Source: Parcubacteria group bacterium LiPW_15 (lineage in GTDB: Bacteria; Patescibacteriota; Minisyncoccia; UBA6257; 2-01-FULL-56-20). From it: 64,000 nt of DNA. The stretch is taken from assembly GCA_007375645.1 (NCBI GenBank), contig VMER01000001.1, forward strand, positions 337,576-401,575. The letters are read 5' to 3'. Shown piece after piece: positions 1 to 64,000 of this stretch; positions within the stretch are counted from its first letter, which is position 1, and each line of letters starts with the position of its first letter. The position numbers and the translations under genes were made by a program. The notes below the pieces were generated by a model. It saw only the letters and a program-made list of their open reading frames with translations. It was not told the DNA's origin and ran no database searches.

Positions 1-247
1 GACCATTAAAGCGACTAGGATATGTTAAGCGATAAGGCTCGGCTTGTCAACTGGTTCCGCTTTCCCGTTTTTGAGGAACGGCGTTCGCTCTCTCCGGCGG
101 ATAGCGCCGCCTGAATCTCACGATAATTTCTCCGCAATAGCGGAGACCCGAGCAAATTATCGCTCCGATGCCTCCTCGTCAAACGGGAAAGCTCCACGGG
201 AGCAGAGAAAAACGCGCGGTACATGGGAATCCGAAGGCCCGAGCAAA

Positions 248-271
248 GAAAAAACCGCCCGGGAGGGCGGC
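248..271 (-). terminator. intrinsic terminator after CDS 278..655
   Basis: hairpin ccgccc-ggga-gggcgg followed by a T-run on the minus strand. Confidence 0.6.
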
Positions 272-277
272 GACCGT

Positions 278-655
278 TCATTTCATGGGAAAGCGAACGT
301 GCAACCTGGTGAACTTTTCTGCCGGAACCTCATCGCACTGCTTTGAGGTATATTCCTCTGTTCTGGTCTTGAATCCCCGCTTGTCCAACAAATCCTTCAC
401 AGAGTAAAGTGCCCGAATGCCTGGGCCGTAATCGTTGCGGCACACGGTGCTGGCCGCAACCCCACCTCTCGCTGCCGCAGCCTCCAGCCGCCATTTAATG
501 TCCTTCAAGAAACCCTCTCTGCAACTGCGAAATTGCTCCACTTCGATTCTTGTATTGCGCTTTCTGTGCGGAACCTTCGCGGTTTTGCGACGCTTACGCT
601 CCTCTCTTACCAATTTTGCCATGGCGCGAAGCGAAGCAATGTCGATTTTGGTCAT
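278..655 (-). CDS. hypothetical K/R-rich small protein
   Basis: 125 aa ORF with RBS AAGGGGGA upstream of ATG and a terminator downstream. Confidence 0.5.
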   Translation of the reverse strand: MTKIDIASLRAMAKLVREERKRRKTAKVPHRKRNTRIEVEQFRSCREGFLKDIKWRLEAAAARGGVAASTVCRNDYGPGIRALYSVKDLLDKRGFKTRTEEYTSKQCDEVPAEKFTRLHVRFPMK

Positions 656-789
656 ACGACTTCCCCCTTCTGTGAATATTCTAAGGAGACTCTATCTCCC
701 GCAATATTCAATGTCAATCCGTTTTTTTATTTTAACCCAAACAAAAACATCCCTCCGCCAGCTGGCGGATCGGAGTGCTTTTTATTCGC

Positions 790-1779
790 TTACGGCAAAC
801 ACTGTTGGTGGATTGCGACAATCGCACCCTCTTCAATATCAAAGTAAGCAATATGGGAATTAGAACCACTATTGAGATCGGAGATCATTGTTGCGGCAGA
901 AATCGGAACGATTGCCATACCACTGGCACTACTACAAACAAATGCAAATGCCTTGGTAGAGCTATTAACCGACACATCTCGCAACTTTGGATTGTCGTTC
1001 AGAAAAAATGGACCTCCCAAATCACTTCCCGGCACCCACCTTGGATTCCTGGCCAGAAAATCCAAGGTTACGGTTTTGCCGTCGGCGGAAACCGCAACCA
1101 CGGCAGCCGGTTGATCCTTATATGTTTCGCCTGGCACAGGGAACTTAAACGTGGAAAGGATCTGGTCGAGAATAACTTTTGATTCCTCGTATGATATCAC
1201 TCCCGGAACAGCGAGAACCCTTGCCCTAACTTCCGGGGTCACATTGTTGGATAAAATTTGTACTTCACTTTTAGTGACAACCAGCGTTTTGCCCCCGGGA
1301 AACGGGAAATAATACGATGTCTGTCCGCAACCCTCAGCCCCCATATAAGACCACACTCCGTTCAGCGCGCCCGAGGAATAATTACCATCCGCCCTATACG
1401 GCGGATTAACCGCGCCGGGGACAACGCTCATGGATACGTTAAAATCGTTCAGTGTTTTCGACAACGCCGAGTCCCCTCTCATATCACAACCGCCGTCGCG
1501 ATTTTCAAATGGAATAGTGTGTGAAAGAATTACCGCTCCGCCCGATACAGACAAAGCCAGTTTTTCCGGATACTCGAAAGAAAAGCCATAAGTGTCATCA
1601 ACGTAAATTTTCCAGCCGGCAATCGGTGTGGATGTCGGAGTCACTGAAAGCCCGTCGAGATTCGGGGCAATCGGCGCCTGACCAGATTGTTTCCCTATAT
1701 AATACGCGCCACCGGCTACCGCCAAAACTCCGATGATTATTAATATGGCTATCGGTGCAAATCCTCCGTTGTTTTTCAT
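790..1779 (-). CDS. hypothetical secreted/membrane-anchored protein (N-terminal TM helix)
   Basis: 329 aa ORF; hydrophobic N-terminus IAILIIIGVLAVAGGAYY. Confidence 0.6.
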   Translation of the reverse strand: MKNNGGFAPIAILIIIGVLAVAGGAYYIGKQSGQAPIAPNLDGLSVTPTSTPIAGWKIYVDDTYGFSFEYPEKLALSVSGGAVILSHTIPFENRDGGCDMRGDSALSKTLNDFNVSMSVVPGAVNPPYRADGNYSSGALNGVWSYMGAEGCGQTSYYFPFPGGKTLVVTKSEVQILSNNVTPEVRARVLAVPGVISYEESKVILDQILSTFKFPVPGETYKDQPAAVVAVSADGKTVTLDFLARNPRWVPGSDLGGPFFLNDNPKLRDVSVNSSTKAFAFVCSSASGMAIVPISAATMISDLNSGSNSHIAYFDIEEGAIVAIHQQCLP

Positions 1780-1807
1780 ATGTTTATTTTAGCGCGTTAG
1801 CCCGAAC

Positions 1808-1837
1808 AAAAACACCCCGATTTCTCGGAGTGTTTTT
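1808..1837 (-). terminator. bidirectional intrinsic terminator downstream of rpsJ
   Basis: caccccga-tttc-tcggagtg hairpin flanked by A-run and T-run. Confidence 0.6.
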
Positions 1838-1850
1838 GTAGGTCGTATTC

Positions 1851-2180
1851 CTAGATTAGCTTGATGTCGACATCCACGCCTGCGGGAAGATTAAGATTCG
1901 AAAGTGATTCTATTATCTTCGCGCTGGGATTCAAGATATCGATAAGACGCTTGTGGACCCGGAGCTCGAACTGCTCTCTGGAGTCCTTATGGACAAAAGT
2001 AGAGCGGTTCACCGTATACTTCTTCATTTCAGTCGGAAGCGGTATCGGCCCGACTATTTGCGCATCGTTCTTCTCGGCAGTCTCAATGATCTGCCGGGTA
2101 GAGTTGTCGATGAGCTTGTGGTCGTAAGCGCGGATGCGCAAGCGAAGCTTCTGGGAAAATTCTTCTTTCTTTTTTGCCAT
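1851..2180 (-). CDS. rpsJ: 30S ribosomal protein S10
   Basis: 109 aa; clear similarity to S10 (RIRxxAxDHxLID...HKRLIDI). Confidence 0.95.
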   Translation of the reverse strand: MAKKKEEFSQKLRLRIRAYDHKLIDNSTRQIIETAEKNDAQIVGPIPLPTEMKKYTVNRSTFVHKDSREQFELRVHKRLIDILNPSAKIIESLSNLNLPAGVDVDIKLI

Positions 2181-2264
2181 TAATTAGGCTGTAATTAACT
2201 ATCGATTTAAGAGCTGCTTGCCCCGTGACCGCCCATCGGGCGGTTTTACGGGGCTTCATTCTTA

Positions 2265-3464
<1,200 letters not shown>

Positions 3465-3516
3465 TCGTTTTTATTAATTTTTTAAACGGGGTGACCTAAA
3501 CCCCGCAGTGTTTCTC

Positions 3517-3544
3517 ATTGTAGCGAAAAGACAACGTATGTCAA
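3517..3544 (-). promoter_or_regulatory. sigma70-like promoter for tuf (-35 TTGACA, 16-17 nt spacer, -10 TACAAT)
   Basis: minus-strand read cccTTGACAtacgttgtcttttcgcTACAATgag about 55 nt upstream of the tuf ATG. Confidence 0.6.
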
Positions 3545-3589
3545 GGGTTTTGCTGGTAAAACCTGCCTTTCGACCCTAAGCTCTACAAA

Positions 3590-5023
3590 TCAAACCCTTA
3601 GGGCCTCGCGGAAATCCTTTACCGCTTGCAAAGGATTATCGAAATACCTGTCTATAAGTCTGGCGGCTAACTCCGGCGTGGTCTTCAATTTCTCGGTTAG
3701 CGCATAAACCGCCGGAAATAATCTCGTGTTTAAAACATTGTCCAAAATCCGCTTCCTAAGCCCCCGCTCCAACTCCTCGCCGATCATCTCTACAGTCGTC
3801 GCCCCAGGCATGGCCAAGTGTGCCAAATTTTCCATAAGCGCATTCATGCGGGCAAAAAGGACCAGCTGATACGGAAGCGGCATCTTGTGCTTTATGAATA
3901 TTTTTATAAACCCGACGAACCAGAAACCAAGACCGGCAAATTCTGTTTGCTCCAGATAATCTTCAACATCTTTCCGGATAAGACCCTTAAAACGCGCGTC
4001 TGCCCGACACATGCGAACTGCCACCTTGATAGATTCTTCCACATTTCCGGCATACACCGCCAAGATAAAATCTTTTGTCTCTTCACAATCCCTGCCTTCA
4101 AAATGCCCCAAAAGACCGTAGTCCAAAAGCGCCAAGCGCCCGTTCGGCAACAAAAGCACATTCGCCGGATGCGGATCACCATGGAAGTAAAAATCCGATT
4201 CGTGCATCCAATCGTAAAGGACCGCATTCATAAATCGTTTCATAGAAGAAACTGCGTCGTACTCCGGATTGTTCTTAATAAGTTCCAGCTTGTTCATCGG
4301 CACGCCATCTATAAAGTCCATAGTGATGACATTATCCGACAAAAATTCCTCATGAATATCCGGAATTACGATCGCGTGGGTATAAGGATTTTTCCCATTT
4401 TGCATCCGCCGCACATATTTTTTCACCGTTCTTAGATTTTCCGCCTCTCTTCTAAAATCGGTCTCCTGGAACATCCAATCCTCTATCTGAGAAACAACTA
4501 CATCCATTCGAATCTGTCGAAGACTGCGAGAAAATATTTTTGTGAGCCTAAGAAGCGATTTGATTATTGCGAGATCCGATTTTATGGTCCGTTGAATATT
4601 GGGCCGGCGGATCTTCACTGCCACATCCTCGCCCGTCGTGAGCTTCGCCCTATAAACCTGAGCGATAGAAGCCGAGGCGATGGGTTGGGTATCAAACTCT
4701 TTAAACAACTCCTCGGGATATTTTTTAAAATCAGCTAAAAATATCGCCCGCACAGTTTCTTCGGAGATGGGCGGAACCTTGTCTAGAAGGCCGGCCAACT
4801 CCGCAGAATCTTCTTTGGAAATTAACTCGTAGCGGGTACTGAGCAATTGTCCGAACTTTATAAACACCGGCCCCAATTCCTCGCAGGCCAGGCGGATGCG
4901 CCTCCCTAAAATAGCTTTGCGGTTGCCGGTGAATTTGTACCAAACAAAATATTTGCCGCAAACCAAAAGCACCCTTGGAATGCGCAAAGTTGTTCCTTGT
5001 TCTCTAGCGACGCGGTTTGTCAT
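3590..5023 (-). CDS. ABC1/UbiB-family (ADCK-like) atypical protein kinase
   Basis: 477 aa; FIKFGQLLSTR, ASIAQVYRA, FHGDPHPANVLL motifs typical of the ABC1 kinase family. Confidence 0.85.
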   Translation of the reverse strand: MTNRVAREQGTTLRIPRVLLVCGKYFVWYKFTGNRKAILGRRIRLACEELGPVFIKFGQLLSTRYELISKEDSAELAGLLDKVPPISEETVRAIFLADFKKYPEELFKEFDTQPIASASIAQVYRAKLTTGEDVAVKIRRPNIQRTIKSDLAIIKSLLRLTKIFSRSLRQIRMDVVVSQIEDWMFQETDFRREAENLRTVKKYVRRMQNGKNPYTHAIVIPDIHEEFLSDNVITMDFIDGVPMNKLELIKNNPEYDAVSSMKRFMNAVLYDWMHESDFYFHGDPHPANVLLLPNGRLALLDYGLLGHFEGRDCEETKDFILAVYAGNVEESIKVAVRMCRADARFKGLIRKDVEDYLEQTEFAGLGFWFVGFIKIFIKHKMPLPYQLVLFARMNALMENLAHLAMPGATTVEMIGEELERGLRKRILDNVLNTRLFPAVYALTEKLKTTPELAARLIDRYFDNPLQAVKDFREALRV

Positions 5024-5038
5024 ATCTCGACTGTTTTG

Positions 5039-5377
5039 TTATTTACAGTCTGCGCAAAAATAATATTTTTTACCAGCCTTGTTCTCGCCGACCACCCCAA
5101 CCGTGCCCTTGGAAATTGTTTTCCCGCAAGAAGCGCATTCCATATCCTGAGCGAACTGGGCCCGGTGGAAACTCACAATATCTTCGAATTTATTTTTTTT
5201 ATCCCCCGCGCCGAATATCTCCCGCGAAAGATCATGGATTATCTCCACGCTGTCCTCTATCGCCTTGCGAGCCAAATTGGAAACGCTCTCTCGGTTCTCC
5301 TTGGCTTTCTGCTTCATCTTTTCGTAGGTTTTCCGGGAAACCCGAAAATTAATGATGTAGTCCTTGTTTTCGTCCAT
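5039..5377 (-). CDS. small ribbon-helix-helix (CopG-like) protein with C-terminal CxxC...CxxC zinc ribbon
   Basis: 112 aa; N-terminus INFRVSRKTYEKMKQKAKE..SVSNLARKAIED (RHH-like); C-terminus CASCGK...FCADCK. Confidence 0.6.
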   Translation of the reverse strand: MDENKDYIINFRVSRKTYEKMKQKAKENRESVSNLARKAIEDSVEIIHDLSREIFGAGDKKNKFEDIVSFHRAQFAQDMECASCGKTISKGTVGVVGENKAGKKYYFCADCK

Positions 5378-5506
5378 CGCTTTTAAAATGGTTTATATTA
5401 ACCGACACTTACATTGTATTACAACGTATATCCCGGTCAAGCCGCTGCGGAACTCCTCCCCTAAAAGAAAATAAACTGTGCTTTAAAAACCAAGTTCGGA
5501 AATAAA

Positions 5507-6279
5507 TTACACTCTTACAATCTTACAGTTATTGAAGGCGTGTAAAATGTCGTTTTTTATAAGTTCGAATGTTTCTGCCCCCACCCCATCGCTTGCAGTA
5601 ACGCCATTTCCATACAACACCACTTTCACATTTTTACCTACATCGAAGATCGCGATGTATCCCCTTAATCTCAAAGTCTCATAAGACTTCCCCTTATTTT
5701 GAGGCCTTAGCATCTTACCGAATAAATTTAGGGATGGATTATAAGCGTTGAATACATAAGACATGACAACCGCCGAAAGTTTCAGCCAGATGCGACTGAA
5801 GCCATCTCCGACATCGCTATGAGTCAGGCATCCTCCTTTGTAGAGGGTTCCGGAATATTGGCCAAGTTTGATAGAGCCTATTTTTTGGAACCTTGTTCGG
5901 TCATCTCGCAAAAAGAATGCGGATCGCCGTATCGCCTCAACCAACCTTCCTGATCCGCAACCGCAAGATTAAAATGATCATGTAAATTCCACGCTTGTCC
6001 CTCCTCCAATTTGACCGTATATCCGCCAAGCCAAGATTGGTACTGTGGCTTTTCGGAAACAAACCGGGAAGAGACACCGTTTTCAACCCTCCCAACCGTA
6101 AAATAATTTGCTCCTTTGGAAATTTTAAGTCCGAATTTCTGCCAGGTTCGTGTCATCTCGCACCCCATAATTCCATCGATCCAAAGGTCGGGAATTTCCG
6201 TAAAAACAAGCTTGTAGCCGATCTCGCTTTCGGCTTGTTTTAATTTATTCAGAATTATTAGGTCAGAAATGAATTTCAC
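5507..6279 (-). pseudogene. hypothetical protein gene split into two ORFs (5878..6279 and 5507..5944) by a frameshift at an A6 run (plus-strand T6 at 5881..5886)
   Basis: the two overlapping ORF frames join exactly at CCAAAAAATAGG; A7 instead of A6 gives one continuous protein of about 257 aa. Confidence 0.5.
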
Positions 6280-7010
6280 GTTTTTGCCAGCAAAACCTGG
6301 GTGGCTTCCATGGGTTGCAATTTCTCCGGCTTGCCAACCATAAATTCGTCAAAAGCTTTCCAAACGCCTTCGCATTGCCCGTAATCATGGGAAAGAATTC
6401 TGCCGCCGGGCAGCATCCTCGGATAGAAAAATTCCAGGGCTTTTTTTGTAACGCTATAAAGATCCACGTCCAAATGGACAAAAGAAAATTTCAGATCTTT
6501 AACAGCCTCCCCTGTTTCAGGGAACAATCCCGGATATATTTGAATAGCCGGATACCTAGAAAGCCTGGCTCTAACTTCTTTTTCGCCAGCGAGAAACATT
6601 CCTTTCTTGAATCTTCCGTCCCGCCCACTAACCTCATCCGGCAACCCTTCGAAAGTGTCAAAAAGATGGAGCGGGGTTTTATTTTTCACCTCGCAAATCA
6701 CTTTTGCAGAGGCCCCGCGGAATACACCGACTTCGGCAAATGCGCCGCCGTGATCGGCCATAATGCGAGCCTGCTCCCAAATGTTAAGAAGTTCGCCCGG
6801 GCTGAACAACACCGGCTTTCTGCCGGTGAAAAAACTGCCGATCATTGACCCCTCTTCCTCGCGATAAATTTCGGATACAAGATCAAACGCCTTCTTTTCA
6901 AGCGGATTGCGTTTGTAATATTTTAGTTTACCAAGCTCAACGCGCGACATGATGCGCTTTAAAAACATTCCCCAGCGAGTATTTGAAATTTGATTATCGA
7001 TTCCCGGCAT
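6276..7010 (-). CDS. class I SAM-dependent O-methyltransferase, TylF/MycF-like family
   Basis: 244 aa; GAFAEVGVFRGASAKVI, LHLFDTFEGLP, FVHLDVDLY...LPGGRILSHDY; 4-nt ATGA overlap with the downstream ORF. Confidence 0.8.
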   Translation of the reverse strand: MPGIDNQISNTRWGMFLKRIMSRVELGKLKYYKRNPLEKKAFDLVSEIYREEEGSMIGSFFTGRKPVLFSPGELLNIWEQARIMADHGGAFAEVGVFRGASAKVICEVKNKTPLHLFDTFEGLPDEVSGRDGRFKKGMFLAGEKEVRARLSRYPAIQIYPGLFPETGEAVKDLKFSFVHLDVDLYSVTKKALEFFYPRMLPGGRILSHDYGQCEGVWKAFDEFMVGKPEKLQPMEATQVLLAKT

Positions 7011-7017
7011 TATTGTT

Positions 7018-7052
7018 ATTTATAAGCAAAGAACACTGTAGCGACCGCAAAA
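7018..7052 (-). promoter_or_regulatory. putative promoter with extended -10 (TGcTTATAAAT) ending about 7 nt before the methyltransferase ATG (leaderless transcript suspected)
   Basis: minus-strand read TTTTGC-17nt-TGCTTATAAAT-aacaata-ATG. Confidence 0.35.
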
Positions 7053-7138
7053 ATCAGAGCAACAGAGAAATTTCATATCTTCGTCTAAAAATTATCTACT
7101 ATCCGTTGGCAGACGTAAAGATAAAAAATGGCCCGCCG

Positions 7139-7170
7139 CCTACATGGCATTGGGCCCGAACGAAAGAACG
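7139..7170 (-). terminator. intrinsic terminator after small CDS 7179..7475
   Basis: GGCCC...GGGCC hairpin followed by ATTTTTTAT on the minus strand. Confidence 0.45.
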
Positions 7171-7178
7171 TGCTACCG

Positions 7179-7475
7179 CTACCGCTTTTGCTTGTCCGAG
7201 ACCGGCGCCGGCTGAGAAACGCCAGTGGGATCCAGCCTCCTCAGAAGCTCAGCCTCCAGAATGCCCCTTAGCACCCCCTGCGGGGCATGCTGACACGCCG
7301 AAGCGAAATCAGCTACCAACTCCCGACCGGACATAGTTTCCGGAACTGCAAAATCACGACCCATATACCCTCCAATCTTTTCACATCCGTCCTTTGGATG
7401 TGACCGAAATATAACAACCTCGGAAATGTCCGTCAAACAAAAATCCCGCCTATCCATAGATGGGCGGGATTCCAT
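7179..7475 (-). CDS. hypothetical small protein (GC-rich 3' half)
   Basis: 98 aa ORF; RBS AAGGGG 8 nt upstream; own terminator. Confidence 0.35.
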   Translation of the reverse strand: MESRPSMDRRDFCLTDISEVVIFRSHPKDGCEKIGGYMGRDFAVPETMSGRELVADFASACQHAPQGVLRGILEAELLRRLDPTGVSQPAPVSDKQKR

Positions 7476-7500
7476 TGTTTATCCCCTTGATCGCTACTTT

Positions 7501-9606
7501 TTACTTTCTCTTTCCGGAAACTATCTCAGCCTCAATATTTTTCGGAACGGGCTCGAAATGGTCGAATTCCATCGTGAACGAACCTCTCCCCTGAGACATG
7601 GAACGGATCTCCGTCGCGTAACCGAACATTTCGGAAAGCGGGATCTTCGCGTCCACGATCTTGATGGTTCCCCTGTCGCTAAGTTGTTCGATCTTTCCGC
7701 GCTTCGCGTTTACGTTGCCGGTCACTTCTCCCATGAAATCCATCGGCACAAGAATCTGTACTTTCATGATCGGTTCCAAGATAACGGCCTTCGCGCGCTT
7801 AGTAGCTTCCTGGAGCGCCATGGAAGCGGCCATTTTGAAAGCGGCTTCGGAAGAGTCCACTTCGTGGTAAGAACCGTCGAAGAGGGTGACTTCCACGTCT
7901 ATCATCGGATAGTGAGCGACAACTCCGCGGTCCAATGCTTCTTTAACTCCTTTTTCGATAGGCGAAATAAATTCCTGAGGAATAACGCCTCCTTTGATGG
8001 CGTTGATAAATTCAAAACCTTTGCCGCGCTCAAGCGGTTTGACCGAAAGCCAACAGTGTCCGTACTGACCGCGTCCGCCGGACTGGCGGATATATTTTCC
8101 TTCCGCCTCCGCTTCTCCCAAAATTGTTTCCTTGTAGGCAACCTGCGGACGGCCGACATTCGCATCCACGCCGAATTCACGCTTCATGCGGTCCACGATA
8201 ATTTCCAAGTGTAATTCACCCATACCGGAGATGATGGTCTCTCCCGTGTCGGGATCTCCATGAACTTTAAAGGTCGGATCCTCTTCGGCCAAGCGGCGCA
8301 AAGCATTACCCATTTTTTCCTGGTCAACTTTGGTCTTCGGCTCAATTCTGATTCCGATGACCGGTTCCGGAAAGCTGATGGATTCCAAAACTACCTGATT
8401 CTCGGGATCAGTGATGGTGTCCCCGGTCGTGGTGTCTTTAAGGCCGACGATAGCAGCGATTTCTCCGGCATAAACTTCGTCCACTTCTTCGCGGTCATTG
8501 GCGTGCATACGAACAATACGTCCGACACGTTCCTGAACGCCCTTGGTGGTGTTCATAATATAAGAACCTTTTTTCAAAACTCCGGCATAAACCCTGAAAT
8601 ACGCGAGAGAACCGATGTAAGGATCGGCGGCAATCTTGAAAGCCAAACCGGTAAACGGTTCAGCGTCGGATGCCGCTCTAAATATTTCTTCCCCAGTCGA
8701 AACGTTATGCCCCTTAGTCGGCGGAATATCCAGCGGAGACGGGAGGTAATCCACAACCGCGTCCAACATAAACTGAACGCCTTTATTTTTTAAAGCTGTT
8801 CCGCAAAGAACCGGAACAATTTTGTTCTCAATCGTGGCCTTCCTCAACGCGTGCTTCAGCTCAGCCAAGGTGACTTCTTTGCCTTCCAAATATTTAGCCA
8901 TCAAGGCATCTTCCGTATCTACAATTTTCTCAACGGCATCGTGGCGATATTTTTCTACCTCGGACTTCATATTTTCCGGAATCGGAATCTCGATAACTTT
9001 CTCGCCGCGTTCACCCTGGAACTCGTAAGCTTTGTTAGCCAAGAGATCCACAAGACCGCTCACATCGGACTCGGAACCTATCGGAAGCTGTATGGGAACA
9101 GCCGTCTTAGTCAGGCGTTCGTGTATGGAAGCGAGGCTCTTCAAAAAACTCGCGCCCATTCTGTCGAGCTTGTTGATAAAGCAAACGCGCGGAACTTTAT
9201 AGTCGTCGGCGTAATGCCAGTTGGTTTCGGATTGCGGTTCCACGCCGGAAACTCCGTCGAAGACCACAACCGCGCCGTCCAAAACGCGCAAAGACCGCTT
9301 TACCTCAACGGTAAAGTCGATGTGGCCGGGAGTGTCGATAAGGTTGATGCGATGTTCAAAATTTTTGTCTCCTTTCGCGTAGGTCGGGGTCCAGAAAGCG
9401 GTCGTCGCAGCGGAAGTAATAGTGATGCCGCGCTCTCTCTCCTGTTCCATCCAGTCCATAACCGTGGTTCCCTCGTGCACTTCTCCGATCTTGTGGGAAA
9501 CGCCGGTATAAAAAAGCACGCGCTCGGAAACGGTCGTCTTTCCGGCATCAATATGCGCGATAATCCCAATATTCCTGACTTTTTCGATAGGATATTGTCG
9601 GGGCAT
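7501..9606 (-). CDS. fusA: elongation factor G
   Basis: 701 aa; [17 protein letters not shown] and EF-G domain IV/V signatures. Confidence 0.97.
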
Positions 9607-9611
9607 GGCAG

Positions 9612-10079
9612 TTAGCGAGCAAAGTGGGCGAAAGCGCGGTTCGCTTCGGCCATCCTGTGGGTGTCTTGTTTCTTCTTGATAGCGGTGCCTTCGTTTTTGG
9701 AGGCGGCGATTATTTCGTTCGCGAGCTTCTCGGCTATCGGCTTACCCTTTCCGGAACGGGCGGCATCAACCATCCAACGCAAAGCCAAAATGAATTTACG
9801 GGAAGGAGTAACTTCGCGAGGAACCTGGTAGTTCGCGCCACCAACGCGGCGGGAGGCGACTTCTAATATAGGAGAGGCGTTCTCCACGGCTCTTTCAAAA
9901 ACAACTATCGGCTCTTCCTTGGTTATTTCTTTGATTATCGCGAAAGCGTCATAAACATCGCGCTCGGCAACGGATTTCTTTCCGTCACGCATTATATAGT
10001 TAATAAGCCGGCTCACGTCTATGCGGCCATGAACTGTGTCTCCTTTATAGTGCTTCTTGTAAACTCTCTTTTTGCGCAT
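9612..10079 (-). CDS. rpsG: 30S ribosomal protein S7
   Basis: 155 aa; S7 family similarity ([23 protein letters not shown]-like). Confidence 0.95.
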
Positions 10080-10109
10080 TTAATTAAAAATTAGTTATTG
10101 GAAGTTATT

Positions 10110-10535
10110 CTACTTCTTCGCTCCTCCCTTGGCTCTTTTAGCTCCGTACTTGGAGCGCTGTTGCTTTCTTCCTTCCACGCCGGAAGTATCCAAGACTCCG
10201 CGCACAACATGGTAGCGGACACCCGGAAGATCTTTTACGCGGCCTCCGCGAATAACAACGATGGAGTGCTCCTGGAGGTTGTGGCCCTCTCCTCCGATGT
10301 AGGCAGTAGTTTCCATGCCGTTAGTCAAACGAACGCGGCAAACTTTACGCAAAGCGGAGTTCGGTTTCTTCGGAGTGGTGGTGAAAACTTTAAGACATAC
10401 TCCCCTCTTAAATGGAGACGGGGAATTCACGGGCTTATTTTTGAGGTGGTTAAAATAATACGAAAAAGCCGGAGACTTGGTCTTCGTCTTTAGAACTTTC
10501 CTTCCGCGTTTTACGAGCTGATGGATTGTAGGCAT
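10110..10535 (-). CDS. rpsL: 30S ribosomal protein S12
   Basis: 141 aa; [12 protein letters not shown]...[11 protein letters not shown] signature. Confidence 0.95.
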
Positions 10536-10582
10536 GAAAATATCTCTCTAAGGCAAGAGTACTTAGAATAATATCTTGAACG

Positions 10583-10611
10583 ATTTTAAGCAATAGCAGG
10601 CTCAAAGTCAA
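10583..10611 (-). promoter_or_regulatory. putative str-operon promoter (-35 TTGACT, 17 nt spacer, -10 TAAAAT)
   Basis: minus-strand read tccTTGACTttgagcctgctattgctTAAAATcg, about 50 nt upstream of rpsL. Confidence 0.5.
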
Positions 10612-10618
10612 GGATTAC

Positions 10619-10755
10619 GCTCTCTCGTTTTCGGGGACCGGCGTTCAATTTGCTCCTGCGGCAAATTGCCGCCTGTATCTCGGCATTTTGACCCCACCTA
10701 AGACGGGGTTCCTAGCTCAAAATGCCTCCGATAACTCCCCGCGAAACGAGAGAGC
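10619..10755. ncRNA. unassigned structured element (about 137 nt multi-stem fold closed by an 18 bp stem)
   Basis: stem P1 gctctctcgttttcgggg/ccccgcgaaacgagagagc; internal hairpins gcggc-aaatt-gccgc and ggcattttg[acccc..ggggt]caaaatgcc. Confidence 0.35.
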
Positions 10756-10879
10756 TCCATTCGGGTGAAGGGGAAAAAGCACGAAATAGCCTCCTTGGTG
10801 GACGAACATGCCCGAGCTAATCAGGTCGCTACATTTGGGAAGAAAGGGAGATGGCGAGGAATAGCCTCCATTAATTTAG

Positions 10880-10935
10880 AAAAAAAGCCCCCGCTGCCTC
10901 GTCTCGCTAAAGTTCTGCGAAGCGGGTCGGCGGGG
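10880..10935 (-). terminator. intrinsic terminator (long imperfect GC hairpin plus T-run) after CDS 10943..11542
   Basis: ccccgccgacccgc...gcagcggggg followed by cttttttt on the minus strand. Confidence 0.5.
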
Positions 10936-10942
10936 TACAAGA

Positions 10943-11542
10943 TCACTTCTTGGCCGGAATATCTATGACCGTCTCGAAGATGAGCGTGCTGAAAGCACCC
11001 GGCCAGATGCGTTCGGTTGCCACCGGAATTCCCTTTTGGCCAAAGTATTCGAGAGAGATGAAGGGTTCGAATTTTCCGCCTCTTAGCTCCTGCCGAAATA
11101 GCCAGATATCGAAACCGATCCTGCGAAACGGTTCCAGGTCCTGCCCATCCTCGGTCAGCACCGTTAACGAGTACCGCGAGGTTCTTCCCCTCACGAGACG
11201 CCTTGATCGGCCTAAGGCATCGCCTTTTCCTGATTCGCTAAAGGCCAACAAAGCACTAACGCCGGGGCGGACGTAGTACCGTGAACATGTATTCGCGGTG
11301 ATCCATCTGTCGAAGACATGAAAGACGCCGTAGCCAGCTCCGCGAGGATCGTCCATCATACCGAAGCCGCCGATTCCCCGAAGACCGAATATCTCCACTC
11401 CTCTCGGATTGAAGATCGAAAGGTCGTGGAAATACTTTTGCTGATGAACCGCTTCCGCGGCGCTCTCGGGCGCCTCTATCGAAGCACACGACCGGATAAG
11501 GTTCAGGTACGGGATTTCCTTCCCTTTTGTTTTAACCCACAT
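10943..11542 (-). CDS. hypothetical protein on a GC-rich islet
   Basis: 199 aa from the ATG preceded by a GGAAGGAGAG RBS; high GC3. Confidence 0.55.
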   Translation of the reverse strand: MWVKTKGKEIPYLNLIRSCASIEAPESAAEAVHQQKYFHDLSIFNPRGVEIFGLRGIGGFGMMDDPRGAGYGVFHVFDRWITANTCSRYYVRPGVSALLAFSESGKGDALGRSRRLVRGRTSRYSLTVLTEDGQDLEPFRRIGFDIWLFRQELRGGKFEPFISLEYFGQKGIPVATERIWPGAFSTLIFETVIDIPAKK

Positions 11543-11616
11543 CGCACACTCTCCTTCCAAACGACTACCTGAATTAAACTCATTTGAAGTCTTTTTGTAA
11601 ATAATGAAAACTTTGA

Positions 11617-11651
11617 GAAAAAATAAATGGCCCGCGCGTGATGCGCGGGCC
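11617..11651 (-). terminator. intrinsic terminator after CDS 11661..12161
   Basis: ggcccgcgcg-tgat-gcgcgggcc perfect hairpin followed by a T-rich run on the minus strand. Confidence 0.7.
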
Positions 11652-11660
11652 GTCGCTGGT

Positions 11661-12161
11661 CTACTTCTCGATCGGCGGACGGAACATGATTCCCGGAAGG
11701 AGTTGATAGGCGTAGTTGCCCCTCTTCCCGATCCGTTCGACATAACCGGATCGATGCCAGTATGTGAGGACGCTGTACACCGGCGACTTCATGCTCAGAC
11801 CGCTCCGTTCGCCCGCCAAGGTTTCGACCTCGGCAAGTACTTCCGGACCGCGCATGAAACGATGTCTATTGGCGTGAAACACCGTCCAGCACTTGTCGGC
11901 GATGAAAGACAAGGGGCGATGCTTCTCAAGCCTCATCCCCTCGACGATGCGATAGCGGCCAAATCCTACGCGGGCGAAGCAACCTTCCCTGGTCTTGATA
12001 CTCAAGACCTCGGCGATCTTTCGCCTCTTGAGAGAGGTACGCCTCCAAATGTCCTCGACGGAAACCTCGGACTTTCCCTCTCCGGAAAAAAGGTCGATGA
12101 CCCCTTGAACGGTCTGAGTCACGGCCGAAAATGGAATGGCCACGCCTTTTGGTGCCCCCAT
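11661..12161 (-). CDS. hypothetical protein with C-terminal winged-helix-like segment, on a GC-rich islet
   Basis: 166 aa; high GC3; SMKSPVYSVLTYWHRSGYVERIGKRGNYAYQL resembles a wHTH. Confidence 0.55.
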   Translation of the reverse strand: MGAPKGVAIPFSAVTQTVQGVIDLFSGEGKSEVSVEDIWRRTSLKRRKIAEVLSIKTREGCFARVGFGRYRIVEGMRLEKHRPLSFIADKCWTVFHANRHRFMRGPEVLAEVETLAGERSGLSMKSPVYSVLTYWHRSGYVERIGKRGNYAYQLLPGIMFRPPIEK

Positions 12162-12239
12162 CAGCGTTCTCCTTCTTTCGAAAATTTCAAAACCTCCAAG
12201 ACCTGGCTATCTTATACAATAGGCGGCCACAACGGTCAA

Positions 12240-12869
12240 CTATAAACTAAGCCCGGTAAATAAAGTGAATAGAGCGCCGATGATCGGCCGCAATATCGAA
12301 AATCCGAAAAAGATAAAAAGGAAGATCAAAATCATTCCATTCCGTTCCAAGGCCGTCAGAAATTTAAAGGTCCTCTCCCCTTGCGGAAGTATCGCCATCA
12401 AAACCTTCGAGCCATCAAGCGGCGGAATCGGCACCAGGTTAAAAACTCCGAGCGAAACATTCGCAAAAGCTATGCCCGCGAAAAGCGCCGGCAATATATC
12501 GTTCGGCGTCATCCCATAAAGATAACTAAATCTGACCGCGAGCCCAAAGATAAACGCCAAAAGAAAATTACTTAATGGTCCGGCCGCCGCGATCTTTGCC
12601 GCACCCGTGCGCGGATTTTTTAAATTCATCGGGTTATACGGCACGGGCTTCGCCCAACCGAAAAGCACCGGCGAATTTGTAAACACCAAAATGAGCGGCA
12701 AGAGAACCGAACCGAAGATATCAATGTGACTTAGCGGATTCATAGTGAGCCGTCCGGCGTTCCGCGCCGTCGGGTCGCCCAATTTTTCCGCTACAAACCC
12801 GTGCGATACTTCGTGTATCATCACGGAAAATACGAGAACCACCAATCCGAAAAGATGAACCAGATCCAT
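12240..12869 (-). CDS. site-2 protease family (M50) zinc metallopeptidase
   Basis: 209 aa polytopic membrane protein with HEVSHG (HExxH) and NLVPIPPLDG motifs. Confidence 0.85.
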   Translation of the reverse strand: MDLVHLFGLVVLVFSVMIHEVSHGFVAEKLGDPTARNAGRLTMNPLSHIDIFGSVLLPLILVFTNSPVLFGWAKPVPYNPMNLKNPRTGAAKIAAAGPLSNFLLAFIFGLAVRFSYLYGMTPNDILPALFAGIAFANVSLGVFNLVPIPPLDGSKVLMAILPQGERTFKFLTALERNGMILIFLFIFFGFSILRPIIGALFTLFTGLSL

Positions 12870-13020
12870 TTGATATATTGTATCTCAATAATCTTCCGGT
12901 ACCAATTGGCCAAAATGAAAAATCGTTGTATATTCAATAAAACGCGCTTCCCGATAGGATAGTAAGCTATCCAACGGGACAGGCTCCGCTCAAACAATTT
13001 GGCTTTTTATCCCGTCAATT

Positions 13021-13092
13021 GCCCCCGTGGTGAAATGGATATCATAACTGGCTTCGAACCAGTAGGTGGGAGTTCGATCCTCTCCGGGGGCA
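13021..13092 (+). tRNA. tRNA-Arg (anticodon TCG)
   Basis: hand-folded cloverleaf; anticodon loop CTTCGAA; T-loop TTCGATC; no encoded CCA. Confidence 0.8.
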
Positions 13093-13119
13093 CATGAATA
13101 GTTGAGCAATCTACGGGAC

Positions 13120-13162
13120 GAACCAAGGGGTTGCAGGTTCGAGTCCTGCCGAGCGCACACCA
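13120..13162 (+). other. tRNA 3'-half-like fragment (T-arm GCAGG-TTCGAGT-CCTGC plus acceptor-like strand plus CCA) with no matching 5' half
   Basis: ...GGTTCGAGTCCTGCCGAGCGCACACCA lies immediately after tRNA-Arg; no complementary acceptor 5' strand found. Confidence 0.4.
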
Positions 13163-13227
13163 AACAAGAAATGCCCACAAGGGAGAGTTTTGTTTTATGT
13201 GCACAAAGCGTGCCGCTCAAGGGGATC

Positions 13228-13812
13228 TCACGCGCCCGCTTCGCCGCTCTCCGCGGGCAGGATCATTTTAATTTCTTCGAATTTGACGCCGCTCGGAAAA
13301 GTTAGCTGCGAAGGAATGCTCCCCGCCTCCACGAATCCCAAACTCTTATAAAAATCTATCGCTTTTTTATTCGCGGCTTGCACGGTTAAAAATATATCTT
13401 TCCCCGTTCCAAAATATTCGGAAATCTTGCCCCACATCTTCCGGGCCAACCCTAGGCCTTGATATGTCGGTAAGACATAGATCGCTCCGAGTTCATTACT
13501 TTCCGAATGTTTGACGCACCAGGCATAACCCACAACGGCATCGCCGTCTTTTATGACTAGCGCTTTTTCGTTCTCCGGCATGGCGCGCAATTCTTCGGCA
13601 GTTCCGACTATAGCCCTATCCGAAAACGACTTTTTAAAATCATTAAAATACCACTGAATGTCTTCGCGAGTTATGCCAGTTCCTTTGTCTGCATAGGTAT
13701 CCAGCCAGGTTTCGTATTCTACGCTTCTTAATCCCGCAGCGTCTTTGGGTAAAGCATCAGAGATACTAATCTTTTCTCCTTCAAACTTTTCGCCGTTTTC
13801 CATTTTAGGCAC
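13228..13812 (-). CDS. GNAT family N-acetyltransferase
   Basis: 194 aa; YVLPTYQGLGLARKMW...KAIDFYKSLGFVE acetyl-CoA-binding motifs. Confidence 0.8.
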   Translation of the reverse strand: MPKMENGEKFEGEKISISDALPKDAAGLRSVEYETWLDTYADKGTGITREDIQWYFNDFKKSFSDRAIVGTAEELRAMPENEKALVIKDGDAVVGYAWCVKHSESNELGAIYVLPTYQGLGLARKMWGKISEYFGTGKDIFLTVQAANKKAIDFYKSLGFVEAGSIPSQLTFPSGVKFEEIKMILPAESGEAGA

Positions 13813-13814
13813 TT

Positions 13815-13890
13815 TGGTGCACCCACAAGGGATCGAACCTTGGACCGTCTCCTTAAGAGGGAGCTGCTCTACCAGCTGAGCTATGGGTGC
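13815..13890 (-). tRNA. tRNA-Lys (anticodon CTT), CCA encoded
   Basis: reverse complement folds as GCACCCA-TA-GCTC..; anticodon loop CTCTTAA; T-loop TTCGATC. Confidence 0.85.
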
Positions 13891-13907
13891 GATAGTTTAG
13901 CTTTTAC

Positions 13908-13936
13908 ATTCTACATTCTAGATTCTAGATTCTCAA
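13908..13936 (-). promoter_or_regulatory. putative tRNA-Lys promoter (-35 TTGAGA, 17 nt spacer, -10 TAGAAT) built from heptamer direct repeats (TACATTC)2(TAGATTC)2
   Basis: plus-strand tacattctacattctagattctagattctcaag at 13903..13935; the -10 element lies about 22 nt upstream of the tRNA 5' end. Confidence 0.45.
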
Positions 13937-13940
13937 GCCT

Positions 13941-14255
13941 TTACGCGACTTTTCCGGGCTCTTCCGGAGGGCACTCCATTCCCAGGGCGGCAAAAACCAA
14001 ATTCGCGGCTTCTTCGTACTTCCCGGCGCGGGCAAGCGCGCGGATATTTTCATGCTCCGGAGAATCAATTTCGTCGCTTATCTTTTTGCTGATTTTCGTC
14101 GACAACTCAAGTATCGCGTCCCTGTCTCCGCCGGACATATCTTCTTTATGAATCCTTATAAACTCCTGCAAGACTATCCTCTGCAGAGGATTCCTGTGTT
14201 CAATCTCCAACCTATATCTATATTTGTCTACCTCGGAATTTGCGACTTCACCCAT
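13941..14255 (-). CDS. hypothetical small protein
   Basis: 104 aa ORF. Confidence 0.4.
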   Translation of the reverse strand: MGEVANSEVDKYRYRLEIEHRNPLQRIVLQEFIRIHKEDMSGGDRDAILELSTKISKKISDEIDSPEHENIRALARAGKYEEAANLVFAALGMECPPEEPGKVA

Positions 14256-14277
14256 GCTTTTATTCTAACAGAATACC

Positions 14278-14286
14278 TGTTATAAT
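14278..14286 (+). promoter_or_regulatory. extended -10 element (TGtTATAAT) 6 nt upstream of the recG GTG start (leaderless or near-leaderless transcript suspected)
   Basis: cctgTTATAATccccgcGTG. Confidence 0.4.
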
Positions 14287-14292
14287 CCCCGC

Positions 14293-16440
14293 GTGTTAAC
14301 ACTCGCCACTCCCCTGGCTCAGATCAGAGGTATCGGACCGAGCGTTCTCTCCAAGCTAAAAAATTTGGAGATATTTACGGTTGGCGATTTGCTTTGGCAT
14401 TTCCCCTTCCGCTACGAAGATTTTTCTAAAGTTTATAACATTGCCGAACTGGAGCCCGGCCAGCAAGCCACGATCAAAGGCATCGTAGAAAATGTTTCCG
14501 TACGCCGCGCCTGGCAGCGAAAAATGTATGTAACCGAAGCGATAATTTCCGATGACACGGGTTCTATTCGCGCAGTCTGGTTCAATCAGCCGTATTTAAA
14601 AAATATTCTGGTGACCGGACGCCACGCCAATTTCGCCGGCAAAGTTTCCTTTTCCGATGACCAGGAAATATATTTGAGCCATCCGACTTTCGAGATGATC
14701 CAAAACGAAGAAGAAGGCACCCGCCACACCGGCCGCCTAGTCCCTATTTACCCGGAAACCCGCGGCGTGACCTCCAAAATGCTCCGCACCTATATTCAGC
14801 AGATTCTCTTGGGACTCAAACGTCCCGCAGAATGGATCCCGGAGGACATTTTGGAAACCTTATCGCTTCCGGAAATAAAATCGGCTCTCCAAGGCGCGCA
14901 TTTCCCGGAGCATATCGATGACGCATATCTTGCCAAACGCCGCTTCGCCTTTGAAGACTTATTTTTGTTACAGATCTGGAATCTCAGTCAAAAACTGAAA
15001 CTCGCCGAACAAAAAGCACCTGCGCTCGCCACGGATATCGAATGGCTAAAATCAAATCTCACCGAACTTCCCTTTGAGCTCACTCAAACCCAGAAAAGAT
15101 CTCTTTGGGAGATAGTCAAAGACATCGGCGAAGAACGCCCGATGAATCGTCTGCTCCAAGGAGACGTGGGTTCGGGTAAAACAGTTATCGCGGCCTTGTC
15201 TGCTCTCATCGCTCACAAGAACGGCTATGTGACGGCTTTTATGGCTCCGACCGAAGTTCTCGCCAAACAACATTTTGAAACTCTCAAAAAGCTTTTTAAA
15301 AACGTGGACCATGCCGACCAGCCGGCAGTAGCTCTTTTGACCGGCTCCGAAGCGAAGATATTTTATGAAAACGACTTGGAATCCGACACGACCAAATCCG
15401 CTCTCACCCAAAAGATAAAAAAAGGCGAAGTTGGAATCGTAATCGGCACGCACGCCCTCATATCCGAAAAAACTTCCGCCTCTTTCGGCGGTAAGGGCCT
15501 GGGACTCGTGATAATCGACGAACAGCACCGCTTCGGCGTTAAGCAAAGAGCGAAGCTCGCCGATCCGAAAAGAGGATTTATCCCCCACTTCCTTTCCATG
15601 TCCGCAACCCCGATCCCTCGAACTGTGATGCTCACCATTTTCGGCGACTTGGATGTTTCCGTGATCTCCGAACTTCCGGCTGGACGTAAAAAAATAATCA
15701 CCGAGATCGTTCCGCCCGAAAAACGCCCCTCGACCTATAAACTTATCCGCGAAAAGATAAAAGAAGGCCGACAGGCATTCGTAGTCTGTCCGCGCATCGA
15801 CCCCTCTGAAGAAGAACCCGCCGCGGCACGCGAAAAAACCCGAAAAAAAATCGAGTTGAAATCCGTTAAGGAGGAATACGAAAAACTTTCTAAAACAATT
15901 TTTCCGGATCTAAAGGTGGCCATGCTCCACGGCCAGATGAAACCGAAGGAAAAAGAACAGATCATGAAGGACTTTCATTCCGGCAAAACCCAAATTTTGG
16001 TTTCAACTTCGGTCATCGAAGTCGGCGTGGATGTTCCAAATGCCGCCATTATGATGATTGAAGGTTCCGACCGATTCGGCTTGGCTCAGCTCTATCAGCT
16101 CCGGGGCCGTATCGGCCGCGGCGAACACGAATCTTTTTGCTTACTTTTGACCGACTCCGAAAACGAGGAAACTCACGCGCGCCTCAAAGCCATCACCGAA
16201 GCCCAAAACGGATTTGAACTCGCGGAGCGCGACCTGCAGCTCAGAGGCCCCGGACAATTCATGGGTGAGGAGCAAACTGGTTTTCCGGACATCGCTATGC
16301 AGTCTTTGCAAAACGTGGAACTCGTAAAATCTTCGCGCGAAGCGGCGGCAAAAGTATTGACTGCCGACAGAAGCCTAGCCACTCATCCTTTGCTCGCGGA
16401 AAAGCTGGACGAATTCATAAAGAAAATCCACGCGGAATAA
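14293..16440 (+). CDS. recG: ATP-dependent DNA helicase RecG (GTG start)
   Basis: 715 aa; wedge domain and helicase motifs (GDVGSGKT, DEQHRFG, QLRGRIGRG). Confidence 0.95.
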   Translation: MLTLATPLAQIRGIGPSVLSKLKNLEIFTVGDLLWHFPFRYEDFSKVYNIAELEPGQQATIKGIVENVSVRRAWQRKMYVTEAIISDDTGSIRAVWFNQPYLKNILVTGRHANFAGKVSFSDDQEIYLSHPTFEMIQNEEEGTRHTGRLVPIYPETRGVTSKMLRTYIQQILLGLKRPAEWIPEDILETLSLPEIKSALQGAHFPEHIDDAYLAKRRFAFEDLFLLQIWNLSQKLKLAEQKAPALATDIEWLKSNLTELPFELTQTQKRSLWEIVKDIGEERPMNRLLQGDVGSGKTVIAALSALIAHKNGYVTAFMAPTEVLAKQHFETLKKLFKNVDHADQPAVALLTGSEAKIFYENDLESDTTKSALTQKIKKGEVGIVIGTHALISEKTSASFGGKGLGLVIIDEQHRFGVKQRAKLADPKRGFIPHFLSMSATPIPRTVMLTIFGDLDVSVISELPAGRKKIITEIVPPEKRPSTYKLIREKIKEGRQAFVVCPRIDPSEEEPAAAREKTRKKIELKSVKEEYEKLSKTIFPDLKVAMLHGQMKPKEKEQIMKDFHSGKTQILVSTSVIEVGVDVPNAAIMMIEGSDRFGLAQLYQLRGRIGRGEHESFCLLLTDSENEETHARLKAITEAQNGFELAERDLQLRGPGQFMGEEQTGFPDIAMQSLQNVELVKSSREAAAKVLTADRSLATHPLLAEKLDEFIKKIHAE

Positions 16441-16467
16441 AAAAGACCCGGTTCGTGGCCGGGCCCG
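16436..16467 (-). terminator. intrinsic terminator after CDS 16479..16793 (also lies 3' of recG)
   Basis: gacccgg-ttcgtgg-ccgggc hairpin followed by tttttt on the minus strand. Confidence 0.6.
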
Positions 16468-16478
16468 GACATCCCTTC

Positions 16479-16793
16479 TTAGGAAACCAGGTAGTGGAAG
16501 TACTGGAGCCTCTCGATCGTGCTGACCAGTCGGATTCGACACACCCCGCAATCCTTAAAGTGTTGCGTGATTGTCGCGGAAGACATGTCCTCGGCCGAAA
16601 CCCCGTTCAGGTTTAGACAGGTTACATTTTCCAGAAGCAAAGAAATGATGTGGGGCGGGATTTCGCCCTGCCATGGCGCAGTTTCCTTCCCTATCCCGGG
16701 ACCATCGTTCCTCAGCCACCAGGGCCAAGTTCTTATCTCTTCGCTCACCGAACGAAGAGATTTACCGAGAAATCCTTTTGAATTTTCGCTCAT
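16479..16793 (-). CDS. hypothetical small protein
   Basis: 104 aa; strong RBS AGGAGGT 5 nt upstream of ATG; terminator downstream. Confidence 0.5.
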   Translation of the reverse strand: MSENSKGFLGKSLRSVSEEIRTWPWWLRNDGPGIGKETAPWQGEIPPHIISLLLENVTCLNLNGVSAEDMSSATITQHFKDCGVCRIRLVSTIERLQYFHYLVS

Positions 16794-16849
16794 CTGACAC
16801 CTCCTGGGGGTCGCTTATTTCAGTTTATCCCCAAAATAGTAGCGGTCAA

Positions 16850-17896
16850 CTAGCCCCGGGTTAAGAAAAAAATGACAAGTCCCAAGGCGCTTGCAATCGC
16901 GGAAATTATCCAAAAACGCATGGTGATCCTGGATTCGTGCCAGCCGATGGCTTCAAAGTGATGGTGTATGGGCGAGGACAAAAATATTTTTTTACCGTTT
17001 CGTAATTTTTTACTTATGAGCTGGGTTATCACCGAGAGCGATTCTACAACGAGGATCAACCCGAAAAGCGGCAAAAGCAAAGTGGTGTTGGTAAGCATCG
17101 CGATTATGCCCATGGTGATGCCAAGCGCCATGGAACCGGTATCACCCATGAAAAATCTAGCCGGATAAATATTGAACCAGAGAAAGGCCAAGAGACTCCC
17201 CACAAGCACGGCCGCGAAGGCGGCCAGATCATAACGGCCGAGCACAAAGGCCACCGCTGCAAAAGAAATAAATGCGAAAAGAGACACCCCGCCCAGAAGC
17301 CCGTCTAAGCCGTCGGTTTCGTTCGCGGAAAAAGCCGTGGCGATAATAACAAACATAAAGAGCGGTATGTACCACGGACCGATCGATATCGCACCCAAAA
17401 ACGGAACATTTAAAGTATTGAACTCCAGTTTAAAATAGAACCACCATGCCCCGACAAGGGAGATAAGAAAATAGAGAAAAAGCTTGTGACGAACCTTGAG
17501 TCCTCCGCCTTTGCCGCCACCGATACGCCTCGCGCCCATCCAATCGTCTAAAAGTCCGATAATTCCGGCAATTATAAGCGCGGCCAAGGGCAGATAGGTT
17601 TCCGCTCTATTTATAAAATTAAAATCTTTCCAAAATCCGTCGAAAAAATAATGTAGGATGAAAAAGAGAATCGCAAGAAAGACCACGGTGCCCCAGATGA
17701 TGACTCCGCCGCCGTTCGGCGTTCCCTCTTTCTTGCTGTGCAGGGCAGAGTAAACCGGAGCTTCTTCGGAAGTTCTGATCTGTTTTCCAAAACCAATTTT
17801 TCCCAAAAACTTAAGCCAGATCGGCGTAAAAATGAGGGCCACTACGAACCCCGCCGTGGCAAGCAGGATTATCCTAATTGCTTGTTCTAAAATCAT
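16850..17896 (-). CDS. mraY: phospho-N-acetylmuramoyl-pentapeptide transferase
   Basis: polytopic membrane protein with MraY family motifs (NETDGLDGL, GDTGS); start taken at the internal Met MILEQ.. Confidence 0.85.
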   Translation of the reverse strand: MILEQAIRIILLATAGFVVALIFTPIWLKFLGKIGFGKQIRTSEEAPVYSALHSKKEGTPNGGGVIIWGTVVFLAILFFILHYFFDGFWKDFNFINRAETYLPLAALIIAGIIGLLDDWMGARRIGGGKGGGLKVRHKLFLYFLISLVGAWWFYFKLEFNTLNVPFLGAISIGPWYIPLFMFVIIATAFSANETDGLDGLLGGVSLFAFISFAAVAFVLGRYDLAAFAAVLVGSLLAFLWFNIYPARFFMGDTGSMALGITMGIIAMLTNTTLLLPLFGLILVVESLSVITQLISKKLRNGKKIFLSSPIHHHFEAIGWHESRITMRFWIISAIASALGLVIFFLTRG

Positions 17897-18860
17897 TTGT
17901 AAACCAGGTAAAAAGTTTCTCGGTATCGCCAAACCTGTCAGCGCTGCCAAGTACAATAATACCTATTGTTCGCTTTCCATACAAGAAAACGGAAATAAGA
18001 TTGCCATTCGCTTCCAAGGTGTAACCGGTCTTTCCGCCGTAAAAATCCCGACGGCTGACAAATTGATTGGTACTCGTAAAATTCCTGACCTTTCCGGTCT
18101 CGGCATCCTTTATGGAAACTTTCGCGTTTTCCGTGGTCTTCCATATTTCCGGACGTTCCGAAGTGACGCCCCGAACCAATTTTAAAAGATCATCAGCGGA
18201 AGACTGGTTGGAAACGGAAAGTCCGGAAGGGTCGTCAAAATTCGTGTTATCCATCCCCCAGCCCTTGGCTTTATCGTTCATTTCTCTCAGGAAAGTTTCA
18301 TAGCCATAGCTCCGAGCCAAGGCATTCGCCGCAGTGTTCCTCGAAGCCACAAGCATCACTTTCAACAGATCTCGTGTTTTATAAGTTTCACCCGCCGTAA
18401 AAATCGGATTGTCGCCATCCGCGAAATCTTCCTTAGCCAAAACAATTTTGGAATCCAGATCCAACCGCTCATAGACCACAACCGCGGTCATAAGCTTGCT
18501 TAAAGACGCGATGGGCCATCGTTTCGCCGAAGCGATATCCAGATACTTCTCGCCGGACTGAACATCAAAAATTATTGCGGATTCCGAACCTATTTCCGGC
18601 AACGGATCGTTCGTCACCCGGTAAAACGGCGGTTTCGGTGAAAGTTGGGCGGTTTCTCCAAGCATTGCACTCGCCGTAGAAACCGAATTGTCCGCCGGCG
18701 GAACCGGCGCGCCGGATTCCTCTGCCCTCAATATTCCCGTCGCCTCTCCGATATTGGCAACCGAAACAACATCGATCTTTTCCGCAAAACCGCGGCTGCC
18801 CAAAAGAACCACTATAACTACCGCGAAAAAAGTAACGATTTGAAGGCGATATTTCATCAT
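17874..18860 (-). CDS. D-alanyl-D-alanine carboxypeptidase (S11 family PBP)
   Basis: 328 aa; signal/TM then SxxK (ASLSKLMTA), SRN and KTG motifs. Confidence 0.85.
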   Translation of the reverse strand: MMKYRLQIVTFFAVVIVVLLGSRGFAEKIDVVSVANIGEATGILRAEESGAPVPPADNSVSTASAMLGETAQLSPKPPFYRVTNDPLPEIGSESAIIFDVQSGEKYLDIASAKRWPIASLSKLMTAVVVYERLDLDSKIVLAKEDFADGDNPIFTAGETYKTRDLLKVMLVASRNTAANALARSYGYETFLREMNDKAKGWGMDNTNFDDPSGLSVSNQSSADDLLKLVRGVTSERPEIWKTTENAKVSIKDAETGKVRNFTSTNQFVSRRDFYGGKTGYTLEANGNLISVFLYGKRTIGIIVLGSADRFGDTEKLFTWFTNDFRTSN

Positions 18861-19435
18861 TGCGGATTTTCGCTTGGCATTTCTTCCGTTACCGCCGCCT
18901 CAGCCACCGGCGTGAGAAGCGAGCGGAACTTTTCATAATCCGGCAGATCCTTGACCGACTTTATTCCCAAATGTTCCAAAAGAGCGAAAGTCGGCTGATA
19001 AAGATAAGCCAAAGAATGTTCCGATCCGATGGAGCGTTCCACTAGCCCGCGGATCAAAAGACTTCTTAAAATAAAACTGGAGTTCACTCCGCGAATATAT
19101 TCGAGCTTGCTTCGCGATATCGGCCCAAGATAGGAAACTAAGGAAAGAACCTCAAGGCTTGCCGGAGTCAGCTCCTCGGAAAGCTCCGCCTTCACGAAAT
19201 CCTCAAGCGCCGAGTTCAATTCCGGCTTGGTTGTCAACTGAACTCTATCGCCCAAAGTCACAAGCGAAAGTCCGCGGCTCTCTTCAAGAAGTCTTTTCTC
19301 GAATTCAGCGGCCAACATCTCGGCCTCTTCATCCTTCAATTTTAAAACTTCCGCGATTTTTTTGACGGACATCGGCTCTCCATGAACGAAAAGGAGCGCT
19401 TCAAGCGCGGCCAGATTTTTTTCCGGATTTTCCAT
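18857..19435 (-). CDS. scpB: segregation and condensation protein B
   Basis: 192 aa; ScpB tandem winged-helix similarity. Confidence 0.9.
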   Translation of the reverse strand: MENPEKNLAALEALLFVHGEPMSVKKIAEVLKLKDEEAEMLAAEFEKRLLEESRGLSLVTLGDRVQLTTKPELNSALEDFVKAELSEELTPASLEVLSLVSYLGPISRSKLEYIRGVNSSFILRSLLIRGLVERSIGSEHSLAYLYQPTFALLEHLGIKSVKDLPDYEKFRSLLTPVAEAAVTEEMPSENPQ

Positions 19436-19472
19436 ATTTTAAGGAGTTCCGGCAGAAGCCGGAGATTCAGAA

Positions 19473-19637
19473 GAGTTCATCCCCGAAATAGGCAGTTTGC
19501 CAATTTTGAAAGAGATTTGAGCGAAAAGCGTTTAGCCCGACGAAGAAATAATAGTGTAAACGTTATTACTAGGAGGGATAAGCGCTTTGGAGCCGAATCT
19601 GGTCAAAAGTGGTAATTGGTTATTTCGGGGATGAACT
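19473..19637. repeat. 19 bp perfect inverted repeat (agagttcatccccgaaata / tatttcggggatgaactct) enclosing 127 bp in the scpA-scpB spacer
   Basis: the two IR arms were read directly; the 3' arm overlaps the last codons of scpA. Confidence 0.7.
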
Positions 19638-20333
19638 CTGTATCATTATATCAGAAAAATTGTCCCCTTGCTCCAAACGCACAAGCTGTTCACGGGCAAG
19701 ATGCAGTATGGCCAAAAAGATGACGATAATCTCCGATTTTGTTTTGGCTTCGGAGAGCTTTCCAAGGCTTGTCTCCCCCACCTCCTTCACCCGCGCCACA
19801 ACTTCTCTTATTTTTTCCTCGAGAGATATTATCTTTTCGCGGATAGTCTTGGTTTCTTCCGAAAGCTTCCGGACCGCGTCGGATATGCGCGACAAAGCTC
19901 CGACCAAAGAATCGTTTGTTACCTTTCCCCCGGGATAGAAAACTTTGACCATCTCCAAACTCCCAAGATATTGGCGCGGATGGGAAATGTTTTTGGAAAG
20001 CCAAAGCGTTTCAAAATTCTTTTTGGCCGTTTTAAATTCCTGATAAAGCGCCAGCCTGCGCTCCAAATCTTTTATATCCGCCTCTTCCTCTTCGTTAAGC
20101 GTTAGGTCGGGCAAAAGAGATTTGGATTTTATTAAGATCAGCTTGCTCGCGACGGAAATGAAATCCGCGAGCATCGTAAAATCTATTTTTTCCGCCTGTT
20201 CCAAATATTTCAAAAAATCGTCGGTTACTTCCGCCAAACTTATCTCCGAAACGGGGAGCTTCTTCTCCTCAATAAGCTCCAAAAGCTTTTCTAGGGGTCC
20301 TTGGAACTTCTCGGTTTTGTACTCGTAAGACAT
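19620..20333 (-). CDS. scpA: segregation and condensation protein A
   Basis: 237 aa; ScpA family similarity. Confidence 0.9.
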   Translation of the reverse strand: MSYEYKTEKFQGPLEKLLELIEEKKLPVSEISLAEVTDDFLKYLEQAEKIDFTMLADFISVASKLILIKSKSLLPDLTLNEEEEADIKDLERRLALYQEFKTAKKNFETLWLSKNISHPRQYLGSLEMVKVFYPGGKVTNDSLVGALSRISDAVRKLSEETKTIREKIISLEEKIREVVARVKEVGETSLGKLSEAKTKSEIIVIFLAILHLAREQLVRLEQGDNFSDIMIQSSSPK

Positions 20334-20363
20334 TAATTAGAATGATAACCCCGTAATCGGAGT

Positions 20364-20399
20364 AAAAAAAGAGGCCCGGGCGCTTACGCGCACGGGCCA
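20364..20399 (-). terminator. intrinsic terminator after GC-rich CDS 20407..20718
   Basis: ggcccgggcgc-ttac-gcgcacgggcc hairpin followed by a T-run on the minus strand. Confidence 0.65.
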
Positions 20400-20406
20400 C
20401 AGGACT

Positions 20407-20718
20407 TTAGGAGCAGACCAGGAGGCCGTCCGTGACGACCATCCCTGGCCCGCACAGCCTGAACCGGTGGTAACCGGTCGAGGAGCAGTGAGCGGCGCGG
20501 ATGTGCCGCTTCGCCTTCGAGGGACTGTCAGCGAGGCCTTCCATAACCTCCTCGCGGGCGGGCGCGAGCTCGCGCCGAAGCGCGACCCGCGAAGCGATGC
20601 GCTCCGCTCGTCTCTCGGCCTTCGCCTCCGCCCCGAAGGGCGAGCTGCGATACCCCGCGCGACCCTTGTCGCGCAGGATCTTCATCCAGGTCTTGCCGAT
20701 CGGGCGGGTCTTGGCCAT
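20407..20718 (-). CDS. hypothetical protein on a GC-rich islet, downstream gene of a two-gene cassette (Cys-containing C-terminus)
   Basis: 104 aa from the internal ATG MAKTRPIGKTW; very high GC3; 15 nt after the upstream gene. Confidence 0.55.
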   Translation of the reverse strand: MAKTRPIGKTWMKILRDKGRAGYRSSPFGAEAKAERRAERIASRVALRRELAPAREEVMEGLADSPSKAKRHIRAAHCSSTGYHRFRLCGPGMVVTDGLLVCS

Positions 20719-20732
20719 GTTCGCGGCTCCTT

Positions 20733-20987
20733 TCAGATCATGTCGTCGAGGTGAAGGTCGTCGATGAGGCTGCTGCCACCGAAGCTTCGAACGAGCTCGC
20801 GAAGTGACTTGCGACTGACGGCGACGTGAAAACGATGCCACGGCATCGTCCCCAGGAAACTCGTGTTCGGAACGTGCTCCAAAAGAGCTTCGGCGATCTC
20901 CGCCTTCGCGATCTTCTCGTTCAGGCTGGCTCGAACGTCCATCCGTTTCACGGGCTTCTTCCTTCTGCCATCGAAAAACTTGGGCAT
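20733..20987 (-). CDS. hypothetical small protein on a GC-rich islet, upstream gene (possible RHH-like N-terminus)
   Basis: 84 aa; high GC3; KRMDVRASLNEKIAKAEIAEALL resembles a ribbon-helix-helix. Confidence 0.5.
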   Translation of the reverse strand: MPKFFDGRRKKPVKRMDVRASLNEKIAKAEIAEALLEHVPNTSFLGTMPWHRFHVAVSRKSLRELVRSFGGSSLIDDLHLDDMI

Positions 20988-21085
20988 CTAGGTCTCCTCT
21001 CAGCGGGCTTTTGAAGAGCTGATTTCGAGCTTGCATTATAGCAAATCAGCAGAATTTGTCAACCAAGTAGTGAAGCTTTATCCCT

Positions 21086-22375
21086 TTATTTCGGCGCCAA
21101 GGCGCCGTCAGTATATATATTTTTCGGGTCCCAGATCATCCATCCCGCGTAAGCGGCAGAAGAGGTTCCGTTCTCTAAGGAGTCATAAACCGCCTGAAAT
21201 TCCTTTTTGACCATCGCCGCATCGTAAGTCGCGCCCATATTGAAGTCTTGTATCCAAGGTCGAAGTTTCCCAAGTTTCTCGGGCGCGATAGCCGGCGTAG
21301 AAGTGGTTTTTGGGGTTGTAAGTGCGAGCCATTTTTCTAAAGCCTTATCCAGCGAATATTTCATCACTTCGTAAGGGTGAGCCCCGGGATTTTGAATGCC
21401 GATGAATCCGGGCGCGTAGTGGGACGGGTAGACCATCGGCGCCACATAATCAAAATATTTATACGCATCCTCAATGACCTGCCCGATGCCAAGGTCATCC
21501 CTGTTTACCGTGGCAAGTCCAAAAAGGTCCGCAGAAATTTTTATAGAACCCATCTTCTCCCTTAAATATGAATAAAAAATGGCAATAACTTTGTGCCGAG
21601 GAGTTTTCATGTCCCAATACGGATAGCTGATGTTCCCGATACTGCCGTCGGAGGCGAAGCGGATATAGTCGAAATTTATTTCGTCAAAACCCCGGCCGAT
21701 CGCCTCCTTGGCGATGGAGATAACATAATCCCAAGTTCCTTGCCCCGCCGGATCCATCCAGGCAAGCTTTTTATTGTCCAGCCAAAGTCCGCCCGCAGTT
21801 TTATTATGAAGCGCCCATTCCGGTTTTAACTTCGCGAGCATCGGGTCCTGAAAAACCGTAACCCTGCCGATAACGTAGATGCCCGCGTCATGAAACTTTT
21901 TAATAACCAGATTCGGGGACGCCATCCGCAAGTCCCTCATCGCCCCGCTCTCTTTAACGAGCGGAATGTCCATCGCGTAGGAAACATAGCCGGAATAATC
22001 TTTAATATCTATAACTACGGCATTCAGTTCCGTGCGTTTTATAAGCGAGATGATCCTGTCTACGGTTTTCGTACTGCCGGCTGACCACCCAGTTAAATAG
22101 ACCGCTTTGACCACGGTCGGCGGATTCGGGAGCTGTGGCTGCGGCGGCAGATCGGTCGAACCCTTGGGTACAAAATAAGCGTCGGTGGAAGTCGGCGTGC
22201 TCGTAGCTTCGGTCTGTCCGTCTAAAATTCCCACTCCGTTTTCTCCGGAAATAACTTCCGAAACCTGAGCGCCCAAACCGCCCTTGGCCTCAGGTTTGAT
22301 AACAATCCCTCGAGGTATCAAAAAGACACTGGAACCCAAACCCAAAATTAATATTGCGAAAATCGCCCTCCTCAT
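21086..22375 (-). CDS. putative secreted glycoside hydrolase-like protein (GHL10/DUF4015-like)
   Basis: about 430 aa from the internal Met MRRAIF; N-terminal TM/signal; family call is from memory only. Confidence 0.5.
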   Translation of the reverse strand: MRRAIFAILILGLGSSVFLIPRGIVIKPEAKGGLGAQVSEVISGENGVGILDGQTEATSTPTSTDAYFVPKGSTDLPPQPQLPNPPTVVKAVYLTGWSAGSTKTVDRIISLIKRTELNAVVIDIKDYSGYVSYAMDIPLVKESGAMRDLRMASPNLVIKKFHDAGIYVIGRVTVFQDPMLAKLKPEWALHNKTAGGLWLDNKKLAWMDPAGQGTWDYVISIAKEAIGRGFDEINFDYIRFASDGSIGNISYPYWDMKTPRHKVIAIFYSYLREKMGSIKISADLFGLATVNRDDLGIGQVIEDAYKYFDYVAPMVYPSHYAPGFIGIQNPGAHPYEVMKYSLDKALEKWLALTTPKTTSTPAIAPEKLGKLRPWIQDFNMGATYDAAMVKKEFQAVYDSLENGTSSAAYAGWMIWDPKNIYTDGALAPK

Positions 22376-22411
22376 ATGTATTAAACATTCTAACCGAGAA
22401 ATTGGGATTAA

Positions 22412-22438
22412 CAAAAAAAGGGAGAGCTTTCGCCCTCC
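22412..22438 (-). terminator. intrinsic terminator after CDS 22460..22699
   Basis: gggagggcgaaagctctccc hairpin followed by ttttttt on the minus strand. Confidence 0.6.
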
Positions 22439-22459
22439 CTCGGTGGCCCGCGCGGACCA

Positions 22460-22699
22460 CTATGTCGCCACGATACCCCACTCCCTGTTGCCCTTGGCGA
22501 ACACCGAAATGATGTTCAGCCCTTTTTCGTTGGAAACATAGTCGATGGCCTCCTCCAGGGCGCGCGCCCAACCATCTCCATTGGCAGTCTTGGCCTTGGG
22601 AACAAAACACTCCGCCTCGTCGTGAAGAAGAACGAAACTGCCGGTCTGAGAAATGTGCAAAAGAACGAAAACGTCGTGGATCCGCACGGGACGAGTCAT
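22460..22699 (-). CDS. hypothetical small protein (possible HicB/UPF0150-like fold), GC-rich
   Basis: 79 aa from the ATG preceded by a GAGGAGG RBS; HDEAECFVPKAKTANGDGWARALEEAI; weak resemblance only. Confidence 0.45.
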   Translation of the reverse strand: MTRPVRIHDVFVLLHISQTGSFVLLHDEAECFVPKAKTANGDGWARALEEAIDYVSNEKGLNIISVFAKGNREWGIVAT

Positions 22700-22794
22700 G
22701 GAAAACCTCCTCAATTATTCCTCGCTCTTTGTATACCAAATCCAACCCTATGGCAAATTTTGCTTATATTCAAAATACATTATACTTTCCATAA

Positions 22795-23898
22795 ATGGCA
22801 CTGGCTTTATATCGCAAGTATCGCCCCAAAGATCTCGCCTCCTTGGTGGGCCACGAAACCAATGTAGAGGTTTTAAGGAACGCCGCGCGCTTGGGTCGGC
22901 TCGGCCAAAGCTACCTTTTTTACGGGCCCCGGGGAACCGGCAAAACTACGACCGCAAGACTTCTCGCAAAACTTTTAAATTGCGAAAAGCGGGCCAAGGA
23001 CCCGGAATTTAGAAAACTCGGCGAACCCTGCAACGAATGCGATGCCTGCAGAGATATTGATTCTGGCAGCGCCCTGGATGTGATAGAGATCGACGCGGCC
23101 TCCAACCGCGGAATAGACGAAATAAGAAATCTTAAAGAAAATGTCCGCCAAGCCCCAGTTCGCCACGCCAATAAAGTTTATATAATAGACGAGGCACACA
23201 TGTTGACCGGTCCGGCTTTCAATGCGCTCCTCAAAACCCTCGAAGAACCTCCGGCGCATGCCGTCTTTGTTTTGGCCACCACGGAATTCGAAAAGCTTCC
23301 GCCGACCATAACTTCCCGCACCCAACGCTTCCTTTTCAAAAAACTGCCAAAAACCGCGATACTCGAAAAGCTTGAGCGCATAACTAAAGCCGAAAAAATG
23401 GATGTCTCCCCCGACGCCCTGGAACTCATCGCCTCCGCGAGCGAAGGGAGTTTGCGCGACGCCGAATCGCTTTTGGACCAGATCGCCGGCATGGCCAAAA
23501 AAATAGACCTCGACATGGCTGAGCGGGTTATCGGACGGGCGTCTTTAAGCCGGGTGGAAAAAATGTCTTCCCTCGCGCTCTCCGGCGCGTCCAAAGAAGC
23601 GGTAGCTTATATCGCGGAACTAAAAAATGAAGGTTTAAATCTCGTGCAATTCACCCGCGACCTTATCCACTATATAGAAAAAGCTTTGACTCTTTCCCTA
23701 AATCCGGATCTCGAAAAAAATCTTTCCGAAGAGTTTACCGTGGAAGAACTTGGGCGCATGAAAAAGACCGCGAAATTAGCCTCTCCGGCCGCGACTGTAC
23801 CGCTTTTACGATCTCTCATCCGCGCCTACGGCGAAATGCGCTATAGCCCGTTCGCCTCGATTCCCCTGGAACTCGCGCTCTTGGAACCGAAACCGTAG
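22795..23898 (+). CDS. dnaX: DNA polymerase III subunit gamma/tau, short form (domains I-III only)
   Basis: 367 aa; GPRGTGKTT, zinc module CNECDAC, DEAHML. Confidence 0.9.
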   Translation: MALALYRKYRPKDLASLVGHETNVEVLRNAARLGRLGQSYLFYGPRGTGKTTTARLLAKLLNCEKRAKDPEFRKLGEPCNECDACRDIDSGSALDVIEIDAASNRGIDEIRNLKENVRQAPVRHANKVYIIDEAHMLTGPAFNALLKTLEEPPAHAVFVLATTEFEKLPPTITSRTQRFLFKKLPKTAILEKLERITKAEKMDVSPDALELIASASEGSLRDAESLLDQIAGMAKKIDLDMAERVIGRASLSRVEKMSSLALSGASKEAVAYIAELKNEGLNLVQFTRDLIHYIEKALTLSLNPDLEKNLSEEFTVEELGRMKKTAKLASPAATVPLLRSLIRAYGEMRYSPFASIPLELALLEPKP

Positions 23899-23902
23899 CG
23901 AA

Positions 23903-24631
23903 TCAAACCCGGCCGTTTAAATACGCTTTCCTCCTTGCCTCCGGAAATCTTTCTATGGCATAGCGAAGCATCGTGCGCGGCATTTTTTTGTAGCGCTTTT
24001 TCAAAAAGTCTTCTTCCGCCTTCTGCGACACTCTCTTCCCCACCTCCCGAAGCATCCAACCGACGGCTTTATGTATCAAGTCATGCTCATCGCGCAAAAG
24101 TATTTCCGCGATGCGGAAGGTATCTTTATATTCTCCCCGAACAATGAATCCGAGGGTGGACAGTATAGATATCCTCCGCTCCCAAAGGTCTTTAGACCCG
24201 GCAAATTTATATAACGGTTGGCGCGAGCGATTCAAAAAATACGAACCCAGGATCCTCGGCGCGGAGAGATCCACAAGGTCCCAATTATTTATATATTTCG
24301 CGTTTTTTAAATAGATTCCGGCAATTTTTTCTTTATCTCCGCCAGATTCATATTTGGAAACCAAGAGCAAAACTGCCGCCAATCTTTCTTCGTGGATCCT
24401 GGAACGCAAAAGTTTCAGCGCTTCCGGAAGTTTTACGTCTTTATATTTTTTGACTACACCCCTGGTCGCGGGAACCATCACGCCTATGAATTTATCCCCC
24501 TCTCCGTATTCCCCCTTCCCCGTCTTAAAAAATCCGGCCAACAATTTGGCTTTTTTTGGATCGGCGTGCGCGCGCAAATCCCTCCGAATATCTTCGGCAA
24601 AAATTTTCCGGCTTTGCGAACGCACGAGCAT
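23903..24631 (-). CDS. DNA alkylation repair protein (AlkD/AlkC-like HEAT-repeat glycosylase family)
   Basis: 242 aa; family similarity including the DLWERRISIL segment. Confidence 0.75.
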   Translation of the reverse strand: MLVRSQSRKIFAEDIRRDLRAHADPKKAKLLAGFFKTGKGEYGEGDKFIGVMVPATRGVVKKYKDVKLPEALKLLRSRIHEERLAAVLLLVSKYESGGDKEKIAGIYLKNAKYINNWDLVDLSAPRILGSYFLNRSRQPLYKFAGSKDLWERRISILSTLGFIVRGEYKDTFRIAEILLRDEHDLIHKAVGWMLREVGKRVSQKAEEDFLKKRYKKMPRTMLRYAIERFPEARRKAYLNGRV

Positions 24632-25177
24632 TTAAAGCTTTGTAAAAGAATCGAGAACGCTAAACGTCGAAGAATTGTCAGGGCCGGTTATGCCTAAAAG
24701 CACATCTTTAGTTATCGGTACATACATTACCGCCGCCCCATTAAGTTTTCCGTAAACAAGCGCGTCAAAGTTTTGAGTGTGTTTCACAAACGATTCCGCC
24801 GGAGTTCCTATCCTTTTGTCTACTGCCGCCTTAAGCGCATAAATATCCTTATAGGAATTCTTCTGAAGATAAACTTTCACCGCGCCTTGGCCGTTCGCCG
24901 GTCCGAAAGAAGCCAGGGTATACTGATCCGACGATTCGGACGATATCCAGGCGGAAGGATATTCCAAAGAGAAACCAACGTCTTTGTTCGTGTAGGTCTT
25001 GTACGTCTCAGTGGCCGACCTGGGCATATAAATATTTACCTGCGCAGGAGTGGACCCCAGGAAAAAACCCAGCCGCACCCCGATATAAAATGTAACCAGA
25101 GGCAAAAGCACAAAAACCGACCCGGCAAGTATTTTTGAATACCAGGTTACGCTGTTCCACTCTATTTTCTTTTTCAT
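24632..25177 (-). CDS. hypothetical membrane-anchored protein
   Basis: N-terminal TM helix; start taken at MKKKIEW. Confidence 0.5.
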   Translation of the reverse strand: MKKKIEWNSVTWYSKILAGSVFVLLPLVTFYIGVRLGFFLGSTPAQVNIYMPRSATETYKTYTNKDVGFSLEYPSAWISSESSDQYTLASFGPANGQGAVKVYLQKNSYKDIYALKAAVDKRIGTPAESFVKHTQNFDALVYGKLNGAAVMYVPITKDVLLGITGPDNSSTFSVLDSFTKL

Positions 25178-25237
25178 TCTTAAATTATAACAGAAATGGA
25201 AATTTGGGTTTGCCAAACAGCATTTTAAAACCTATCT

Positions 25238-26299
25238 TTGGAAGTAATGATTCAAGGTTTTTGGAAAAAATTGAAACGGCCTGTTTTCGCATTGGCCCCG
25301 ATGGCGGATGTGACCGATGAGGCCTTTCGCCGGATAGTCGCCAAATATGGGAAGCCGGATGTCACTTGGACGGAGTTTGTGTCCGCCGACGGCTTGTGCT
25401 CCAGGGGTATTGATAAGCTTTTGCCGGATTTGTGGTTTAGCGAATCCGAACGGCCGATAGTCGCCCAGCTTTTTACTTCCCAGCCGGAACATATAAAAAA
25501 AGCCGCGGCCTTGGTTCAAAAACTAGGTTTTGACGGCATCGATATAAATCTAGGCTGCCCGGATAAGTCAGTCGAAAAACAAGGCGCCGGGGCAGCACTC
25601 ATAAAAGATCCGAAGCTCGCCCAAAAAATAATTTTGGCGGCAATGAAGGGCGCGCCAAAGATACCTGTATCCGTTAAAACCCGCGTCGGCTATAACACGG
25701 AGATATTGGATGAATGGCTCCCCCATCTTTTAAAGACCAAACCGGCGGCTTTGACCGTCCACTTTCGCACCCGAAAAGAAATGTCCAAAGTCCCCGCTCG
25801 CTGGGAACTCGCCGAAAAAGTTTTGAAATTGCGCGATAAATATTCTCCCCAGACCCTCGTCCTCGGAAACGGAGACGTGAAAGATATGGAAGACGCAAAA
25901 GAAAAAGTAAAAAAATATAAAGTAGACGGGATCATGTTCGGCCGGGCGATATTCGGCACGCCGTGGCTAATGGCCAAGCGTTCCGTAAAAATTACCGAGG
26001 AAAAAAGATTGAAAATACTTTTAGAACACACCAAGCTTTTTGAGAAACTGTTCGGAGGAATAAACCCCCACACCTATCCAAATGGTAAACCAAAAAATAC
26101 CGAATTCGTAGGCAAGAGAAACAACAACGCAATAGGTGTGGGGGTGAAAAGATTTGAGGTTATGAAAAAGCATTTCAAGGCTTATGTTTCCGGTTTTGAT
26201 GGGGCTAAAGAACTGAGGATGGAACTTATGGGAACAAAAAACGCAAAAGAGGTTGAGATAATAATTAAAAAACACCTATCGTTGACTTCGGACGCTTAA
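25238..26299 (+). CDS. dus: tRNA-dihydrouridine synthase
   Basis: 353 aa; Dus family TIM-barrel motifs (LAPMADVTD, catalytic Cys region). Confidence 0.9.
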   Translation: MEVMIQGFWKKLKRPVFALAPMADVTDEAFRRIVAKYGKPDVTWTEFVSADGLCSRGIDKLLPDLWFSESERPIVAQLFTSQPEHIKKAAALVQKLGFDGIDINLGCPDKSVEKQGAGAALIKDPKLAQKIILAAMKGAPKIPVSVKTRVGYNTEILDEWLPHLLKTKPAALTVHFRTRKEMSKVPARWELAEKVLKLRDKYSPQTLVLGNGDVKDMEDAKEKVKKYKVDGIMFGRAIFGTPWLMAKRSVKITEEKRLKILLEHTKLFEKLFGGINPHTYPNGKPKNTEFVGKRNNNAIGVGVKRFEVMKKHFKAYVSGFDGAKELRMELMGTKNAKEVEIIIKKHLSLTSDA

Positions 26300-26349
26300 G
26301 GCTCTAGCATACCGGCAGGACTTCGAATAAAAAGGAAGGAGGGCGCCGC

Positions 26350-26973
26350 TTGAATACGCAAGGAGTCTTCGTGCTCCTCTCCTCGCTCGTCTCAATTCCC
26401 ATGTCGGCCTGGTACGCGCGCCTTGCCTGGGTCGGTAAGAGTGCGCCGCCCCTTTCCACTTGGACCATCTTTACCATAACGGTAACTCTGAGTCTCCCGA
26501 GCTATCTGTCTTCCGGGAACCGTGACGCGCTAGGCGCCATCTCGAACATCACCGACCTATTCGCCGTCTGGTCGGCGCTTATCGCGATACTGTTCGGGCA
26601 AAAGCGCCAAGCGCTGAAACTCACCAAAGCGGATATCTTCTGCCTCCTTGCCATCGTTAAGGTCTGTGTCGCCTGGGCATTCGTGTGGTACTTCTGGAGC
26701 AAGGAAACCGCCGGCCTTACCGCCTTCTGGTATATCCAGGGAATCATGGTCATCGCCTACTGGCCAACGATCACGAGGCTCTGGAAATCCAAAGAGCTGA
26801 CCGAACCTTTCGGCCCATGGCTTGGCGTCATACTCTCCATGAGTCTTGGACTGGGCGCCGCCCTAACCGGCAACGATCGCTTCCCCGCCGCCATTTATCC
26901 CCTGCGCGCCGTGGTGATGGTCTCCATCGTAATCGCCATCATCGTCTACAAACGACGCAAGCTCTCCCGTTAG
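26350..26973 (+). CDS. hypothetical polytopic membrane protein (TTG start)
   Basis: 207 aa; multiple hydrophobic helices; RBS AAGGAGGG upstream. Confidence 0.55.
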   Translation: MNTQGVFVLLSSLVSIPMSAWYARLAWVGKSAPPLSTWTIFTITVTLSLPSYLSSGNRDALGAISNITDLFAVWSALIAILFGQKRQALKLTKADIFCLLAIVKVCVAWAFVWYFWSKETAGLTAFWYIQGIMVIAYWPTITRLWKSKELTEPFGPWLGVILSMSLGLGAALTGNDRFPAAIYPLRAVVMVSIVIAIIVYKRRKLSR

Positions 26974-27049
26974 CCCGCCCCGACCCACCCGGTCGGGGCA
27001 ATTTTTATGCCGCTTGACCAATCTTCGCTCATCGATTATATTTAGATAT

Positions 27050-27340
27050 ATGTCTAAATACAAGACCAAAAGGTCGCCGTTCTCGGAAATGCTTTCTGCC
27101 CTCTCCGACCCGAGCCGTCAGAAGATAATCGATATCTTAAAGGACGGGGAAATGGCCGCCGGAGACATCGCCAAGAACTTTGAGTTCACAGCGCCGACCC
27201 TCTCTCATCACTTGGACACTCTGCGCAAATCCGGGCTTATAAGCTCCAGACGCGACGGCCAAAGGATCCTCTACTCCGCCAATATGTCCGTTCTTGAAGA
27301 AACTGCCGAAAAAATTATTAAACTACTAAGAAAAAAATAA
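27050..27340 (+). CDS. ArsR/SmtB-family (SdpR-like) transcriptional regulator
   Basis: HTH region LSDPSRQKIIDIL..AGDIA..F..TAPTLSHHL..L..SGLI. Confidence 0.75.
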   Translation: MSKYKTKRSPFSEMLSALSDPSRQKIIDILKDGEMAAGDIAKNFEFTAPTLSHHLDTLRKSGLISSRRDGQRILYSANMSVLEETAEKIIKLLRKK

Positions 27341-27341
27341 A

Positions 27342-28022
27342 ATGAACCCGATAAAATTCGAATTCAAAAAAGAAATACTGCCTCTCGCGATACTTGCTCT
27401 TTCGCTTGTAGCGAGCTTTTACTTCTACGCTCACTTTCCCGCCGAAGTTGTCGGCCACTGGAATTTTGAAGGTGTCCCGGACGGAATGACTAGCCGCGGC
27501 TTTGCTTCCTTCGGCATTTTCGGAATACTCGCGGGTATATATCTGTTATTTCTCTTTCTCCCCATGCTCGATCCAAAGCGGGAAAGATACGCGGAGTTCG
27601 CCGGCATTTACTCGAAGTTCAGGACGGCGATACTCTTAATACTCTTTATAGTCCACCTGGCCTCCGGACTCTATAACTTGGGATACCCAATAAAGATCGG
27701 CTTGGTTGTGCCGATATCTATCGGAGGGCTCTTTGTTTTCCTTGGTAATTACATGGGAAAACTAAAGCAGAATTGGTTTGTGGGCATCAAAACCCCGTGG
27801 ACGATATCTTCGGAAAATGTCTGGAACAAAACCCACCGCTTCGGCGGCCGCGCCTTCGTCATTTTCGGAGTGATCATGATAATCACTCCGTTCCTTCCGA
27901 AAGCCGCCGCTCTTCCCTTGTTTGCCGCCGGTATCGCCCTCCTGGTCTTCGGAACTTTTATTTACTCCTACATCATCTTTAAGAAAGAGCAGAAAAAGAA
28001 ACTTGCCGAGCCGATAGTGTAA
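27342..28022 (+). CDS. SdpI/YhfL-family membrane protein
   Basis: 226 aa; KTPWTISSENVWNKTHRFGG motif; immediately follows the ArsR-like gene. Confidence 0.7.
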   Translation: MNPIKFEFKKEILPLAILALSLVASFYFYAHFPAEVVGHWNFEGVPDGMTSRGFASFGIFGILAGIYLLFLFLPMLDPKRERYAEFAGIYSKFRTAILLILFIVHLASGLYNLGYPIKIGLVVPISIGGLFVFLGNYMGKLKQNWFVGIKTPWTISSENVWNKTHRFGGRAFVIFGVIMIITPFLPKAAALPLFAAGIALLVFGTFIYSYIIFKKEQKKKLAEPIV

Positions 28023-28031
28023 TAAAAATCC

Positions 28032-29879
28032 CTAGACAGAGATCCCCATTTCCGCGGATAGCTTTTCCGCCTCCGCGATCAACGCGCCCAAGCTCGTCTG
28101 GATTCCATCTGCCCAAAATTTTTCATCCGCCGGATTCAAGCCGAACGGCTCCAAAAGCTCCGTAACAGTTTTGGTCGAACCGGACCTCAGAAGCTCCAGG
28201 TATAGCGGCTCAAAACGTTCACCCAACTCCTTCCGTTTGGCATACAAACTCTGCGTCAAAAGCTCGCCGAAAGCATAGCCATAGACATAGAAAGGGCGAT
28301 GAAAATGGCTGATGTACGCCCACAGATGTTCGGTGTTTGCATAGGTAAAGATCTCTCCGTCTTCGCCGTAAAGCGATTTTATGGTCTCCATCCAAATGCC
28401 ACTCACCTCCTCAACCGAAAGTTTCCCGGGCTCCTTCCACTCTTTGAGATCCTTGTCCATCCCGTGGAGTCTGCGCTCAAAATTAGAAAACCCTATCTGC
28501 CGGACTATCGTATTCAATATTCCTTCGATCTTTTCCATAAGCAGCGCGAGTTGGGACTTTTTATCTCCCTGCGCCGCAAGGCGTTCTTTTAAAAAATTGA
28601 ATGTGGTCATTTCTCCGAAGACGGAGGCGGTCTCGCAATATGCAATGGGCGGATGCGCCATCAGCGCCCCTTGCGCGGCACCGGCCAAAATACCGTGCAC
28701 TCCGTGGCCGAGTTCGTGAGCCAAAGTAGTCACGTCCCGGTTGGAGCCGAGATAATTCAAGAAAGTTAAGGAGGCGGGTTCATTGCCGGGCAAAACTAGA
28801 GAAGAATTATAAGCTCCGCCGCGCTTGCCTTTAACCGCTGGAGCGTCAATTCTCTTTTTGGAAATAAAATCCTTGACCAGTCCGGCAAGAGTCGGGCTAA
28901 AACTCTCGTAAGCCGCGAGTACGGTCGCGATGGCTTCTTCAAATGGGACTATCGAGGTATCGGCAAAAGGCAAAGGCGCGTTCCTGTCGCTCCATTTTAA
29001 TTTATCGAGCCCCAAATGAGCCGCTTTTAAGCGATAAAATCTTTTATTGAGCGGACCGGCAACATCTTCCACGGCTTTGTGCAGGGCATCAACCGTTTCA
29101 TCCGCCACGCGATTCAACTTATTGCGGGCCTCCATCGAATGCTTGTATTTTCTCTCCATCCTCTCTACCGCGGCGGAACCAATTACCATATATAAGGTTT
29201 GTGCCGAATATTTCGCGAAAGGCCCGATCAAGCCCTCATCTATGACCTTGAGCGCTCCCTCCCTTTCCGCTGCGTCTTTTGACGCCGAAAGCAGGTTGAG
29301 CATCTCTGTCAGCGTTTTTTTCTCGCCGTTAAAAGCGAATTCCAAGTCCGCTTCCAGTTCATCAAAAAATTCACTCCAAGCTTCCTCTCCGAACGGCGCT
29401 CGCTTCGTAAGCGCGGACTCCACCGGCTCGCTTAAAAGATGTGGTTTAAAAATGCGCTGATAATCTATCCAGGGGCGATGCTTGGCCGCAAAAGGATCGG
29501 TGACATAAAATTTCTCCAAAGTCGAGTCGCTAAGCGCCACCAATTCAATATCGAAAAATGCCAGATATTCCCCGCTGGCTTGGCTAATAAGCCTGTTTAC
29601 CTCGGCCGCCTTGGCCTTAATGGCCGGACTCCCAGTATCCCGGCTTTGCTCCAAAAAAAGATAGGTCTGGATCTTATCGGAAAGCATTTTTATCTCCGTA
29701 TAATCCGCGATAGCCTTCCCCAATTTTTCCGCAAGCTTGCCTTTATACTCCGCGTTAAAATCTTTGATCTTTTGGATCAACAAAGCGTCGTCCTCGCCGA
29801 GTTTGGGATCATCCACTCCGCTATATAAAAACTTTAAGTCCCAGCGCACATCTTCCGCTCCTGATTTAATTTCGGCCAT
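28032..29879 (-). CDS. pepF: M3-family oligoendopeptidase F
   Basis: 615 aa; HELGHGVH zinc motif and M3B similarity. Confidence 0.9.
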   Translation of the reverse strand: MAEIKSGAEDVRWDLKFLYSGVDDPKLGEDDALLIQKIKDFNAEYKGKLAEKLGKAIADYTEIKMLSDKIQTYLFLEQSRDTGSPAIKAKAAEVNRLISQASGEYLAFFDIELVALSDSTLEKFYVTDPFAAKHRPWIDYQRIFKPHLLSEPVESALTKRAPFGEEAWSEFFDELEADLEFAFNGEKKTLTEMLNLLSASKDAAEREGALKVIDEGLIGPFAKYSAQTLYMVIGSAAVERMERKYKHSMEARNKLNRVADETVDALHKAVEDVAGPLNKRFYRLKAAHLGLDKLKWSDRNAPLPFADTSIVPFEEAIATVLAAYESFSPTLAGLVKDFISKKRIDAPAVKGKRGGAYNSSLVLPGNEPASLTFLNYLGSNRDVTTLAHELGHGVHGILAGAAQGALMAHPPIAYCETASVFGEMTTFNFLKERLAAQGDKKSQLALLMEKIEGILNTIVRQIGFSNFERRLHGMDKDLKEWKEPGKLSVEEVSGIWMETIKSLYGEDGEIFTYANTEHLWAYISHFHRPFYVYGYAFGELLTQSLYAKRKELGERFEPLYLELLRSGSTKTVTELLEPFGLNPADEKFWADGIQTSLGALIAEAEKLSAEMGISV

Positions 29880-29917
29880 ATATTTATTTGTACTTCAAGA
29901 ATATGATGGCCAACGGC

Positions 29918-30934
29918 TTAAAGCAAATTCGGCTTGTCGAAATAATAACGTTCCGCCTGGCGGGTGACCCGGACGAGCGTTTGAAGCGCTTGGACGGGAT
30001 ATTTTCCCGAGGCAGTCTCGTCGGAAAGCATCACCGCGTCGGTTCCGTCCAAGACCGCGTTAGCCACGTCCGATACTTCGGCGCGCGTGGGCCGGGGATT
30101 GTTTATCATCGAAAGCAGCATTTGGGTGGCCACGATCGAAGCCTTGCCGTGCCAATCCGCGTGGCGAATGAGATTCTTCTGGATAAACGGGAGTTTCTCC
30201 TCCGCGACTTCTATCCCCAGGTCCCCTCTCGCCACCATTATACCGTCGGACGCCTGGATTATCTCATCGATGTTTTTTAGGGCCAGCGCGGTTTCGATCT
30301 TCGCGATAATCTTCGCCCTACCCCTTACAAGTTTCTTGAGCTTTAAAACATCTCCGGCGGTTTGTACAAAAGAAATGGCGATATAGTCCGCACCTTCCCT
30401 AAGGCCGAATTTCACGTCTTTGATATCTTTTGAGGTCAGTCCGGAAGTAGTGAGTTTGGTGTGCGGAACATTCACGCCCTTCCTCGAATAAAGCGTTCCT
30501 CCCCTTTCTACCCGCGCGTAGATCTTGTCGCCCTGTATTTTTTGAACCATTAGCTTCATCTCTCCGTTCGCAAGATAGATAAGTTCTCCTTTTTTAATAT
30601 CCGCGTGCAGATAAGGCTCGTCCACAAAGATTATTTCCTTGTCGTTCTTTATTTTGGTGGAAAAGATAACTATATCTCCCTCTCTAAGTTCCCGGGATTC
30701 GCCGGGGAGTTCACCCACGCGAATGCGGGGACCTTGAAGATCCTGCAGTATCGCCACCTCGCGCCTTTCTTCCTTGGCGGCTTTTTTTAGCTTTGCGGCG
30801 CGCGATCTAAATTCCTCATAGGTGCAGTGCGAGAAATTGAACCTGGCAATATCCAAGCCCTCTTTCACGAGTTTTTTTATAATTTCGGGAGAATCCGAGG
30901 CCGGACCGATGGTAGCTATTATTTTTGTTCTCAT
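29918..30934 (-). CDS. pyk: pyruvate kinase (short form lacking C-terminal regulatory domain)
   Basis: 338 aa; IIATIGPAS, FSHC, MVARGDLGIE motifs. Confidence 0.9.
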   Translation of the reverse strand: MRTKIIATIGPASDSPEIIKKLVKEGLDIARFNFSHCTYEEFRSRAAKLKKAAKEERREVAILQDLQGPRIRVGELPGESRELREGDIVIFSTKIKNDKEIIFVDEPYLHADIKKGELIYLANGEMKLMVQKIQGDKIYARVERGGTLYSRKGVNVPHTKLTTSGLTSKDIKDVKFGLREGADYIAISFVQTAGDVLKLKKLVRGRAKIIAKIETALALKNIDEIIQASDGIMVARGDLGIEVAEEKLPFIQKNLIRHADWHGKASIVATQMLLSMINNPRPTRAEVSDVANAVLDGTDAVMLSDETASGKYPVQALQTLVRVTRQAERYYFDKPNLL

Positions 30935-30998
30935 ATTTTTAGAAATTAAAATCCGGTTGACCCGGTTTTTATTTACAAGACAATTCTAACAAAAAAGT

Positions 30999-31259
30999 TT
31001 ACGGATGAAAAGCGGGTTTGGATTTTATTAGATCCAGCTTTTTGCTTCTTTCCCAGCTTTTGATTTCCGCCTCCCGCTTCAGGGCGGAACTTCTGGTCGG
31101 GTGTTTTTCGGTATAAACGATTTTCTTGGCTCCGTGCGCCGAGGTATATCCCCCGCCCTTTCTGTCTTTATGCTCCACAAATCTCCGTTTTAAGTCGGTC
31201 GTAATTCCCGTATACAAACTGCCATCAGCGCATTTGAGAATGTAAACAAAATATAACAT
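30999..31259 (-). CDS. GIY-YIG nuclease superfamily protein (UPF0213-like)
   Basis: 86 aa; YFVYILKCADGSLYTGITTDLKRRFVEH. Confidence 0.85.
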   Translation of the reverse strand: MLYFVYILKCADGSLYTGITTDLKRRFVEHKDRKGGGYTSAHGAKKIVYTEKHPTRSSALKREAEIKSWERSKKLDLIKSKPAFHP

Positions 31260-31266
31260 CCGATTC

Positions 31267-32160
31267 CTATTCTTTTATCAGAATAATGCCCGCGATAAGA
31301 ACAAGAAATAAGAAAAGTTTTTTTATAACTTTTTTCCGATGAAGATCCTCTTTGAAAAACTGCGGGAAGAAGCCATGACCGATCCAAGCGTAGACCAGAA
31401 TAAAAAAGGGCGATGCCATTGTAATACCTTTTACTACGCTTATTGAAGTGAGTGAGATCGCGGAACTTTCCGTAAACTGCCCAAGAAAGGTGAAGAGTTC
31501 CTCAAGCAGGAAGAGGGGTGAAAGCTTTACGAAAAGAGGAAACATCGCGCCAATATTTTTCCTGGCTTTCCCCGAAATTAAAACAGAAACTCCAAGAACT
31601 AAGCCTATCATCGCCTCCCCGCCGATCGCCGTGCTTACGCTTACTCCGCTTTTAAACAAAAGTTTCAGAAAAATACCTTCAAATGCCAGAAGGAGCGCTG
31701 CCGCACCTATGTACCACATAGCCTTACTGAACTGAAAACGTTTATGCGCATGGTGCAAAGCGAGGGCAATGACGCTGACAACCACCAGCAGGATGCCCGC
31801 ATATTGGGTAAAATTCAAAACCTCACCCACGATAAGAAAAGCGAGAACTGGTATGAAAACCCTGCTAATAGCGAAGAACGAAACCACAACGGACGTATCA
31901 TCAACCTTGAGGCCGCGATAATATGGGTAAAGATAGCCGACTCCGACGAAACCAAGCAGAATGAAAATTGGGATCGTGTGGAGCGGAGGAAGCGCCGGCG
32001 GAGAGAACGCGAAAAGGATAGGCACGAAAACAAGGTTGAAAAGCGAAGTGTAAAAGATAAGCGTTAGGGGGTGCTTGAATTCCTTATTATCCAAGAACTC
32101 ATCAAAAATCTCCGCAACCGCATAGAAAGCCGGAGCCAGAAAGGCATACAAAAGCCACAT
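31267..32160 (-). CDS. DMT/EamA-like transporter
   Basis: about 298 aa; roughly 10 TM helices; start taken at the internal Met MWLLYAF. Confidence 0.65.
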   Translation of the reverse strand: MWLLYAFLAPAFYAVAEIFDEFLDNKEFKHPLTLIFYTSLFNLVFVPILFAFSPPALPPLHTIPIFILLGFVGVGYLYPYYRGLKVDDTSVVVSFFAISRVFIPVLAFLIVGEVLNFTQYAGILLVVVSVIALALHHAHKRFQFSKAMWYIGAAALLLAFEGIFLKLLFKSGVSVSTAIGGEAMIGLVLGVSVLISGKARKNIGAMFPLFVKLSPLFLLEELFTFLGQFTESSAISLTSISVVKGITMASPFFILVYAWIGHGFFPQFFKEDLHRKKVIKKLFLFLVLIAGIILIKE

Positions 32161-32302
32161 TGAGAAAATTATATCACTAAACGAATTATCCGCGCAGCAC
32201 ACCAAAAACACCTGCCGCGAAGAGCAAATGTTTTGGTGTTCTGCGATTGGAACCTTAATCTAGCATTCTTAGTCCCCCCTTTTTTTCTCCCGTGGCGGTT
32301 CG

Positions 32303-33490
32303 TTAATGCTGAATCCAATTCCCATCGTCATCGTAATTCTGTGATCCACTTATCCCGCAGGCATTCCACACTAGATCAAGTGCGGGTTTTAGAGTTGTGT
32401 GGACAGGTTCATCGTACGTCCCAAAAGTAACTTCGGGGCAATAAAGATTTTTCTCACGTATCGGATGAACATCAGATGTAGATTTAAAAGTGGTGCTAGA
32501 AAAAGACATCCCTTTCACGTCAGTTAGGGTAATAAACACGAATATCGGAGGATTGATCTCCAATGAATGTAGGGCATTGAGATAATTCTTGGTGTAGTTA
32601 ATGATTTGTTCCTCAATAACATAAATTGGAATTACGCTCTCTCTTTCCGTCTTGCTGCGCGCCAAGATAGATGTTTCGACTGCCTCGATCGCGCCGTTTC
32701 GAAATAATTGAACGTAAGATCGCGCAATTTCTTTTTGGCCCGCCCCGGTATGTGCAATTACTCCGGCTACATTGATTTGCGGACGGAACCAAGCATCTGT
32801 AAACATGGGCCGCAAATTATTTAAATCGCTGTAAAGTTGAAAAAGCTTTTCTGCGGGTATGTTGAGAGTTGTAGAGAATGATTCGAGGGGGACAAGGTGT
32901 AAAATAATCTTGCTTCCTCCTACAACAGTGATTGGCGCATTGTTGGCTTCTATTTCCATTGTCCGTTCCATCCGAAAATCTTTTATACGTCTTGAAACAG
33001 TTTCGGATAAGGTAAACTGTTCGCGCAATTCGGAAACATCGAGTGAATACTTACCAGCGGCTCCTCGAGCATAAAACTTGTCGTGACCTGCAAAAATAAC
33101 CCTATGAGGTTTAATCCAGCTTTGCTTTACGCGGACGATAACCAGATATTTGGAATTATCAATTGGGATTGATCTAATGGAGTACTGAATTCTTGGATCC
33201 AGACCATTCTGGATCATTCCATCCATTCGCCTTACTTCAGCGTCGACATCAGGAATTTCAACACCCAGTATTTCCACTGGCAATCCGGCATCTTCCTTGA
33301 TGCCATAAATTAAGTCTCCTCCGATGGTGTTCGAAAAGGATGACACATCAGCAAGAAACTCTTTTTTTGAGGCATCATTTCCTCCTGGCAATTCTTGTTT
33401 ATATTCAATTGACTTACCCTCGGCAACGGAGTTGGAGATTAGTGAGTTAATATCTGCTATCTCAATGTCCTCAAGTTTTTTAGCAATCAT
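32303..33490 (-). CDS. Schlafen/AlbA_2-like putative nucleic-acid-binding protein (divergent recG-C-terminal-like family)
   Basis: 395 aa; N-terminal EGKSIEYKQEL..ADVSSFSNTIGGDLIYGI matches the AlbA_2 signature; region is low GC (about 40%). Confidence 0.7.
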   Translation of the reverse strand: MIAKKLEDIEIADINSLISNSVAEGKSIEYKQELPGGNDASKKEFLADVSSFSNTIGGDLIYGIKEDAGLPVEILGVEIPDVDAEVRRMDGMIQNGLDPRIQYSIRSIPIDNSKYLVIVRVKQSWIKPHRVIFAGHDKFYARGAAGKYSLDVSELREQFTLSETVSRRIKDFRMERTMEIEANNAPITVVGGSKIILHLVPLESFSTTLNIPAEKLFQLYSDLNNLRPMFTDAWFRPQINVAGVIAHTGAGQKEIARSYVQLFRNGAIEAVETSILARSKTERESVIPIYVIEEQIINYTKNYLNALHSLEINPPIFVFITLTDVKGMSFSSTTFKSTSDVHPIREKNLYCPEVTFGTYDEPVHTTLKPALDLVWNACGISGSQNYDDDGNWIQH

Positions 33491-33613
33491 ATATAAATCT
33501 TATTCCGAATAGGACGGTTTTTAAATACTTCGCTCAGATACCTCACGCCTAAAACCACACTATGTCAACGCGTCTCGAGCACGTTCAACCTGGCGACAGA
33601 ACTGGGAACGTTT

Positions 33614-34232
33614 TCAATGTGAAATCAGTTTTTTAATCTCTTCAAAAAATTGTTCATTATTCTTGAAAATTAACGATTTCATACCAAGATTTTCTTGTTT
33701 GTCATCTATAAAAACGCTGTCTTCTGGTTTCACTTTGAGTTTTTCGAGAATTGACATAAAACACTTCTTATCTGGTTTTTTTAGTCCGTCGTCGCACGAT
33801 ATTTCCAGCGCATCAAAATCTCTATAATATTTCTTAGGTATAAGAACATTTTTGGATAAATGAAATTGGGTTGAAAGAACGCCCAATACATACCCTTTAA
33901 CCTTTAGATCTAAAATAAATTTATATAATATTTCGTTTTCAATTACATTCTTTGCATAAAGATTCTCGAATAGCTCCTCAACTTTTTTCCCCGGAACACT
34001 CAGCACTTGTGAGTAAAGCATTAACGTTTCCTCTTTCGATATTTCTCCGATAGAAGATTTTCGATATATATCAATAGTGTCTTTAAAAATCTCATCTGGG
34101 GATTTGTTAACGCCCTCTAATAAAAAACAAGCTTCTTTATATGAGGTGAGAAGGTTTTTTTTCTTCTCTTTTCTTTATATCTTTTGGAAATAAAAGAACG
34201 CCGCCAACATCAAATATCAAAGCTTTTATCAT
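33614..34232 (-). pseudogene. HAD-superfamily hydrolase disrupted by a frameshift in an A8 run (plus-strand T8 at 34155..34162)
   Basis: N-terminal 31 aa ORF MIKALIFDVGGVLL (motif I) ends in a stop; the C-terminal ORF carries motifs III/IV (K..DD); A7 would restore about 206 aa. Confidence 0.6.
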
Positions 34233-34343
34233 TGCTGGCCTCCTCGGTCGCGGATATTTGAAAATCCTTACCCCACAAGCGTCCCAGAGGATTCCCTAAG
34301 TTTATCAAAACGACGCTCCTCGGACGGGAAATCCTGCTAGGAA

Positions 34344-35192
34344 TTAAATCTTCTCAGCTACAAATGCTCCGTAGATGGCTATTTTCCTTTCGAATAAACT
34401 TTTCTGATAGAAAGAAGAAAGATCGCGAGGAAACCCGAACTTTGATTGGATATACTTTATGGGATAGGCGAATAGGCTCTGTCGATATATTTTCTCGCTG
34501 GATTTCTTTATCTTGTCATGCAGGTCGTGGAAAACTATTTTTTTAAATCCTGCCTGCGCCAAATCCTCTGAAAATCCTTCCTTCGTTGCGAAATCCGGCA
34601 CCGCCCAGCCTTCAACGCATTTGGCATAGATATTGCCCTCTTCCGCGCTTAAATTCTCTTTGGTTCGGAATGCGTCTATCACGCAGATTTTCCCGCCGGG
34701 TTTCGTAATGCGATAGGCCTCATTCAGAAAATCTATCTTCTTGTGAGCGTGGCAAATAGACTCGATGCCGAATACTTTTGAGAATGTTGCGTCTTTGAAA
34801 TTCGTGTGGATATAATCTTGCTGCGAGAAATTCAGGAGGCGCTCCACGGCTGATCGCGAAGCTCTCTCAGTGGCTATCTTCAACTGCACCCCTGAAAGAG
34901 TGATACCTTCAACTCTCGCGCCCGTTCGTTCTGCGATGTACATACTGGTGCCTCCGACACCGCAACCTGCGTCCAAGACGGTGTCGCTCGGATCTATGGC
35001 TAATTCATTTACGACGAATTTGTTCGTATTCGTGATAGCTTCAGGCAGGTTCTTGGTGTCCTCGTACCAAAGTCCATAATGCAGTGCTGTAGGCGACCAG
35101 AAGTGGGTGTACGTGAATTGGTGCGTGTCGTAGTATTTGATTATATCCTCGTTCGAAATAAGCATCTTACCCAAGTTTTGAATAGTAGGCAT
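34344..35192 (-). CDS. class I SAM-dependent methyltransferase
   Basis: 282 aa; motif I VLDAGCGVGG. Confidence 0.8.
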   Translation of the reverse strand: MPTIQNLGKMLISNEDIIKYYDTHQFTYTHFWSPTALHYGLWYEDTKNLPEAITNTNKFVVNELAIDPSDTVLDAGCGVGGTSMYIAERTGARVEGITLSGVQLKIATERASRSAVERLLNFSQQDYIHTNFKDATFSKVFGIESICHAHKKIDFLNEAYRITKPGGKICVIDAFRTKENLSAEEGNIYAKCVEGWAVPDFATKEGFSEDLAQAGFKKIVFHDLHDKIKKSSEKIYRQSLFAYPIKYIQSKFGFPRDLSSFYQKSLFERKIAIYGAFVAEKI

Positions 35193-35260
35193 AAAACTAT
35201 TCTACCAGAAACCCAAAGCTAGTTTTAACGCTCCTCGGACGCCTAGAGCTCTGCTCAAGG

Positions 35261-35335
35261 TGGCTGCGGGACCTGGATTCGAACCAAGATACTCGCCTTC
35301 AGAGGGCGATGTCCTACCATTAGACGATCCCGCAA
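35261..35335 (-). tRNA. tRNA-Gln (anticodon CTG), CCA encoded
   Basis: reverse complement folds as TGCGGGA..; anticodon loop CTCTGAA; T-loop TTCGAAT. Confidence 0.8.
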
Positions 35336-35361
35336 TTTGTTTGCGCAGCCTGCTACCATTA

Positions 35362-35381
35362 CCTGCCTGCCGGCAGGCAGG
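35362..35381. repeat. perfect 20 bp palindrome CCTGCCTGCCGGCAGGCAGG (copy 1 of 3)
   Basis: exact match to copies at 51029 and 58962. Confidence 0.9.
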
Positions 35382-35444
35382 GATGACCCGGCAATTGCGT
35401 ATTAACGCACATCAATATTACCCAAATAAGCGTTTTTTGGCAAC

Positions 35445-35472
35445 AAAAAAGGCCTCCGCTTTCGCAGAGGCC
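35445..35472 (-). terminator. intrinsic terminator after CDS 35480..35860
   Basis: ggcctc-cgctttcgc-agaggcc hairpin followed by ttttttgttg on the minus strand. Confidence 0.65.
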
Positions 35473-35479
35473 GTTCGCC

Positions 35480-35860
35480 CTAATAGCTACCGAAAAGGCT
35501 CGCTCGCCCCGCGACCTCGAGAGTCTTGGTGATCTCCTTTGCCGTCTTGGCATCCCGCTTCCGGACGACCTCGAACATCTTCTCGAGGACTTCCCGAGGA
35601 CCCAGAATGTGGATGTCTTTCCGCTCCACCGGATAGAAGGGCTGGGACTTGCCCGATGGCCAGTAGCCCTTCTCCGGCCAGACGAGATACAGCGCCTTGT
35701 CGGGCTCGTCGTATTCTTCGACGACACCGATGACATTCCATACGTCCACCCAGACGACGTCGCCGCCTTTGAGCTCGACCCATACGTCCGCCTGGACGAC
35801 TTCGCCGCCCCTGAGCTCGGCCTCCACGACTTCCTGTTTTTCTTTGATCTCTTCCACGAT
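35480..35860 (-). CDS. hypothetical GC-rich protein with an internal tandem repeat (..EVVQADVWVEL / KGGDVVWVDVW..), probable GTG start
   Basis: about 125 aa; GGAGG RBS; imperfect roughly 39 nt tandem DNA repeat. Confidence 0.45.
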   Translation of the reverse strand: MVEEIKEKQEVVEAELRGGEVVQADVWVELKGGDVVWVDVWNVIGVVEEYDEPDKALYLVWPEKGYWPSGKSQPFYPVERKDIHILGPREVLEKMFEVVRKRDAKTAKEITKTLEVAGRASLFGSY

Positions 35861-35922
35861 GCACCTCCTAGTTCTCGCCGGATTATAACAAAAAAACAAC
35901 CTCCGTCAAAGCTGTTTTTTTG

Positions 35923-36849
35923 TTACGACCTCAGATATTTCCTGACCGCGATGAAACTCGAAACCATTGCCACGCCCACGCCGAAAACCAGTTGATACAG
36001 GAAAAGTTTGAAGATGTTGGCGTAGATGTATCCGTTAAAACTGAAACCGGGCAGGGCCACCTCGGAGGAAGCGGATTGCGAGAATATCCAAGGCACCAAA
36101 CCCACAAGCACAAGCATGGCTACGGTACTGATAACCGCGGAAAAGAATCCGGCGATTAGTCCTTCTATAAGATATGGACCGCGCACGAAAACATTGGAAG
36201 CCCCCACGAGGCGCATAACGCCTATCTCGTCCCGGTTGGAATAAATTGCCAAACGAACGGTGTTATAAACCACCAGGCCGGCTATCAAGGTCAAAATTAT
36301 TGTGAGAAGCAATCCGGCGCGGTTTACCCCGCTTATGAGAGAAGAAAGTTTTTCGATAGCCGTTTGACTCTGCGCAAAATTAACTTTTTCAATGTATTGA
36401 ACAAGCGCGTCGGCCTTCAGATATTGGTCAATCTTCTCATATTGATCAGGGCTGTAGGCTTTAATGTTTAAGGAACCCTGAAACGGGTTCGCGCCCAGCT
36501 GGTCCAAGGATTGGATGATTGCCGGGTCATTCGCGTGTTCCGCTTTAAAAATTTCGAGCGCCTTATCGCTTGAAATATATTCGACGCTCTTTACCTCTGG
36601 AAGTCCCTCTAGGGCCGTCTGAATACTTAAAATATTGTCTTCCGGAGCCGTGTTTTTAAAATAAACGCTGATATCTATCTTGTCTTTCAAAAAAGAAACC
36701 GCTTTGTCGGTCGCCACGTTCGCCAAGATAAGCCCCGAAAACACCATGAGCGACAAAGTCATAATAGCGATCATCGCGGTGGACAAAAGACCGTTCCGCC
36801 AGAAATTCTTGAAACCGTAATGAATTATTCTCGAAAGTATTGTGAACAT
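35923..36849 (-). CDS. ftsX: cell division ABC transporter permease FtsX
   Basis: 308 aa; FtsX topology and family similarity. Confidence 0.9.
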   Translation of the reverse strand: MFTILSRIIHYGFKNFWRNGLLSTAMIAIMTLSLMVFSGLILANVATDKAVSFLKDKIDISVYFKNTAPEDNILSIQTALEGLPEVKSVEYISSDKALEIFKAEHANDPAIIQSLDQLGANPFQGSLNIKAYSPDQYEKIDQYLKADALVQYIEKVNFAQSQTAIEKLSSLISGVNRAGLLLTIILTLIAGLVVYNTVRLAIYSNRDEIGVMRLVGASNVFVRGPYLIEGLIAGFFSAVISTVAMLVLVGLVPWIFSQSASSEVALPGFSFNGYIYANIFKLFLYQLVFGVGVAMVSSFIAVRKYLRS

Positions 36850-36879
36850 AAAAGGTCAAGTTTATTTTAACACAAAGCC

Positions 36880-37563
36880 TTAAACCAAAATGTACTTCCC
36901 TCTCTCTTCGTCGCGGATAATGCGCCCGCGATCCAAGGTCACCACGCGACGGTCCAAATTATTCACGATCTCTTTATCGTGAGTCGCGAGTATCAAAGTC
37001 GTGCCCAGCTGATTTATTTTTTGGAGAAGGTTGATAATTTCCCAAGTGTTGAAAGGATCCAAGTTTCCTGTCGGCTCATCGGCGATTATAACTTCCGGCC
37101 TGTGCACCATCGCCCGAGCGATAGCCACTCTTTGTTTTTCACCGCCCGAAAGTTCATGCGGAAAATTGGCAAGCTTGTCGGAGAGACCCACCATATCCAA
37201 AACCTGAGGCACCAGCTCTTTTATCTCCTCCTGCGAACGGCCAGCGGCTTCAAGCGCAAAGGCAACGTTCTCGTAGGTGTTCTTCATGGGCAATAGTTTG
37301 AAATCCTGGAAGACAACGCCTACATGGCGCCTGAAAGGAGGCAATTCTTTGGAACCCAGTTTATTGACCTCGTACTGGCCGAAAAACACCCGCCCTTTGG
37401 AAGGTTTTTCCTCGCCGGTCAAAAGTTTGATTATCGTGGTTTTCCCGGAACCTGACTTCCCCACCAGACACACGAACTCTCCCGGATCCACCTTGAAGGT
37501 TATATCCTCCAGAGCCGGGGCGCTGCCGTTATAAAGCTTCGAAACGCTTTGAAAAACAATCAT
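36880..37563 (-). CDS. ftsE: cell division ABC transporter ATP-binding protein FtsE
   Basis: 227 aa; Walker [18 protein letters not shown], Walker [12 protein letters not shown]. Confidence 0.95.
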
Positions 37564-37653
37564 TGGACTGGTTTGTAATTGGTGGTGAGTAGTAAGTAAA
37601 TACCCAAATGAGCAAACAAATACAAGGTGAAACCTTGTCTATTGATAGTACCA

Positions 37654-38688
37654 CTAAGCAGGCAGTTTTTCAATTTCTGCTTCAATAAATTTATCCAAAT
37701 CTCCCGCAAGCACTTCGTCCACCCTTGCAGTTTCTTCCTCTGTTCTGTGGTCCTTCACCATTTGATAAGGATTTAAAACGTAAGAACGGAGTTGGTTTCC
37801 CCATTCCGGCTTAACATTTATCCTTAGCTCCTTTATCTCTTTCACTTTATTCGCCTCCATAAGCTGTAAAAGTTTGGCTTTTAAAAGATTCAGGGCCTTT
37901 TCCCGATTCTGCGCCTGGCTACGTTCCGCCCGGCTCGCAGCCACAATGCCCGTCGGAATATGCGCAACCCGGACGGCGGTCTCCACCTTATTCACATTCT
38001 GTCCCCCGGGGCCTCCGGCGCGTGAAAATTCAAATTTCAGATCAGCATCCGGGATCTCCAATTTCTGCGCGTCTACTTGCGGAAGATCTGGCAAGACTTC
38101 AACCAAAGCAAAGGAGGTGTGCCTAAGTTTCTTCGGAGAAAATGGAGAGATCCTCACAAGCCGATGCACACCGGATTCTCGACGCAGATAACCATAGGCG
38201 TTCGCTCCCGCAATTTCCAAAGTCGCGCTCCGGATATTATCGTCCAGAACCTTTGTCTTCCAGCCGCGGCGCTTGGCATAGCCCTCATACATTTTAAAAA
38301 GCATAGTGGCCCAATCTTCCGCATCTTCGCCGCCGGCTCCGGGGAAAATAGAAATTATCGCAGACTGTTTGTCGTGCGTACCCGTAAAAAGTTCCCGGAG
38401 CTCCAGACTCCTGAATATTCTTCGGGCTTCAAAAAAATCTCCTTCGCTTCCCGCTTCCGCTTTTTGCACGGCGGAAAGGACTTCCTCATAGCGAGCCATT
38501 ACGTCCTGCAGCTCGCCCATCTCTTTTATTTTTTGATCCGCCGCTTCGCGGTTGGACCAGAATCCGGGCTCGGACATCTCTGCTTCAAGTTCCGTGAGTT
38601 TCTGCCGTTTTTCGAAAACTCCAAGTTTTTCGCCCAAAGCGGCGACTTCATTTTTCAGATCCTCGATTGTTTCGAGCTCGTGAGTCAT
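37654..38688 (-). CDS. prfB: peptide chain release factor 2 (contiguous ORF, no programmed frameshift)
   Basis: 345 aa from MTHELE; SPF tripeptide motif; GGQ motif. Confidence 0.9.
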   Translation of the reverse strand: MTHELETIEDLKNEVAALGEKLGVFEKRQKLTELEAEMSEPGFWSNREAADQKIKEMGELQDVMARYEEVLSAVQKAEAGSEGDFFEARRIFRSLELRELFTGTHDKQSAIISIFPGAGGEDAEDWATMLFKMYEGYAKRRGWKTKVLDDNIRSATLEIAGANAYGYLRRESGVHRLVRISPFSPKKLRHTSFALVEVLPDLPQVDAQKLEIPDADLKFEFSRAGGPGGQNVNKVETAVRVAHIPTGIVAASRAERSQAQNREKALNLLKAKLLQLMEANKVKEIKELRINVKPEWGNQLRSYVLNPYQMVKDHRTEEETARVDEVLAGDLDKFIEAEIEKLPA

Positions 38689-38698
38689 TGATCTTTTC

Positions 38699-38772
38699 TG
38701 GAGCCGATGGAGGGAATCGAACCCACGTTTATGCTTTACGAAAGCACCGTTCTGCCATTGAACTACATCGGC
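38699..38772 (-). tRNA. tRNA-Thr (anticodon CGT), CCA encoded
   Basis: reverse complement folds as GCCGATG-TA-GTTC..; anticodon loop TTCGTAA; one U-U mismatch in the T-stem. Confidence 0.7.
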
Positions 38773-38869
38773 AATATTTACTTCCCTGAGTTTAGCCGAA
38801 ACCGATAAAAAACTCCAGATAATCAAAACCTCCGCGGAAGCGGAGGTTTTGATGCTGAAAAAATCATTC

Positions 38870-39346
38870 CTATCCCAGCTTACTCGCAACGTAATTGGTA
38901 AATTCCTGTTCGGTCGGCGGAATGCCACCACTGTCTCCCATGTATTTTTCGTATATACCCTCCAAGACTCCTTCCAGCTTGGCCCGAGCTTCGGCCTCAC
39001 GAGCCTGTTGCTCAACACCGACTGGCTTGTGAAAGCCCATACCTTGTTTCTGAAGATATTTTTCAACGAGAGCATCAATTATCTTCTCTTTTTTTGTCTT
39101 AGTCTCTGTCGGCAATTCTTCTTTCTGCCCATCCAATAAATTTGCGACATAACCAGTAAGCTCCTGTTCGGTCGGCGGAACACCGCCGCTCTCTGTCATA
39201 TATTTCACAAAAATGCCCTCGAGAATACTTTTAAGCTTTGCCCTATCACCAGCCTCACGGCTATATTGCATATCTATCGCGGCATCAGAAAGACCCGCCC
39301 CTGGGAGGCCCCTACCCTGCTCGTGAAGATATTTATCAACGAGCAC
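38870..39346 (-). CDS. hypothetical protein made of two (plus a partial third) roughly 70 aa tandem repeats
   Basis: 158 aa; repeats IDALVEKYLQKQG..GGIPPTEQEFTNYVASKL and LVDKYLHEQG..GGVPPTEQELTGYVANLL; GTG start. Confidence 0.55.
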   Translation of the reverse strand: MLVDKYLHEQGRGLPGAGLSDAAIDMQYSREAGDRAKLKSILEGIFVKYMTESGGVPPTEQELTGYVANLLDGQKEELPTETKTKKEKIIDALVEKYLQKQGMGFHKPVGVEQQAREAEARAKLEGVLEGIYEKYMGDSGGIPPTEQEFTNYVASKLG

Positions 39347-39487
39347 ATCGATTATCTCTTCTTTTTTTTCTTTCTACCGAAGATTTTTCCGTATTGTTCA
39401 TATTTTTATTATACATCCTCCAGTTCGGGAGGAAATGTTTATTGTTCTTAGATTATATCACTTCCTGGCGAAAAGTCAAGGTATCGC

Positions 39488-40324
39488 CTATCCCCCGAAA
39501 GACACGAGGGTTTCTCTTGAATCCTCATTTTCGGGGAGTCCGGACGGATTATCTTTTTTTAAGATCAGCTTTCCGGTGCCTGATTTCGGCGCATCCTTAA
39601 ATTCCAGGTTAGCGGAAAATCGCACATAATCCGTGGTCATCCAATTGCCTTGCGCCGTGGCTATTCCGGTCGCAACGGTTTTCCCATACGGGTCGACCAA
39701 AAGGATCGGAAAGCTCGCTTCAAAAAACCATGTGCCCTTGGCCACGCCCTCAACTTTTAAGGGCGATAGGACCACGCTCCCCCGGAACGGGGTTTCTACG
39801 AAAACCGGCGATTCCTCAAGCTTCCCCGATCTTATCTCAAGATATTTTGATTTGCCCATGGAAGGAGAAGTTGTCATCGGATCTCCTGCGCGTCTCTCGG
39901 CATAATTTGCGATTAAAATCCCGTTTCTTATTTCCATAGTCTGCGGCGCAATGCGGTCACCCAAAAATATCGCGTTAGTCCCCTCATAATTGTCGTCCTT
40001 TTTAAGCGCCGCAACCGCGTAATAAAAAGTTCCGCTGCCTCCCGTGGTTTGGGTGATAAAAAAGCCCACATCTTCCGCTCCATCGCCGTTCAAATCCCCC
40101 TTGGCTTCGTTTCCAAAATAATCAGTAACTATCTTCGCGGCTGAACCGGGAGCGGCTGCCACACCCATGCCGCCAAGCTTGGTTGTGATTCCGCCAACCT
40201 CATAAGAGATGTCTTGATAATTCTCACCGCCGGAAATTTTTGTTTCCATTTTTCTTCCGAACAAAACAAAAGCCGCAACTCCGACGATCAGAACGACAGC
40301 TAAAATTATTAATGTTTTTTTCAT
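39488..40324 (-). CDS. secreted/membrane-anchored protein with C-terminal Ig-like (Gmad2-like) domain
   Basis: 278 aa; N-terminal TM; C-terminal GTWFFEASFPILLVDPYGKTVATG segment. Confidence 0.5.
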   Translation of the reverse strand: MKKTLIILAVVLIVGVAAFVLFGRKMETKISGGENYQDISYEVGGITTKLGGMGVAAAPGSAAKIVTDYFGNEAKGDLNGDGAEDVGFFITQTTGGSGTFYYAVAALKKDDNYEGTNAIFLGDRIAPQTMEIRNGILIANYAERRAGDPMTTSPSMGKSKYLEIRSGKLEESPVFVETPFRGSVVLSPLKVEGVAKGTWFFEASFPILLVDPYGKTVATGIATAQGNWMTTDYVRFSANLEFKDAPKSGTGKLILKKDNPSGLPENEDSRETLVSFGG

Positions 40325-40505
40325 TCTATTTTTTTATTTTTCTTCTTCCTCCCCGAAACCCACGCACCGCCGACAACGCAGGCCAAGAGGGCGATAAAAA
40401 ATCCTATTTCTGCGTCGCTCATAATAAGTTAATTATAGACCCTTGCTTCTCCCGCGGAAAGCGCAGCTGGCGGGCGGCAAACCGACATTGCTGTTTCATA
40501 ATCGG

Positions 40506-41207
40506 TTAATCGGAGAATTTGTTTAGTTTTTTATCAAAAAAATACTTTTTAAAAACTAATATACCTACCCAGATCGCAAAAATAATGAAAACGTATTTAA
40601 TTCCGACAATTTTGAGAGCAGATTCGCCCAACGTGTAAACCAACGCCCCCCAAAACATGTTCCAAAAAATAATTCCGATCGCAGAATACAAAGAGAACTT
40701 ATCGAATGGAACCCTCAATATTCCTGCCGCCGTAGCGGTGAGGGAAGCCAAATTTGGCTCCCAATAACTTAAGAAAACAACGTTCAGTCCCTGTCTCATG
40801 AGTTTTTCCTTTGATTTTTCAATCGACTGAGAAAGGCCGAACCTAACGAGTAACTTATACCATCCGTATTTACCCACCCAATAGTTAAGCGTATAAGAAA
40901 TAAAAAAGGCTAAACAAACAATAAGTACAACTTCCGTTGCCCTTGGTATATCCTTGCCCGCCGAAATAACGCCGAGAAAAATTATAAAACCTCCGGGAAA
41001 ATACTGACCTAACAACAGAAAACCCTCAATAAGAGCTCCGACAAAAACAATCCACAAACCATACTTAGAAAACCACTCTTTGACTATCGCAAGCATTTGA
41101 TCGTCTGAGGGCAAATTAAAAGCCTTCCAGAGAATATACATTGATAGATATATACCCATCAGCACTAACGGTATTGATAAAAATTTTAAAATTTCTTTTA
41201 TTCGCAT
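40506..41207 (-). CDS. DedA/TVP38-family membrane protein
   Basis: 233 aa; DedA family similarity. Confidence 0.8.
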   Translation of the reverse strand: MRIKEILKFLSIPLVLMGIYLSMYILWKAFNLPSDDQMLAIVKEWFSKYGLWIVFVGALIEGFLLLGQYFPGGFIIFLGVISAGKDIPRATEVVLIVCLAFFISYTLNYWVGKYGWYKLLVRFGLSQSIEKSKEKLMRQGLNVVFLSYWEPNLASLTATAAGILRVPFDKFSLYSAIGIIFWNMFWGALVYTLGESALKIVGIKYVFIIFAIWVGILVFKKYFFDKKLNKFSD

Positions 41208-41360
41208 GTTTGTAAATGGTTTTAAATATCAATCTGGCGGGCAACTCGGGTTAAGTGCCCAAACGCTCCAAGCCCCACAAGAATTCTTTGGGGGTCAGAC
41301 AACCCACTTATTTTGAGGCATGTGGGTCGAGTCTTTATGCGAAGGAAGTGCTTACTTAGA

Positions 41361-41963
41361 TTATTCATCCAGGAGCTTATAACCATAACCGCTTTCACTA
41401 CCGGTTCTTACTATGCGATAAAAATTGTATTCCATTTCTCCGCCAGGGTGTCGCACGCCGATACCAAAAACATATGGTTCGGCAGAACTCAAAGTTCCTG
41501 ACTCATACGCTCGTATGACCGATAATAGATCTTCTTCGGATGGGTAGAGCGGCATGGCGCGCCCAGGGTGAGTGTGCACATCACCTAGAAATCCAAATTC
41601 CTTATGCTGGGGAGTGTCTCGCTGAATTTTCTCTACCTGTTTCTTAATAAGTGCTAAGCTGTAGGCAACATTATCAATCTCTTCTTCGTAGGTGCGATGT
41701 CCATCCTCGGCTGTTTCTTGATAAACACCTTTGATTTGAAGATGGACCGATCCATCTGGATTAACTTGTTTTGCTCCGAGTAGCACGCCGAATCGCTCTC
41801 TGCCACTCCTACCATCCCCTAAGGATATAGCGGGCAAGTATTCAACCGCTTCAGGAGCAATTTCAAAAGAAACTCGCAAATTTTCTTTGAGCAGGTCTAT
41901 TCTTGGTTCTTGTTCTTGCCGGAACTTCTCTGCCTGGTGCATGGGAACATTATGGCTTGCCAC
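41361..41963 (-). CDS. JAB/MPN-domain (JAMM-like) metalloprotease family protein
   Basis: 200 aa; HTHPGRAMPLYPSEED fits the H-x-H-x(n)-S-x-x-D JAMM motif. Confidence 0.65.
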   Translation of the reverse strand: MASHNVPMHQAEKFRQEQEPRIDLLKENLRVSFEIAPEAVEYLPAISLGDGRSGRERFGVLLGAKQVNPDGSVHLQIKGVYQETAEDGHRTYEEEIDNVAYSLALIKKQVEKIQRDTPQHKEFGFLGDVHTHPGRAMPLYPSEEDLLSVIRAYESGTLSSAEPYVFGIGVRHPGGEMEYNFYRIVRTGSESGYGYKLLDE

Positions 41964-42250
41964 GAGTCAAAATGGAAATAGGTCGCCCTGCAACCATAAG
42001 CACTCGGATCGGGTCCGATACTGAATACTTACGGCGGAGGCGGTAACCGAATATTTTATATTCTAGTTGCCACCTCTCGCCTCAGCTAAAACAAATTGCC
42101 TTCGACCACTTGTTTTACTCTTCGGCGGAGGGTGCAGGCCGCGGTTACTCGGCATTGCTGTTTTCTAAATTCGCGTTATTCATTAAGAAAACAGGGAAGA
42201 TTCTAATCACGAGGCTCTTTCTAACTCACCGCATTTCCCCAAGAACAAAG

Positions 42251-42336
42251 CGGTGGGGGTGAGATTCGAACTCACGATACCATTTCTGGTATAACGGTTT
42301 TCAAGACCGTCTCCTTCAACCACTCGGACACCCCAC
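42251..42336 (-). tRNA. tRNA-Ser (anticodon TGA), type II with long variable arm
   Basis: reverse complement folds as GGTGGGG-TG-TCC-GAGTGGTTGAA-GGA..; anticodon loop CTTGAAA. Confidence 0.75.
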
Positions 42337-42473
42337 CGCTCTGCACGGGATTGCAATAATCATAAGATGAAATCTCTTGCCCATAAAGACCGGCTTAAAC
42401 TTGTTCGCAAGCCTAGGTAGAGTCAATCGGAACCAACTCTTAAGAAGAGCTGGTTGCCATACTGGGGTTCGGA

Positions 42474-43085
42474 CTATTTTTTGTTTGGTTTCTGGAATAC
42501 CAAACGCAAAAGAATCCCCTCTTCCCAATGCTCATCACTTTCTTCTGTGTGAAGATTTGTTTCGGGTAAGGCTTGCTTCCACTTCTTCTCAAAATCTTTA
42601 GGGAGTCTTTCTGCAATAAAAGGACCGATACGAGCTATACCGCCAGGTTTTAACACTCTATAAATTTCTTGTAATATATGCTCAAATCCTGCGTCGACAT
42701 ACCAACTCACGGAATACAGCCCCAATACTTCATCAATGCTATTATCTTGAAACGAAAGCTCTTGGCCGATGGCAGCAACAGATTTTCTCTGCCACTCCGG
42801 ATTAGTAATTATTACTTTACGATACTTTTCATTTTTGTAATCTGGATTGACTGAAATCACGTTCGCATCAATACCAAGCTCCTTTAACTCTCGCGAAAGG
42901 CGTTCTGTCGGGCCAGAACCTAAATCCATAACGGTTTTGCCAGAAAGTTCTTCTCGCCGAAAACCAAGGGTTTTCTCATATTCGTCAAGACCCCTACCCT
43001 CTATAGGACGAGTTTCTTTGGTGGTATCCTCAAACCATTGAGATTTTTGTTGCTCCGGTTTTTCCATGGGCATATGTAAATGCAA
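42474..43085 (-). CDS. class I SAM-dependent methyltransferase
   Basis: 203 aa; motif I VMDLGSGPT; LKPGGIARIGP. Confidence 0.75.
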   Translation of the reverse strand: MHLHMPMEKPEQQKSQWFEDTTKETRPIEGRGLDEYEKTLGFRREELSGKTVMDLGSGPTERLSRELKELGIDANVISVNPDYKNEKYRKVIITNPEWQRKSVAAIGQELSFQDNSIDEVLGLYSVSWYVDAGFEHILQEIYRVLKPGGIARIGPFIAERLPKDFEKKWKQALPETNLHTEESDEHWEEGILLRLVFQKPNKK

Positions 43086-43101
43086 ATATTATAAACAAAT
43101 T

Positions 43102-43177
43102 TGGTGGACCGTACCGGATTCGAACCGGTTGCCTCCACATTGCAAATGTGGCGCTCTACCAATTGAGCTAACGGCCC
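43102..43177 (-). tRNA. tRNA-Ala (anticodon TGC), G3:U70, CCA encoded
   Basis: reverse complement folds as GGGCCGT-TA-GCTC..; anticodon loop TTTGCAA. Confidence 0.85.
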
Positions 43178-43228
43178 GCGAAAACTAGGCGCCGGACAGG
43201 CTTATTAAAACACCCGGGCGGCGTTATT

Positions 43229-43690
43229 TCAATCGATAAGTTTCGGGTGCCGATACACGGCGATCACCTTCCTCCCCGCCGCTGCCTCCCCTTCGAAATC
43301 AAGCTTATGCTTTACGGGTTCCCCGTTTTTCGAGTTGTTGCTTATTGCCATATCCCCTCCCCAAAAAAATCCCGCATGCCCGTGCCTTCCGTCGGCAGTC
43401 TGAATCTCCTCCCAAAACAAAACATCCCCTTGTGAGGGTTCCTCAACCTTCTCCCATCCGCTCGATTCCATATCCCTCAAAAGACCGCTAACAGTTGTGT
43501 GAATTTCTTTTATAAGCCCGGCCATTAAGAGAATCGAAGAAACATAAAAAGCACAGGAAAGATCTCCATTTTTTAAAATATCTTTTTCCTCTCCATCCAC
43601 CAGAGCGTAACAGTTCCTATAGGTATTGGCACCCAAGCTGTTTTCGATGGATTTTAAATATGTCTTTTTTTTGAGTAGTTTTATCATTTT
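43229..43690 (-). CDS. putative CHAP/NlpC-P60-like cysteine peptidase domain protein
   Basis: about 153 aa from MIKLLKKK; conserved Cys (SCAFYVSS) and His (GHAGFF) spacing; weak call. Confidence 0.4.
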   Translation of the reverse strand, partial: KMIKLLKKKTYLKSIENSLGANTYRNCYALVDGEEKDILKNGDLSCAFYVSSILLMAGLIKEIHTTVSGLLRDMESSGWEKVEEPSQGDVLFWEEIQTADGRHGHAGFFWGGDMAISNNSKNGEPVKHKLDFEGEAAAGRKVIAVYRHPKLID

Positions 43691-43708
43691 CTTTGCAGGG
43701 TGGACCCG

Positions 43709-43889
43709 GGGAGATATCTCACGCGCTCGTTCCACTCGCTTTTCAGAACCCACGGTTCTGAATAATCTCCTCCACGGGGAACCGAGCGCGGTTCCCCGAC
43801 CCCCTCCGCTGTTCGATTCTCCCTTAATCATAGAATTAAATCAACCGACCATAAAGGCCGATTTGATTTAATTTGTGGACCCGGGGAGA
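43709..43889 (+). mobile_element. miniature tRNA-3'-end-associated element, copy A
   Basis: 15 bp direct repeat gtggacccggggaga at 43709..43723 and 43875..43889 (the tRNA-Ala(CGC) 3' end); conserved core at 43768..43823; nested-palindrome hairpin. Confidence 0.55.
43768..43823 (+). repeat. conserved core of the miniature element: TCCTCCACGG-ggaaccgagcgcggttcc-CCGACCCCCTccgctGTTCGATTCTCCC
   Basis: shares CCACGG..G(N)TTCCCCGACCCC..GTyCGAkTC with copies B (57205..57259) and C (50750..50843, minus strand); the last 13 nt are an inverted copy of the tRNA-Ala(CGC) T-arm. Confidence 0.6.
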
Positions 43890-43946
43890 ATCGAACTCCC
43901 GCCTCAGCAATGCGAATGCCGCGTTATGCCACTTAACTACGGGCCC
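43876..43946 (-). tRNA. tRNA-Ala (anticodon CGC), G3:U70, no encoded CCA
   Basis: reverse complement folds as GGGCCCG-TA-GTTA..; anticodon loop TTCGCAT; T-arm GGGAG-TTCGATT-CTCCC. Confidence 0.8.
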
Positions 43947-43998
43947 AGAGAACGAAAACACTATATCAATTCCACATATTTTGGACAAGCCGACAGCC

Positions 43999-44817
43999 TT
44001 AGATCATCAATATCTCCACGATAAAAAGGGCTATCTCCACGACAATCAAAATTATCACCCAGATCTCCAGATAATTACTCTTCTGGGAGGAGAGATAGTT
44101 TAGAAGCGTGACGTTGTTTTCCGACAAAAAATCTATCTTTTCGTTCAAGACGTCGAATCTATCCCGGAGTTCATATTCTGTCCGCAATCGATTATAGAGC
44201 TGTTCTATTTCTTCTTTTTTCCAAGTCTCATCCGGCTTATCAAAAAGAGAGAGTCTCGAAACCGTGGTCTGTTTGACGGAAAGAACATTCCCGACCTGAC
44301 GCAAAACATCGCTTTGGTTAAAAGCCGCTTTCTTGCCGGACTTCATTCCGGCCACCACCTGCCCGAGTTCATGCAACCTCACATCTATCTCTTCCTCGTA
44401 TCTGTCGAGCGCCACAGATTGCGCCGAAACATAGGAGATTATCTTTATCTTTTCCACATCAAGGGTTTTAAGGAAGAGTTCTTCAAAAGTGGTTTTCTCT
44501 TCTTCGGCTCCGACGAATATTTCGAGTGAATCCGTGTGGCGATGGATTAGGGCTCCCTTCTCAATATACTGGTCGATTTCATTCAAGAATTCCCGAATAA
44601 GCGATTCGGTCGCATTCCAAAAACTTACGGCTCCGAAACGGGTCACGACCGCGTATTTATCTTCACCAAGCTCCGCAACAAGCGGATGATCGCGGTTCAA
44701 GAATTTATATTTTTTAACGTTCTCCAATATTCTCCTTACCTCAATCTTGTCTCCCACGTAGCGGGTTTCGAGTTTATATTCCCTTATCTTTGTCGGCTTC
44801 GCTTTGGCTCGAGGCAT
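43999..44817 (-). CDS. DUF155 (RMD1/YagE-like) family protein with C-terminal TM helix
   Basis: 272 aa; family call from memory only. Confidence 0.45.
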   Translation of the reverse strand: MPRAKAKPTKIREYKLETRYVGDKIEVRRILENVKKYKFLNRDHPLVAELGEDKYAVVTRFGAVSFWNATESLIREFLNEIDQYIEKGALIHRHTDSLEIFVGAEEEKTTFEELFLKTLDVEKIKIISYVSAQSVALDRYEEEIDVRLHELGQVVAGMKSGKKAAFNQSDVLRQVGNVLSVKQTTVSRLSLFDKPDETWKKEEIEQLYNRLRTEYELRDRFDVLNEKIDFLSENNVTLLNYLSSQKSNYLEIWVIILIVVEIALFIVEILMI

Positions 44818-44976
44818 GTTGTAACCATTATAACCAATCCTGATTTTTATCGGTAGACAACGGTCTAATTTTAGGCTTTAATGGAATGGTCGATTTTCGG
44901 GCTGTAAAACCTTTCGGTTTTTCATCCCGGGCATTCGCAGAAAATGATTATGTAAAAAATCATTATCTCCTCGTTA

Positions 44977-45047
44977 CGGGCTGTAGTATACCGGTAGTAC
45001 ATGCGCTTCGGGTGCGTAAAGACTGGGTTCGATTCCCAGCAGCCCGA
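44977..45047 (+). tRNA. tRNA-Pro (anticodon CGG), no encoded CCA
   Basis: folds as CGGGCTG-TA-GTAT..; anticodon loop TTCGGGT; T-arm CTGGG-TTCGATT-CCCAG. Confidence 0.75.
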
Positions 45048-45248
45048 CAACTACAATTTCATGTTTTGTCGAACCGGCGTCGCCCTTCCCCTGCGGAAGG
45101 GCGCGCCTGTATCTCGGATATAAAAATCCGCCACAACGGCGGAACCGGGCTTTTTATTCCTCCGATGACTTCGCCAAAACATGAAATTTCCGCGGAGACA
45201 AACACACGCGTTCTATGGCATATAAAAAGAATGGGAATCGAACAGCGG

Positions 45249-45647
45249 TTATTTCTTTTGATGTTTCCGCTTATGTAACGCCTTGGATTTTTGGGTCAGA
45301 GCAAAAACCGAAAGAACCATTATATACGCGGCAACGGCTTCCGAAGAAACCTCGTAGGCATCCCCCAGGATAAAAGTGAAGCCCATAAGTATAAGAATGA
45401 TGACGGTCCAGGCAGCCACGAAAAGTTCGCCGGGGTGGCGATCCTCGGCGTGCATATCATACCAACGATCGAATTCTTTTGTGCCCACATACAATCCCAA
45501 AATACCTATATAGATTATGCTCATCGGTCCGATCAAGCGCTCGAAGCGGTTATGCAGAAAAAAATTCGCACAAATGAACATGAGAAATACGTAAGTCCAA
45601 ATGTTCGTAAGAACCCGCCAAATCTTTTCGTCTTTAAATACGCTCAT
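45249..45647 (-). CDS. hypothetical membrane protein
   Basis: 132 aa; 3-4 predicted TM helices. Confidence 0.5.
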   Translation of the reverse strand: MSVFKDEKIWRVLTNIWTYVFLMFICANFFLHNRFERLIGPMSIIYIGILGLYVGTKEFDRWYDMHAEDRHPGELFVAAWTVIILILMGFTFILGDAYEVSSEAVAAYIMVLSVFALTQKSKALHKRKHQKK

Positions 45648-47101
45648 TTCACGTAATGTCTTTTCTTCATTTCTCCTTCGATCCCCGCTTCGAATTCCTC
45701 GGTTTTCTTTTTGGATTTTTCTTTGAGCTCCTCAAGTTGTTTTTCTGAGTAAAGTGCAAGCTCTTTCACCCGCTCTTCCAAATATTCTTTGTCATTCTTT
45801 TTTGGATCATCCAAAACTTCATCGAGAAGCGCCGCGAGTATCTGGCCAACTTTCGGAGAAGGAGCAAGCCCCGCAATGCGCATTACTTCCGATCCGTCTA
45901 CCTTAAGCATTTTGGCCGATACCGGATCGCGCCGCACTTTGTCTATCATGAACTGCAAATGCCTGAGTTTATAAGGCACAGCCTTGGGCACGCCCGACCC
46001 GATGCGATCCGCCTCGCGAACCTTTAAAAGATCGTCTATAGAATCCTCGCCGACACGGGCGATAAAGCGTCTTACCCCGGCTTCGCTTACTTCGCCGACG
46101 TTATAGTAGAACAAATGATAGCGCACCAAGTGCGCGACCTGTTCGGTCAGTTCTTTTGAAAATCGCAATTTATCCATTAGCCCCACGCACATCCTCGCGC
46201 CGATGGAATCATGATTATAAAAAGTGGAATGGAGTCCCTCCCCCTTTTTAGAGCGGGGTTTGCCGACGTCATGAAAGAGTGAGGCTAAGCGGACAGCGAG
46301 CGAATATCCCTGTTTCGCGGAGTAACCCAGAGCCCGCACATTGTGTTCAAAAACCGTATAGATGTGATGGAGGTTTTGGCCCACTCCAAGCCCTTCGCGC
46401 AACTCCGCGCAAACATAACGCAACATGTCCAGTTGTTCCAAAAGCACGATCCCGTCCGCAGCTCTATCGGCCATAATTATCTTCACAAATTCGTCGCGCA
46501 GCCGTTCTTCGGCAATCGCCTCCAAAAGACCTGCCTTCTCTTCTATCGCCCGCCGGGTCGCATAGTCTATTTGAAAATCCAATTCGGTCGCGAACCTGAC
46601 CGCCCTCATCATGCGCAACGCGTCTTCATCAAAGCGGGCCACCGGATTGCCGACGGTACGGATAACTTTTACGCGCAGATCCTCCTGTCCCCCGTAAGGG
46701 TCAATTATCTTTTTGCCTTCCGCGTCCATAGCCATCGCGTTTATCGTGAACGATCGGCGCGAAAGATCTTCCTCCACCGTTTTCGCAAAGCGAACTTCAT
46801 CCGGATGGCGCTTATCCGAATATTTGCCTTCTATTCTATAAGTCGTGACTTCCACTATCTTCAGACGAGGGTCTTCGGATTCGGTTTTTACACCGACCGT
46901 GCCGAATTTGTTTTCATAAACGCTGTCCGGAAAAAGAGCTTGGATCTCCTCCGGCGTGGCGTTCGTGGTTATATCCCAATCTTTCGGTTCTCGGCCGAGC
47001 AAAACATCGCGCACGCAACCGCCCACAAGATATGCCTCGAAACCAGCCTTCTCAAGCGTTATGGCAATGCCTTTTGCTATGTCCGGTACGACATATTTCA
47101 T
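45644..47101 (-). CDS. cca: CCA-adding tRNA nucleotidyltransferase with HD domain
   Basis: 485 aa; GGCVRD..D.D nucleotidyltransferase head and HD motif. Confidence 0.9.
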   Translation of the reverse strand: MKYVVPDIAKGIAITLEKAGFEAYLVGGCVRDVLLGREPKDWDITTNATPEEIQALFPDSVYENKFGTVGVKTESEDPRLKIVEVTTYRIEGKYSDKRHPDEVRFAKTVEEDLSRRSFTINAMAMDAEGKKIIDPYGGQEDLRVKVIRTVGNPVARFDEDALRMMRAVRFATELDFQIDYATRRAIEEKAGLLEAIAEERLRDEFVKIIMADRAADGIVLLEQLDMLRYVCAELREGLGVGQNLHHIYTVFEHNVRALGYSAKQGYSLAVRLASLFHDVGKPRSKKGEGLHSTFYNHDSIGARMCVGLMDKLRFSKELTEQVAHLVRYHLFYYNVGEVSEAGVRRFIARVGEDSIDDLLKVREADRIGSGVPKAVPYKLRHLQFMIDKVRRDPVSAKMLKVDGSEVMRIAGLAPSPKVGQILAALLDEVLDDPKKNDKEYLEERVKELALYSEKQLEELKEKSKKKTEEFEAGIEGEMKKRHYVK

Positions 47102-47105
47102 TAGC

Positions 47106-49067
47106 CTAGCGGACTTCGATTTGAAACTTTCTTTTTAGGTTGGAAATTATCTTTTCTACTTCCGCGTTCACCTCCTCATCGCCCAAAGTTTTTTCATCCG
47201 AACGGAAAACTATCCTAAAAGTCAGGCTTTGTTTCGGTCCGAATTTTTCATCCCAGTACTCATCCACCAGATCTACGTCATCAATAAGCTTCTCATTCAC
47301 GAGAGATATTTCTTCCACGATATCGCCGATACTGACCGCCCTGTCCGAAACCATAGAAATATCCCGGATAACTTCCGGATATTTCGGAAGCGGCTTGTAC
47401 TCATGTTCTTCGGAGATCATTTTAGAAAGAGAATCCGCGTCTACTTCGGCTGCCGCGGCAACCCACTGCTTAGCGCCGGGCACGGAAGAAAATTGGCGGA
47501 TAAAACCCATATCTCTTCCGTTCACGATTAACTTCAGCAGGTTTTTACCGGAAGGCTCAAAGAAGAAATCCGTGATGCCGAGAGAACGAAGAAGTTCGCT
47601 CAGAGAGCCTTTTATCTCCAATACCCCGCCTTTGTCCTTCTTGCCGGCGGCCAAAACCCCCAAAACGAGTTTTTCCGAAGTTTTTCCGCCGACTAGGGCG
47701 AAAGTTTTTCCGAGTTCAAAGATGCGGATCTTCTCAAAAAATCTGCTGTTCCATTCCGCGTTCTTTAAAAGCCACGCGGTTAAATTCTTGCGCAGATATT
47801 TTCGGTTCTCGGCTATCGGATTTTCGAGTTCCAGCGCGGACGCACTTGCGCCAAAAAAGGAATCTTTAAAGTCATTGTCTTCTTTTTCTCCGTAGAAAGA
47901 AGGATTGTAAACTTCATCCAAGCCCATTCGCGTCAGAAACTCTTTGACATTATTGCCGAACGAAAATTCCAGGTCGTCTGCGATCGGTTTTATAGCCACG
48001 CGCGGAGATTCGCTCTTTAAGCGTCCGTACCCCAAGAATCTTGTGAGCTCTTCGGCCAGATCCTCAAACTCCGAAACGTCCGTTCTCCAGGCCGGAACGC
48101 GAAACTTCTTGCCGGCCGGCTCGAATCCCAGCGCTTCAAAATATTTTTTCGCTTCTTTCAAGTCTGTCTTCTCTCCGGTTAGCTTTTCATAAGAAGCAAC
48201 GTCAAAGTTCACCAGCCTGTCGGAGACCTTCTTCGGATAAACATCCACGCTGTCTTTTAGCTTCGCGCCCAGGGCCGCGAGCATGATTGTCGCGAAATCC
48301 ATTCCAATTTCCGAGAGCGCCGGACTAAGATCGTGGGCGAAGCGCAGGCTCGCGTCAGTCTGTAGTTTTATCTCGCGCGAGGTCTTAAAAATATTGGTCG
48401 GATCGAAATTCGCGGATTCCACTATAATCTTTCTGGTTTTCGCGGTAACTCCGGCCTCCTTGCCCCCCTTAATGCCGGCGATCGCAAGCGGCTTCTTTTC
48501 ATCCGCGATCAAAAGCACTTGAGAGTTCAATTCGATATGCTTTCCGTCCAGGGTCGTGATCTTCTCTCCCTTCTTCGCCCGGCGAACGATTATTTTTCCT
48601 TTCACCTCGTCCGCATCAAAAGCATGCATCGGCTGTCCGGTTACGAGCATCGCATAATTCATCACGTCCACTACGGCGTTGATAGATTGGATGCCGCAGC
48701 TTTTCAAGATGCTTTTGAGCCAAGTTGGTGAGATTCCGATTTTTTTAAGTTCAAAATATCTTCCCGAGTATCTTCGGCAAAGGTCCTTCTCTTCCACCCG
48801 AACGCCGAAAAGCCCGCGATTCATCGGCGTGTTAACCAGTTTTTTGACCGGCACCTTAAACGCCAAGCCAAGGCTGGTTGAGAGCTCGCGTGCTATACCG
48901 ATGTGCGAAGACGCATCCGAATAGCGGTTAGCGGGCAGCTTAATATCTAAAGTATCGCCCTCGATGCTTTCAAGCTCAAAGGAATGCATATTTAAAGCCT
49001 CCGACACCTTTGTCTTAGCGGGCAGTTTCGGCAACAATTTTTTTAGAAGTGAATAAGAGAATTTCAT
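47106..49067 (-). CDS. pheT: phenylalanine--tRNA ligase beta subunit (short form)
   Basis: 653 aa; B3/B4, B5 and catalytic-like core similarity. Confidence 0.9.
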   Translation of the reverse strand: MKFSYSLLKKLLPKLPAKTKVSEALNMHSFELESIEGDTLDIKLPANRYSDASSHIGIARELSTSLGLAFKVPVKKLVNTPMNRGLFGVRVEEKDLCRRYSGRYFELKKIGISPTWLKSILKSCGIQSINAVVDVMNYAMLVTGQPMHAFDADEVKGKIIVRRAKKGEKITTLDGKHIELNSQVLLIADEKKPLAIAGIKGGKEAGVTAKTRKIIVESANFDPTNIFKTSREIKLQTDASLRFAHDLSPALSEIGMDFATIMLAALGAKLKDSVDVYPKKVSDRLVNFDVASYEKLTGEKTDLKEAKKYFEALGFEPAGKKFRVPAWRTDVSEFEDLAEELTRFLGYGRLKSESPRVAIKPIADDLEFSFGNNVKEFLTRMGLDEVYNPSFYGEKEDNDFKDSFFGASASALELENPIAENRKYLRKNLTAWLLKNAEWNSRFFEKIRIFELGKTFALVGGKTSEKLVLGVLAAGKKDKGGVLEIKGSLSELLRSLGITDFFFEPSGKNLLKLIVNGRDMGFIRQFSSVPGAKQWVAAAAEVDADSLSKMISEEHEYKPLPKYPEVIRDISMVSDRAVSIGDIVEEISLVNEKLIDDVDLVDEYWDEKFGPKQSLTFRIVFRSDEKTLGDEEVNAEVEKIISNLKRKFQIEVR

Positions 49068-49071
49068 TTTA

Positions 49072-49431
49072 TTATTGTCTTTCCTCTACTTTTCTCATTA
49101 AATCGGCATTTATAACCGCGTTGGCTTTGTTCCCGATAAACCGCACGAACGATCCGCGGGAAGTTTTTTCCGGATCGATCTCGGCCGCCATTCCTTCGGC
49201 AAAAACCGTGTCCTTGTATGCCTGAAAATCCTCAATGGTCACGCTTCCATCTTTTACCTTTGCCCAGATATCCATATCCGCCTCGGTGAGCTCTTCCGGA
49301 TTTAATTCGGCTTTTCCATGCGCGAAGAAATATCCCGTAGGAAGCTCCCCCGCCATTTCCTGGCGCTGCAATTCTTTTACCTCGTCAATGAAGCCCGCAA
49401 GTCCATTTTTTTTCTCAAAATTTTTTTCCAT
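49072..49431 (-). CDS. hypothetical protein between pheS and pheT
   Basis: 119 aa ORF tightly packed between pheS and pheT. Confidence 0.5.
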   Translation of the reverse strand: MEKNFEKKNGLAGFIDEVKELQRQEMAGELPTGYFFAHGKAELNPEELTEADMDIWAKVKDGSVTIEDFQAYKDTVFAEGMAAEIDPEKTSRGSFVRFIGNKANAVINADLMRKVEERQ

Positions 49432-49433
49432 TT

Positions 49434-50414
49434 TTAGAATTGTTTCAGGAATCTTAGATCGCCGGAATAAAAGAGACGGATATCCGGCACGCCGTATTTT
49501 ATCATCGCAAGCCTGTCTATACCCACGCCGAAGGCGAATCCCTGCCAGTCCTTGGGATTATAATGCGCGTATTCAAAAACCCTCGGATGCACCATGCCGG
49601 CGCCCATTATTTCGAGCCACTTCCCTTTAAGTTTTATATCCACCTCTACTCCCGGCTCTACGAACGGGAAATAACTGGGCCGGAATCTAAATTCGATCTT
49701 CTGCCCGACAAAGAATTTTTTGAGGAATTCTTCGATTATAAACTTAAAATTTCCAAGATTTACATCTTTACCGACCATTAGGCCCTCGAGCTGATAAAAA
49801 TTAACTTCGTGGCTCATGTCGGTCGCCTCATAACGAAAACACCTGCCCGGCACAACTATTTGGAAAGGAGGCGTGGATTTTTCCATAAACCGCATTTGCA
49901 TCGGCGAAGTGTGAGTTCTAAGAAGCATTTTTTGCTTATCGCCTTTTCCGCTCTTTAGCCAAAAAGTATCCCACATCTCCCGTGCGGGATGGTTCGCTGG
50001 AATATTTAAGGCATCAAAATTATAATATTCGGTTTCCGCTTCCGGCCCGGTCACTACGGAAAAATTCATACCTGCAAATATTTTTGAAGCATCCGCCATA
50101 ACCCGGCTCAGTGGATGCAGGTGCCCGCGGGAAACCTTTTTACCAGGTGCGGTAATATCCGCGACCATTTCCCCTGCTTCGCCAAAATTAGCGGTTTTAT
50201 CCGCGAGCATATTTTCAAGTTCCACCCGAAGCACATTGGCCTCCGAACCCAAAACTCTTCTCTCTTCAACGGGTAGTTCCTTAAGAGAACGCAAAATTTC
50301 AGTGAGCTCGCCCTTGCGGCCAAGATAATTAAGGCGTATCTGTTCAAGCGCTTCCCGGGTAGTAGCGGAGTTTATTGCTTCCCTTGCGGACGAGCCGATC
50401 TCTCCCAAATTCAT
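49434..50414 (-). CDS. pheS: phenylalanine--tRNA ligase alpha subunit
   Basis: 326 aa; class II aaRS motifs (FQIVVPGRCFRYE, GFAFGVGIDRLAM). Confidence 0.95.
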   Translation of the reverse strand: MNLGEIGSSAREAINSATTREALEQIRLNYLGRKGELTEILRSLKELPVEERRVLGSEANVLRVELENMLADKTANFGEAGEMVADITAPGKKVSRGHLHPLSRVMADASKIFAGMNFSVVTGPEAETEYYNFDALNIPANHPAREMWDTFWLKSGKGDKQKMLLRTHTSPMQMRFMEKSTPPFQIVVPGRCFRYEATDMSHEVNFYQLEGLMVGKDVNLGNFKFIIEEFLKKFFVGQKIEFRFRPSYFPFVEPGVEVDIKLKGKWLEIMGAGMVHPRVFEYAHYNPKDWQGFAFGVGIDRLAMIKYGVPDIRLFYSGDLRFLKQF

Positions 50415-50460
50415 GAGTTTATTTTAACAGAAGTTTAGGCTCTCTTAAAGACGGCGTCTG

Positions 50461-50532
50461 TGGCTGGGGTGAGAATCGGACTCACGACCCGACGCTTATG
50501 AAACGTCTGCTCTACCACTGAGCTACCCAGCC
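50461..50532 (-). tRNA. tRNA-Met/Ile2 (anticodon CAT), elongator type, no encoded CCA
   Basis: reverse complement folds as GGCTGGG-TA-GCTC-AGTGGTA-GAGC..; anticodon loop TTCATAA. Confidence 0.8.
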
Positions 50533-50621
50533 ATTTGAGTGAATCAAATACATTTTTAGCATCAAATCACGTTTTTGACAATCCGCACTTTAGATATATA
50601 ATAACGAAGCAATTAATTACC

Positions 50622-50694
50622 GCGGGAGGATTAGGGAATGGTTTCCCGGGGAGCCCCATAAGCTCTTGAAGCTGGTCCGATTCCAGCTCCCGCA
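50622..50694 (+). ncRNA. non-canonical tRNA-like gene (perfect 7 bp acceptor stem GCGGGAG/CTCCCGC, T-arm GCTGG-TCCGATT-CCAGC, irregular D/anticodon region)
   Basis: 73 nt; acceptor and T-arm fold by hand, but no canonical anticodon arm; its 3' end is the direct-repeat target of element C. Confidence 0.45.
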
Positions 50695-50964
50695 ACAAGA
50701 AACAAAAACACCCCGAGGGGTGTTTTTGTTTTGATGTTGGAATCGGACGTGAAGGGGGTCGGGGAAACGGCGGTTGCTCGCGCAAGTAAACAAACGTCTT
50801 TCCGCCGATAGGCGGGGCCGTGGCGGAAATACTGCAATTGGTAGCGAGGATAAAATGGCATTGAACATTTTAGCCGAGCGAACCAATTGATGGCTTGTCC
50901 TTCAAACCGCGGGGTGTTAGAAAATTCGCAAAGCGAATTTTGTCTGCTTCCAGCTCCCGCAACA
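50681..50964 (-). mobile_element. miniature tRNA-3'-end-associated element, copy C
   Basis: 17 bp direct repeat ttccagctcccgcaaca at 50681..50697 (the tRNA-like 3' end) and 50948..50964; conserved core at 50750..50843 on the minus strand, with a roughly 45 nt expansion of the hairpin; spacer homologous to copy B. Confidence 0.55.
50704..50731. terminator. bidirectional intrinsic terminator / centre of a 22 bp nested palindrome
   Basis: aaaaacaccccgaggggtgttttt. Confidence 0.65.
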
Positions 50965-51028
50965 GCTTCAGTTTTCAATTTCGCGAAGACAGCGTCAACC
51001 GCTTCCAGCGAGCGGTTGCGCCTGAATC

Positions 51029-51048
51029 CCTGCCTGCCGGCAGGCAGG
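51029..51048. repeat. perfect 20 bp palindrome CCTGCCTGCCGGCAGGCAGG (copy 2 of 3)
   Basis: exact match; lies in a roughly 900 bp ORF-poor region. Confidence 0.9.
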
Positions 51049-51201
51049 TCGTAGCAAAAATCTGCCATTCGGCAGAACCAATCTTTTTGCTCCTCCAATG
51101 TCCTCCGCAAAATCGAAAACTTCCGCCGTGGAAGTAAGAGAAAAAAATATACAAAAAAAGCCGGTGTCCGCCACATACGTGGTTTCGTGTCCGGCTGCGC
51201 T

Positions 51202-51447
51202 TCACTGGGAAGCAGAGGTGGAATTCGGATTAAGCTTCGCCCGCAGCTCCGCGAGGAGCTCGACCGGATTGACGCCCCTGGCGTCCTTCGGTAGCAGGGC
51301 GCAGGCAGCCTCAACCAGCTTCTCCTCGAATGGGGTTCTTGTGTGGTTGGGGCTGGACTCATGGATTTCCCGGAGCGTCTTCAGAACGACGGTCATGAGC
51401 TTATCGTTCCCGAGCGATCGCAGATCGATTTCGTCCTTTTTGGGCAT
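51202..51447 (-). CDS. hypothetical small GC-rich protein
   Basis: 81 aa from the ATG preceded by a GAGAGGAG RBS. Confidence 0.4.
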   Translation of the reverse strand: MPKKDEIDLRSLGNDKLMTVVLKTLREIHESSPNHTRTPFEEKLVEAACALLPKDARGVNPVELLAELRAKLNPNSTSASQ

Positions 51448-51576
51448 CGCTACCAATCTCCTCTCGTCCCAAATTAGAGAACTTCGCACATTGTACGCTT
51501 TTCCGTGAAACATCGCAATAGCAGGTTTGCATCCGCCCTCCCGCAGTGTTTTAATTTCAACAATATAGCTCGGAAA

Positions 51577-52866
51577 ATGATGCCTGACCGGAAAAAACAA
51601 ATAGCTATTTTGGGATTCGGGAATGAAGGACGCGCCGTCTTTAAGTTTTTGAAACGAGAGAAAGAGTTGGAAGATAAAAATGTCTGGATATTGGATAGAT
51701 CCGAAAAGGTAAAAATCCCCAAAGGCATTAAGTCCCAGTTAGGGAAGGATTATCTGAAAAACCTGGCGCGCTTTCTGACCATCTATCGCTCCCCCGGCGT
51801 GCCCTACATGGCCAAAGAGCTTGTTGTCGCGCGGAAGAAAGGGGTCCGTTTTTCTAGCGCCACCAAACTTTTTTTTGAAAAATCTCCCGCGCCGATAATC
51901 GGCGTAACCGGAACCAAGGGCAAAGGAACCACTTCCACGCTTCTTAAAAAAATACTTAAGGCGGCGCACAAAGACGTTTACCTCGCAGGAAATATCGGAC
52001 TCCCGGCGGTAGAGATCCTTCCAAAGCTCAAAAAAACATCTTGGGTTATTTTGGAGCTCTCAAGTTTTCAGCTACAAGATTTGGAGATATCGCCCACAGT
52101 ATCCGTAGTCCTTGAAGTGTTCCCCGATCATCAAGATTCGCATAAAAATTTGGCGGAATACTATTCCTCCAAGGCAAATGTCGCAAAGCATCAAAAACCG
52201 ACTGACGCCGTTTTCTTTTTTGGCGACAAGGAAAAAAGCCGTTGGGTAGCGTCTCACGGCAAGGGCGAGAAAATGCCGGTCTTGCCGGACGGCTCCCTGG
52301 AACTGGATGAAGAAGAGCTTAAAGTGAGAGGTCCGCATAATTTTAGAAACGCGGTCCTTGCTCTAGCGGTCGCCGAATATCTGGGCATTCCCAAAAAAAT
52401 AGCGGTCCGAATAATAAAGAGTTTCCGCGGGTTGGAACACCGCTTGGAGTTCGTGCGCGCTATCGGCAACGTTAAATTCTATAACGATTCTGCCTCCACC
52501 AACCCGCACACTTCCGCAGCAGCTCTTCGCTCCTTCGCGCCCCATGAGGCCGCAATCATCATGGGCGGCTATGATAAGGGTTTGAATTACTCCCCTGCCG
52601 CGAAAGCGATAAAAGAAGCCCGGCCGAAACTTGTTGTGCTCTTAGGAGCAAACTCCCAAAAAATATATAAGGCCATAAACAAAACCGGAGTAAAAATTAA
52701 ATTCGCAAAAAAATTAGACGCGGCGGTTCGTTCCGCTTACGCGGCAGTCAAAGAAAAAGATGTGCCGGGGGCGGTAGTATTTTCTCCGGGCGCCGCGAGC
52801 TTCGATATGTTCAAGAATTATGCGGATCGCGGGAAGCAATACAAGGTAGTAGTCGGCAGTTTGTAG
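51577..52866 (+). CDS. murD: UDP-N-acetylmuramoylalanine--D-glutamate ligase
   Basis: about 430 aa; Mur ligase motifs (GVTGTKGKGTT). Confidence 0.9.
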   Translation: MMPDRKKQIAILGFGNEGRAVFKFLKREKELEDKNVWILDRSEKVKIPKGIKSQLGKDYLKNLARFLTIYRSPGVPYMAKELVVARKKGVRFSSATKLFFEKSPAPIIGVTGTKGKGTTSTLLKKILKAAHKDVYLAGNIGLPAVEILPKLKKTSWVILELSSFQLQDLEISPTVSVVLEVFPDHQDSHKNLAEYYSSKANVAKHQKPTDAVFFFGDKEKSRWVASHGKGEKMPVLPDGSLELDEEELKVRGPHNFRNAVLALAVAEYLGIPKKIAVRIIKSFRGLEHRLEFVRAIGNVKFYNDSASTNPHTSAAALRSFAPHEAAIIMGGYDKGLNYSPAAKAIKEARPKLVVLLGANSQKIYKAINKTGVKIKFAKKLDAAVRSAYAAVKEKDVPGAVVFSPGAASFDMFKNYADRGKQYKVVVGSL

Positions 52867-52953
52867 AAATTAATAATGGCGCCGATCAATTGAAAAACAC
52901 CTACGGCTAAATTATTATAGATTCAGCCCCAAGCAGGGAGAAAGGAATCTGAG

Positions 52954-53142
52954 ATGTGCTCGAGAGATGACGACTATGAGTTCTGGAGAAGAGAGAACCT
53001 CTGCTCGATAGAGAGAGCAGCCGGGTTCGGAAACGAAAGCGCGCAACAGGTGCTCCGAGAATTGGAGCAGAGGCCACCCACACCCGTCATCGGCACCGCA
53101 GATCCCAGGACCCCCGATTCGCCCGAGGCCGAAAAAGGCTGA
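52954..53142 (+). CDS. hypothetical small GC-rich protein
   Basis: 62 aa; RBS AGGA upstream; GC-rich hairpin plus T-run downstream. Confidence 0.3.
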   Translation: MCSRDDDYEFWRRENLCSIERAAGFGNESAQQVLRELEQRPPTPVIGTADPRTPDSPEAEKG

Positions 53143-53242
53143 ACAGAGCGACTCGCTCGAATGGGCCGGCGTTACGCGCCGACCCATTTCTTTTACTTAT
53201 TCGCCCCTATAAATTGATCCCAAAACTTTATATACTATTCTC

Positions 53243-53539
53243 ATGCCCTCGCCCATAAATAAGAAGGTTTTGCAGTCCATTTCCGGGCTCGCCCGACTGG
53301 AACTGCAGGAAAAGGAGTCCGAAAAGATATTGGAAGATCTCCGAAATATTTTGGACCACTTTAATGAACTTCAGGAATTGGATACATCTTCGATAGTTTC
53401 GGAAGTTATTCCCGAACGGGACCGCAAGATATTCCGCGAAGACGACGAAAGGATTGGCACCAATCTGGGCGCCGGAAAAGAATTATTCCCCCGAACCGAG
53501 GACGGCTTTCTTGCCATCCCGCCTGTTTTTAAAGATTAA
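53243..53539 (+). CDS. gatC: aspartyl/glutamyl-tRNA amidotransferase subunit C
   Basis: 98 aa; GatC family similarity. Confidence 0.9.
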   Translation: MPSPINKKVLQSISGLARLELQEKESEKILEDLRNILDHFNELQELDTSSIVSEVIPERDRKIFREDDERIGTNLGAGKELFPRTEDGFLAIPPVFKD

Positions 53540-53540
53540 A

Positions 53541-54992
53541 ATGGAAGACCTTAAGGATCTTACAATCAAAAGTTTTGGCGAAGGTCTCCGAGAAAAGAAA
53601 TTCTCGGCCATGGAGGCAACGCTTGCCTACTTTGAAAATATCAAGAAAATGGACCCGTCGCTCGGCGCATATCTGCATTTGATGGAAGAATCCGCCGCAA
53701 CCCAAGCGGAAAAAATTGACCTCGCTCTTCAAAATGGCGAAGAGTTGGGCCCGCTTGCCGGAGTGCCAATGGCAATAAAGGACAACATCCTTATAAAGGG
53801 ACACCCGGCCACGGCCGCTTCCAAGATGCTAAAAGATTATGTCGCAAGCTACGATGCGAGCGTGATAAATAATTTAAAAAGATCCGGGGCGGTTTTTCTC
53901 GGAAAAACGAACATGGATGAATTCGCGATGGGATCTTCCACGGAAAATTCCGCTTTTCGATTGACCAGAAACCCTCGAGACATGGAGCGCGTTCCGGGAG
54001 GATCTTCCGGAGGTTCCGCGGCGGCCGTAGCCGGAGATCTGGCCTTGGCGGCGCTCGGAAGCGACACCGGCGGCTCGATCCGCCAACCCGCAGCGCTTTG
54101 CGGCGTTGTAGGCCTCAAATCGACCTATGGGACTGTTTCCCGCTCGGGACTCATCGCTATGGCCTCCTCCTTGGACCAGATCGGTCCCATAACTAAGACG
54201 GTCTCGGATGCGGCACAAGTTTTTATGGCCATTCAAGGGTCGGATCCGCTCGACAATACCAACGCAGGAATCGCGTATGATCCAAAGGAGATTCTTGAAC
54301 CCTCGCTCGAAAAAGTTAAAAAACTGCGGGTCGGGGTACCAAAGGAATTTATGGTGGACGGGTTGGAAGATAAGGTTCGTTCCGGGATAGAACAGGCTGT
54401 AGAAAAAATAAAGAGTCTCGGCGTGGAAGTAAAAACTATCTCTCTCCCGAACGCGAAATACGCCCTCTCTACCTACTACATAATCATGCCGGCCGAAGTC
54501 AGTTCCAACCTCGCGCGTTTCGACGGAATCCGCTATGGCGCGCGCGACGATGAGAACAAAAAACAAAGCCTTCTGGATATATATCTATCCGAACGCGGCC
54601 GAGGCTTCGGGGCGGAAACAAAACGCAGAATAATACTCGGAACTTTCGTTCTCTCCTCAGGTTACTACGACGCCTATTACGAAAAAGCGCAAAGAGTTCG
54701 CGCCTTGATGCGCAAAGATCTGGACGAAGCTTTTAAGGAAGTCGATGTGATAATCGGCCCGACAACCCCAACCACCGCATTCAAGATCGGCGAGAAGACC
54801 AGCGACCCCCTCTCTATGTATCTTTCCGATATTTTCACAATTCCCGCCAACATGGCGGAAATTCCGGCTATTTCTATCCCGGTAGAAAAATTCAAGGAGG
54901 GAGAACTTCCGGTGGGATTCCAGCTTATGGGGCGGCGTTTCCGAGAAGCGGACATCTTAAGTCTCGGACAATATTACGAAAAACTAAACTAG
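53541..54992 (+). CDS. gatA: aspartyl/glutamyl-tRNA amidotransferase subunit A
   Basis: 483 aa from MEDLKDL; amidase signature GGSSGGSAAAVA and Ser-cisSer-Lys triad region. Confidence 0.95.
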   Translation: MEDLKDLTIKSFGEGLREKKFSAMEATLAYFENIKKMDPSLGAYLHLMEESAATQAEKIDLALQNGEELGPLAGVPMAIKDNILIKGHPATAASKMLKDYVASYDASVINNLKRSGAVFLGKTNMDEFAMGSSTENSAFRLTRNPRDMERVPGGSSGGSAAAVAGDLALAALGSDTGGSIRQPAALCGVVGLKSTYGTVSRSGLIAMASSLDQIGPITKTVSDAAQVFMAIQGSDPLDNTNAGIAYDPKEILEPSLEKVKKLRVGVPKEFMVDGLEDKVRSGIEQAVEKIKSLGVEVKTISLPNAKYALSTYYIIMPAEVSSNLARFDGIRYGARDDENKKQSLLDIYLSERGRGFGAETKRRIILGTFVLSSGYYDAYYEKAQRVRALMRKDLDEAFKEVDVIIGPTTPTTAFKIGEKTSDPLSMYLSDIFTIPANMAEIPAISIPVEKFKEGELPVGFQLMGRRFREADILSLGQYYEKLN

Positions 54993-55033
54993 GCGCTAAT
55001 CAAAAATCCCCGGATATCCGGGGATTTTGTTAA

Positions 55034-55954
55034 TTACGGAGTAGCTGGCGTCGTCGTGGCAACTGGCGGAGTTGAAGTGGGCGCGGATTGCAACTCGGAG
55101 CCATTGACCATTTGAACTGTCACATCGTAGGCGCCGGGAATATGCGTCCCTGCTAGCTCCGCAGTCGCGCCGATAAGCGGCTTCAGGGTGAAATCAAGTT
55201 TCGCGTCCTTGGAATTTTTAACCGAGAGAACGACGCCGTTAACTGTTGTCAGGTTATAAACCCCCTTAGCCTGCCCGACCAATCCTCTGAGAGAAAAAGG
55301 TTTTGCCGCTAGAGTGCCGGTAGAGCTTTGCGGAATAACAAAAAGAGTAAGTTGATCGGTAAGATCTTTTATCGCCATCTTAGCGGCATCTAACTCTGTG
55401 GCACTGGTGGCGCCAGTACCCTGGAGTTCGGCAAGCTGAGCAGTAAGCGCGGCATTAGCCGCGATAAGCTGGTCTGATGTTCCCGACAACTTCCCGGCGT
55501 TACTCATAAAATAGACGATCGAACCTACGAGCGCCAAAACAGCCACTCCGGCAATTATCCAAGGCAAACGTCCACCGGAAGATCTTGGCGAACCGCTCCC
55601 CATTATGTCTTGGGCAACGGCAGATTTGCCGGCATCTTTAGCCGCAGAAGCGGCGGGCCCGGCGGTAGACATACCGGCGGGATTGCTCATAAAATCAAAA
55701 CTCATTGCTTCTTTTTTTGGTTCTGCTTTCACCTCTGTCTTCGCGAGCTCCGCGGGCTTAGCGGCCTGGCTCGTGAAGGAACCGAAGGCCGAGGTGGTCG
55801 TGGAAACGGGCGAGGCGGGCTTTGCGCCCTTAACGCCCTCTTCGATATCTGCATCCGGCCAGCCGGCATCTTTTAATATTTTTCTGATGTCGGATTCGGA
55901 AACTCCGGCCATCATCTGCCCTTTTACGTAATCAATGAGTTGTTGGTTTGCCAT
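55034..55954 (-). CDS. hypothetical membrane-anchored protein
   Basis: 306 aa; central TM helix; Ala/Thr-rich. Confidence 0.5.
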   Translation of the reverse strand: MANQQLIDYVKGQMMAGVSESDIRKILKDAGWPDADIEEGVKGAKPASPVSTTTSAFGSFTSQAAKPAELAKTEVKAEPKKEAMSFDFMSNPAGMSTAGPAASAAKDAGKSAVAQDIMGSGSPRSSGGRLPWIIAGVAVLALVGSIVYFMSNAGKLSGTSDQLIAANAALTAQLAELQGTGATSATELDAAKMAIKDLTDQLTLFVIPQSSTGTLAAKPFSLRGLVGQAKGVYNLTTVNGVVLSVKNSKDAKLDFTLKPLIGATAELAGTHIPGAYDVTVQMVNGSELQSAPTSTPPVATTTPATP

Positions 55955-56004
55955 ACACTCATTCTAAGGCTTGCCTAGGCGCTTACAAGCTGGTCTTATC
56001 CACA

Positions 56005-57027
56005 TCACAAAGGCAATTCAAAACCCCCTTCGTATGACGCAGGAACTATGCCGCTCCTTCTAATAAATCCCCCAAACCACTCCGCCTCGAACGCGGATTC
56101 AATATTGGCCGGCTGACTTTTCACGCTTACAATCGGCAAGAATTCGTAAACTATTTTAGTTTCGAATATTTTCATGGAGACCATAAGCCCCTCTTGCGTC
56201 TCTTCGGAAAAATACTGGTCAAAAATAAAATTGCCGAGCGAATAAAATATCGGTCTATTCTTGTATATCTCGAATTCCTGCACTACGTGAGGGTGAGAAC
56301 CGATAACAGCGGTTGCTCCGGCATCAACAAGCTCGCGCCCCAGTTGTTTTTGGAATGCATTGGATGAAGACGAATACTCCTCTCCCCAATGCATAAAAAT
56401 AAATATAAGTTCGTCGGAAGACGATATTCTTTCCGCGGCGACATCGGAAAGAGTCTGATCTTTCTTAAAACTCGGATAGGTCGCGTTATATCCAAAAAAT
56501 GCGAGATTCTTGCCGTTTTGTTCCAATCGCCTGACATAAAACGCGTCTCCGGAAATCGGATGACCGAAAGAATTTATCCCCTCCTCCGATAGACGGGCCA
56601 CGGTTTCCTCGTAACCCCTGGAACCGAAGTCAACGGTGTGATTGTTTGCCAAAGAAAGCAGGTTGAAGCCGGCCGCTTTCAACACTCCGGGCGAGCTTGT
56701 GGGAAATGCAAACTTAAAGGAGTAGGACATAGTTCTCGGCGCGCCGAGAACTATGGGCCCCTCCAGATTCCCAACGACGATATCATATTGCCCCAGGAGA
56801 TCCTTAACCTTCTCGAAAGGATAATCCTCCCCGTATCTTTCACCCAAAAGTTGCACATTCCGACCGAGCATTATGTCTCCGGCAAATATCAAAGAAAGCG
56901 GTTCCTCTTCTTTTGTCTCCATCACCCCTTCGTCCAATTGCGGCGATTCAATCTGAATTTCTACGGCCGGAATAAAAAATAGACCTGTCGCCAGAAGTAT
57001 CGCGCCAAAGAGATAGGCTGCCCTCAT
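56005..57027 (-). CDS. CapA/PgsA-family metallophosphoesterase (poly-gamma-glutamate capsule synthesis-like)
   Basis: 340 aa; NHTVDFG, GSHPHVVQ motifs. Confidence 0.8.
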   Translation of the reverse strand: MRAAYLFGAILLATGLFFIPAVEIQIESPQLDEGVMETKEEEPLSLIFAGDIMLGRNVQLLGERYGEDYPFEKVKDLLGQYDIVVGNLEGPIVLGAPRTMSYSFKFAFPTSSPGVLKAAGFNLLSLANNHTVDFGSRGYEETVARLSEEGINSFGHPISGDAFYVRRLEQNGKNLAFFGYNATYPSFKKDQTLSDVAAERISSSDELIFIFMHWGEEYSSSSNAFQKQLGRELVDAGATAVIGSHPHVVQEFEIYKNRPIFYSLGNFIFDQYFSEETQEGLMVSMKIFETKIVYEFLPIVSVKSQPANIESAFEAEWFGGFIRRSGIVPASYEGGFELPL

Positions 57028-57144
57028 CCCACAATCTTAAACCCAGGACCCGCGCATATCAAAACTCCCTTTCCCGTTCGAGCCGCTAGATTAAATGCTT
57101 ATTTCTAAATACCATGCCAGAGCCAACTTTAAATATCTTTCAAA

Positions 57145-57322
57145 GTCGGCCGGAATCAAACAAAATTTGCTTCTCAAATTTTCTAACACCTTGTGGTTTT
57201 AGTATTTCCACCACGGGGAAACTTCCGTTTCCCCGACCCCTTTCCCGTTCGAGTCCGGCTGGATACAGAGCAACCAAAAAATGCCCGATGGGCATATTTT
57301 GGTTGCTGCGCGGTCGGCCGGA
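57145..57322 (+). mobile_element. miniature tRNA-3'-end-associated element, copy B
   Basis: direct repeat gtcggccgga(N)tc at 57145..57157 and 57313..57325 (inside the tRNA-Asp 3' region); conserved core at 57205..57259; nested palindrome. Confidence 0.55.
57275..57300. terminator. bidirectional intrinsic terminator between element B and tRNA-Asp
   Basis: aaaaaatgcccgatgggcatatttt inside the outer stem gcaaccaaaa/ttttggttgc. Confidence 0.65.
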
Positions 57323-57383
57323 CTCGAACCGGTAACCCCCGCCGTGACAGGGCGGTGCTCTAACCAAATTGAGCTACGACCGC
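57309..57383 (-). tRNA. tRNA-Asp (anticodon GTC), no encoded CCA
   Basis: reverse complement folds as GCGGTCG-TA-GCTC..; anticodon loop CTGTCAC; T-arm CCGG-TTCGAGT-CCGG. Confidence 0.8.
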
Positions 57384-57429
57384 ATTAGAACCTAGATATA
57401 ATAGCTAAAAATACAGCCTTTAAGCAAGG

Positions 57430-59487
57430 CTATCCGATGAGCCTTAGGAATTCCTTTTCGCTTAGGATTTTGACCCCCAGCTCTTTAGCCTTCTTATACT
57501 TACTCCCCGGCTCGGCACCGGCCACGAGATAAGAGGTTTTGGAGCTAACCGATTCGGAAACGTCTCCCCCAAGTTCTCTTATCTTTTGTTTCGCAAGCTC
57601 GCGAGACATGGAATCCATGGAACCGGTGATGACAAAAGAAAGGTCTTTCAGTTTTTCGACTTTCACCGAAGGCGGCGCGAGAACAATCACTACCCCGGCG
57701 GCTTCAAGCTTTCCCAAAAGATGAGTATTCCTTTTTTCCTTGAACCATTCGTAAATGCTTTCGGCGACTTTCGGACCAATATCTTTTATCTCTTGTAATC
57801 GCTCCAGCGAAAGTCCGCCGTAAAAGTTCAAAAATTTGGAAATGCTCAAGCGCCCACTCTTCTTCTCCGGAAATATATTCGCAAGGGTTATCGCAGTTTC
57901 TTCGCCCACATGAATTATTCCTAAGGAGTAAATAAAGCGTGAAAGAGGGACTGATCTTTTCGCTTCGACTTCTTTTATAACATTTTCCGCCGACTTTTCA
58001 CCGAAACGAGGCAGGGCTTCCACATCTCCTTGTTTCAGGGTAAAAATGTCCGCCGCATCGACTATCAAGCCCTCGTCCAATAATCTATCTATTATTTTTG
58101 GACCCAAACCGTCCAAATTAAATCCTCCGCGGGATATAAAATGATAAAGCTGCTCCCTGTGTCGCGCGCCGCAATACTTGTTGGAACATTTATAAGCCAC
58201 CCCGTCACGAATGACCCCGGACCCGTCTACGGGACAGTTCTCCGGCATCTTGAACTTTTTTTCCTTGCCGGTCCGGAACTCCGGCAAAACCTTGGTTATT
58301 TGCGGGATAACGTCTCCGGCCCGGGAAACGATAACTGTGTCGCCAACCCTTACCCCAAGCCGTTCTATCTCATCCGCATTATGAAGGCTCGCGTGGGTTA
58401 TGGTCACGCCGCCCACGTTCACCGGACGCATCACCGCGACCGGCGTCAGCGCCCCAGTACGACCGACCTGAACCTCTATCGCCTCCACAATGGTCGTGGC
58501 TTCCCTCGGAGAAAACTTGTAGGCGATTCCCGCGCGCGGAGTTTTGCCGATTATCCCCGCTTCTTCGTATGTGGCGTTGTCGTTTATGGAAATAACTATG
58601 CCGTCTATTTCATAAGCAAGGCGCTCTCTCATTTTTAGAACGTCTTTATGAAATTCGAATATCTCTTCTATATTTCTCGCAACTATGCCGTGCGGATTGG
58701 TTTTGAGCCCGTATTTATTGAGTTCGGCGTATTCCTCGGATTTTGTTCTGTATCCGGGAGTAACAACATCGTAGGCGTAAAAATCCAATTTCCTTGAGGC
58801 GGTTATCTTCGGATCCAATTGCCGTATGGAACCGGCGGCGACATTGCGAGGATTCGCATAGGGTTTTTCTCCTTTTTTCTCCTGCTCGCGGTTCAGCCTC
58901 GCAAATTCTTTTTTGGTCAGGAAGGTTTCCCCGCGAACGATGAGGCGCTTGGGATATCCGCCCTGCCTGCCGGCAGGCAGGTCCCCTCTCTCGAGTCTTA
59001 AGGGTATCGCGTCAATAGTTTTCAAATTTTCCGTGACATCTTCGCCGATCATGCCGTCTCCGCGCGTGGACCCGGAAACAAAGAGGCCATCTTCGTAGAT
59101 AAGCTCCATCGCGAGACCGTCCATTTTTAGATCGCAATAAAATCCGTTTTTTGCGAAACTAGTTTTGGGTCCGAAATAATTTTTTAGACGCGTGAGCCAT
59201 TCCTGAATATCCTGCGGGGAAAATGCGTCGTTTAGGGAGATCATCCGCGTTCCGTGCCTGACTTTTTTAAAAGCGGAAAGCGGCTTTCCCCCAACCCGTT
59301 GAGTCGGTGAATCTTTGGCAATAAATTCCGGATAGCGCGATTCCAGATCAAAAAGCTCCTTCTTTAAAGAGTCCAGGGCCCCTTCGGAAATAAGAGATTT
59401 ATCCAAAACATGGTACGCGTAGCGGTACTTATTTATTTCCGTCTTTAGTTTTTCGATACGCTTCTTGGCCTCATCCTTAGCCGTCAT
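57430..59487 (-). CDS. ligA: NAD-dependent DNA ligase
   Basis: 685 aa; adenylation KxDG region, OB fold, Zn finger, HhH and BRCT; carries an in-frame 7 aa insertion LPAGRQG encoded by the 20 bp palindrome. Confidence 0.95.
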   Translation of the reverse strand: MTAKDEAKKRIEKLKTEINKYRYAYHVLDKSLISEGALDSLKKELFDLESRYPEFIAKDSPTQRVGGKPLSAFKKVRHGTRMISLNDAFSPQDIQEWLTRLKNYFGPKTSFAKNGFYCDLKMDGLAMELIYEDGLFVSGSTRGDGMIGEDVTENLKTIDAIPLRLERGDLPAGRQGGYPKRLIVRGETFLTKKEFARLNREQEKKGEKPYANPRNVAAGSIRQLDPKITASRKLDFYAYDVVTPGYRTKSEEYAELNKYGLKTNPHGIVARNIEEIFEFHKDVLKMRERLAYEIDGIVISINDNATYEEAGIIGKTPRAGIAYKFSPREATTIVEAIEVQVGRTGALTPVAVMRPVNVGGVTITHASLHNADEIERLGVRVGDTVIVSRAGDVIPQITKVLPEFRTGKEKKFKMPENCPVDGSGVIRDGVAYKCSNKYCGARHREQLYHFISRGGFNLDGLGPKIIDRLLDEGLIVDAADIFTLKQGDVEALPRFGEKSAENVIKEVEAKRSVPLSRFIYSLGIIHVGEETAITLANIFPEKKSGRLSISKFLNFYGGLSLERLQEIKDIGPKVAESIYEWFKEKRNTHLLGKLEAAGVVIVLAPPSVKVEKLKDLSFVITGSMDSMSRELAKQKIRELGGDVSESVSSKTSYLVAGAEPGSKYKKAKELGVKILSEKEFLRLIG
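58962..58981. repeat. perfect 20 bp palindrome CCTGCCTGCCGGCAGGCAGG (copy 3 of 3), inside the ligA coding sequence
   Basis: exact match; ligA remains a continuous ORF across it. Confidence 0.9.
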
Positions 59488-59527
59488 AGGCTTATTTTAA
59501 CTCAATCCGAGGCCGCTCGCGAGGCGA

Positions 59528-59983
59528 TTAGAAAGTCAGACCAAAAGCGCGGCTGGAGTTTCCGGAAGTGCCCAAGGATTTAAAGGTGGTGCTTGATGCG
59601 CTTTCCCCCGGAGTACAATTTGCCATTGGGGCGCCATTCATATCGAAACAATACTGAGTTGTTATCGCTTTTGCGTTGTTCCCGAGCGTCAGAGTTTTCC
59701 CGTTCCAGGTCATCTGATTCGGAGCCGGACAAGGAGTTTTTCCCGCATCGTTCGCGCAAAACCAGTTATAAAGCGTCCATTCAATACCCGCATCCGCTGC
59801 GTAAATTGCTTTGCCGGAGTTGGCAAGGTCGGTAGCCTGGCGTATTTGATAGAGCATTAAAAGCCCGGCAATAGTCGTCGCACCTAATATCGCGCCACCC
59901 AAAGCCATGACCGTTAAGATCATCACCTGCCCTGACCTGTGCTGAGTTTTATCGAAACAGCGAATTGAATCTCTCTTAGTCAC
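59528..59983 (-). CDS. hypothetical membrane-anchored protein (possible pilin/pseudopilin-like)
   Basis: 151 aa; N-terminal hydrophobic helix; two Cys pairs; no canonical prepilin G-F-x-x-x-E. Confidence 0.4.
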   Translation of the reverse strand: MTKRDSIRCFDKTQHRSGQVMILTVMALGGAILGATTIAGLLMLYQIRQATDLANSGKAIYAADAGIEWTLYNWFCANDAGKTPCPAPNQMTWNGKTLTLGNNAKAITTQYCFDMNGAPMANCTPGESASSTTFKSLGTSGNSSRAFGLTF

Positions 59984-60068
59984 AAGTTAATTATACCTCA
60001 TTGCCAGAGAACAGAAACAAAGACGGGCCTTCATGCCCGCCTTTGTTAAGATTCGCACTTGTTTTCCC

Positions 60069-63000
60069 CTACTGCTTACACGTCGGATCGATCGGATTAC
60101 ATTCGATTATAGAGGTTACGGTCACACCAATGTTCGCGATGGTCTTAACCCCGCCCCTCAGACACTCCAGGATATATTGTCCGGTCTTTGTGGGCGTTAC
60201 TTTCTGAATAGCGCCGCAAGAACTCGCAGCCGGACAAGAGGACGGAACCGAACCCAGGGAAACTTTGGTGCCGCTTGTTGTATCGTAAAGCACACATCCG
60301 GTTACGCCGGAATCGCAACTCCAGGTGAGAGTCGATGAGCTTCCCTTGGAAATGATCTTCGGATTGGCTGACATTGTGCAGGAAGTCGGAGCGGTACAGC
60401 CCTGACCGATAGTCGTGCATTGGTTCTCCCCGGGACCACCGACTATTAAACATGCATTGTTCTGACACTCCAAATGTATTACTCCAGCGCCGCCGCAACC
60501 TGGATCGCCCGTACAAAGATTGGTTCCCGCGCCGGCAACGTTAACGCAAGATTGTGTAGCCGGATCGCAAGCTGCATGGAATGGGTCGCCTCCTCCCACG
60601 CCTCCACAATCCGCGCTTGCACTGCATCTGTCCGGACCTCCACCGGTCACGTTTGCACAAGAATTATTTACGCATTCTTTATGCGTTCCCCCGCCCGGAG
60701 GAGTGGAGCAGCCACTACAATCGGTAACTCCGCAGCCGGGAATAGATGTACAAGCACCCGCGACACAGCCGTTATGAGGACTCGTCTGGCCCGCCGGACA
60801 AGAAGCCGGTACACAGGCGTTGCCGTTTTTAACATATCCGCTTCCGCATCTGGCTTCGCACTTCACCTGAGGGGTACAAGCGCTTACAAGCGTGGTCGGC
60901 GTATCGACAGTGAGTCCGCTTGTGTCTCCGGAACAATACAGGGAATTCGCGGGAAGGCTGCCGGTACAAACATATTCCGCCGATACGCACAATCCTCCTT
61001 CATTGACGCAACCATCTTCATTTGAGCCGCCTCCATCTACTAATACGCAAGAATTATTGGCGCAGGCAAGGTGGCTTCCTCCGCTACAGGATTCACCCAC
61101 GCTACCGCAACCGTCTTGATTCGCGCCACCGCCGTCCAGCATGGCACAGGAATTACCCACGCACCCAAGATGATATCCCCCGCTACAGGACTGATCTACG
61201 CCGGTGCAGCCGTTCTCATTTGCGCCACCACCCGGCAGCACGGCGCAGGAATTGCCGACACACGCAAGATGATTTCCTCCCCCGCCGCAAACCTGACCGG
61301 CGTTATTGCATCCATCCAAATTGCCCACGGCGCCGCGAACGCGCACGCAAGAACTGCCCAAACATTCCAAATGACTGCTCCCGCTCGAACAGGAAAGAAT
61401 AAAATCCGCGGTTCCGCCGGGACTAATCGTTTGCGAAGCGGGACCCGAAAGAACACATGGCTCATACCCGCTTATCGTATATTGGCCATCTGTCGCCTTG
61501 TAGCTTACAAAATAATCCGAGCCCGAACTTCCGCTTTGATTGTCTCCCGGCACAACGTTGTTAACGGTCAGAGCCGTGGCGTTATCCGCCGGAGTCGGAC
61601 CGCTCATTGTCCAATTCGCAGGATATCCGTTTTTGTATGTAACTCGAACCGAACCTCGACAGTCTTTAATAGCAACCAATGCGTTGGATTGACCCCAGCC
61701 GGAAAAACTCGCCCTGGTATCAACTTCCTGGCGATAACCCTTGACCGGAATACCGGATCCATCATCAGCGCAGGAATGCGGAGTTTGTCTCGAACCATTA
61801 CCGGCTGCATCGGTCCCCATCCACTCCGGGTTAAGATGGCTGAAAGAACGCGCAATAGTCGGATAAAGATCATATTCCTCGGCAATTCTGGAAAGCTCTG
61901 CCGTGCTGTTCGGCTTACCGCCGGTCACACTAGCCACCGCATTTTCGTCTTGCCAACCAAAAGCGTTGGGAACAATAGTAAGTTGCACGTTATGCGAGAC
62001 CGCAGAAACGGTAACTGGCGTGAATGCTACTAATCCTTGGAACCCTCCGCTAACCTGTGCAGTCCCGGGAGCAATGCCGGTTAAGGTGGCGCTATCATCG
62101 GTTTCTGAAGTCCTTTTGATAACACTAAAGTTGTTGGAATCGATGTTCGCCCCGGCACCCACCGGCATACTCACAGATCCGTTCGTATACCAGGCATGAT
62201 AAACCAAACTTCCACCGACTCCAACAGAGCTATTGGTCGGCGTAATCGTTAGACTCCCCGTTCCACAATTATGAGACGGCTCACAACTCGAAGGTTCGCT
62301 GCCGGGAACACTTATACAAGAAACTCCATCCAGAGAGCAGGCATAGTGCTGATCGCCCGGAGGAAGAGTGACTGTCACCACATCCTGCGCGGAACCGGCA
62401 AAATCTCCATACGGATCTCTGCAAGTTATCCCAAAGGTAGTGGTCCGATCGATCGCAGGATAGCTGGCGCTTCCGCTCGCACCGGCTCCCGAACCCGAAA
62501 GAGGCGCGGATTGGCCGGAATTCCAACCAGCGGTGGCCGGAGAAGAAAACTTTGTGCACTCGTAATCGGCCCCGTTCAATCTTGGATCGTTACTCGTAAC
62601 CCCATACGTAATATTTCCGGAAACTCCGGTTGTCCCCGCACCTGGCCTGGCCTCAACGCTTATCGTCGGAGCCATTCCCGCGACATCAACCACTGTCGAA
62701 CAAACTCCTGAGCCGGCCACATTCGAACAGGTCATGGTATAAGTCGTCGGAAGCTGGGTAGAAAAAGAAACACTCCCGCCGGAAGGAGGATTAACGGTGC
62801 CCGGAGAATTGCCGCAAACTCCACTTCCATAAGGTCCAGAGCAGGAAGCCGCGATCGAACAGCTCGTTGGATTGCCATTGCCAGTCCAAGATAGAGTTCC
62901 GGAAACAGAAGTGTTGCTCGGACTTAGCACTCCCGAACTCGGATTTGCGGAAATAGAACAGGAAGCGGTCGGGGGTTGGAGTACATTTACGGTTGCCCTA

Positions 63001-63455
63001 ACGGTCGGACTGTCGCCGTTTGCATTACTGCAGTACATATCCACCCAATGAGTGCCGGGAGAAGCCCAAGACCACGGCGAAGAACCAGGAGTACTCAGCG
63101 TATACGGGAAAGATCCGTCCGGAGTTCCGTGGCAAACCGTGGCTCCCCTCGATGCGCTCCAAGACACGAGCACGTTTTCACCGGCATTAACCGTCCCCGG
63201 ATCAATGGTCAGCGAGGTTACCGGCAAACAAGAAGGCGAGGCCGCGCAGCTTGCTTGATCGGCATAGAGGCCACTGGGCGTAGGCCAAGTATCCGAATAA
63301 GTACAGGCATAATCGTCGATCGCGGCACACTTCCAACCATCGTATGGGCCTTCCCCCGGTGCGACAGCCGCATTGGCGCTAGCCGCAAAAAAAAGTGTAA
63401 GTGCGGCAAAGGCGAAAAGGATAATATTTATTTTTTTCATTTTATTTTTGGGCAT
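60069..63455 (-). CDS. giant secreted Cys/Gly/Ser/Thr-rich surface protein with tandem roughly 30 aa Cys repeats
   Basis: 1128 aa; N-terminal signal peptide; repeats of C(V/A)GNSC(A/V)xLxGGGAN(E/Q)xGC..SCSGGxHL. Confidence 0.8.
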   Translation of the reverse strand: MPKNKMKKINIILFAFAALTLFFAASANAAVAPGEGPYDGWKCAAIDDYACTYSDTWPTPSGLYADQASCAASPSCLPVTSLTIDPGTVNAGENVLVSWSASRGATVCHGTPDGSFPYTLSTPGSSPWSWASPGTHWVDMYCSNANGDSPTVRATVNVLQPPTASCSISANPSSGVLSPSNTSVSGTLSWTGNGNPTSCSIAASCSGPYGSGVCGNSPGTVNPPSGGSVSFSTQLPTTYTMTCSNVAGSGVCSTVVDVAGMAPTISVEARPGAGTTGVSGNITYGVTSNDPRLNGADYECTKFSSPATAGWNSGQSAPLSGSGAGASGSASYPAIDRTTTFGITCRDPYGDFAGSAQDVVTVTLPPGDQHYACSLDGVSCISVPGSEPSSCEPSHNCGTGSLTITPTNSSVGVGGSLVYHAWYTNGSVSMPVGAGANIDSNNFSVIKRTSETDDSATLTGIAPGTAQVSGGFQGLVAFTPVTVSAVSHNVQLTIVPNAFGWQDENAVASVTGGKPNSTAELSRIAEEYDLYPTIARSFSHLNPEWMGTDAAGNGSRQTPHSCADDGSGIPVKGYRQEVDTRASFSGWGQSNALVAIKDCRGSVRVTYKNGYPANWTMSGPTPADNATALTVNNVVPGDNQSGSSGSDYFVSYKATDGQYTISGYEPCVLSGPASQTISPGGTADFILSCSSGSSHLECLGSSCVRVRGAVGNLDGCNNAGQVCGGGGNHLACVGNSCAVLPGGGANENGCTGVDQSCSGGYHLGCVGNSCAMLDGGGANQDGCGSVGESCSGGSHLACANNSCVLVDGGGSNEDGCVNEGGLCVSAEYVCTGSLPANSLYCSGDTSGLTVDTPTTLVSACTPQVKCEARCGSGYVKNGNACVPASCPAGQTSPHNGCVAGACTSIPGCGVTDCSGCSTPPGGGTHKECVNNSCANVTGGGPDRCSASADCGGVGGGDPFHAACDPATQSCVNVAGAGTNLCTGDPGCGGAGVIHLECQNNACLIVGGPGENQCTTIGQGCTAPTSCTMSANPKIISKGSSSTLTWSCDSGVTGCVLYDTTSGTKVSLGSVPSSCPAASSCGAIQKVTPTKTGQYILECLRGGVKTIANIGVTVTSIIECNPIDPTCKQ
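60960..61390 (-). repeat. tandem coding repeats (about 90 nt unit, 4 or more copies) inside the giant protein gene
   Basis: repeated GCG..GNSCA..GGGANxxGC protein motif; extent approximate. Confidence 0.5.
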
Positions 63456-63903
63456 AAGCGATTATGACCTTTGTCCCAAATCCGATATTTTCAAAAGTTA
63501 TGTTTAATTCCTGCGCGCCCTTGCTCGCATAGTAAAAAGTGTTCATGGCCAAGGGATCCGCCTCATGAGCCACCATCCACCCATTCTCTCTTAAGTATGC
63601 CCCGTAATCGGCGACCATCTGAATCAAAGGACGCCGGGAAGTAAACGTGGTTGCCGGCTGGTTAACCTTCTGGGCCCTGTAATCCAAGGCGTAGCTATCC
63701 AGGATCCTCGCCTGCGGATCCAAGATCAGAGCCCGATCAAAACCGGCGACAACCTCCCCCTCCGGCGAGGTTTTAATCGAATATGGCATGCGGGAAGAGT
63801 AGAGCAGATACCCGCCCACAATAGCGGCGACGGCGACCAACCCTATAATTATTTTGACGAGGGTCGACTTGCTTTTTTCTAAATGTTCTTTTTGCCCGAT
63901 CAT
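63442..63903 (-). CDS. hypothetical membrane-anchored protein
   Basis: 153 aa; N-terminal TM; overlaps the giant protein gene start by 14 nt. Confidence 0.5.
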   Translation of the reverse strand: MIGQKEHLEKSKSTLVKIIIGLVAVAAIVGGYLLYSSRMPYSIKTSPEGEVVAGFDRALILDPQARILDSYALDYRAQKVNQPATTFTSRRPLIQMVADYGAYLRENGWMVAHEADPLAMNTFYYASKGAQELNITFENIGFGTKVIIAYAQK

Positions 63904-64000
63904 ATTTTTATTTTATTTTTTGCTTATGACCTTATTTATTTTAAATCTACGCGAGAACCGGGACGCGACTCGTATCCATTAGACTTATTATAGCATTTTG

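What the first reader, a model, noticed from the sequence alone, without database searches (positions are those of the whole stretch)
3590..7475. Four-kb gene insert splitting fusA from tuf: methyltransferase, frameshifted gene, RHH/Zn-ribbon protein and ABC1-family kinase
In the conserved str operon, fusA is normally followed directly by tuf. Here five or six co-oriented genes intervene. They are a small protein with its own terminator (7179-7475), a TylF/MycF-like SAM O-methyltransferase with an apparently leaderless promoter, a translationally coupled unknown gene broken at an A6 run, a ribbon-helix-helix plus CxxC..CxxC zinc-ribbon protein, and an ABC1/UbiB-type kinase ending 70 nt before the tuf promoter. 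ABC1 kinases are normally linked to quinone biosynthesis, which a CPR-like organism would not be expected to have. A kinase plus methyltransferase plus RHH regulator wedged into the highly conserved translation operon is unexpected. It could be a regulatory or modification module that targets the translation factors encoded on either side.
Basis: partly seen in the sequence, partly recalled or inferred. Interest (0 to 1): 0.65.

Follow-up and report, generated by a model that had tools for sequence, protein, structure and literature searches.

The report
Two accessory operons between fusA and tuf
The 4 kb between the elongation-factor genes fusA and tuf of this Parcubacteria genome holds two separate accessory gene pairs, not a module acting on translation; one pair, a small DNA-binding protein plus a UbiB/ABC1-type ATPase with a strikingly conserved operator, recurs across related bacteria and has not been described.

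Summary
The genes are real and mostly as described. All lie on the minus strand: fusA, an untrustworthy small ORF, a TylF-family O-methyltransferase, a 257-aa gene broken at an A6 run, an RHH/Zn-ribbon protein, an ABC1/UbiB kinase-like protein, then tuf.

The source is Parcubacteria group bacterium LiPW_15.

The insert is a composite:
- **RHH-ZnR + ABC1.** This is a tightly coupled two-gene operon with its own promoter. It was found in all 26 related loci examined. Every copy is preceded by the near-palindrome TGTAWTACA, usually twice and one helical turn apart, overlapping the -10 box. This is a likely autoregulatory operator.
- **TylF + 257-aa protein.** This is a separate, translationally coupled cassette. 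The 257-aa protein has a PsbP/LpqN-like fold. An 87-89% identical relative lacks the cassette. A 96% identical relative has it with an intact A7 run.

fusA ends in a strong conserved terminator and tuf has its own promoter. The position of the pair varies among relatives, so a role in modifying EF-G or EF-Tu is unsupported.

The four gene families are nonetheless linked far more often than chance would give. The biochemical function remains inferred.

The parts
7501..9606 (-). fusA (EF-G), last gene of the rpsL-rpsG-fusA unit
   Evidence: Seven EF-G Pfam domains, GTP_EFTU 7.6e-60
7442..7471 (-). Intrinsic terminator of fusA: hairpin followed by UUUUUGUUU
   Evidence: dG -22.5 kcal/mol, z -4.4. 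L007 has a different stem sequence that also folds, at -24.9
7408..7436 (-). Promoter-like site TTGACG-17-TATATT, conserved in L007
   Evidence: 10/12 matches with TG. Same hexamers in L007
7179..7475 (-). Probably not coding; the region is a short conserved non-coding unit
   Evidence: No family hits. Its start lies inside the terminator loop. L007 conserves the DNA (~70%) but not the frame. Substitutions by codon position are 10/7/11. No Rfam match
7123..7156 (-). Weak terminator-like hairpin plus U-run. It marks the upstream edge of the TylF cassette indel
   Evidence: dG about -17 to -19, z -1.4. A homologous element is present in L007
5445..7120 (-). About 1.7-kb cassette (TylF + 257-aa gene), present or absent among close relatives
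   Evidence: Homology of L007 to the window stops at 7386 and resumes at 5441. The cassette is present in L108, which is 95.7% identical. GC is 0.44, the 5.6th percentile of the window. No flanking repeats
6276..7010 (-). TylF/MycF/NovP-family SAM-dependent O-methyltransferase
   Evidence: PF05711 at 55 bits against a cutoff of 23. PDB hits 4cdz 4e-8 and NovP 2.5e-7. 100% identical to LiPW15_388
5507..6279 (-). Frameshifted gene of an uncharacterised 257-270-aa family with a PsbP/Mog1/LpqN-like fold. It is translationally coupled to TylF through a GTGA overlap
5881..5886 (-). A6 run carrying a 1-nt deletion relative to the A7 of the 96% identical relative
   Evidence: L108 reads GGTTCCAAAAAAATAGGC and is intact. 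The run is not conserved in other homologues
5413..5440 (-). Promoter of the RHH-ABC1 operon (TTGACC-16-TACAAT)
   Evidence: 10/12 matches. Conserved in L007. TTGAC is conserved in most loci
5415..5423 (-). Core of the candidate operator TGTAATACA, overlapping the -10 box. It is the only exact copy in the 64 kb
   Evidence: One match against 0.09 expected. The motif is present upstream of the RHH gene in 27/27 loci, 125-fold enriched
5039..5377 (-). RHH plus C-terminal four-Cys zinc-ribbon protein, the putative autoregulator and partner of ABC1
   Evidence: Sub-threshold RHH hits. The single-sequence AF2 model shows two helices plus a beta domain. The family comprises 43 clusters, all about 110-130 aa
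3590..5023 (-). ABC1/UbiB-family atypical kinase-like ATPase of the short (~475 aa) Parcubacteria subfamily
   Evidence: PF03109 1.3e-59. All catalytic motifs are invariant in 34 sequences. No transmembrane segment. Closest solved structures are MSMEG_1954/Rv3197 and COQ8A
3517..3544 (-). tuf promoter TTGACA-16-TACAAT
   Evidence: 11/12 matches. Region conserved in L007
2265..3464 (-). tuf (EF-Tu)
   Evidence: GTP_EFTU 3.8e-64, plus D2 and D3 domains

Best explanation
The fusA-tuf gap of this Parcubacteria genome (LiPW_15) is a transcriptionally insulated slot. It has collected two independent accessory units.

**Unit 1 (5440-3590).** This is an autoregulated two-gene operon. A ribbon-helix-helix/zinc-ribbon protein is made together with a soluble UbiB/ABC1-family ATPase or kinase. 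The stop-to-start gap is 15 nt here and ranges from -1 to +17 nt elsewhere.

The RHH protein most likely binds, as cooperating dimers, to TGTAWTACA repeats spaced 10-11 bp apart across the -35/-10 region. This would repress its own promoter. The ABC1 partner, whose ATP-binding residues are all intact, would bind or process a hydrophobic small molecule or lipid and modulate that repression. The DNA binding, the interaction with ABC1 and the ligand are all inferred, not shown.

**Unit 2 (about 7120-5445).** This is a horizontally mobile, translationally coupled cassette. It encodes a TylF-type O-methyltransferase and a PsbP/LpqN-fold protein. Elsewhere the same cassette sits in glycosyltransferase clusters or next to recombinase and Rep genes. 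It was gained, or lost in the sister lineage, recently. Its second gene is inactivated here by a 1-nt deletion in an A7 run, or by an assembly error at that run.

Neither unit is wired to EF-G or EF-Tu.
For: **Transcriptional insulation**
- The fusA terminator has dG -22.5 and z -4.4. It is conserved through compensatory changes in L007.
- There are separate sigma-70-like promoters for the RHH operon (10/12 matches) and for tuf (11/12 matches).

**Obligate RHH-ABC1 pair**
- Every RHH locus whose contig continues has ABC1 immediately downstream. Kinase identity to the window ranges from 26% to 92%.
- RHH is always at least as conserved as the kinase.
- 79 non-CPR UbiB loci, 1.2 Mb in total, have no RHH, TylF or 257-aa neighbour.

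**Operator**
- GTAWTAC occurs within 120 nt upstream of the RHH gene in 27/27 loci. That is 12.3 sites per kb against 0.098 per kb in the rest of the same loci.
- 13 loci have two exact copies 10-11 nt apart.
- The core is near 2 bits per position.
- It is unique in the window.

**Active ABC1**
- KxGQ, the Ala-rich loop, K137, E193, D283/H285/N288 and D301/G303 are invariant.

**Cassette**
- It is absent in L007 and intact in L108.
- TylF and the 257-aa gene overlap by 4 nt in L114, inside a cluster of more than 10 glycosyltransferases. They do the same in L116, next to a serine recombinase and a Rep gene.
- TylF is 81% identical in an organism whose kinase is only 48% identical.

**Variable position**
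-.
Against: - No experiment or expression data exist. RHH assignment rests on sub-threshold profile hits and a single-sequence model with pLDDT 71.
- Part of the motif conservation could simply reflect the -10 box.
- The pair lies within about 5 kb of the str operon in 4 of 18 lineages, in two different arrangements (window/L007/L002, and L005). That is more than random placement would give.
- TylF or the 257-aa gene sits next to the pair in 8 of 18 lineages. The two units may therefore not be functionally independent.
- The ligand or substrate of ABC1 is unknown.
Confidence: 0.68

Rival explanations
1. One reading: kinase, methyltransferase and RHH regulator form one module that modifies or regulates EF-G and/or EF-Tu, which is why it sits between their genes.
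For: - The pair is close to str-operon genes in the window, L007, L002 (upstream of tuf) and L005 (about 1 kb upstream of M50-rpsL-rpsG-fusA).
- No terminator lies between ABC1 and the tuf promoter.
- Kinases that target EF-Tu exist in other systems (my own knowledge: Doc, and some Ser/Thr kinases).
Against: - In at least 12 other lineages no str gene lies within 8-10 kb.
- The methyltransferase cassette is missing in the closest relative.
- The cassette occurs elsewhere in glycan clusters.
- fusA is terminated and tuf has its own promoter.
- UbiB-family proteins have not been shown convincingly to phosphorylate proteins. COQ8 acts as a lipid-handling ATPase (PMC13418538; bioRxiv 10.1101/149823).
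Confidence: 0.06
2. RHH-ZnR + ABC1 is a toxin-antitoxin-like or defence or mobile-element cargo module. A small RHH antitoxin or repressor neutralises a kinase toxin.
For: - The architecture resembles type II TA systems: a small upstream RHH gene overlaps a larger downstream gene, with an operator in the promoter.
- Weak RelB-antitoxin and NikA-like hits.
- Narrow, patchy family: 43 clusters for RHH and about 50 for the kinase.
- Large serine recombinases lie nearby in L009, L010 and L115.
- Weak hits to PD-T4-6 defence kinases.
Against: - The PADLOC hits are generic kinase-fold similarity at E of about 1e-6.
- No ABC1-family toxin is known (my own knowledge).
- RHH is more conserved than its partner, whereas antitoxins usually diverge faster.
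- The locus is syntenic among close relatives.
- No repeats or integration scars were found.
Confidence: 0.1
3. The A6 break is functional: a programmed -1 ribosomal frameshift or transcriptional slippage, or phase variation, still yields the full 257-aa protein.
For: - The break lies in a homopolymer. The downstream frame is intact, and 96% of residues match the intact relative, with 16 synonymous against 9 non-synonymous codon changes.
- Two assemblies agree on A6.
Against: - The relative encodes the protein in frame with A7.
- The run is absent from other homologues and lies in a variable loop.
- A6 is short for efficient slippage (my own knowledge).
- The two assemblies probably share the same reads.
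Confidence: 0.07
4. All four genes form one functional system, for example methylation and handling of a polyprenyl-linked glycan or another hydrophobic metabolite. In that case the insert is a single unit, not a composite.
For: - TylF and/or the 257-aa family lie within 3 kb of RHH-ABC1 in 8 of 18 lineages, in at least four different arrangements. The rough chance expectation is about 1% per genome.
- Recurrent EamA, MFS, GT2 and Exo_endo_phos neighbours.
- LpqN, a structural neighbour of the 257-aa protein, binds envelope lipids according to its PDB title.
Against: - 10 of 18 lineages have the pair alone.
- TylF plus the 257-aa gene occur without the pair in L114 and L116.
- The operator motif is not found upstream of TylF or elsewhere in the window.
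- Co-location may simply reflect shared residence in flexible or mobile regions.
Confidence: 0.2

Closest known systems
UbiB / ABC1 / COQ8 (ADCK3) family of atypical kinase-like ATPases (Pfam PF03109)
   Same: Full-length ABC1 domain (1.3e-59). The KxGQ motif, Ala-rich loop, catalytic Lys/Glu and DPHPxN and D[FY]G motifs are invariant. Sequence-related to COQ8A structures at 6e-13.
   Different: About 475 aa against 550-580 aa for canonical bacterial UbiB. It lacks the extra domain PF27536 that is precomputed for the long forms. No hydrophobic transmembrane segment. It scores 257 bits against a cutoff of 487.55 for the UbiB equivalog. No ubi genes were seen in the neighbourhoods examined. It is always paired with an RHH-ZnR gene, which none of 79 ordinary UbiB loci has.
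MABP-1 (Rv3197 / MSMEG_1954), the soluble macrolide-binding ABC1 ATPase of mycobacteria
   Same: Best solved-structure matches, at 2e-21 and 1e-19. Both are soluble ABC1 proteins without transmembrane regions. MABP-1 is an ATPase that binds a hydrophobic small molecule and acts outside quinone synthesis (PMC6208485, PMC8696161).
   Different: Only 86.8 bits against a cutoff of 800 for NF050082, so it is not an orthologue. There is no evidence of macrolide binding. MABP-1 is not described with an RHH partner.
Ribbon-helix-helix autorepressors (CopG, Arc, MetJ, AvtR) and RHH antitoxins (RelB/ParD type)
   Same: An N-terminal strand-helix-helix pattern with weak profile matches. The small gene is first in the operon. 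Short repeats one helical turn apart overlap the promoter.
   Different: It carries a conserved C-terminal CxxC...CxxC zinc-ribbon-like domain. Its partner is an ABC1 ATPase. It is unusually well conserved, with 67% mean column identity across 25 sequences. All profile hits fall below the curated thresholds.
TylF / MycF / NovP sugar O-methyltransferases
   Same: Pfam PF05711 is above threshold. The protein aligns to NovP and MycF, including the LD(G/V)DLY metal/SAM region. In L114 a relative lies inside a large glycosylation cluster.
   Different: It is not in an antibiotic biosynthesis cluster. The DDY motif reads HDY. It is obligately coupled to a PsbP-fold protein of unknown function. The substrate is unknown.
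PsbP / Mog1 / LpqN / DcrB alpha-beta sandwich proteins
   Different: Less than 10% sequence identity. Only about half of the 257 residues are covered. Foldseek finds nothing significant. There is no Pfam family. The protein has no signal peptide-like N-terminus; the model starts with a long helix.
Canonical str operon (rpsL-rpsG-fusA-tuf)
   Same: rpsL, rpsG and fusA are contiguous, and tuf-rpsJ follow on the same strand.
   Different: fusA and tuf are separate transcription units 4 kb apart. They are also non-adjacent in relatives L005, L007 and L002.

Membership tests
UbiB/ABC1 family (PF03109) | ABC1 domain above Pfam's gathering score | tested here: met
   201.8 bits against a cutoff of 22.9, covering profile positions 2-241 of 244
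UbiB/ABC1 family (PF03109) | UbiB-specific KxGQ motif and Ala-rich nucleotide loop, plus catalytic Lys, Glu, Asp/Asn and the DFG-like Asp | tested here: met
   K56/G58/Q59, A116/A118/S119/Q122, K137, E193, D283/H285/N288 and D301/G303 are invariant or nearly invariant in 34 sequences. Mapping of motifs to function is from my own knowledge and PMC6208485
UbiB proper (ubiquinone biosynthesis; TIGR01982 / NF003404 equivalogs) | Score above NCBIfam's equivalog cutoff | tested here: not met
   257.3 bits against 487.55, and 201.4 against 667
UbiB proper (ubiquinone biosynthesis; TIGR01982 / NF003404 equivalogs) | C-terminal membrane anchor and the long (~550 aa) architecture | tested here: not met
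   477 aa. The highest 19-residue Kyte-Doolittle mean is 1.24. The long forms carry an extra precomputed domain that is absent here
UbiB proper (ubiquinone biosynthesis; TIGR01982 / NF003404 equivalogs) | Genomic or organismal link to quinone biosynthesis | tested here: inconclusive
   No ubi-type genes were seen in the called neighbourhoods of the loci. Whole genomes were not examined
MABP-1 macrolide-binding ATPase (NF050082) | Score above the family cutoff | tested here: not met
   86.8 bits against 800
Ribbon-helix-helix DNA-binding proteins | Significant match to an RHH profile | tested here: inconclusive
   NikA-like 24.5 bits against 27; RHH_5 19.7 against 26; RelB 20.4 against 50. The profile against PDB gives AvtR 0.039, HP0222 0.35 and Arc 1.1
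Ribbon-helix-helix DNA-binding proteins | Strand-helix-helix fold | tested here: inconclusive
   The single-sequence AF2 model has pLDDT 71, with an extended N-terminus and helices 15-27 and 32-55. Foldseek matches only the C-terminal domain, weakly, to Zn fingers
Ribbon-helix-helix DNA-binding proteins | Repeated operator half-sites about one helical turn apart at its own promoter | tested here: met
   TGTAWTACA is present in 27/27 loci. There are two exact copies 10-11 nt apart in 13 loci, and the motif is 125-fold enriched. Binding itself was not tested
Type II toxin-antitoxin systems | Small antitoxin gene overlapping or abutting a downstream toxin gene | tested here: met
   Gap of -1 to +17 nt in 13 loci
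Type II toxin-antitoxin systems | Downstream gene belongs to a known toxin or defence family | tested here: not met
   Only generic kinase-fold hits to PD-T4-6, at E of about 1e-6. It is a full ABC1 protein
TylF/MycF/NovP O-methyltransferases (PF05711) | Family profile above threshold and alignment to solved members | tested here: met
   55.2 bits against 23. 4cdz 4e-8, NovP 2.5e-7, MycF 5e-3
TylF/MycF/NovP O-methyltransferases (PF05711) | Sugar substrate in a natural-product or glycan pathway | not testable with these tools
   Context only. A relative with 82% identity lies in a glycosyltransferase cluster
Programmed -1 frameshift genes (dnaX-like) | Slippery site and two-frame organisation conserved among homologues | tested here: not met
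   More than 120 homologues are single ORFs. The nearest relative has an in-frame A7. The run is absent in other lineages
Canonical str operon | tuf immediately downstream of fusA in one transcription unit | tested here: not met
   4,036-bp gap, a terminator after fusA and a promoter before tuf

The most novel reading that the evidence does not exclude
The RHH-ZnR/ABC1 operon may be an undescribed, Parcubacteria-restricted sensing or handling system. In it, a UbiB-family ATPase works on a hydrophobic ligand unrelated to quinone synthesis. Candidates are a polyprenyl-linked envelope glycan intermediate, a scavenged host lipid, or an antibiotic as in MABP-1. The ATPase would then signal through its dedicated zinc-ribbon RHH repressor at the TGTAWTACA operator. 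The TylF methyltransferase and the PsbP/LpqN-fold protein would be optional accessory components. This would give the UbiB family a defined non-quinone role in organisms that are thought to lack quinones.
Probability: 0.2. Interest if true: 0.7.

Novelty: new variant of a known kind. Interest (0 to 1): 0.45.

Why it matters
What UbiB/ABC1 proteins do at the molecular level is still debated. Most work ties them to coenzyme Q (PMC13418538, PMC8346625, bioRxiv 10.1101/149823).

Here a compact, soluble subfamily occurs in Parcubacteria, reduced bacteria thought to lack quinone synthesis. It is always co-translated with a highly conserved small DNA-binding protein, behind an almost invariant operator. 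That makes a simple, testable system for protein-DNA binding, ATPase activity and ligand screening, which could reveal a non-quinone role for the family.

Full-text searches found no paper linking UbiB/ABC1 with CPR or Patescibacteria.

The placement between fusA and tuf is, by contrast, ordinary genome plasticity. In this clade the fusA-tuf junction is not conserved.

Tried and rejected
- **GTDB genome scan with the kinase alignment.** It was swamped by ordinary UbiB genes. Only one CPR locus (L011) was useful. The other 79 loci were reused as a negative control.
- **Rfam, at gathering and E-value thresholds, on 3400-7600.** No RNA family was found, so the conserved non-coding unit at 7120-7436 remains unnamed.
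- **Foldseek of the RHH model.** Only weak Zn-finger look-alikes.
- **PADLOC.** No defence system assignment.
- **Repeat search at the cassette borders.** Only chance-level short repeats, with no target-site duplication.
- **One-mismatch operator search in the window.** 9 matches against 5.5 expected, so there is no sign of a wider regulon.
- **Fusion (Rosetta-stone) search for RHH-ABC1 proteins.** None found.
- **Contig-length match suggesting a third TylF-kinase contig of 5204 bp.** It proved coincidental.
- **Literature searches for UbiB/ABC1 in CPR, TylF in Parcubacteria, and the 'LiPW' genome.** They returned nothing usable.
- **Structure prediction of RHH-ZnR with its family alignment.** This was not possible because locus-derived sequences are not accepted. 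Only a single-sequence model was obtained.

Full report
**1. What is there**

All relevant genes lie on the minus strand:

| Feature | Coordinates |
|---|---|
| rpsL | 10110-10535 |
| rpsG | 9612-10079 |
| fusA | 7501-9606 |
| 98-aa ORF | 7179-7475 |
| TylF-family methyltransferase | 6276-7010 |
| Two overlapping ORFs (one broken gene) | 5878-6279 and 5507-5944 |
| 112-aa protein | 5039-5377 |
| ABC1 protein | 3590-5023 |
| tuf | 2265-3464 |
| rpsJ | 1851-2180 |

Family assignments are as follows.
- The methyltransferase matches Pfam TylF at 55 bits against a cutoff of 23.
- The ABC1 protein matches Pfam ABC1 at 1.3e-59.
- The 112-aa protein matches NikA-like and RHH_5 just under threshold.
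- NCBIfam places the kinase in the UbiB superfamily. It falls far below the equivalog cutoffs for UbiB (257 bits against 487.55) and MABP-1 (87 against 800).

The methyltransferase is 100% identical to LiPW15_388 of 'Parcubacteria group bacterium LiPW_15', on a contig of 481,644 bp. A Logan assembly of SRR8863432 is identical to the window over 11.9 kb.

**2. The broken gene**

The first ORF stops at GGT TCC AAA AAA TAG. Stepping back one base joins it to the second ORF and gives 257 aa.

- More than 120 homologues of 255-270 aa cover the whole fused sequence. One is 96% identical and 257 aa long.
- That relative's contig (L108) is 95.7% identical in DNA and reads A7 where the window reads A6.
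- The run lies in a variable loop and is absent from other homologues. This is therefore a one-base deletion, or an assembly error, and not a conserved recoding site.
- The repaired protein folds confidently as a single body, with pLDDT 92.9 and pTM 0.91.
- Foldseek and Pfam find nothing.

**3. The small ORF**

Immediately after fusA there is a strong hairpin at 7442-7471, with dG -22.5 and z -4.4, followed by U-rich sequence. The ATG of the ORF lies in its loop.

In the relative L007 the stem sequence differs but still pairs, at -24.9. That marks a functional terminator.

A promoter-like site at 7436-7408 follows and is conserved in L007. The 3' half of the ORF region is about 70% identical to L007 at the DNA level. 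However, L007's called ORF is in another frame, and differences are spread 10/7/11 over the codon positions. I treat this ORF as unsupported. No Rfam family matches.

**4. The insert is a composite**

L007 has a kinase 92% identical to the window's and DNA 87-89% identical. It reads rpsL-rpsG-fusA, then a short non-coding stretch, then RHH-ABC1, about 300 extra nt, and tuf.

Homology with the window runs 10611-7386, then 5441-3589, then 3549-3177. The TylF plus 257-aa cassette, about 7120-5445, is therefore a presence/absence difference between close relatives. It is present in L108.

The cassette is slightly AT-richer. Its GC is 0.44, the 5.6th percentile of the window. It has no flanking repeats.

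The same two genes, again overlapping by 4 nt, occur elsewhere:
- in L114, inside a cluster of more than 10 glycosyltransferases;
- in L116, beside a large serine recombinase and a Rep-like gene.

Homologues of both genes carry labels from Yanofskybacteria, Woesearchaeota, Nanoarchaeota, Blastocatellia and Pyrinomonadaceae. TylF is 81% identical in an organism whose kinase is only 48% identical. All of this indicates a horizontally mobile cassette.

**5. The RHH-ZnR + ABC1 pair**

The kinase has about 50 close cluster representatives of 465-490 aa. Some are labelled Paceibacterota or Parcubacteria. They are clearly separated from the 550-580-aa canonical forms.

- In every context examined, a 108-121-aa homologue of the RHH-ZnR protein lies immediately upstream.
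- Searching JGI metagenomes from the RHH side gave 23 loci. Wherever the contig continues, ABC1 follows. Kinase identity to the window ranges from 26% to 92%.
- The stop-to-start distance is -1 to +17 nt.
- The RHH protein is consistently at least as conserved as the kinase. Its mean column identity is 67%.
- Its family is small, with 43 clusters among 1.84 billion representatives. All strong hits are about 110-120 aa, and there are no fusions to kinases.
- None of 79 ordinary UbiB loci (1.2 Mb) has an RHH-ZnR, TylF or 257-aa neighbour.
- All nucleotide-binding and catalytic residues of the ABC1 fold are invariant.
- No transmembrane segment is predicted.
- The nearest solved structures are the soluble mycobacterial ABC1 ATPases MSMEG_1954 and Rv3197 (MABP-1), followed by COQ8A.

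**6. A conserved operator**

Aligning the 110 nt upstream of all RHH genes revealed TTGAC, then one copy of TGTAWTACA, then a second copy 10-11 nt later that overlaps the -10 box (TGTAATACAAT). In some loci a third related repeat, TGTAATTGTCG, follows.

- GTAWTAC is present within 120 nt upstream of the RHH gene in 27 of 27 loci. The density is 12.3 per kb, against 0.098 per kb in the rest of the same loci and 0.053 per kb in control loci.
- 13 loci have two exact copies.
- In the window the only exact copy in 64 kb is at 5415-5423, against 0.09 expected.
- One-mismatch copies are not enriched.
- In the window's own clade the upstream copy is degenerate.

This pattern is typical of RHH repressors that bind as adjacent dimers. 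It is my main argument that the small protein is an autoregulator. Binding itself is inferred.

**7. Is there a link to translation?**

Evidence against a link:
- The pair lies between fusA and tuf only in the window and L007.
- In L002 (73% identity) it lies upstream of tuf, but with more than 7 kb of unrelated genes and no fusA before it.
- In L005 (50% identity) it lies upstream of M50-rpsL-rpsG-fusA, and there a response regulator separates fusA from tuf.
- In the remaining lineages no str gene lies within 8-10 kb.
- The fusA terminator and the separate promoters add to this.

Together these argue against a module that targets EF-G or EF-Tu.

Four of 18 lineages near the str operon is more than random placement would give. 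It is most simply read as remnant synteny, but I cannot exclude a weak functional link.

**8. Linkage among the four families**

TylF and/or the 257-aa family lie within 3 kb of the pair in 8 of 18 distinct lineages: window/L108, L003, L009, L010, L093, L104, L105 and L107=L115. The arrangements differ. The gene is upstream on the same strand with 0-3 intervening genes, or downstream on the opposite strand.

For genomes of about 0.5-1 Mb, the chance expectation is roughly 1% per genome. That figure is my own estimate.

Other recurrent neighbours are EamA and MFS transporters, a 110-117-aa acidic protein, APH-like and GNAT enzymes, Exo_endo_phos, DGR-type reverse transcriptases and serine recombinases.

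Two explanations are possible. Either these genes work together on some envelope or small-molecule substrate, or they simply share the flexible, mobile part of these genomes. I cannot separate the two.

**9. Mechanism and confidence**

| Level of support | Statements |
|---|---|
| Shown by computation | gene identities; the frameshift; the indel; the terminator and promoters; the obligate gene pair; the conserved motif |
| Inferred | RHH-ZnR binds the motif and represses its own operon; ABC1 is an active ATPase that, like COQ8 and MABP-1 (PMC13418538, bioRxiv 10.1101/149823, PMC6208485, PMC8696161), handles a hydrophobic ligand and feeds back on the repressor; the TylF cassette methylates a sugar or small molecule |

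**10. Verdict**

The finding as worded, an insert that may act on translation factors, is largely ordinary genome plasticity.

The conserved RHH-ZnR/ABC1 operon and its operator are a new variant of a known family. No literature on it turned up in my searches, and it is moderately interesting.

Noticed in passing
window 790-2180 (minus strand): rpsJ is not followed by rplC/rplD as it is in L005. The next gene (790-1779) encodes a 329-aa protein with an N-terminal hydrophobic helix and no Pfam match. No L3 or L4 homologue exists anywhere in the 64 kb, so the S10 operon is also split in this genome.
   Followed up: partly
L007 6860-7170: The close relative has about 310 extra nt between ABC1 and the tuf promoter, where the window has about 40 nt. 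The stretch contains hairpin-like sequences and a doubtful 97-aa ORF.
   Followed up: no
L005 13581-14003 (also L006): In a relative whose kinase is 50% identical, a 140-aa response-regulator receiver protein sits between fusA and tuf. This suggests the junction is a recurrent insertion point in Parcubacteria.
   Followed up: no
L002 977-1870; L003 15935-17329; L010 5499-6848; L105 28-444: Reverse transcriptase (RVT_1) genes lie within 10 kb of the RHH-ABC1 pair in several lineages. In L003 and L010 they are paired with bAvd-like genes typical of diversity-generating retroelements.
   Followed up: no
L009 1-555; L010 1-42; L115 5553-6872; L116 301-2641: Large serine recombinases flank the pair or the TylF cassette. 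In L116 there is also a Rep-like gene. This hints that these genes travel on integrative elements.
   Followed up: no
window 3517-3544 and 5413-5440: The tuf and RHH promoters share ACGTTGT and TACAATG around their -10 regions. The tuf promoter of L007 lacks ACGTTGT, so this is probably coincidence.
   Followed up: partly
L002 9439-9789; L008 5835-6188; L103 11737-12069; L104 11737-12066; L105 2416-2748: A 110-117-aa acidic protein family with no Pfam match lies directly downstream of ABC1 in five lineages, on either strand. It is absent from the window.
   Followed up: partly
window 60069-63455 (minus strand): An ORF of 1,128 aa has no Pfam match at 1e-5.
   Followed up: no
window 37654-39078 (minus strand): The mechanical ORF for the peptide-chain release factor (PCRF + RF-1 domains) runs across tRNA-Thr at 38699-38772. 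The true start must lie downstream of the tRNA.
   Followed up: no
L011 829-1155: In the Nomurabacteria relative, the RHH partner has lost three of the four zinc-ribbon cysteines but keeps the RHH half and the two-copy operator.
   Followed up: no

Follow-up and report, generated by a model that had tools for sequence, protein, structure and literature searches.

The genomes of CPR bacteria (Patescibacteria) are small and thought to be poor in repeats, and, to our knowledge, almost nothing is known about their non-coding elements. Among the structured sequences known from bacteria, the attC sites of integrons are 57–141 nt long and contain the core sites R'' (RYYYAAC) and R' (GTTRRRY), and the REP consensus of E. 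coli has a GTAG tag at the 5' side of a hairpin. The bcr1 repeat was treated by Okstad (2004) and Klevan (2007) and is reviewed in PMC3184786. In the Bacillus cereus group, bcr1 is a cruciform-like element of about 155 bp with two stem-loops, in which compensatory changes are seen; it varies between strains and is transcribed (PMC3184786). The GTAG-tagged REP and REPIN elements are mobilised by RAYT transposases, which are enzymes of the Y1 HUH type (PMC3733652; PMC3116915).

We analyzed a stretch of 64,000 nt (the window) from Parcubacteria group bacterium LiPW_15, whose relatives carry the name Candidatus Liptonbacteria. A structured segment upstream of rpsL in this window (El1, 10619..10755, + strand) belongs to a family of Y-shaped interspersed repeats, about 135–160 nt in length, that had not been described before.

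The element upstream of rpsL and its family

El1 adopts a three-way junction, as indicated by its predicted folds, a covariance-model score of 154.6 bits and counts of base pairs. The closing stem, P1 (10619–10637 with 10737–10755), has 19 bp and a single bulged C; an earlier note on this DNA had recognized the stem, but as one of 18 bp. P2 (10640–10673) consists of GGCG/CGCC, continued by CAAUUUGCU/GGCAAAUUG, and a CCUGC loop. P3 (10676–10733) starts with UAUC/GAUA and, after an internal loop, contains GGCAUUUUGA/UCAAAAUGCC around a CCCC/GGGG hairpin, together with an 8-nt bulge. The stem ggcattttga/tcaaaatgcc around cccc..gggg, which had also been noticed before, corresponds to P3 of the family. 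The proposed hairpin gcggc-aaatt-gccgc, on the other hand, is a palindrome in the sequence but is absent from both the minimum-energy fold and the conserved fold. The structure is bordered by unpaired TAC (10616–10618) and TCC (10756–10758).

The RNA fold of the + strand has a predicted energy of −66.1 kcal/mol (z = −7.56), and none of 200 dinucleotide-preserving shuffles (mean −37.5 ± 3.8 kcal/mol) is as stable. The corresponding values are −69.3 kcal/mol (z = −6.82) for the − strand and −40.7 kcal/mol (z = −7.64) with DNA parameters. El1 is highly structured (z = −7.6) and non-coding, as had been supposed. It does not resemble an intrinsic terminator, since the sequence continues with UCCAUUC on the + strand and GUAAUCC on the − strand, and a terminator scan gave no result there.

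The order of features on the − strand is M50 peptidase (12869–12240), ORF A (12161–11661), ORF B (11542–10943), El1 and rpsL. ORF A has a weak AbiEi-like wHTH match, and a search of 5.8 billion proteins gave just one homolog cluster for ORF B. A terminator (11651–11629, − strand) lies between the two ORFs. A second, intrinsic terminator, read from the sequence (10935–10880, − strand; a GC hairpin with T7), directly follows the stop codon of the orphan ORF B (10943–11542, − strand) and points toward the 3' side of El1, at the end of a spacer of about 125 nt. A purine-rich part of this spacer next to El1 (termed ext, 10759..10797, + strand) is a 71%-identical direct repeat of spacer 10835–10869. 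At the other end, the −35 box (10611–10606) of the rpsL promoter, TTGACT-17-TAAAAT (10611–10583, − strand), sits 7 nt from the 5' end of El1. This promoter is the sole sigma-70-like site within 10000–12500. The earlier note's placement of the element, between the terminator of ORF B and the −35 box of rpsL, is thus confirmed. As that note also held, the element is not the leader of the rpsL mRNA, given that the promoter is downstream of it and that the strand conserved in the element is the one antisense to rpsL.

A second copy, El2, was reached by a long-range inverted-repeat scan, which flagged 45055–45188. A third sequence, E_L, is a 133-nt segment found at the position of El1 in the locus L001 of a closely related strain; it also forms a three-way junction, with the + flanks TAC and TCC. 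El1 and El2 have the strings ACCGGCG, CCTGCGG (loop), CGCCTGTATCTCGG and CCTCCGATRAC in common, and their stems are wholly different. A covariance model built from El1, El2 and E_L (R1) was run over the window with filters off. Four members were detected, all on the + strand: El1 (10616–10758, 154.6 bits), El2 (45052–45191, 135.1 bits; z = −7.4), El3 (56–195, 98.3 bits, E = 6e-25; z = −6.9) and El4 (50967–51124, 47.8 bits, E = 5e-11). Every other match scored ≤19 bits. P3 of El4 is interrupted by a 20-nt palindrome, CCTGCCTGCCGGCAGGCAGG, at 51029–51048. No more copies were found in 19 kb of flanking genome. Outside this genome, an El1 ortholog (132 bits) is located upstream of rpsL in L114, a relative at about 85% DNA identity, and R1 detected a member 6 nt after the fusA stop codon of a Vogelbacteria-like MAG (L003:6201–6359 = L144:12153–12311). 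The L144 copy is divergent, with the flanks AACTAC and TCC and z = −8.5. The z values of individually folded members, El4 left out, range from −6.9 to −8.5.

The members have a common architecture: a stem of ~19 bp, with a single irregularity, closes the structure, and of the two enclosed hairpins one has a CCNGC loop and the other is longer and bulged. The copies agree in their junction and loop motifs and in their flanks (5'-YTAC, TCC-3') but not in their stems; paralogs are only about 55–60% identical. In a three-sequence alignment, 91.8% of cells are paired and 27 of the 50 pairs are changed on both sides (slid controls, 38–52%); with seven sequences, these values are 92.3% and 38 of 50 (slid controls, 40–52%). 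The slid controls are the fairer measure, because the members number only seven or eight, come from two lineages and are in several cases related by descent, so that shuffle controls overstate the significance. Structured homologs with covarying stems are thus present in relatives; their absence was what the earlier note had named as speaking against the element.

The strongly covarying consensus of the family is new to Rfam. With Rfam 15, only 10 tRNAs were recognized in the whole window at gathering thresholds. The comparison with Rfam by Infernal that had been suggested for El1 yielded no matching family, either at the gathering threshold or at E≤10, and the matches obtained at E≤10 around El1, El2, El4 and the L144 copy were at chance level (10–19 bits). 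A strict family pattern gave 0 matches in viral contigs, and blastn gave none in phage and plasmid collections. A pattern scan of metagenomes returned 44 loci, of which one (L114) is real and 43 are chance matches; its pattern is too narrow for divergent members (E_L and the L144 copy, for example). A scan for hairpins with CCNGC loops was too crude, as known members escaped it. Neither the 43 chance-pattern loci nor 524 kb of other loci contained anything credible by R1.

A mini three-way junction of 100 nt was observed at the stop codon of a metallo-beta-lactamase-fold gene (L145:6753–6852 = L147:2406–2505, L149:610–709). It scores 26 bits (E = 1e-5) with the model R2 and has the ACGG...CCUG junction of the family. 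It may be a shortened relative.

Sites and strain variation of the copies

The 5' end of the element (+ orientation) is within 8 nt of a neighbouring feature at every locus. El2 starts 3 nt after the 3' end of the co-oriented tRNA-Pro gene (44977–45048), and the corresponding neighbour of the L144 copy is the fusA stop codon. El4 begins directly downstream of a 17-nt duplicate (50949–50965) of the 3' end of a tRNA-like gene. For El1 and El3, the neighbours are the opposite-strand −35 hexamers of the rpsL and rplC promoters; El3 follows the terminator of a 125-aa orphan ORF, and 8 nt separate it from the −35 box of TTGACA-17-TAACAT (− strand), the promoter of the rplC operon. The 5' flank varies between TTAC, CTAC, TTCC and CTTC. 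The 3' flank is always TCC(A/G) and is succeeded by a poorly conserved, purine-rich spacer of 30–125 nt, beyond which, in the window, a convergent orphan ORF has its terminator. No 3' extension common to all copies was recognized in an alignment, and the spacer differs much even between orthologs. For none of the copies did a scan (El1) or a reading of the flanks reveal a promoter or terminator belonging to the element itself. A conserved partner protein was not found either, as the ORFs beside the four copies are mutually unrelated and have no Pfam match above threshold. At their far ends, the orphan islets have ordinary promoters or terminators, and another element-like structure was not found there.

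Several other features were observed near tRNA genes. The tRNA-Pro(cgg) gene has no encoded CCA end, and the gene of a CCA-adding enzyme (PolyA_pol/HD, 45644–47101) is about 600 nt away; the intervening DNA contains El2 and an ORF for a small membrane protein. The tRNA-like gene upstream of El4 (50622–50693, + strand; anticodon CAU) is followed by a terminator. It was missed by ARAGORN and at the Rfam gathering score, and the tRNA-Sec model gives it 33.5 bits (E = 9e-5). The 17-nt duplicate of its 3' end, TTCCAGCTCCCGCAACA, is about 250 nt downstream and resembles the att repeats of a decayed integration. Inverted, partly degenerate 3' portions of tRNAs are located at 57241–57335, 43811–43896 and 50459–50697, beside tRNA-Asp, tRNA-Ala(cgc) and tRNA-Met; these may be convergent tRNA-like fragments or integration scars.

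The palindrome within El4 also occurs elsewhere. Perfect 20-nt copies of CCTGCCTGCCGGCAGGCAGG are present at 35362–35381, 51029–51048 and 58962–58981 of the window and at L001:2270–2289. Inside P3 of El4, and in L001 between the element and the rpsL −35 box, it follows AATC; its other sites are about 28 nt from tRNA-Gln and within a DNA ligase ORF (57430–59487). It appears to be a separate REP-like mini-element. Two − strand ORFs are separated by a near-perfect long hairpin of 168 nt (19472–19639; −84.7 kcal/mol, z = −11.3). The hairpin has outer arms of 26 nt with 88% complementarity, and its sequence is unrelated to the three-way-junction family. It may be another structured repeat or MITE.

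The rpsL site differs between strains. L001, to which L002 is 99.97% identical, contains an intact E_L and lacks El1. An extra 20-nt insertion is present there between the element and the −35 box, and the promoter, which is kept in both L001 and L114, is unchanged. L001 is 99.5% identical to the window upstream of the element and 96.2% downstream of it. This step, between the M50-to-ORF B side and the rpsL–fusA side (window 10612–10808), falls exactly at the element and indicates a recombination breakpoint there. In the window and in L114, El1 begins precisely where E_L begins in L001, after GGATTAC, and is followed by a spacer and a 5'-truncated remnant of E_L. The remnant comprises 22 nt in the window (10808..10829, + strand), which represent the 3' arm of P1 as judged from alignments, the L114 sequence and BLAST, and about 62 nt in L114. 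The presence of El1 together with E_L remnants of unequal length implies that the site was struck more than once, and that it recombines. The ORF B terminator is kept in L114, where a different orphan ORF is located upstream of it.

In relatives with 84–88% identical S12, the gene immediately upstream of rpsL is that of the M50 peptidase, and rplC is immediately preceded by that of S10. Searches with R1 and R2 detected no member within 10 kb of rpsL in six such genomes. The M50–rpsL junction of the window holds the ORF A/B islet and El1, and the S10–rplC junction holds ORFs of 329 and 125 aa and El3. The two orphan-gene islets, 10943–12161 and 278–1779 (the latter between rpsJ and rplC), split gene pairs that are adjacent in the relatives. 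In the Vogelbacteria lineage, the post-fusA element of L144 is absent from eight loci with 97% identical EF-G. Presence or absence of the element thus differs between close strains in two lineages. Members are located at the borders of lineage-specific orphan islets that break the conserved str–S10 cluster, as well as beside tRNA 3' ends, and the family is therefore usable as a marker of genome plasticity in CPR bacteria.

Candidate explanations

Tentatively, and at somewhat less than an even chance, we put first the explanation that these structured interspersed repeats form a new family of the bcr1/REP/MITE kind that spreads or recombines as a folded single strand. The element would be a small, non-autonomous mobile or recombinogenic DNA repeat, the folded single strand of which (the + strand in the window) would be recognized by its shape by an enzyme supplied in trans. 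The leading candidate for this enzyme would be an HUH Y1 transposase of the IS200/RAYT type. Like the enzyme, mobility as single-stranded DNA and use by the host are presumed here.

Four copies in 64 kb, covarying stems and strain-level replacement count in favor of mobile DNA, as do other small palindromic insertions in the genome. Such long stems, with pairs that are nearly all Watson-Crick, are more typical of DNA palindromes, and the patchy, polymorphic distribution with nested or adjacent insertions is likewise counted for DNA. P2 of the L144 copy, the only copy in which a U tract follows P2, is terminator-like and would truncate a sense transcript inside the element, which again speaks for DNA. 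Against mobility, the paralogs, at only about 55–60% identity, give no sign of a recent burst, and neither target-site duplications nor conserved terminal inverted repeats were found: the flanks match as a direct repeat (TCC...TCC) in El3 alone, and the P1 arms differ completely.

A Y1 enzyme is suggested because the structure has a conserved tetranucleotide on its 5' side in the folding strand, like TTAC for IS608, because re-use of one TTAC would explain how El1 landed at the 5' edge of E_L, and because PF01797 genes are present in related Vogelbacteria loci. In 83 kb of this genome (a contig of 481,644 bp), no match to the PF01797 Y1 transposase was found, and the window and L127/L128 contain no Y1 transposase genes. 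A weak tblastn match to such a transposase at 22795–23064 was rejected, since the gene is that of DnaX. With respect to the ribosomal protein operons, the elements of the window and of L144 are oriented in opposite directions, and this speaks against a simple lagging-strand bias like that of IS608.

Two PF01797 Y1 (IS200/RAYT-like) transposase genes were observed in the Vogelbacteria locus L145 (13822–14502 and 19402–20073; also in L146 and L147), inserted in the fusA–tuf gap and after rplB. Short inverted repeats or hairpins (GGGGTCAGCCAC/GTGGCTGACCCC; AAGGTCGGACCTT) border each of the two genes, and the three-way-junction element is absent from their flanks.

Between the window and L114, the identity of the element is 92.4%, compared to 83.5% for the rpsL coding sequence, 84.1% for the promoter and 5' UTR, and only 64% for the ext spacer. 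Since the El1 ortholog exceeds both the coding sequence and the spacer, this comparison points to selection on the resident copy rather than neutral decay. Quasi-palindrome correction could keep stems without selection, but not loops. As conservation in place is unusually high, the host may now be using copies that have inserted; they could, for instance, punctuate the interval from one terminator to the following promoter. If the family is mobile, it points to a mobilizing enzyme that recognizes structure.

The + orientation has 9 G-U pairs against 2 A-C mismatches (with the poorly aligned El4 excluded), and of the four stem substitutions that distinguish L114 from the window, three are changes from G-U to A-U on the + strand. 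These counts favor the + strand as the likely folded strand. The energies are ambiguous in this respect, as the − strand folds 3–4 kcal/mol more stably, opposite to the G-U/A-C count. The G-U bias fits RNA and single-stranded DNA alike and cannot tell the two apart.

That the copies function as RNA, in the form of multi-copy structured RNAs, is possible, though we consider it unlikely. Such RNAs would act in trans, with the conserved unpaired C-rich motifs of the + strand (CCUCC, UCC and CCNGC) pairing with Shine-Dalgarno sequences, or the conserved unpaired GGA/GGAGG motifs of the opposite strand could titrate a CsrA-like factor; alternatively, the element would be a cis-acting 3'-end structure released from upstream transcripts. 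Strong covariation, conserved unpaired nucleotides and the 9 to 2 excess of G-U over A-C on one strand are consistent with RNA, as is the higher conservation of the El1 ortholog (92%) than of the rpsL coding sequence (83.5%). El2 and the L144 copy follow tRNA-Pro and the fusA stop at 3 and 6 nt, respectively, and are on the same strand as these genes. Both are almost certainly transcribed, judging from an upstream gene only 3–6 nt away on the same strand and from the lack of a terminator between fusA and the L144 copy. The possible short relative, L145:6753–6852, also begins at a stop codon. However, no copy was found to have a promoter or terminator of its own, and El1 and El3, both upstream of promoters, are antisense to every neighbouring gene. 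The U tract after P2 of the L144 copy would end an RNA within the element, near-perfect helices of 19 bp are unusual among bacterial RNAs, the patchy, strain-variable distribution is unlike that of a housekeeping RNA, and no Rfam family matches. If RNA is correct, the copies constitute a new class of multi-copy structured RNA.

A related reading, to which we also give a doubtful rating, is that the copies are not selfish DNA and represent, in CPR bacteria, a new class of functional elements defined by their structure, being either a multi-copy regulatory RNA with C-rich, anti-Shine-Dalgarno-like loops or a folded single-strand recombination site of a new kind, recognized by its shape only, that delimits inserted orphan islets. 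Either would explain why the resident copy is better conserved than the rpsL coding sequence.

A structure-specific recombination site like the attC of integrons, which would end inserted cassettes of orphan ORFs, appears improbable. Its appeal lies in a structure kept without sequence, a strand-specific signal, an irregularity at a fixed position of P1 and a length near the attC range. Moreover, the 3' sides of the window copies face the terminators of orphan ORFs without homolog or Pfam family, the relatives have M50–rpsL and S10–rplC adjacent and lack the islets, and L114 keeps the element and the terminator with a different upstream ORF. The core sites RYYYAAC/GTTRRRY are absent, however, and P1 has 5'-GUUU...AAAC-3', which is of opposite polarity. 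Arrays and nearby integrases are lacking too, a second site is missing from the far ends of the islets, and the arrival of El1 was independent of that of the ORF A/B islet.

A single-locus regulator of the str operon, such as the rpsL-specific small RNA or protein-binding DNA or RNA structure implied by the earlier note, is highly improbable: El1 is kept 7 nt from the rpsL −35 box in L114 and El3 is 8 nt from that of rplC, but the window has four copies in unrelated contexts, others follow tRNA-Pro, a tRNA fragment or fusA, a 96–99%-identical strain (L001) has El1 swapped for a different member plus a 20-nt insertion with the promoter unchanged, and six related genomes have no such element upstream of rpsL. 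For annotation, this means that the copy number of structures near ribosomal protein promoters needs to be checked before they are labeled as leaders or regulators.

Other candidates were rejected: hammerhead, twister or other ribozymes and CRISPR repeats on sequence or structure, a tRNA-like element for lack of a T-loop, a retron ncRNA for lack of an RT, and bridge RNA or omega RNA for lack of a recombinase, TnpB or IscB nearby.

Comparison with described repeats

The likeness to attC sites consists in function in a folded single strand, which for the family would apply if it is mobile as proposed, in the conservation of structure and not of sequence, and in the location at the 3' ends of ORFs. 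Unlike attC, the family has no R''/R' core sites, arrays or nearby IntI. The attC core motifs are absent on either strand from the P1 arms GCTCTCTCGTTTTCGGGG and CCCCGCGAAACGAGAGAGC, and ORF-attC arrays beside intI were not found, the copies being single and dispersed among housekeeping genes, with no integrase among the neighbouring genes.

The ends of transposons of the IS200/IS605 group (IS608 type), and the derivatives of these transposons that lack ORFs, resemble the family in having a TTAC-type tetranucleotide 5' on the folding strand, hairpins and no target duplication. A second insertion at the same TTAC would explain why El1 starts where E_L starts. The ends of IS608 are, however, mutually unpaired, and their sequence is conserved between copies. 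No TnpA was found with the family, and a replication-orientation bias is inconsistent between the window and L144.

The family and the REP elements have an unpaired tetranucleotide at one end (CTAC/TTAC on the + strand of the family is GTAG/GTAA on the other strand), and a 3-nt tail at the other end, with G-T pairs tolerated (PMC3733652). In both, abundance varies between strains and many copies are located just downstream of genes. REPs are simple hairpins of 20–40 bp, whereas the family forms a three-way junction of 135–160 nt. The polarity of the tag is mirrored: on the − strand, the tag of the family (GTAG, GTAA, GGAA or GAAG) is located 3' of the structure, not 5'. No RAYT flanked by family elements was seen in the window, L127/L128 or L145.

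The closest analogue appears to be bcr1. There is no sequence similarity between the two, and the host of bcr1 belongs to another phylum. bcr1 has 5-bp direct repeats from target-site duplication, whereas the family has none and instead the flanks 5'-YTAC and TCC-3', and copies of bcr1 are far more alike than the family paralogs, which are about 55–60% identical. Both, however, are interspersed and intergenic and of similar size, with a closing helix and two independent stem-loops; in both, the distribution is not conserved between related strains and compensatory changes keep the fold. The multiple intergenic copies in the window (four in 64 kb, plus one remnant) are as expected of bcr1-like or MITE-like repeats. 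The family belongs to the broad kind of structured interspersed bacterial repeats and to none of the named families.

What the first reader, a model, noticed from the sequence alone, without database searches (positions are those of the whole stretch)
10880..12161. Second GC-rich two-gene islet (166 aa wHTH-like plus 199 aa unknown) between rpsL and an M50 protease, each gene with its own terminator
Both genes have high GC3 and are followed by GC-rich hairpin terminators (ggcccgcgcg-tgat-gcgcgggcc at 11629 and a long hairpin at 10888). These hairpins resemble the terminators of the other GC-rich islets (20374; 53171 region). Gene 11661..12161 ends in a winged-helix-like segment. Gene 10943..11542 (MWVKTKGKE...) has no recognisable motif. 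Recurrent GC-rich hairpin terminators after every GC-rich small gene suggest these islets share an origin or donor.
Basis: seen in the sequence. Interest (0 to 1): 0.5.

Follow-up and report, generated by a model that had tools for sequence, protein, structure and literature searches.

The report
Fast-evolving gene pair upstream of rpsL
Two small, real genes (a winged-helix DNA-binding protein and a protein made of two copies of an unknown beta-rich module) fill a variable slot between a membrane-protease gene and the ribosomal rpsL operon of a Patescibacteria genome. They are old, fast-evolving residents of that slot rather than a recent import from a shared donor, so the finding itself is fairly ordinary.

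Summary
Both ORFs exist at the stated coordinates, both are GC3-rich (z = +3.1 and +1.7 against 42 window genes), and each is followed by a GC-rich hairpin plus T-run.

The interpretation mostly fails.
- In about 15 Patescibacteria loci the M50 protease gene directly abuts rpsL (gap 21-180 nt), so the pair is an insertion relative to the wider group.
- Diverged relatives carry homologues in the same slot. L025 has ORF-A-like (36% identity), a short paralogue and ORF-B-like (24%). L026 has ORF-B-like only.
- Those homologues are also GC3-rich.
- The ORF-A terminator stem is conserved in L025. The ORF-B terminator is conserved in L002 behind a different gene.
- Terminators after GC-rich genes are no more alike than other terminators (P = 0.49).

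So this is a lineage-specific, fast-evolving, gain-and-loss-prone locus, not a recent import from a common donor.

ORF-A has an AbiEi-type N-terminal winged helix but meets none of the other AbiE criteria. ORF-B is an internal duplication of a ~75-aa module from a family with only three distinct members in the two large protein collections searched.

By-product: a ~155-nt three-way-junction element next to the islet belongs to a multi-copy, strongly covarying, strand-specific family that is absent from Rfam.

The parts
12211..12239 (-). Promoter-like site for ORF-A, starting immediately after the M50 stop codon: TTGACC, 17 nt, TATAAG(AT)
   Evidence: Read from the sequence. The same TTGAC(C/T)...TATAA(G/A) block follows the M50 stop in L002, after which similarity ends. 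The tool's scan did not list it because the -10 lacks T at position 6. Function is inferred.
11661..12161 (-). ORF-A, 166 aa, basic (pI 10.1). N-terminal AbiEi-type winged helix (about residues 16-77) and a second, weaker wHTH-like segment (about residues 100-155).
   Evidence: The frame is validated by the substitution pattern against L001. The homologue in L025 (645-1133) gives BLASTP 8e-32 at 36% identity.
11619..11651 (-). Intrinsic terminator of ORF-A: GGCCCGCGC-ATCAC-GCGCGGGCC plus a T-rich tail
   Evidence: The stem GCCCGCGC/GCGCGGGC is conserved after the ORF-A homologue in L025, where the sequence is AGCCCGCGCCAACAGCGCGGGCTTTTT.
11573..11601 (-). Promoter-like site for ORF-B: TTTACA, 17 nt, TTTAAT
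   Evidence: Read from the sequence. TTTACAAAA also follows the terminator in L025. Inferred; the tool's scan did not report it.
10943..11542 (-). ORF-B, 199 aa, a tandem duplication of a ~75-aa beta-rich module
   Evidence: hhalign of the N half against the C half gives probability 96.6%, E = 5e-10. Homologues P0005 (E = 1.4e-5) and P0006 (E = 6e-4) were found in a library of 1.84 billion representative proteins. Both lie between M50 and rpsL.
10882..10935 (-). Imperfect long hairpin plus T7: intrinsic terminator closing the slot
   Evidence: It is 86% identical to L002 7028-7083, where it follows a different 107-aa gene. It therefore belongs to the slot, not to an imported cassette.

Best explanation
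The region is a lineage-specific accessory locus that fills an insertion-prone gap between the M50 protease gene and the rpsL-rpsG-fusA operon in one subclade of Patescibacteria.

It holds two independent transcription units, each with a sigma-70-like promoter, a Shine-Dalgarno sequence, an ORF and an intrinsic terminator.

ORF-A is a small basic DNA-binding protein with an AbiEi-type N-terminal winged helix. It most likely acts as a transcriptional (auto)regulator. ORF-B is a pseudo-dimeric protein built from two copies of a ~75-aa beta-rich module. Single-module paralogues occur in relatives.

The genes entered the slot in an ancestor of the subclade. They have since diverged three- to four-fold faster than the flanking genes, and have been duplicated or lost in different lineages: A-B here, A-b'-B in L025, B alone in L026, possibly b' alone in L002.

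The raised GC3 is a stable property of these genes. One possible cause, which is inference only, is GC-biased repair at a recombination-prone site. It is not a mark of recent foreign origin. The hairpins are ordinary terminators.

Shown: gene reality, synteny, divergence, internal duplication, terminator conservation. Inferred: promoter use, DNA binding and regulation, any functional coupling of A and B.
For: - The M50-rpsL gap is 21-180 nt in about 15 loci and larger only in a few lineages.
- L026 has M50, the ORF-B homologue, then rpsL. L025 has M50, the ORF-A homologue, a 131-aa gene, the ORF-B homologue, then rpsL.
- Identities to the window: M50 92/75/63% for L002/L025/L026; rpsL 94/88% for L002/L026; ORF-A 36% (L025); ORF-B 24-26% (L025, L026).
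- The homologues are also GC3-rich: 0.61-0.67 against 0.53 for their flanks.
- Internal duplication of ORF-B.
- AbiEi wHTH hits; ORF-A pI 10.1.
- Terminator T_A is conserved in L025 and T_B in L002. The promoter after the M50 stop is conserved in L002.
- Purifying pattern in ORF-A: 4 synonymous against 2 conservative changes.
- No Pfam, NCBIfam, PHROG, PDB, plasmid or viral match suggesting a foreign source.
Against: - The closest other species (L002, M50 92% identical) lacks ORF-A and has only a 107-aa gene whose link to the ORF-B family is weak (hmmsearch E = 0.01; hhalign E = 0.002, probability 13%). Either several losses occurred in a short time, or alleles of the slot are exchanged by recombination.
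- Only four independent lineages carry the family, so repeated targeted insertion cannot be excluded.
- Both AlphaFold models were useless (pLDDT 33-36), so folds and functions are untested.
- The C-terminal wHTH of ORF-A rests on weak hits only (E = 0.03; N half against C half hhalign E = 0.17).
- No evidence links A and B functionally; B occurs without A.
Confidence: 0.65

Rival explanations
1. One reading: a recently acquired foreign islet, sharing a GC-rich donor and its terminators with the other GC-rich islets of the window.
For: - Atypical GC3.
- Absent from the closest other species, L002.
- The window differs from L002 by several other small insertions, such as 16441-16849 and 3550-7497.
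- All the GC-rich small ORFs tested lack Pfam hits.
- Terminators in the window share slightly more 6-mers than arm-shuffled controls: 18 pairs against about 10 expected, P = 0.0125.
Against: - Syntenic homologues at 24-36% identity in diverged relatives.
- GC3 enrichment is conserved in them.
- T_A is orthologous in L025 and T_B is ancestral in L002.
- Terminators after GC-rich genes are no more alike than other terminators, P = 0.49.
- No paralogues in the window.
- No integrase, direct repeats or tRNA at the borders.
- No plasmid or phage matches.
Confidence: 0.08
2. A toxin-antitoxin or abortive-infection-like module: ORF-A is an AbiEi-like antitoxin/repressor and ORF-B is a new kind of toxin or effector.
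For: - The ORF-A family matches only AbiEi models in PADLOC: E = 5e-4 for ORF-A, and 6e-6 and 9e-6 for the L025 homologue.
- The regulator lies upstream of the partner, as in AbiE (PMC3985639).
- The locus is variable, as defence loci often are.
- Fast evolution.
Against: - The matches cover only the N-terminal wHTH (profile positions ~4-72 of 177-263). The AbiEi C-terminal domain is not matched.
- ORF-B has no DUF1814/NTase hit and no hG[GS]x9-15DhD motif.
- The genes are 118 nt apart with a strong terminator and a separate promoter-like site, not bicistronic.
- ORF-B homologues occur without ORF-A in L026.
- No PADLOC hit for any member of the B family.
Confidence: 0.15
3. One or both ORFs are not genes, meaning chance ORFs in a GC-rich spacer or an antisense gene as called by JGI.
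For: - The JGI caller annotated the antisense 213-aa ORF instead of ORF-A.
- No family hits.
- ORF-B shows 1 synonymous and 2 non-synonymous changes against L001.
Against: - ORF-A has 4 synonymous and 2 conservative changes, while the antisense frame has 7 of 7 non-synonymous.
- Strong Shine-Dalgarno sequences before both ATGs.
- Protein-level homologues in the same slot: BLASTP 8e-32 for A, library-wide E = 1.4e-5 for B.
- The ENA caller annotated both genes.
Confidence: 0.03

Closest known systems
AbiEi / COG5340-type antitoxin-regulators of type IV AbiE toxin-antitoxin systems (PMC3985639; PMC7319586)
   Same: [quoted passage not shown] It is a small basic protein encoded upstream of a partner gene.
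   Different: - ORF-A is 166 aa against about 200-290 aa.
- The AbiEi C-terminal domain is not matched.
- The partner is not a DUF1814 nucleotidyltransferase.
- The genes are not bicistronic.
- The partner occurs alone in relatives.
Lineage-specific orphan genes at variable inter-operon slots (strain-variable islets flanked by conserved core genes)
   Same: - The flanks are conserved: the M50 stop plus promoter, and the terminator plus rpsL promoter.
- The content is variable between close relatives.
- Divergence is fast, and there are no mobility genes.
   Different: The content here is not random. The same two families recur in the slot across relatives whose M50 is only 63-75% identical.
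Canonical intrinsic (Rho-independent) terminators
   Same: GC-rich stem, short loop and T-run directly after each stop codon.
   Different: Nothing unusual. T_B is long and imperfect: 19-nt arms, 74% paired.
Bacterial interspersed structured repeats (ERIC, Correia/MITE, REP/BIME). Relevant only to the neighbouring Y-shaped element.
   Same: About 150 nt, intergenic, multi-copy, with a long terminal stem.
   Different: - The copies differ in stem sequence through compensatory changes while the junction and loop nucleotides are conserved.
- The G-U against A-C bias is strongly strand-specific.
- That is the pattern of a functional RNA rather than a young transposon family.
- No Rfam match.

Membership tests
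AbiE type IV toxin-antitoxin system | [quoted passage not shown] | tested here: met
   PADLOC AbiEi models: ORF-A E = 5e-4 (residues 28-77) and 1.4e-3. The L025 homologue gives E = 6.2e-6 and 9.3e-6 (residues 16-83). Significance is modest.
AbiE type IV toxin-antitoxin system | AbiEi C-terminal domain needed for toxin neutralisation | tested here: not met
   All alignments stop at about profile position 72-79 of 177-263. ORF-A is only 166 aa.
AbiE type IV toxin-antitoxin system | Partner toxin is a DUF1814 / Pol-beta nucleotidyltransferase with an hG[G/S]x9-15DhD motif | tested here: not met
   No Pfam, NCBIfam or PADLOC hit for ORF-B or its homologues. The motif is absent from all three family members.
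AbiE type IV toxin-antitoxin system | Bicistronic operon, with the two genes overlapping or adjacent | tested here: not met
   There is a 118-nt spacer containing a hairpin with 9 G-C pairs, a T-run and a separate promoter-like site.
Recently acquired genomic islet | Atypical base composition | tested here: met
   GC3 z = +3.1 and +1.7. However, the syntenic homologues in L025 and L026 show the same bias, so it is not diagnostic here.
Recently acquired genomic islet | Absent from all but the closest relatives; homologues found in unrelated donors or mobile elements | tested here: not met
   Homologues occur only in the same slot of diverged relatives. None were found in plasmids, phage families or viral contigs.
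Recently acquired genomic islet | Mobility signatures at the borders (integrase, tRNA target, direct repeats) | tested here: not met
   No such ORF, tRNA or flanking direct repeat lies between 10536 and 12240.
Intrinsic terminator | GC-rich hairpin immediately followed by a U-run downstream of a stop codon | tested here: met
   11651-11629 plus ATTTATTTTT; 10935-10889 plus T7.
   Mean longest shared word is 4.89 within the group and 4.91 between groups; label-permutation P = 0.49.

The most novel reading that the evidence does not exclude
The M50-rpsL slot is a locus under diversifying selection. It carries a previously undescribed regulator-effector pair: an AbiEi-like wHTH protein and a new two-module beta protein, for example a new toxin-antitoxin or defence system of Patescibacteria. 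It is bordered by a new, multi-copy, three-way-junction RNA family that sits directly against strong promoters and is reshuffled between strains.
Probability: 0.15. Interest if true: 0.65.

Novelty: new member of a known kind. Interest (0 to 1): 0.3.

Why it matters
For the finding itself, modestly. It shows that GC-rich 'islets' in this small Patescibacteria genome need not be recent imports. At least this one is a long-resident, fast-evolving accessory locus in a gap that has been filled independently in several lineages. It also defines two tiny protein families, one of them an internally duplicated module with three distinct members in the large protein collections searched.

The by-product may matter more. 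A ~155-nt strand-specific structured element family with very strong covariation, unknown to Rfam, has four copies in 64 kb. Structured non-coding RNAs of this phylum may be poorly catalogued (my impression; one untargeted literature search, does not settle it).

Tried and rejected
- Structure prediction of both proteins from single sequences gave pLDDT 36 and 33.
- Pfam, NCBIfam, PHROGs and PDB sequence or profile searches gave nothing credible.
  - A weak PDB hit of ORF-B to a PNPOx-like haem-binding protein (5bnc, E = 0.069) was rejected: it covers 48 residues at the wrong end of that fold, and it was not among the hits when the profile of alignment A3 was searched.
  - The profile search's best PDB hit for the ORF-B family, 4p3y_B (a thiol:disulfide interchange protein, E = 0.0099 over 75 profile positions), was treated as not credible and not followed up.
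- Giant repeat proteins P0003 and P0004 were treated as repeat-inflated matches.
- tblastn against plasmids and pattern scans of viral contigs found no match.
- Word-indexed searches found only 99%-identical copies. Only the exhaustive search found the ORF-B family.
- ORF-A as a tandem wHTH duplication is not supported by hhalign (E = 0.17).
- An integron attC or cassette reading of the Y element was considered from memory of the attC R-box consensus only, not tested with a tool. I saw no R-box-like ends, and there is no cassette array (the four copies lie far apart in the window). No integrase was looked for.
- A viral-contig pattern scan for the Y element gave 32 matches. None was confirmed by the covariance model.

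Full report
**Observation.** The region between rpsL (10110-10535, minus strand) and a Peptidase_M50 gene (12240-12869, minus) holds two minus-strand ORFs. ORF-A is 11661-12161 (166 aa) and ORF-B is 10943-11542 (199 aa). Both are preceded by AAGGAGA 7-8 nt before the ATG.

ORF-A has GC3 0.695 and ORF-B 0.620, against a mean of 0.523 (sd 0.056) for 42 larger genes of the window. That gives z = +3.1 and +1.7. GC2 is also raised.

ORF-A is followed by GGCCCGCGC-ATCAC-GCGCGGGCC plus a T-rich tail. ORF-B is followed by a long imperfect hairpin plus T7. The description is correct.

**Are they genes?** A 99%-identical strain was recovered twice, from the JGI and ENA collections: L001 (JGI) and L024 (ENA), which differ at one base. 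In ORF-A, 4 of 6 substitutions are synonymous and the other two are V>L and M>I. In the antisense 213-aa ORF that JGI annotated, all 7 changes would be non-synonymous. ORF-B has too few changes to judge this way (1 synonymous, 2 non-synonymous) but has protein-level homologues, described below. I read promoter-like sites before each gene: TTGACC-17-TATAAG at 12239-12211 and TTTACA-17-TTTAAT at 11601-11573. These are inferred, since the tool's stricter scan did not list them.

**What are the proteins?**
- Pfam, NCBIfam, PHROGs, PDB, plasmid tblastn and viral-contig scans gave nothing significant.
- Word-indexed searches of 5.8 billion clusters found only the 99% twins.
- PADLOC matched ORF-A only to AbiEi models, over the N-terminal wHTH (E = 5e-4).
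- The exhaustive HMMER search with ORF-B found two full-length small homologues, P0005 (E = 1.4e-5) and P0006 (E = 6e-4), plus two giant repeat proteins that I regard as repeat-inflated. A profile search added no further members.
- The N and C halves of the ORF-B family align with hhalign probability 96.6%, E = 5e-10. The protein is therefore a tandem duplication of a ~75-aa module.
- Single-sequence AlphaFold models were unusable, with pLDDT 33-36.

**Context in relatives: the decisive evidence.**
- P0006 lies between M50 and rpsL in L026. P0005 lies in L025 in the order M50, a 162-aa protein, a 131-aa protein, P0005, rpsL.
- The 162-aa protein is a clear ORF-A homologue: BLASTP 8e-32, 36% identity over 161 aa. 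It matches AbiEi wHTH models at E = 6e-6.
- The 131-aa protein looks like a single-module paralogue of ORF-B (hmmsearch E = 0.004).
- Identities to the window are: M50 75% (L025) and 63% (L026); rpsL 88% (L026); ORF-B 24-26%. The pair has therefore been in this slot for a long time and evolves much faster than its neighbours.
- The homologues are also GC3-rich: 0.61-0.67 against 0.53 for the adjacent genes.
- The terminator after the L025 ORF-A homologue has the same stem, GCCCGCGC/GCGCGGGC, and is followed by the same TTTACA.

**How wide is the slot elsewhere?** Scans of genome and metagenome contigs with the M50 protein gave 38 loci. Where rpsL is present downstream, the gap is 21-180 nt in about 15 of them. 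It is larger only in a few: 569 nt in L003, 698 nt in L017/L038, and 1696 nt in L011, which holds unrelated genes. The ancestral state is M50 directly upstream of rpsL. The gap has been filled independently more than once.

**The closest other species.** In L002, M50 is 92% identical and rpsG 99% identical to the window. The slot there holds only a 107-aa gene. The promoter block after the M50 stop and the T_B hairpin (86% identity) are conserved. The 107-aa protein is at best a distant single-module relative of ORF-B (E = 0.01; hhalign E = 0.002, probability 13%). So the content of the slot turns over between close relatives, either by differential loss or by allele exchange through the conserved flanks. 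T_B belongs to the slot rather than to any imported cassette.

**The hairpin claim.** Twelve strong terminator hairpins of the window share somewhat more 6-mers than arm-shuffled controls (P = 0.0125). This reflects generic GGCCCG/CGGGCC stems. Hairpins after GC-rich small genes are no more alike than they are to other terminators: 4.89 against 4.91, P = 0.49. Neither protein has a paralogue in the window. The shared-donor idea is not supported.

**Mechanism.**
- Most likely, there are two separate transcription units.
- ORF-A is a DNA-binding regulator. The grounds are the AbiEi-type wHTH and pI 10.1. I put this at about 0.7.
- ORF-B is a pseudo-dimeric beta-rich protein of unknown activity.
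- Membership in the AbiE toxin-antitoxin family fails on three of four defining features taken from PMC3985639: no AbiEi C-terminal domain, no DUF1814 nucleotidyltransferase partner or motif, and no bicistronic arrangement. ORF-B homologues also occur without ORF-A.
- A regulator-effector or toxin-antitoxin-like relationship remains possible, at about 0.15.
- The stable GC3 excess might reflect GC-biased repair at a recombination-prone site. That is inference only.

**By-product: the Y element.** Just outside the finding, at 10611-10766 (minus), lies a Y-shaped element with an 18-bp closing stem and two hairpins. Its folding z-score is about -3.5.
- It is 93% identical in L002, and all five stem substitutions there keep G-U pairing on the minus strand.
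- A covariance model built from these two copies found three more copies in the window, all on the minus strand: 51-204, 45047-45199 and 50962-51133. It also showed that the apparently different sequence at this site in strain L001 is a diverged family member.
- On the six-sequence alignment, 97% of cells pair, against 36-50% when partners are slid by 1-3 columns. 37 of 55 pairs show changes on both sides, and 0 of 500 shuffles reach that value. The alignment was fitted to the model, which favours the structure.
- G-U pairs outnumber A-C mismatches 16 to 2 on the minus strand.
- The copies at 10611-10766 and 51-204 end exactly at the -35 box of strong promoter-like sites.
- No Rfam family matches, even at E <= 5.
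- The strain difference at this site is best read as differential decay of a tandem pair of such elements.

**Verdict.** The shared-foreign-origin interpretation is not supported. The locus is an old, fast-evolving, lineage-specific accessory pair of modest interest. The neighbouring structured-element family deserves its own follow-up.

Noticed in passing
window 10611-10766(-), 51-204(-), 45047-45199(-), 50962-51133(-); L002 7236-7392; L001 2089-2236: A ~155-nt three-way-junction element family with conserved junction and loop motifs (AUCGGAG, GAGAUACAGGCG, CCGCAGGAG, GAACGCC). 37 of 55 pairs have compensatory changes and 97% of cells pair. G-U outnumbers A-C 16 to 2 on the minus strand. There is no Rfam match. 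Two copies abut the -35 box of strong promoter-like sites. Function is unknown: a small RNA, an insulator or an interspersed repeat.
   Followed up: partly
window about 10780-10860 and 10611-10766 against L001 2072-2274 and L002 7093-7400: Strains that are 99% identical in the flanks differ completely just upstream of the rpsL promoter. This looks like differential decay of a tandem pair of Y elements. The window keeps a 5' stub of the first element plus the full second one. L002 keeps half of the first plus the full second. L001 and L024 keep only the first.
   Followed up: partly
window 35361-35383, 51028-51050, 58961-58983; L001 about 2235-2254: A 20-23-nt perfect palindrome, CCCTGCCTGCCGGCAGGCAGG, recurs in intergenic DNA. 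One copy is inserted inside hairpin 1 of the Y copy at 50962-51133. Another lies between the Y element and the rpsL -35 box in L001. A similar palindrome occurs in the more distant L003. It may be a REP-like repeat.
   Followed up: no
window 3550-7497, 16441-16849 and about 12885-13928, against L002: Compared with the closest other species, the window carries further insertions. About 4 kb lies between fusA and tuf, which are adjacent in L002. A 104-aa GC-rich ORF with its own terminator lies at 16479-16793. A GNAT acetyltransferase sits between tRNA-Arg and tRNA-Lys, and the two tRNA-bearing segments are in the opposite orientation.
   Followed up: partly
L011 6576-8273; L003 6624-7194; L017 6594-7293: Other Patescibacteria lineages have filled the same M50-rpsL gap with unrelated content. 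L011 has a 333-aa antisense ORF and a 141-aa ORF. This suggests a recurrent insertion hotspot.
   Followed up: no
window 50622-50693(+): A sub-threshold tRNA-Sec-like match (33.5 bits against a gathering score of 47, E = 0.009) lies on the plus strand between tRNA-Met and a Y copy. It may be a tRNA-like remnant.
   Followed up: no
window 20407-21036, 26350-26973, 35480-35899, 22460-22714, 52915-53187, 50631-51362, 16479-16793, 278-655: None of the other GC-rich small ORFs has a Pfam hit at E <= 0.01. The 50631-51362 ORF overlaps a Y copy and is probably not a gene.
   Followed up: no
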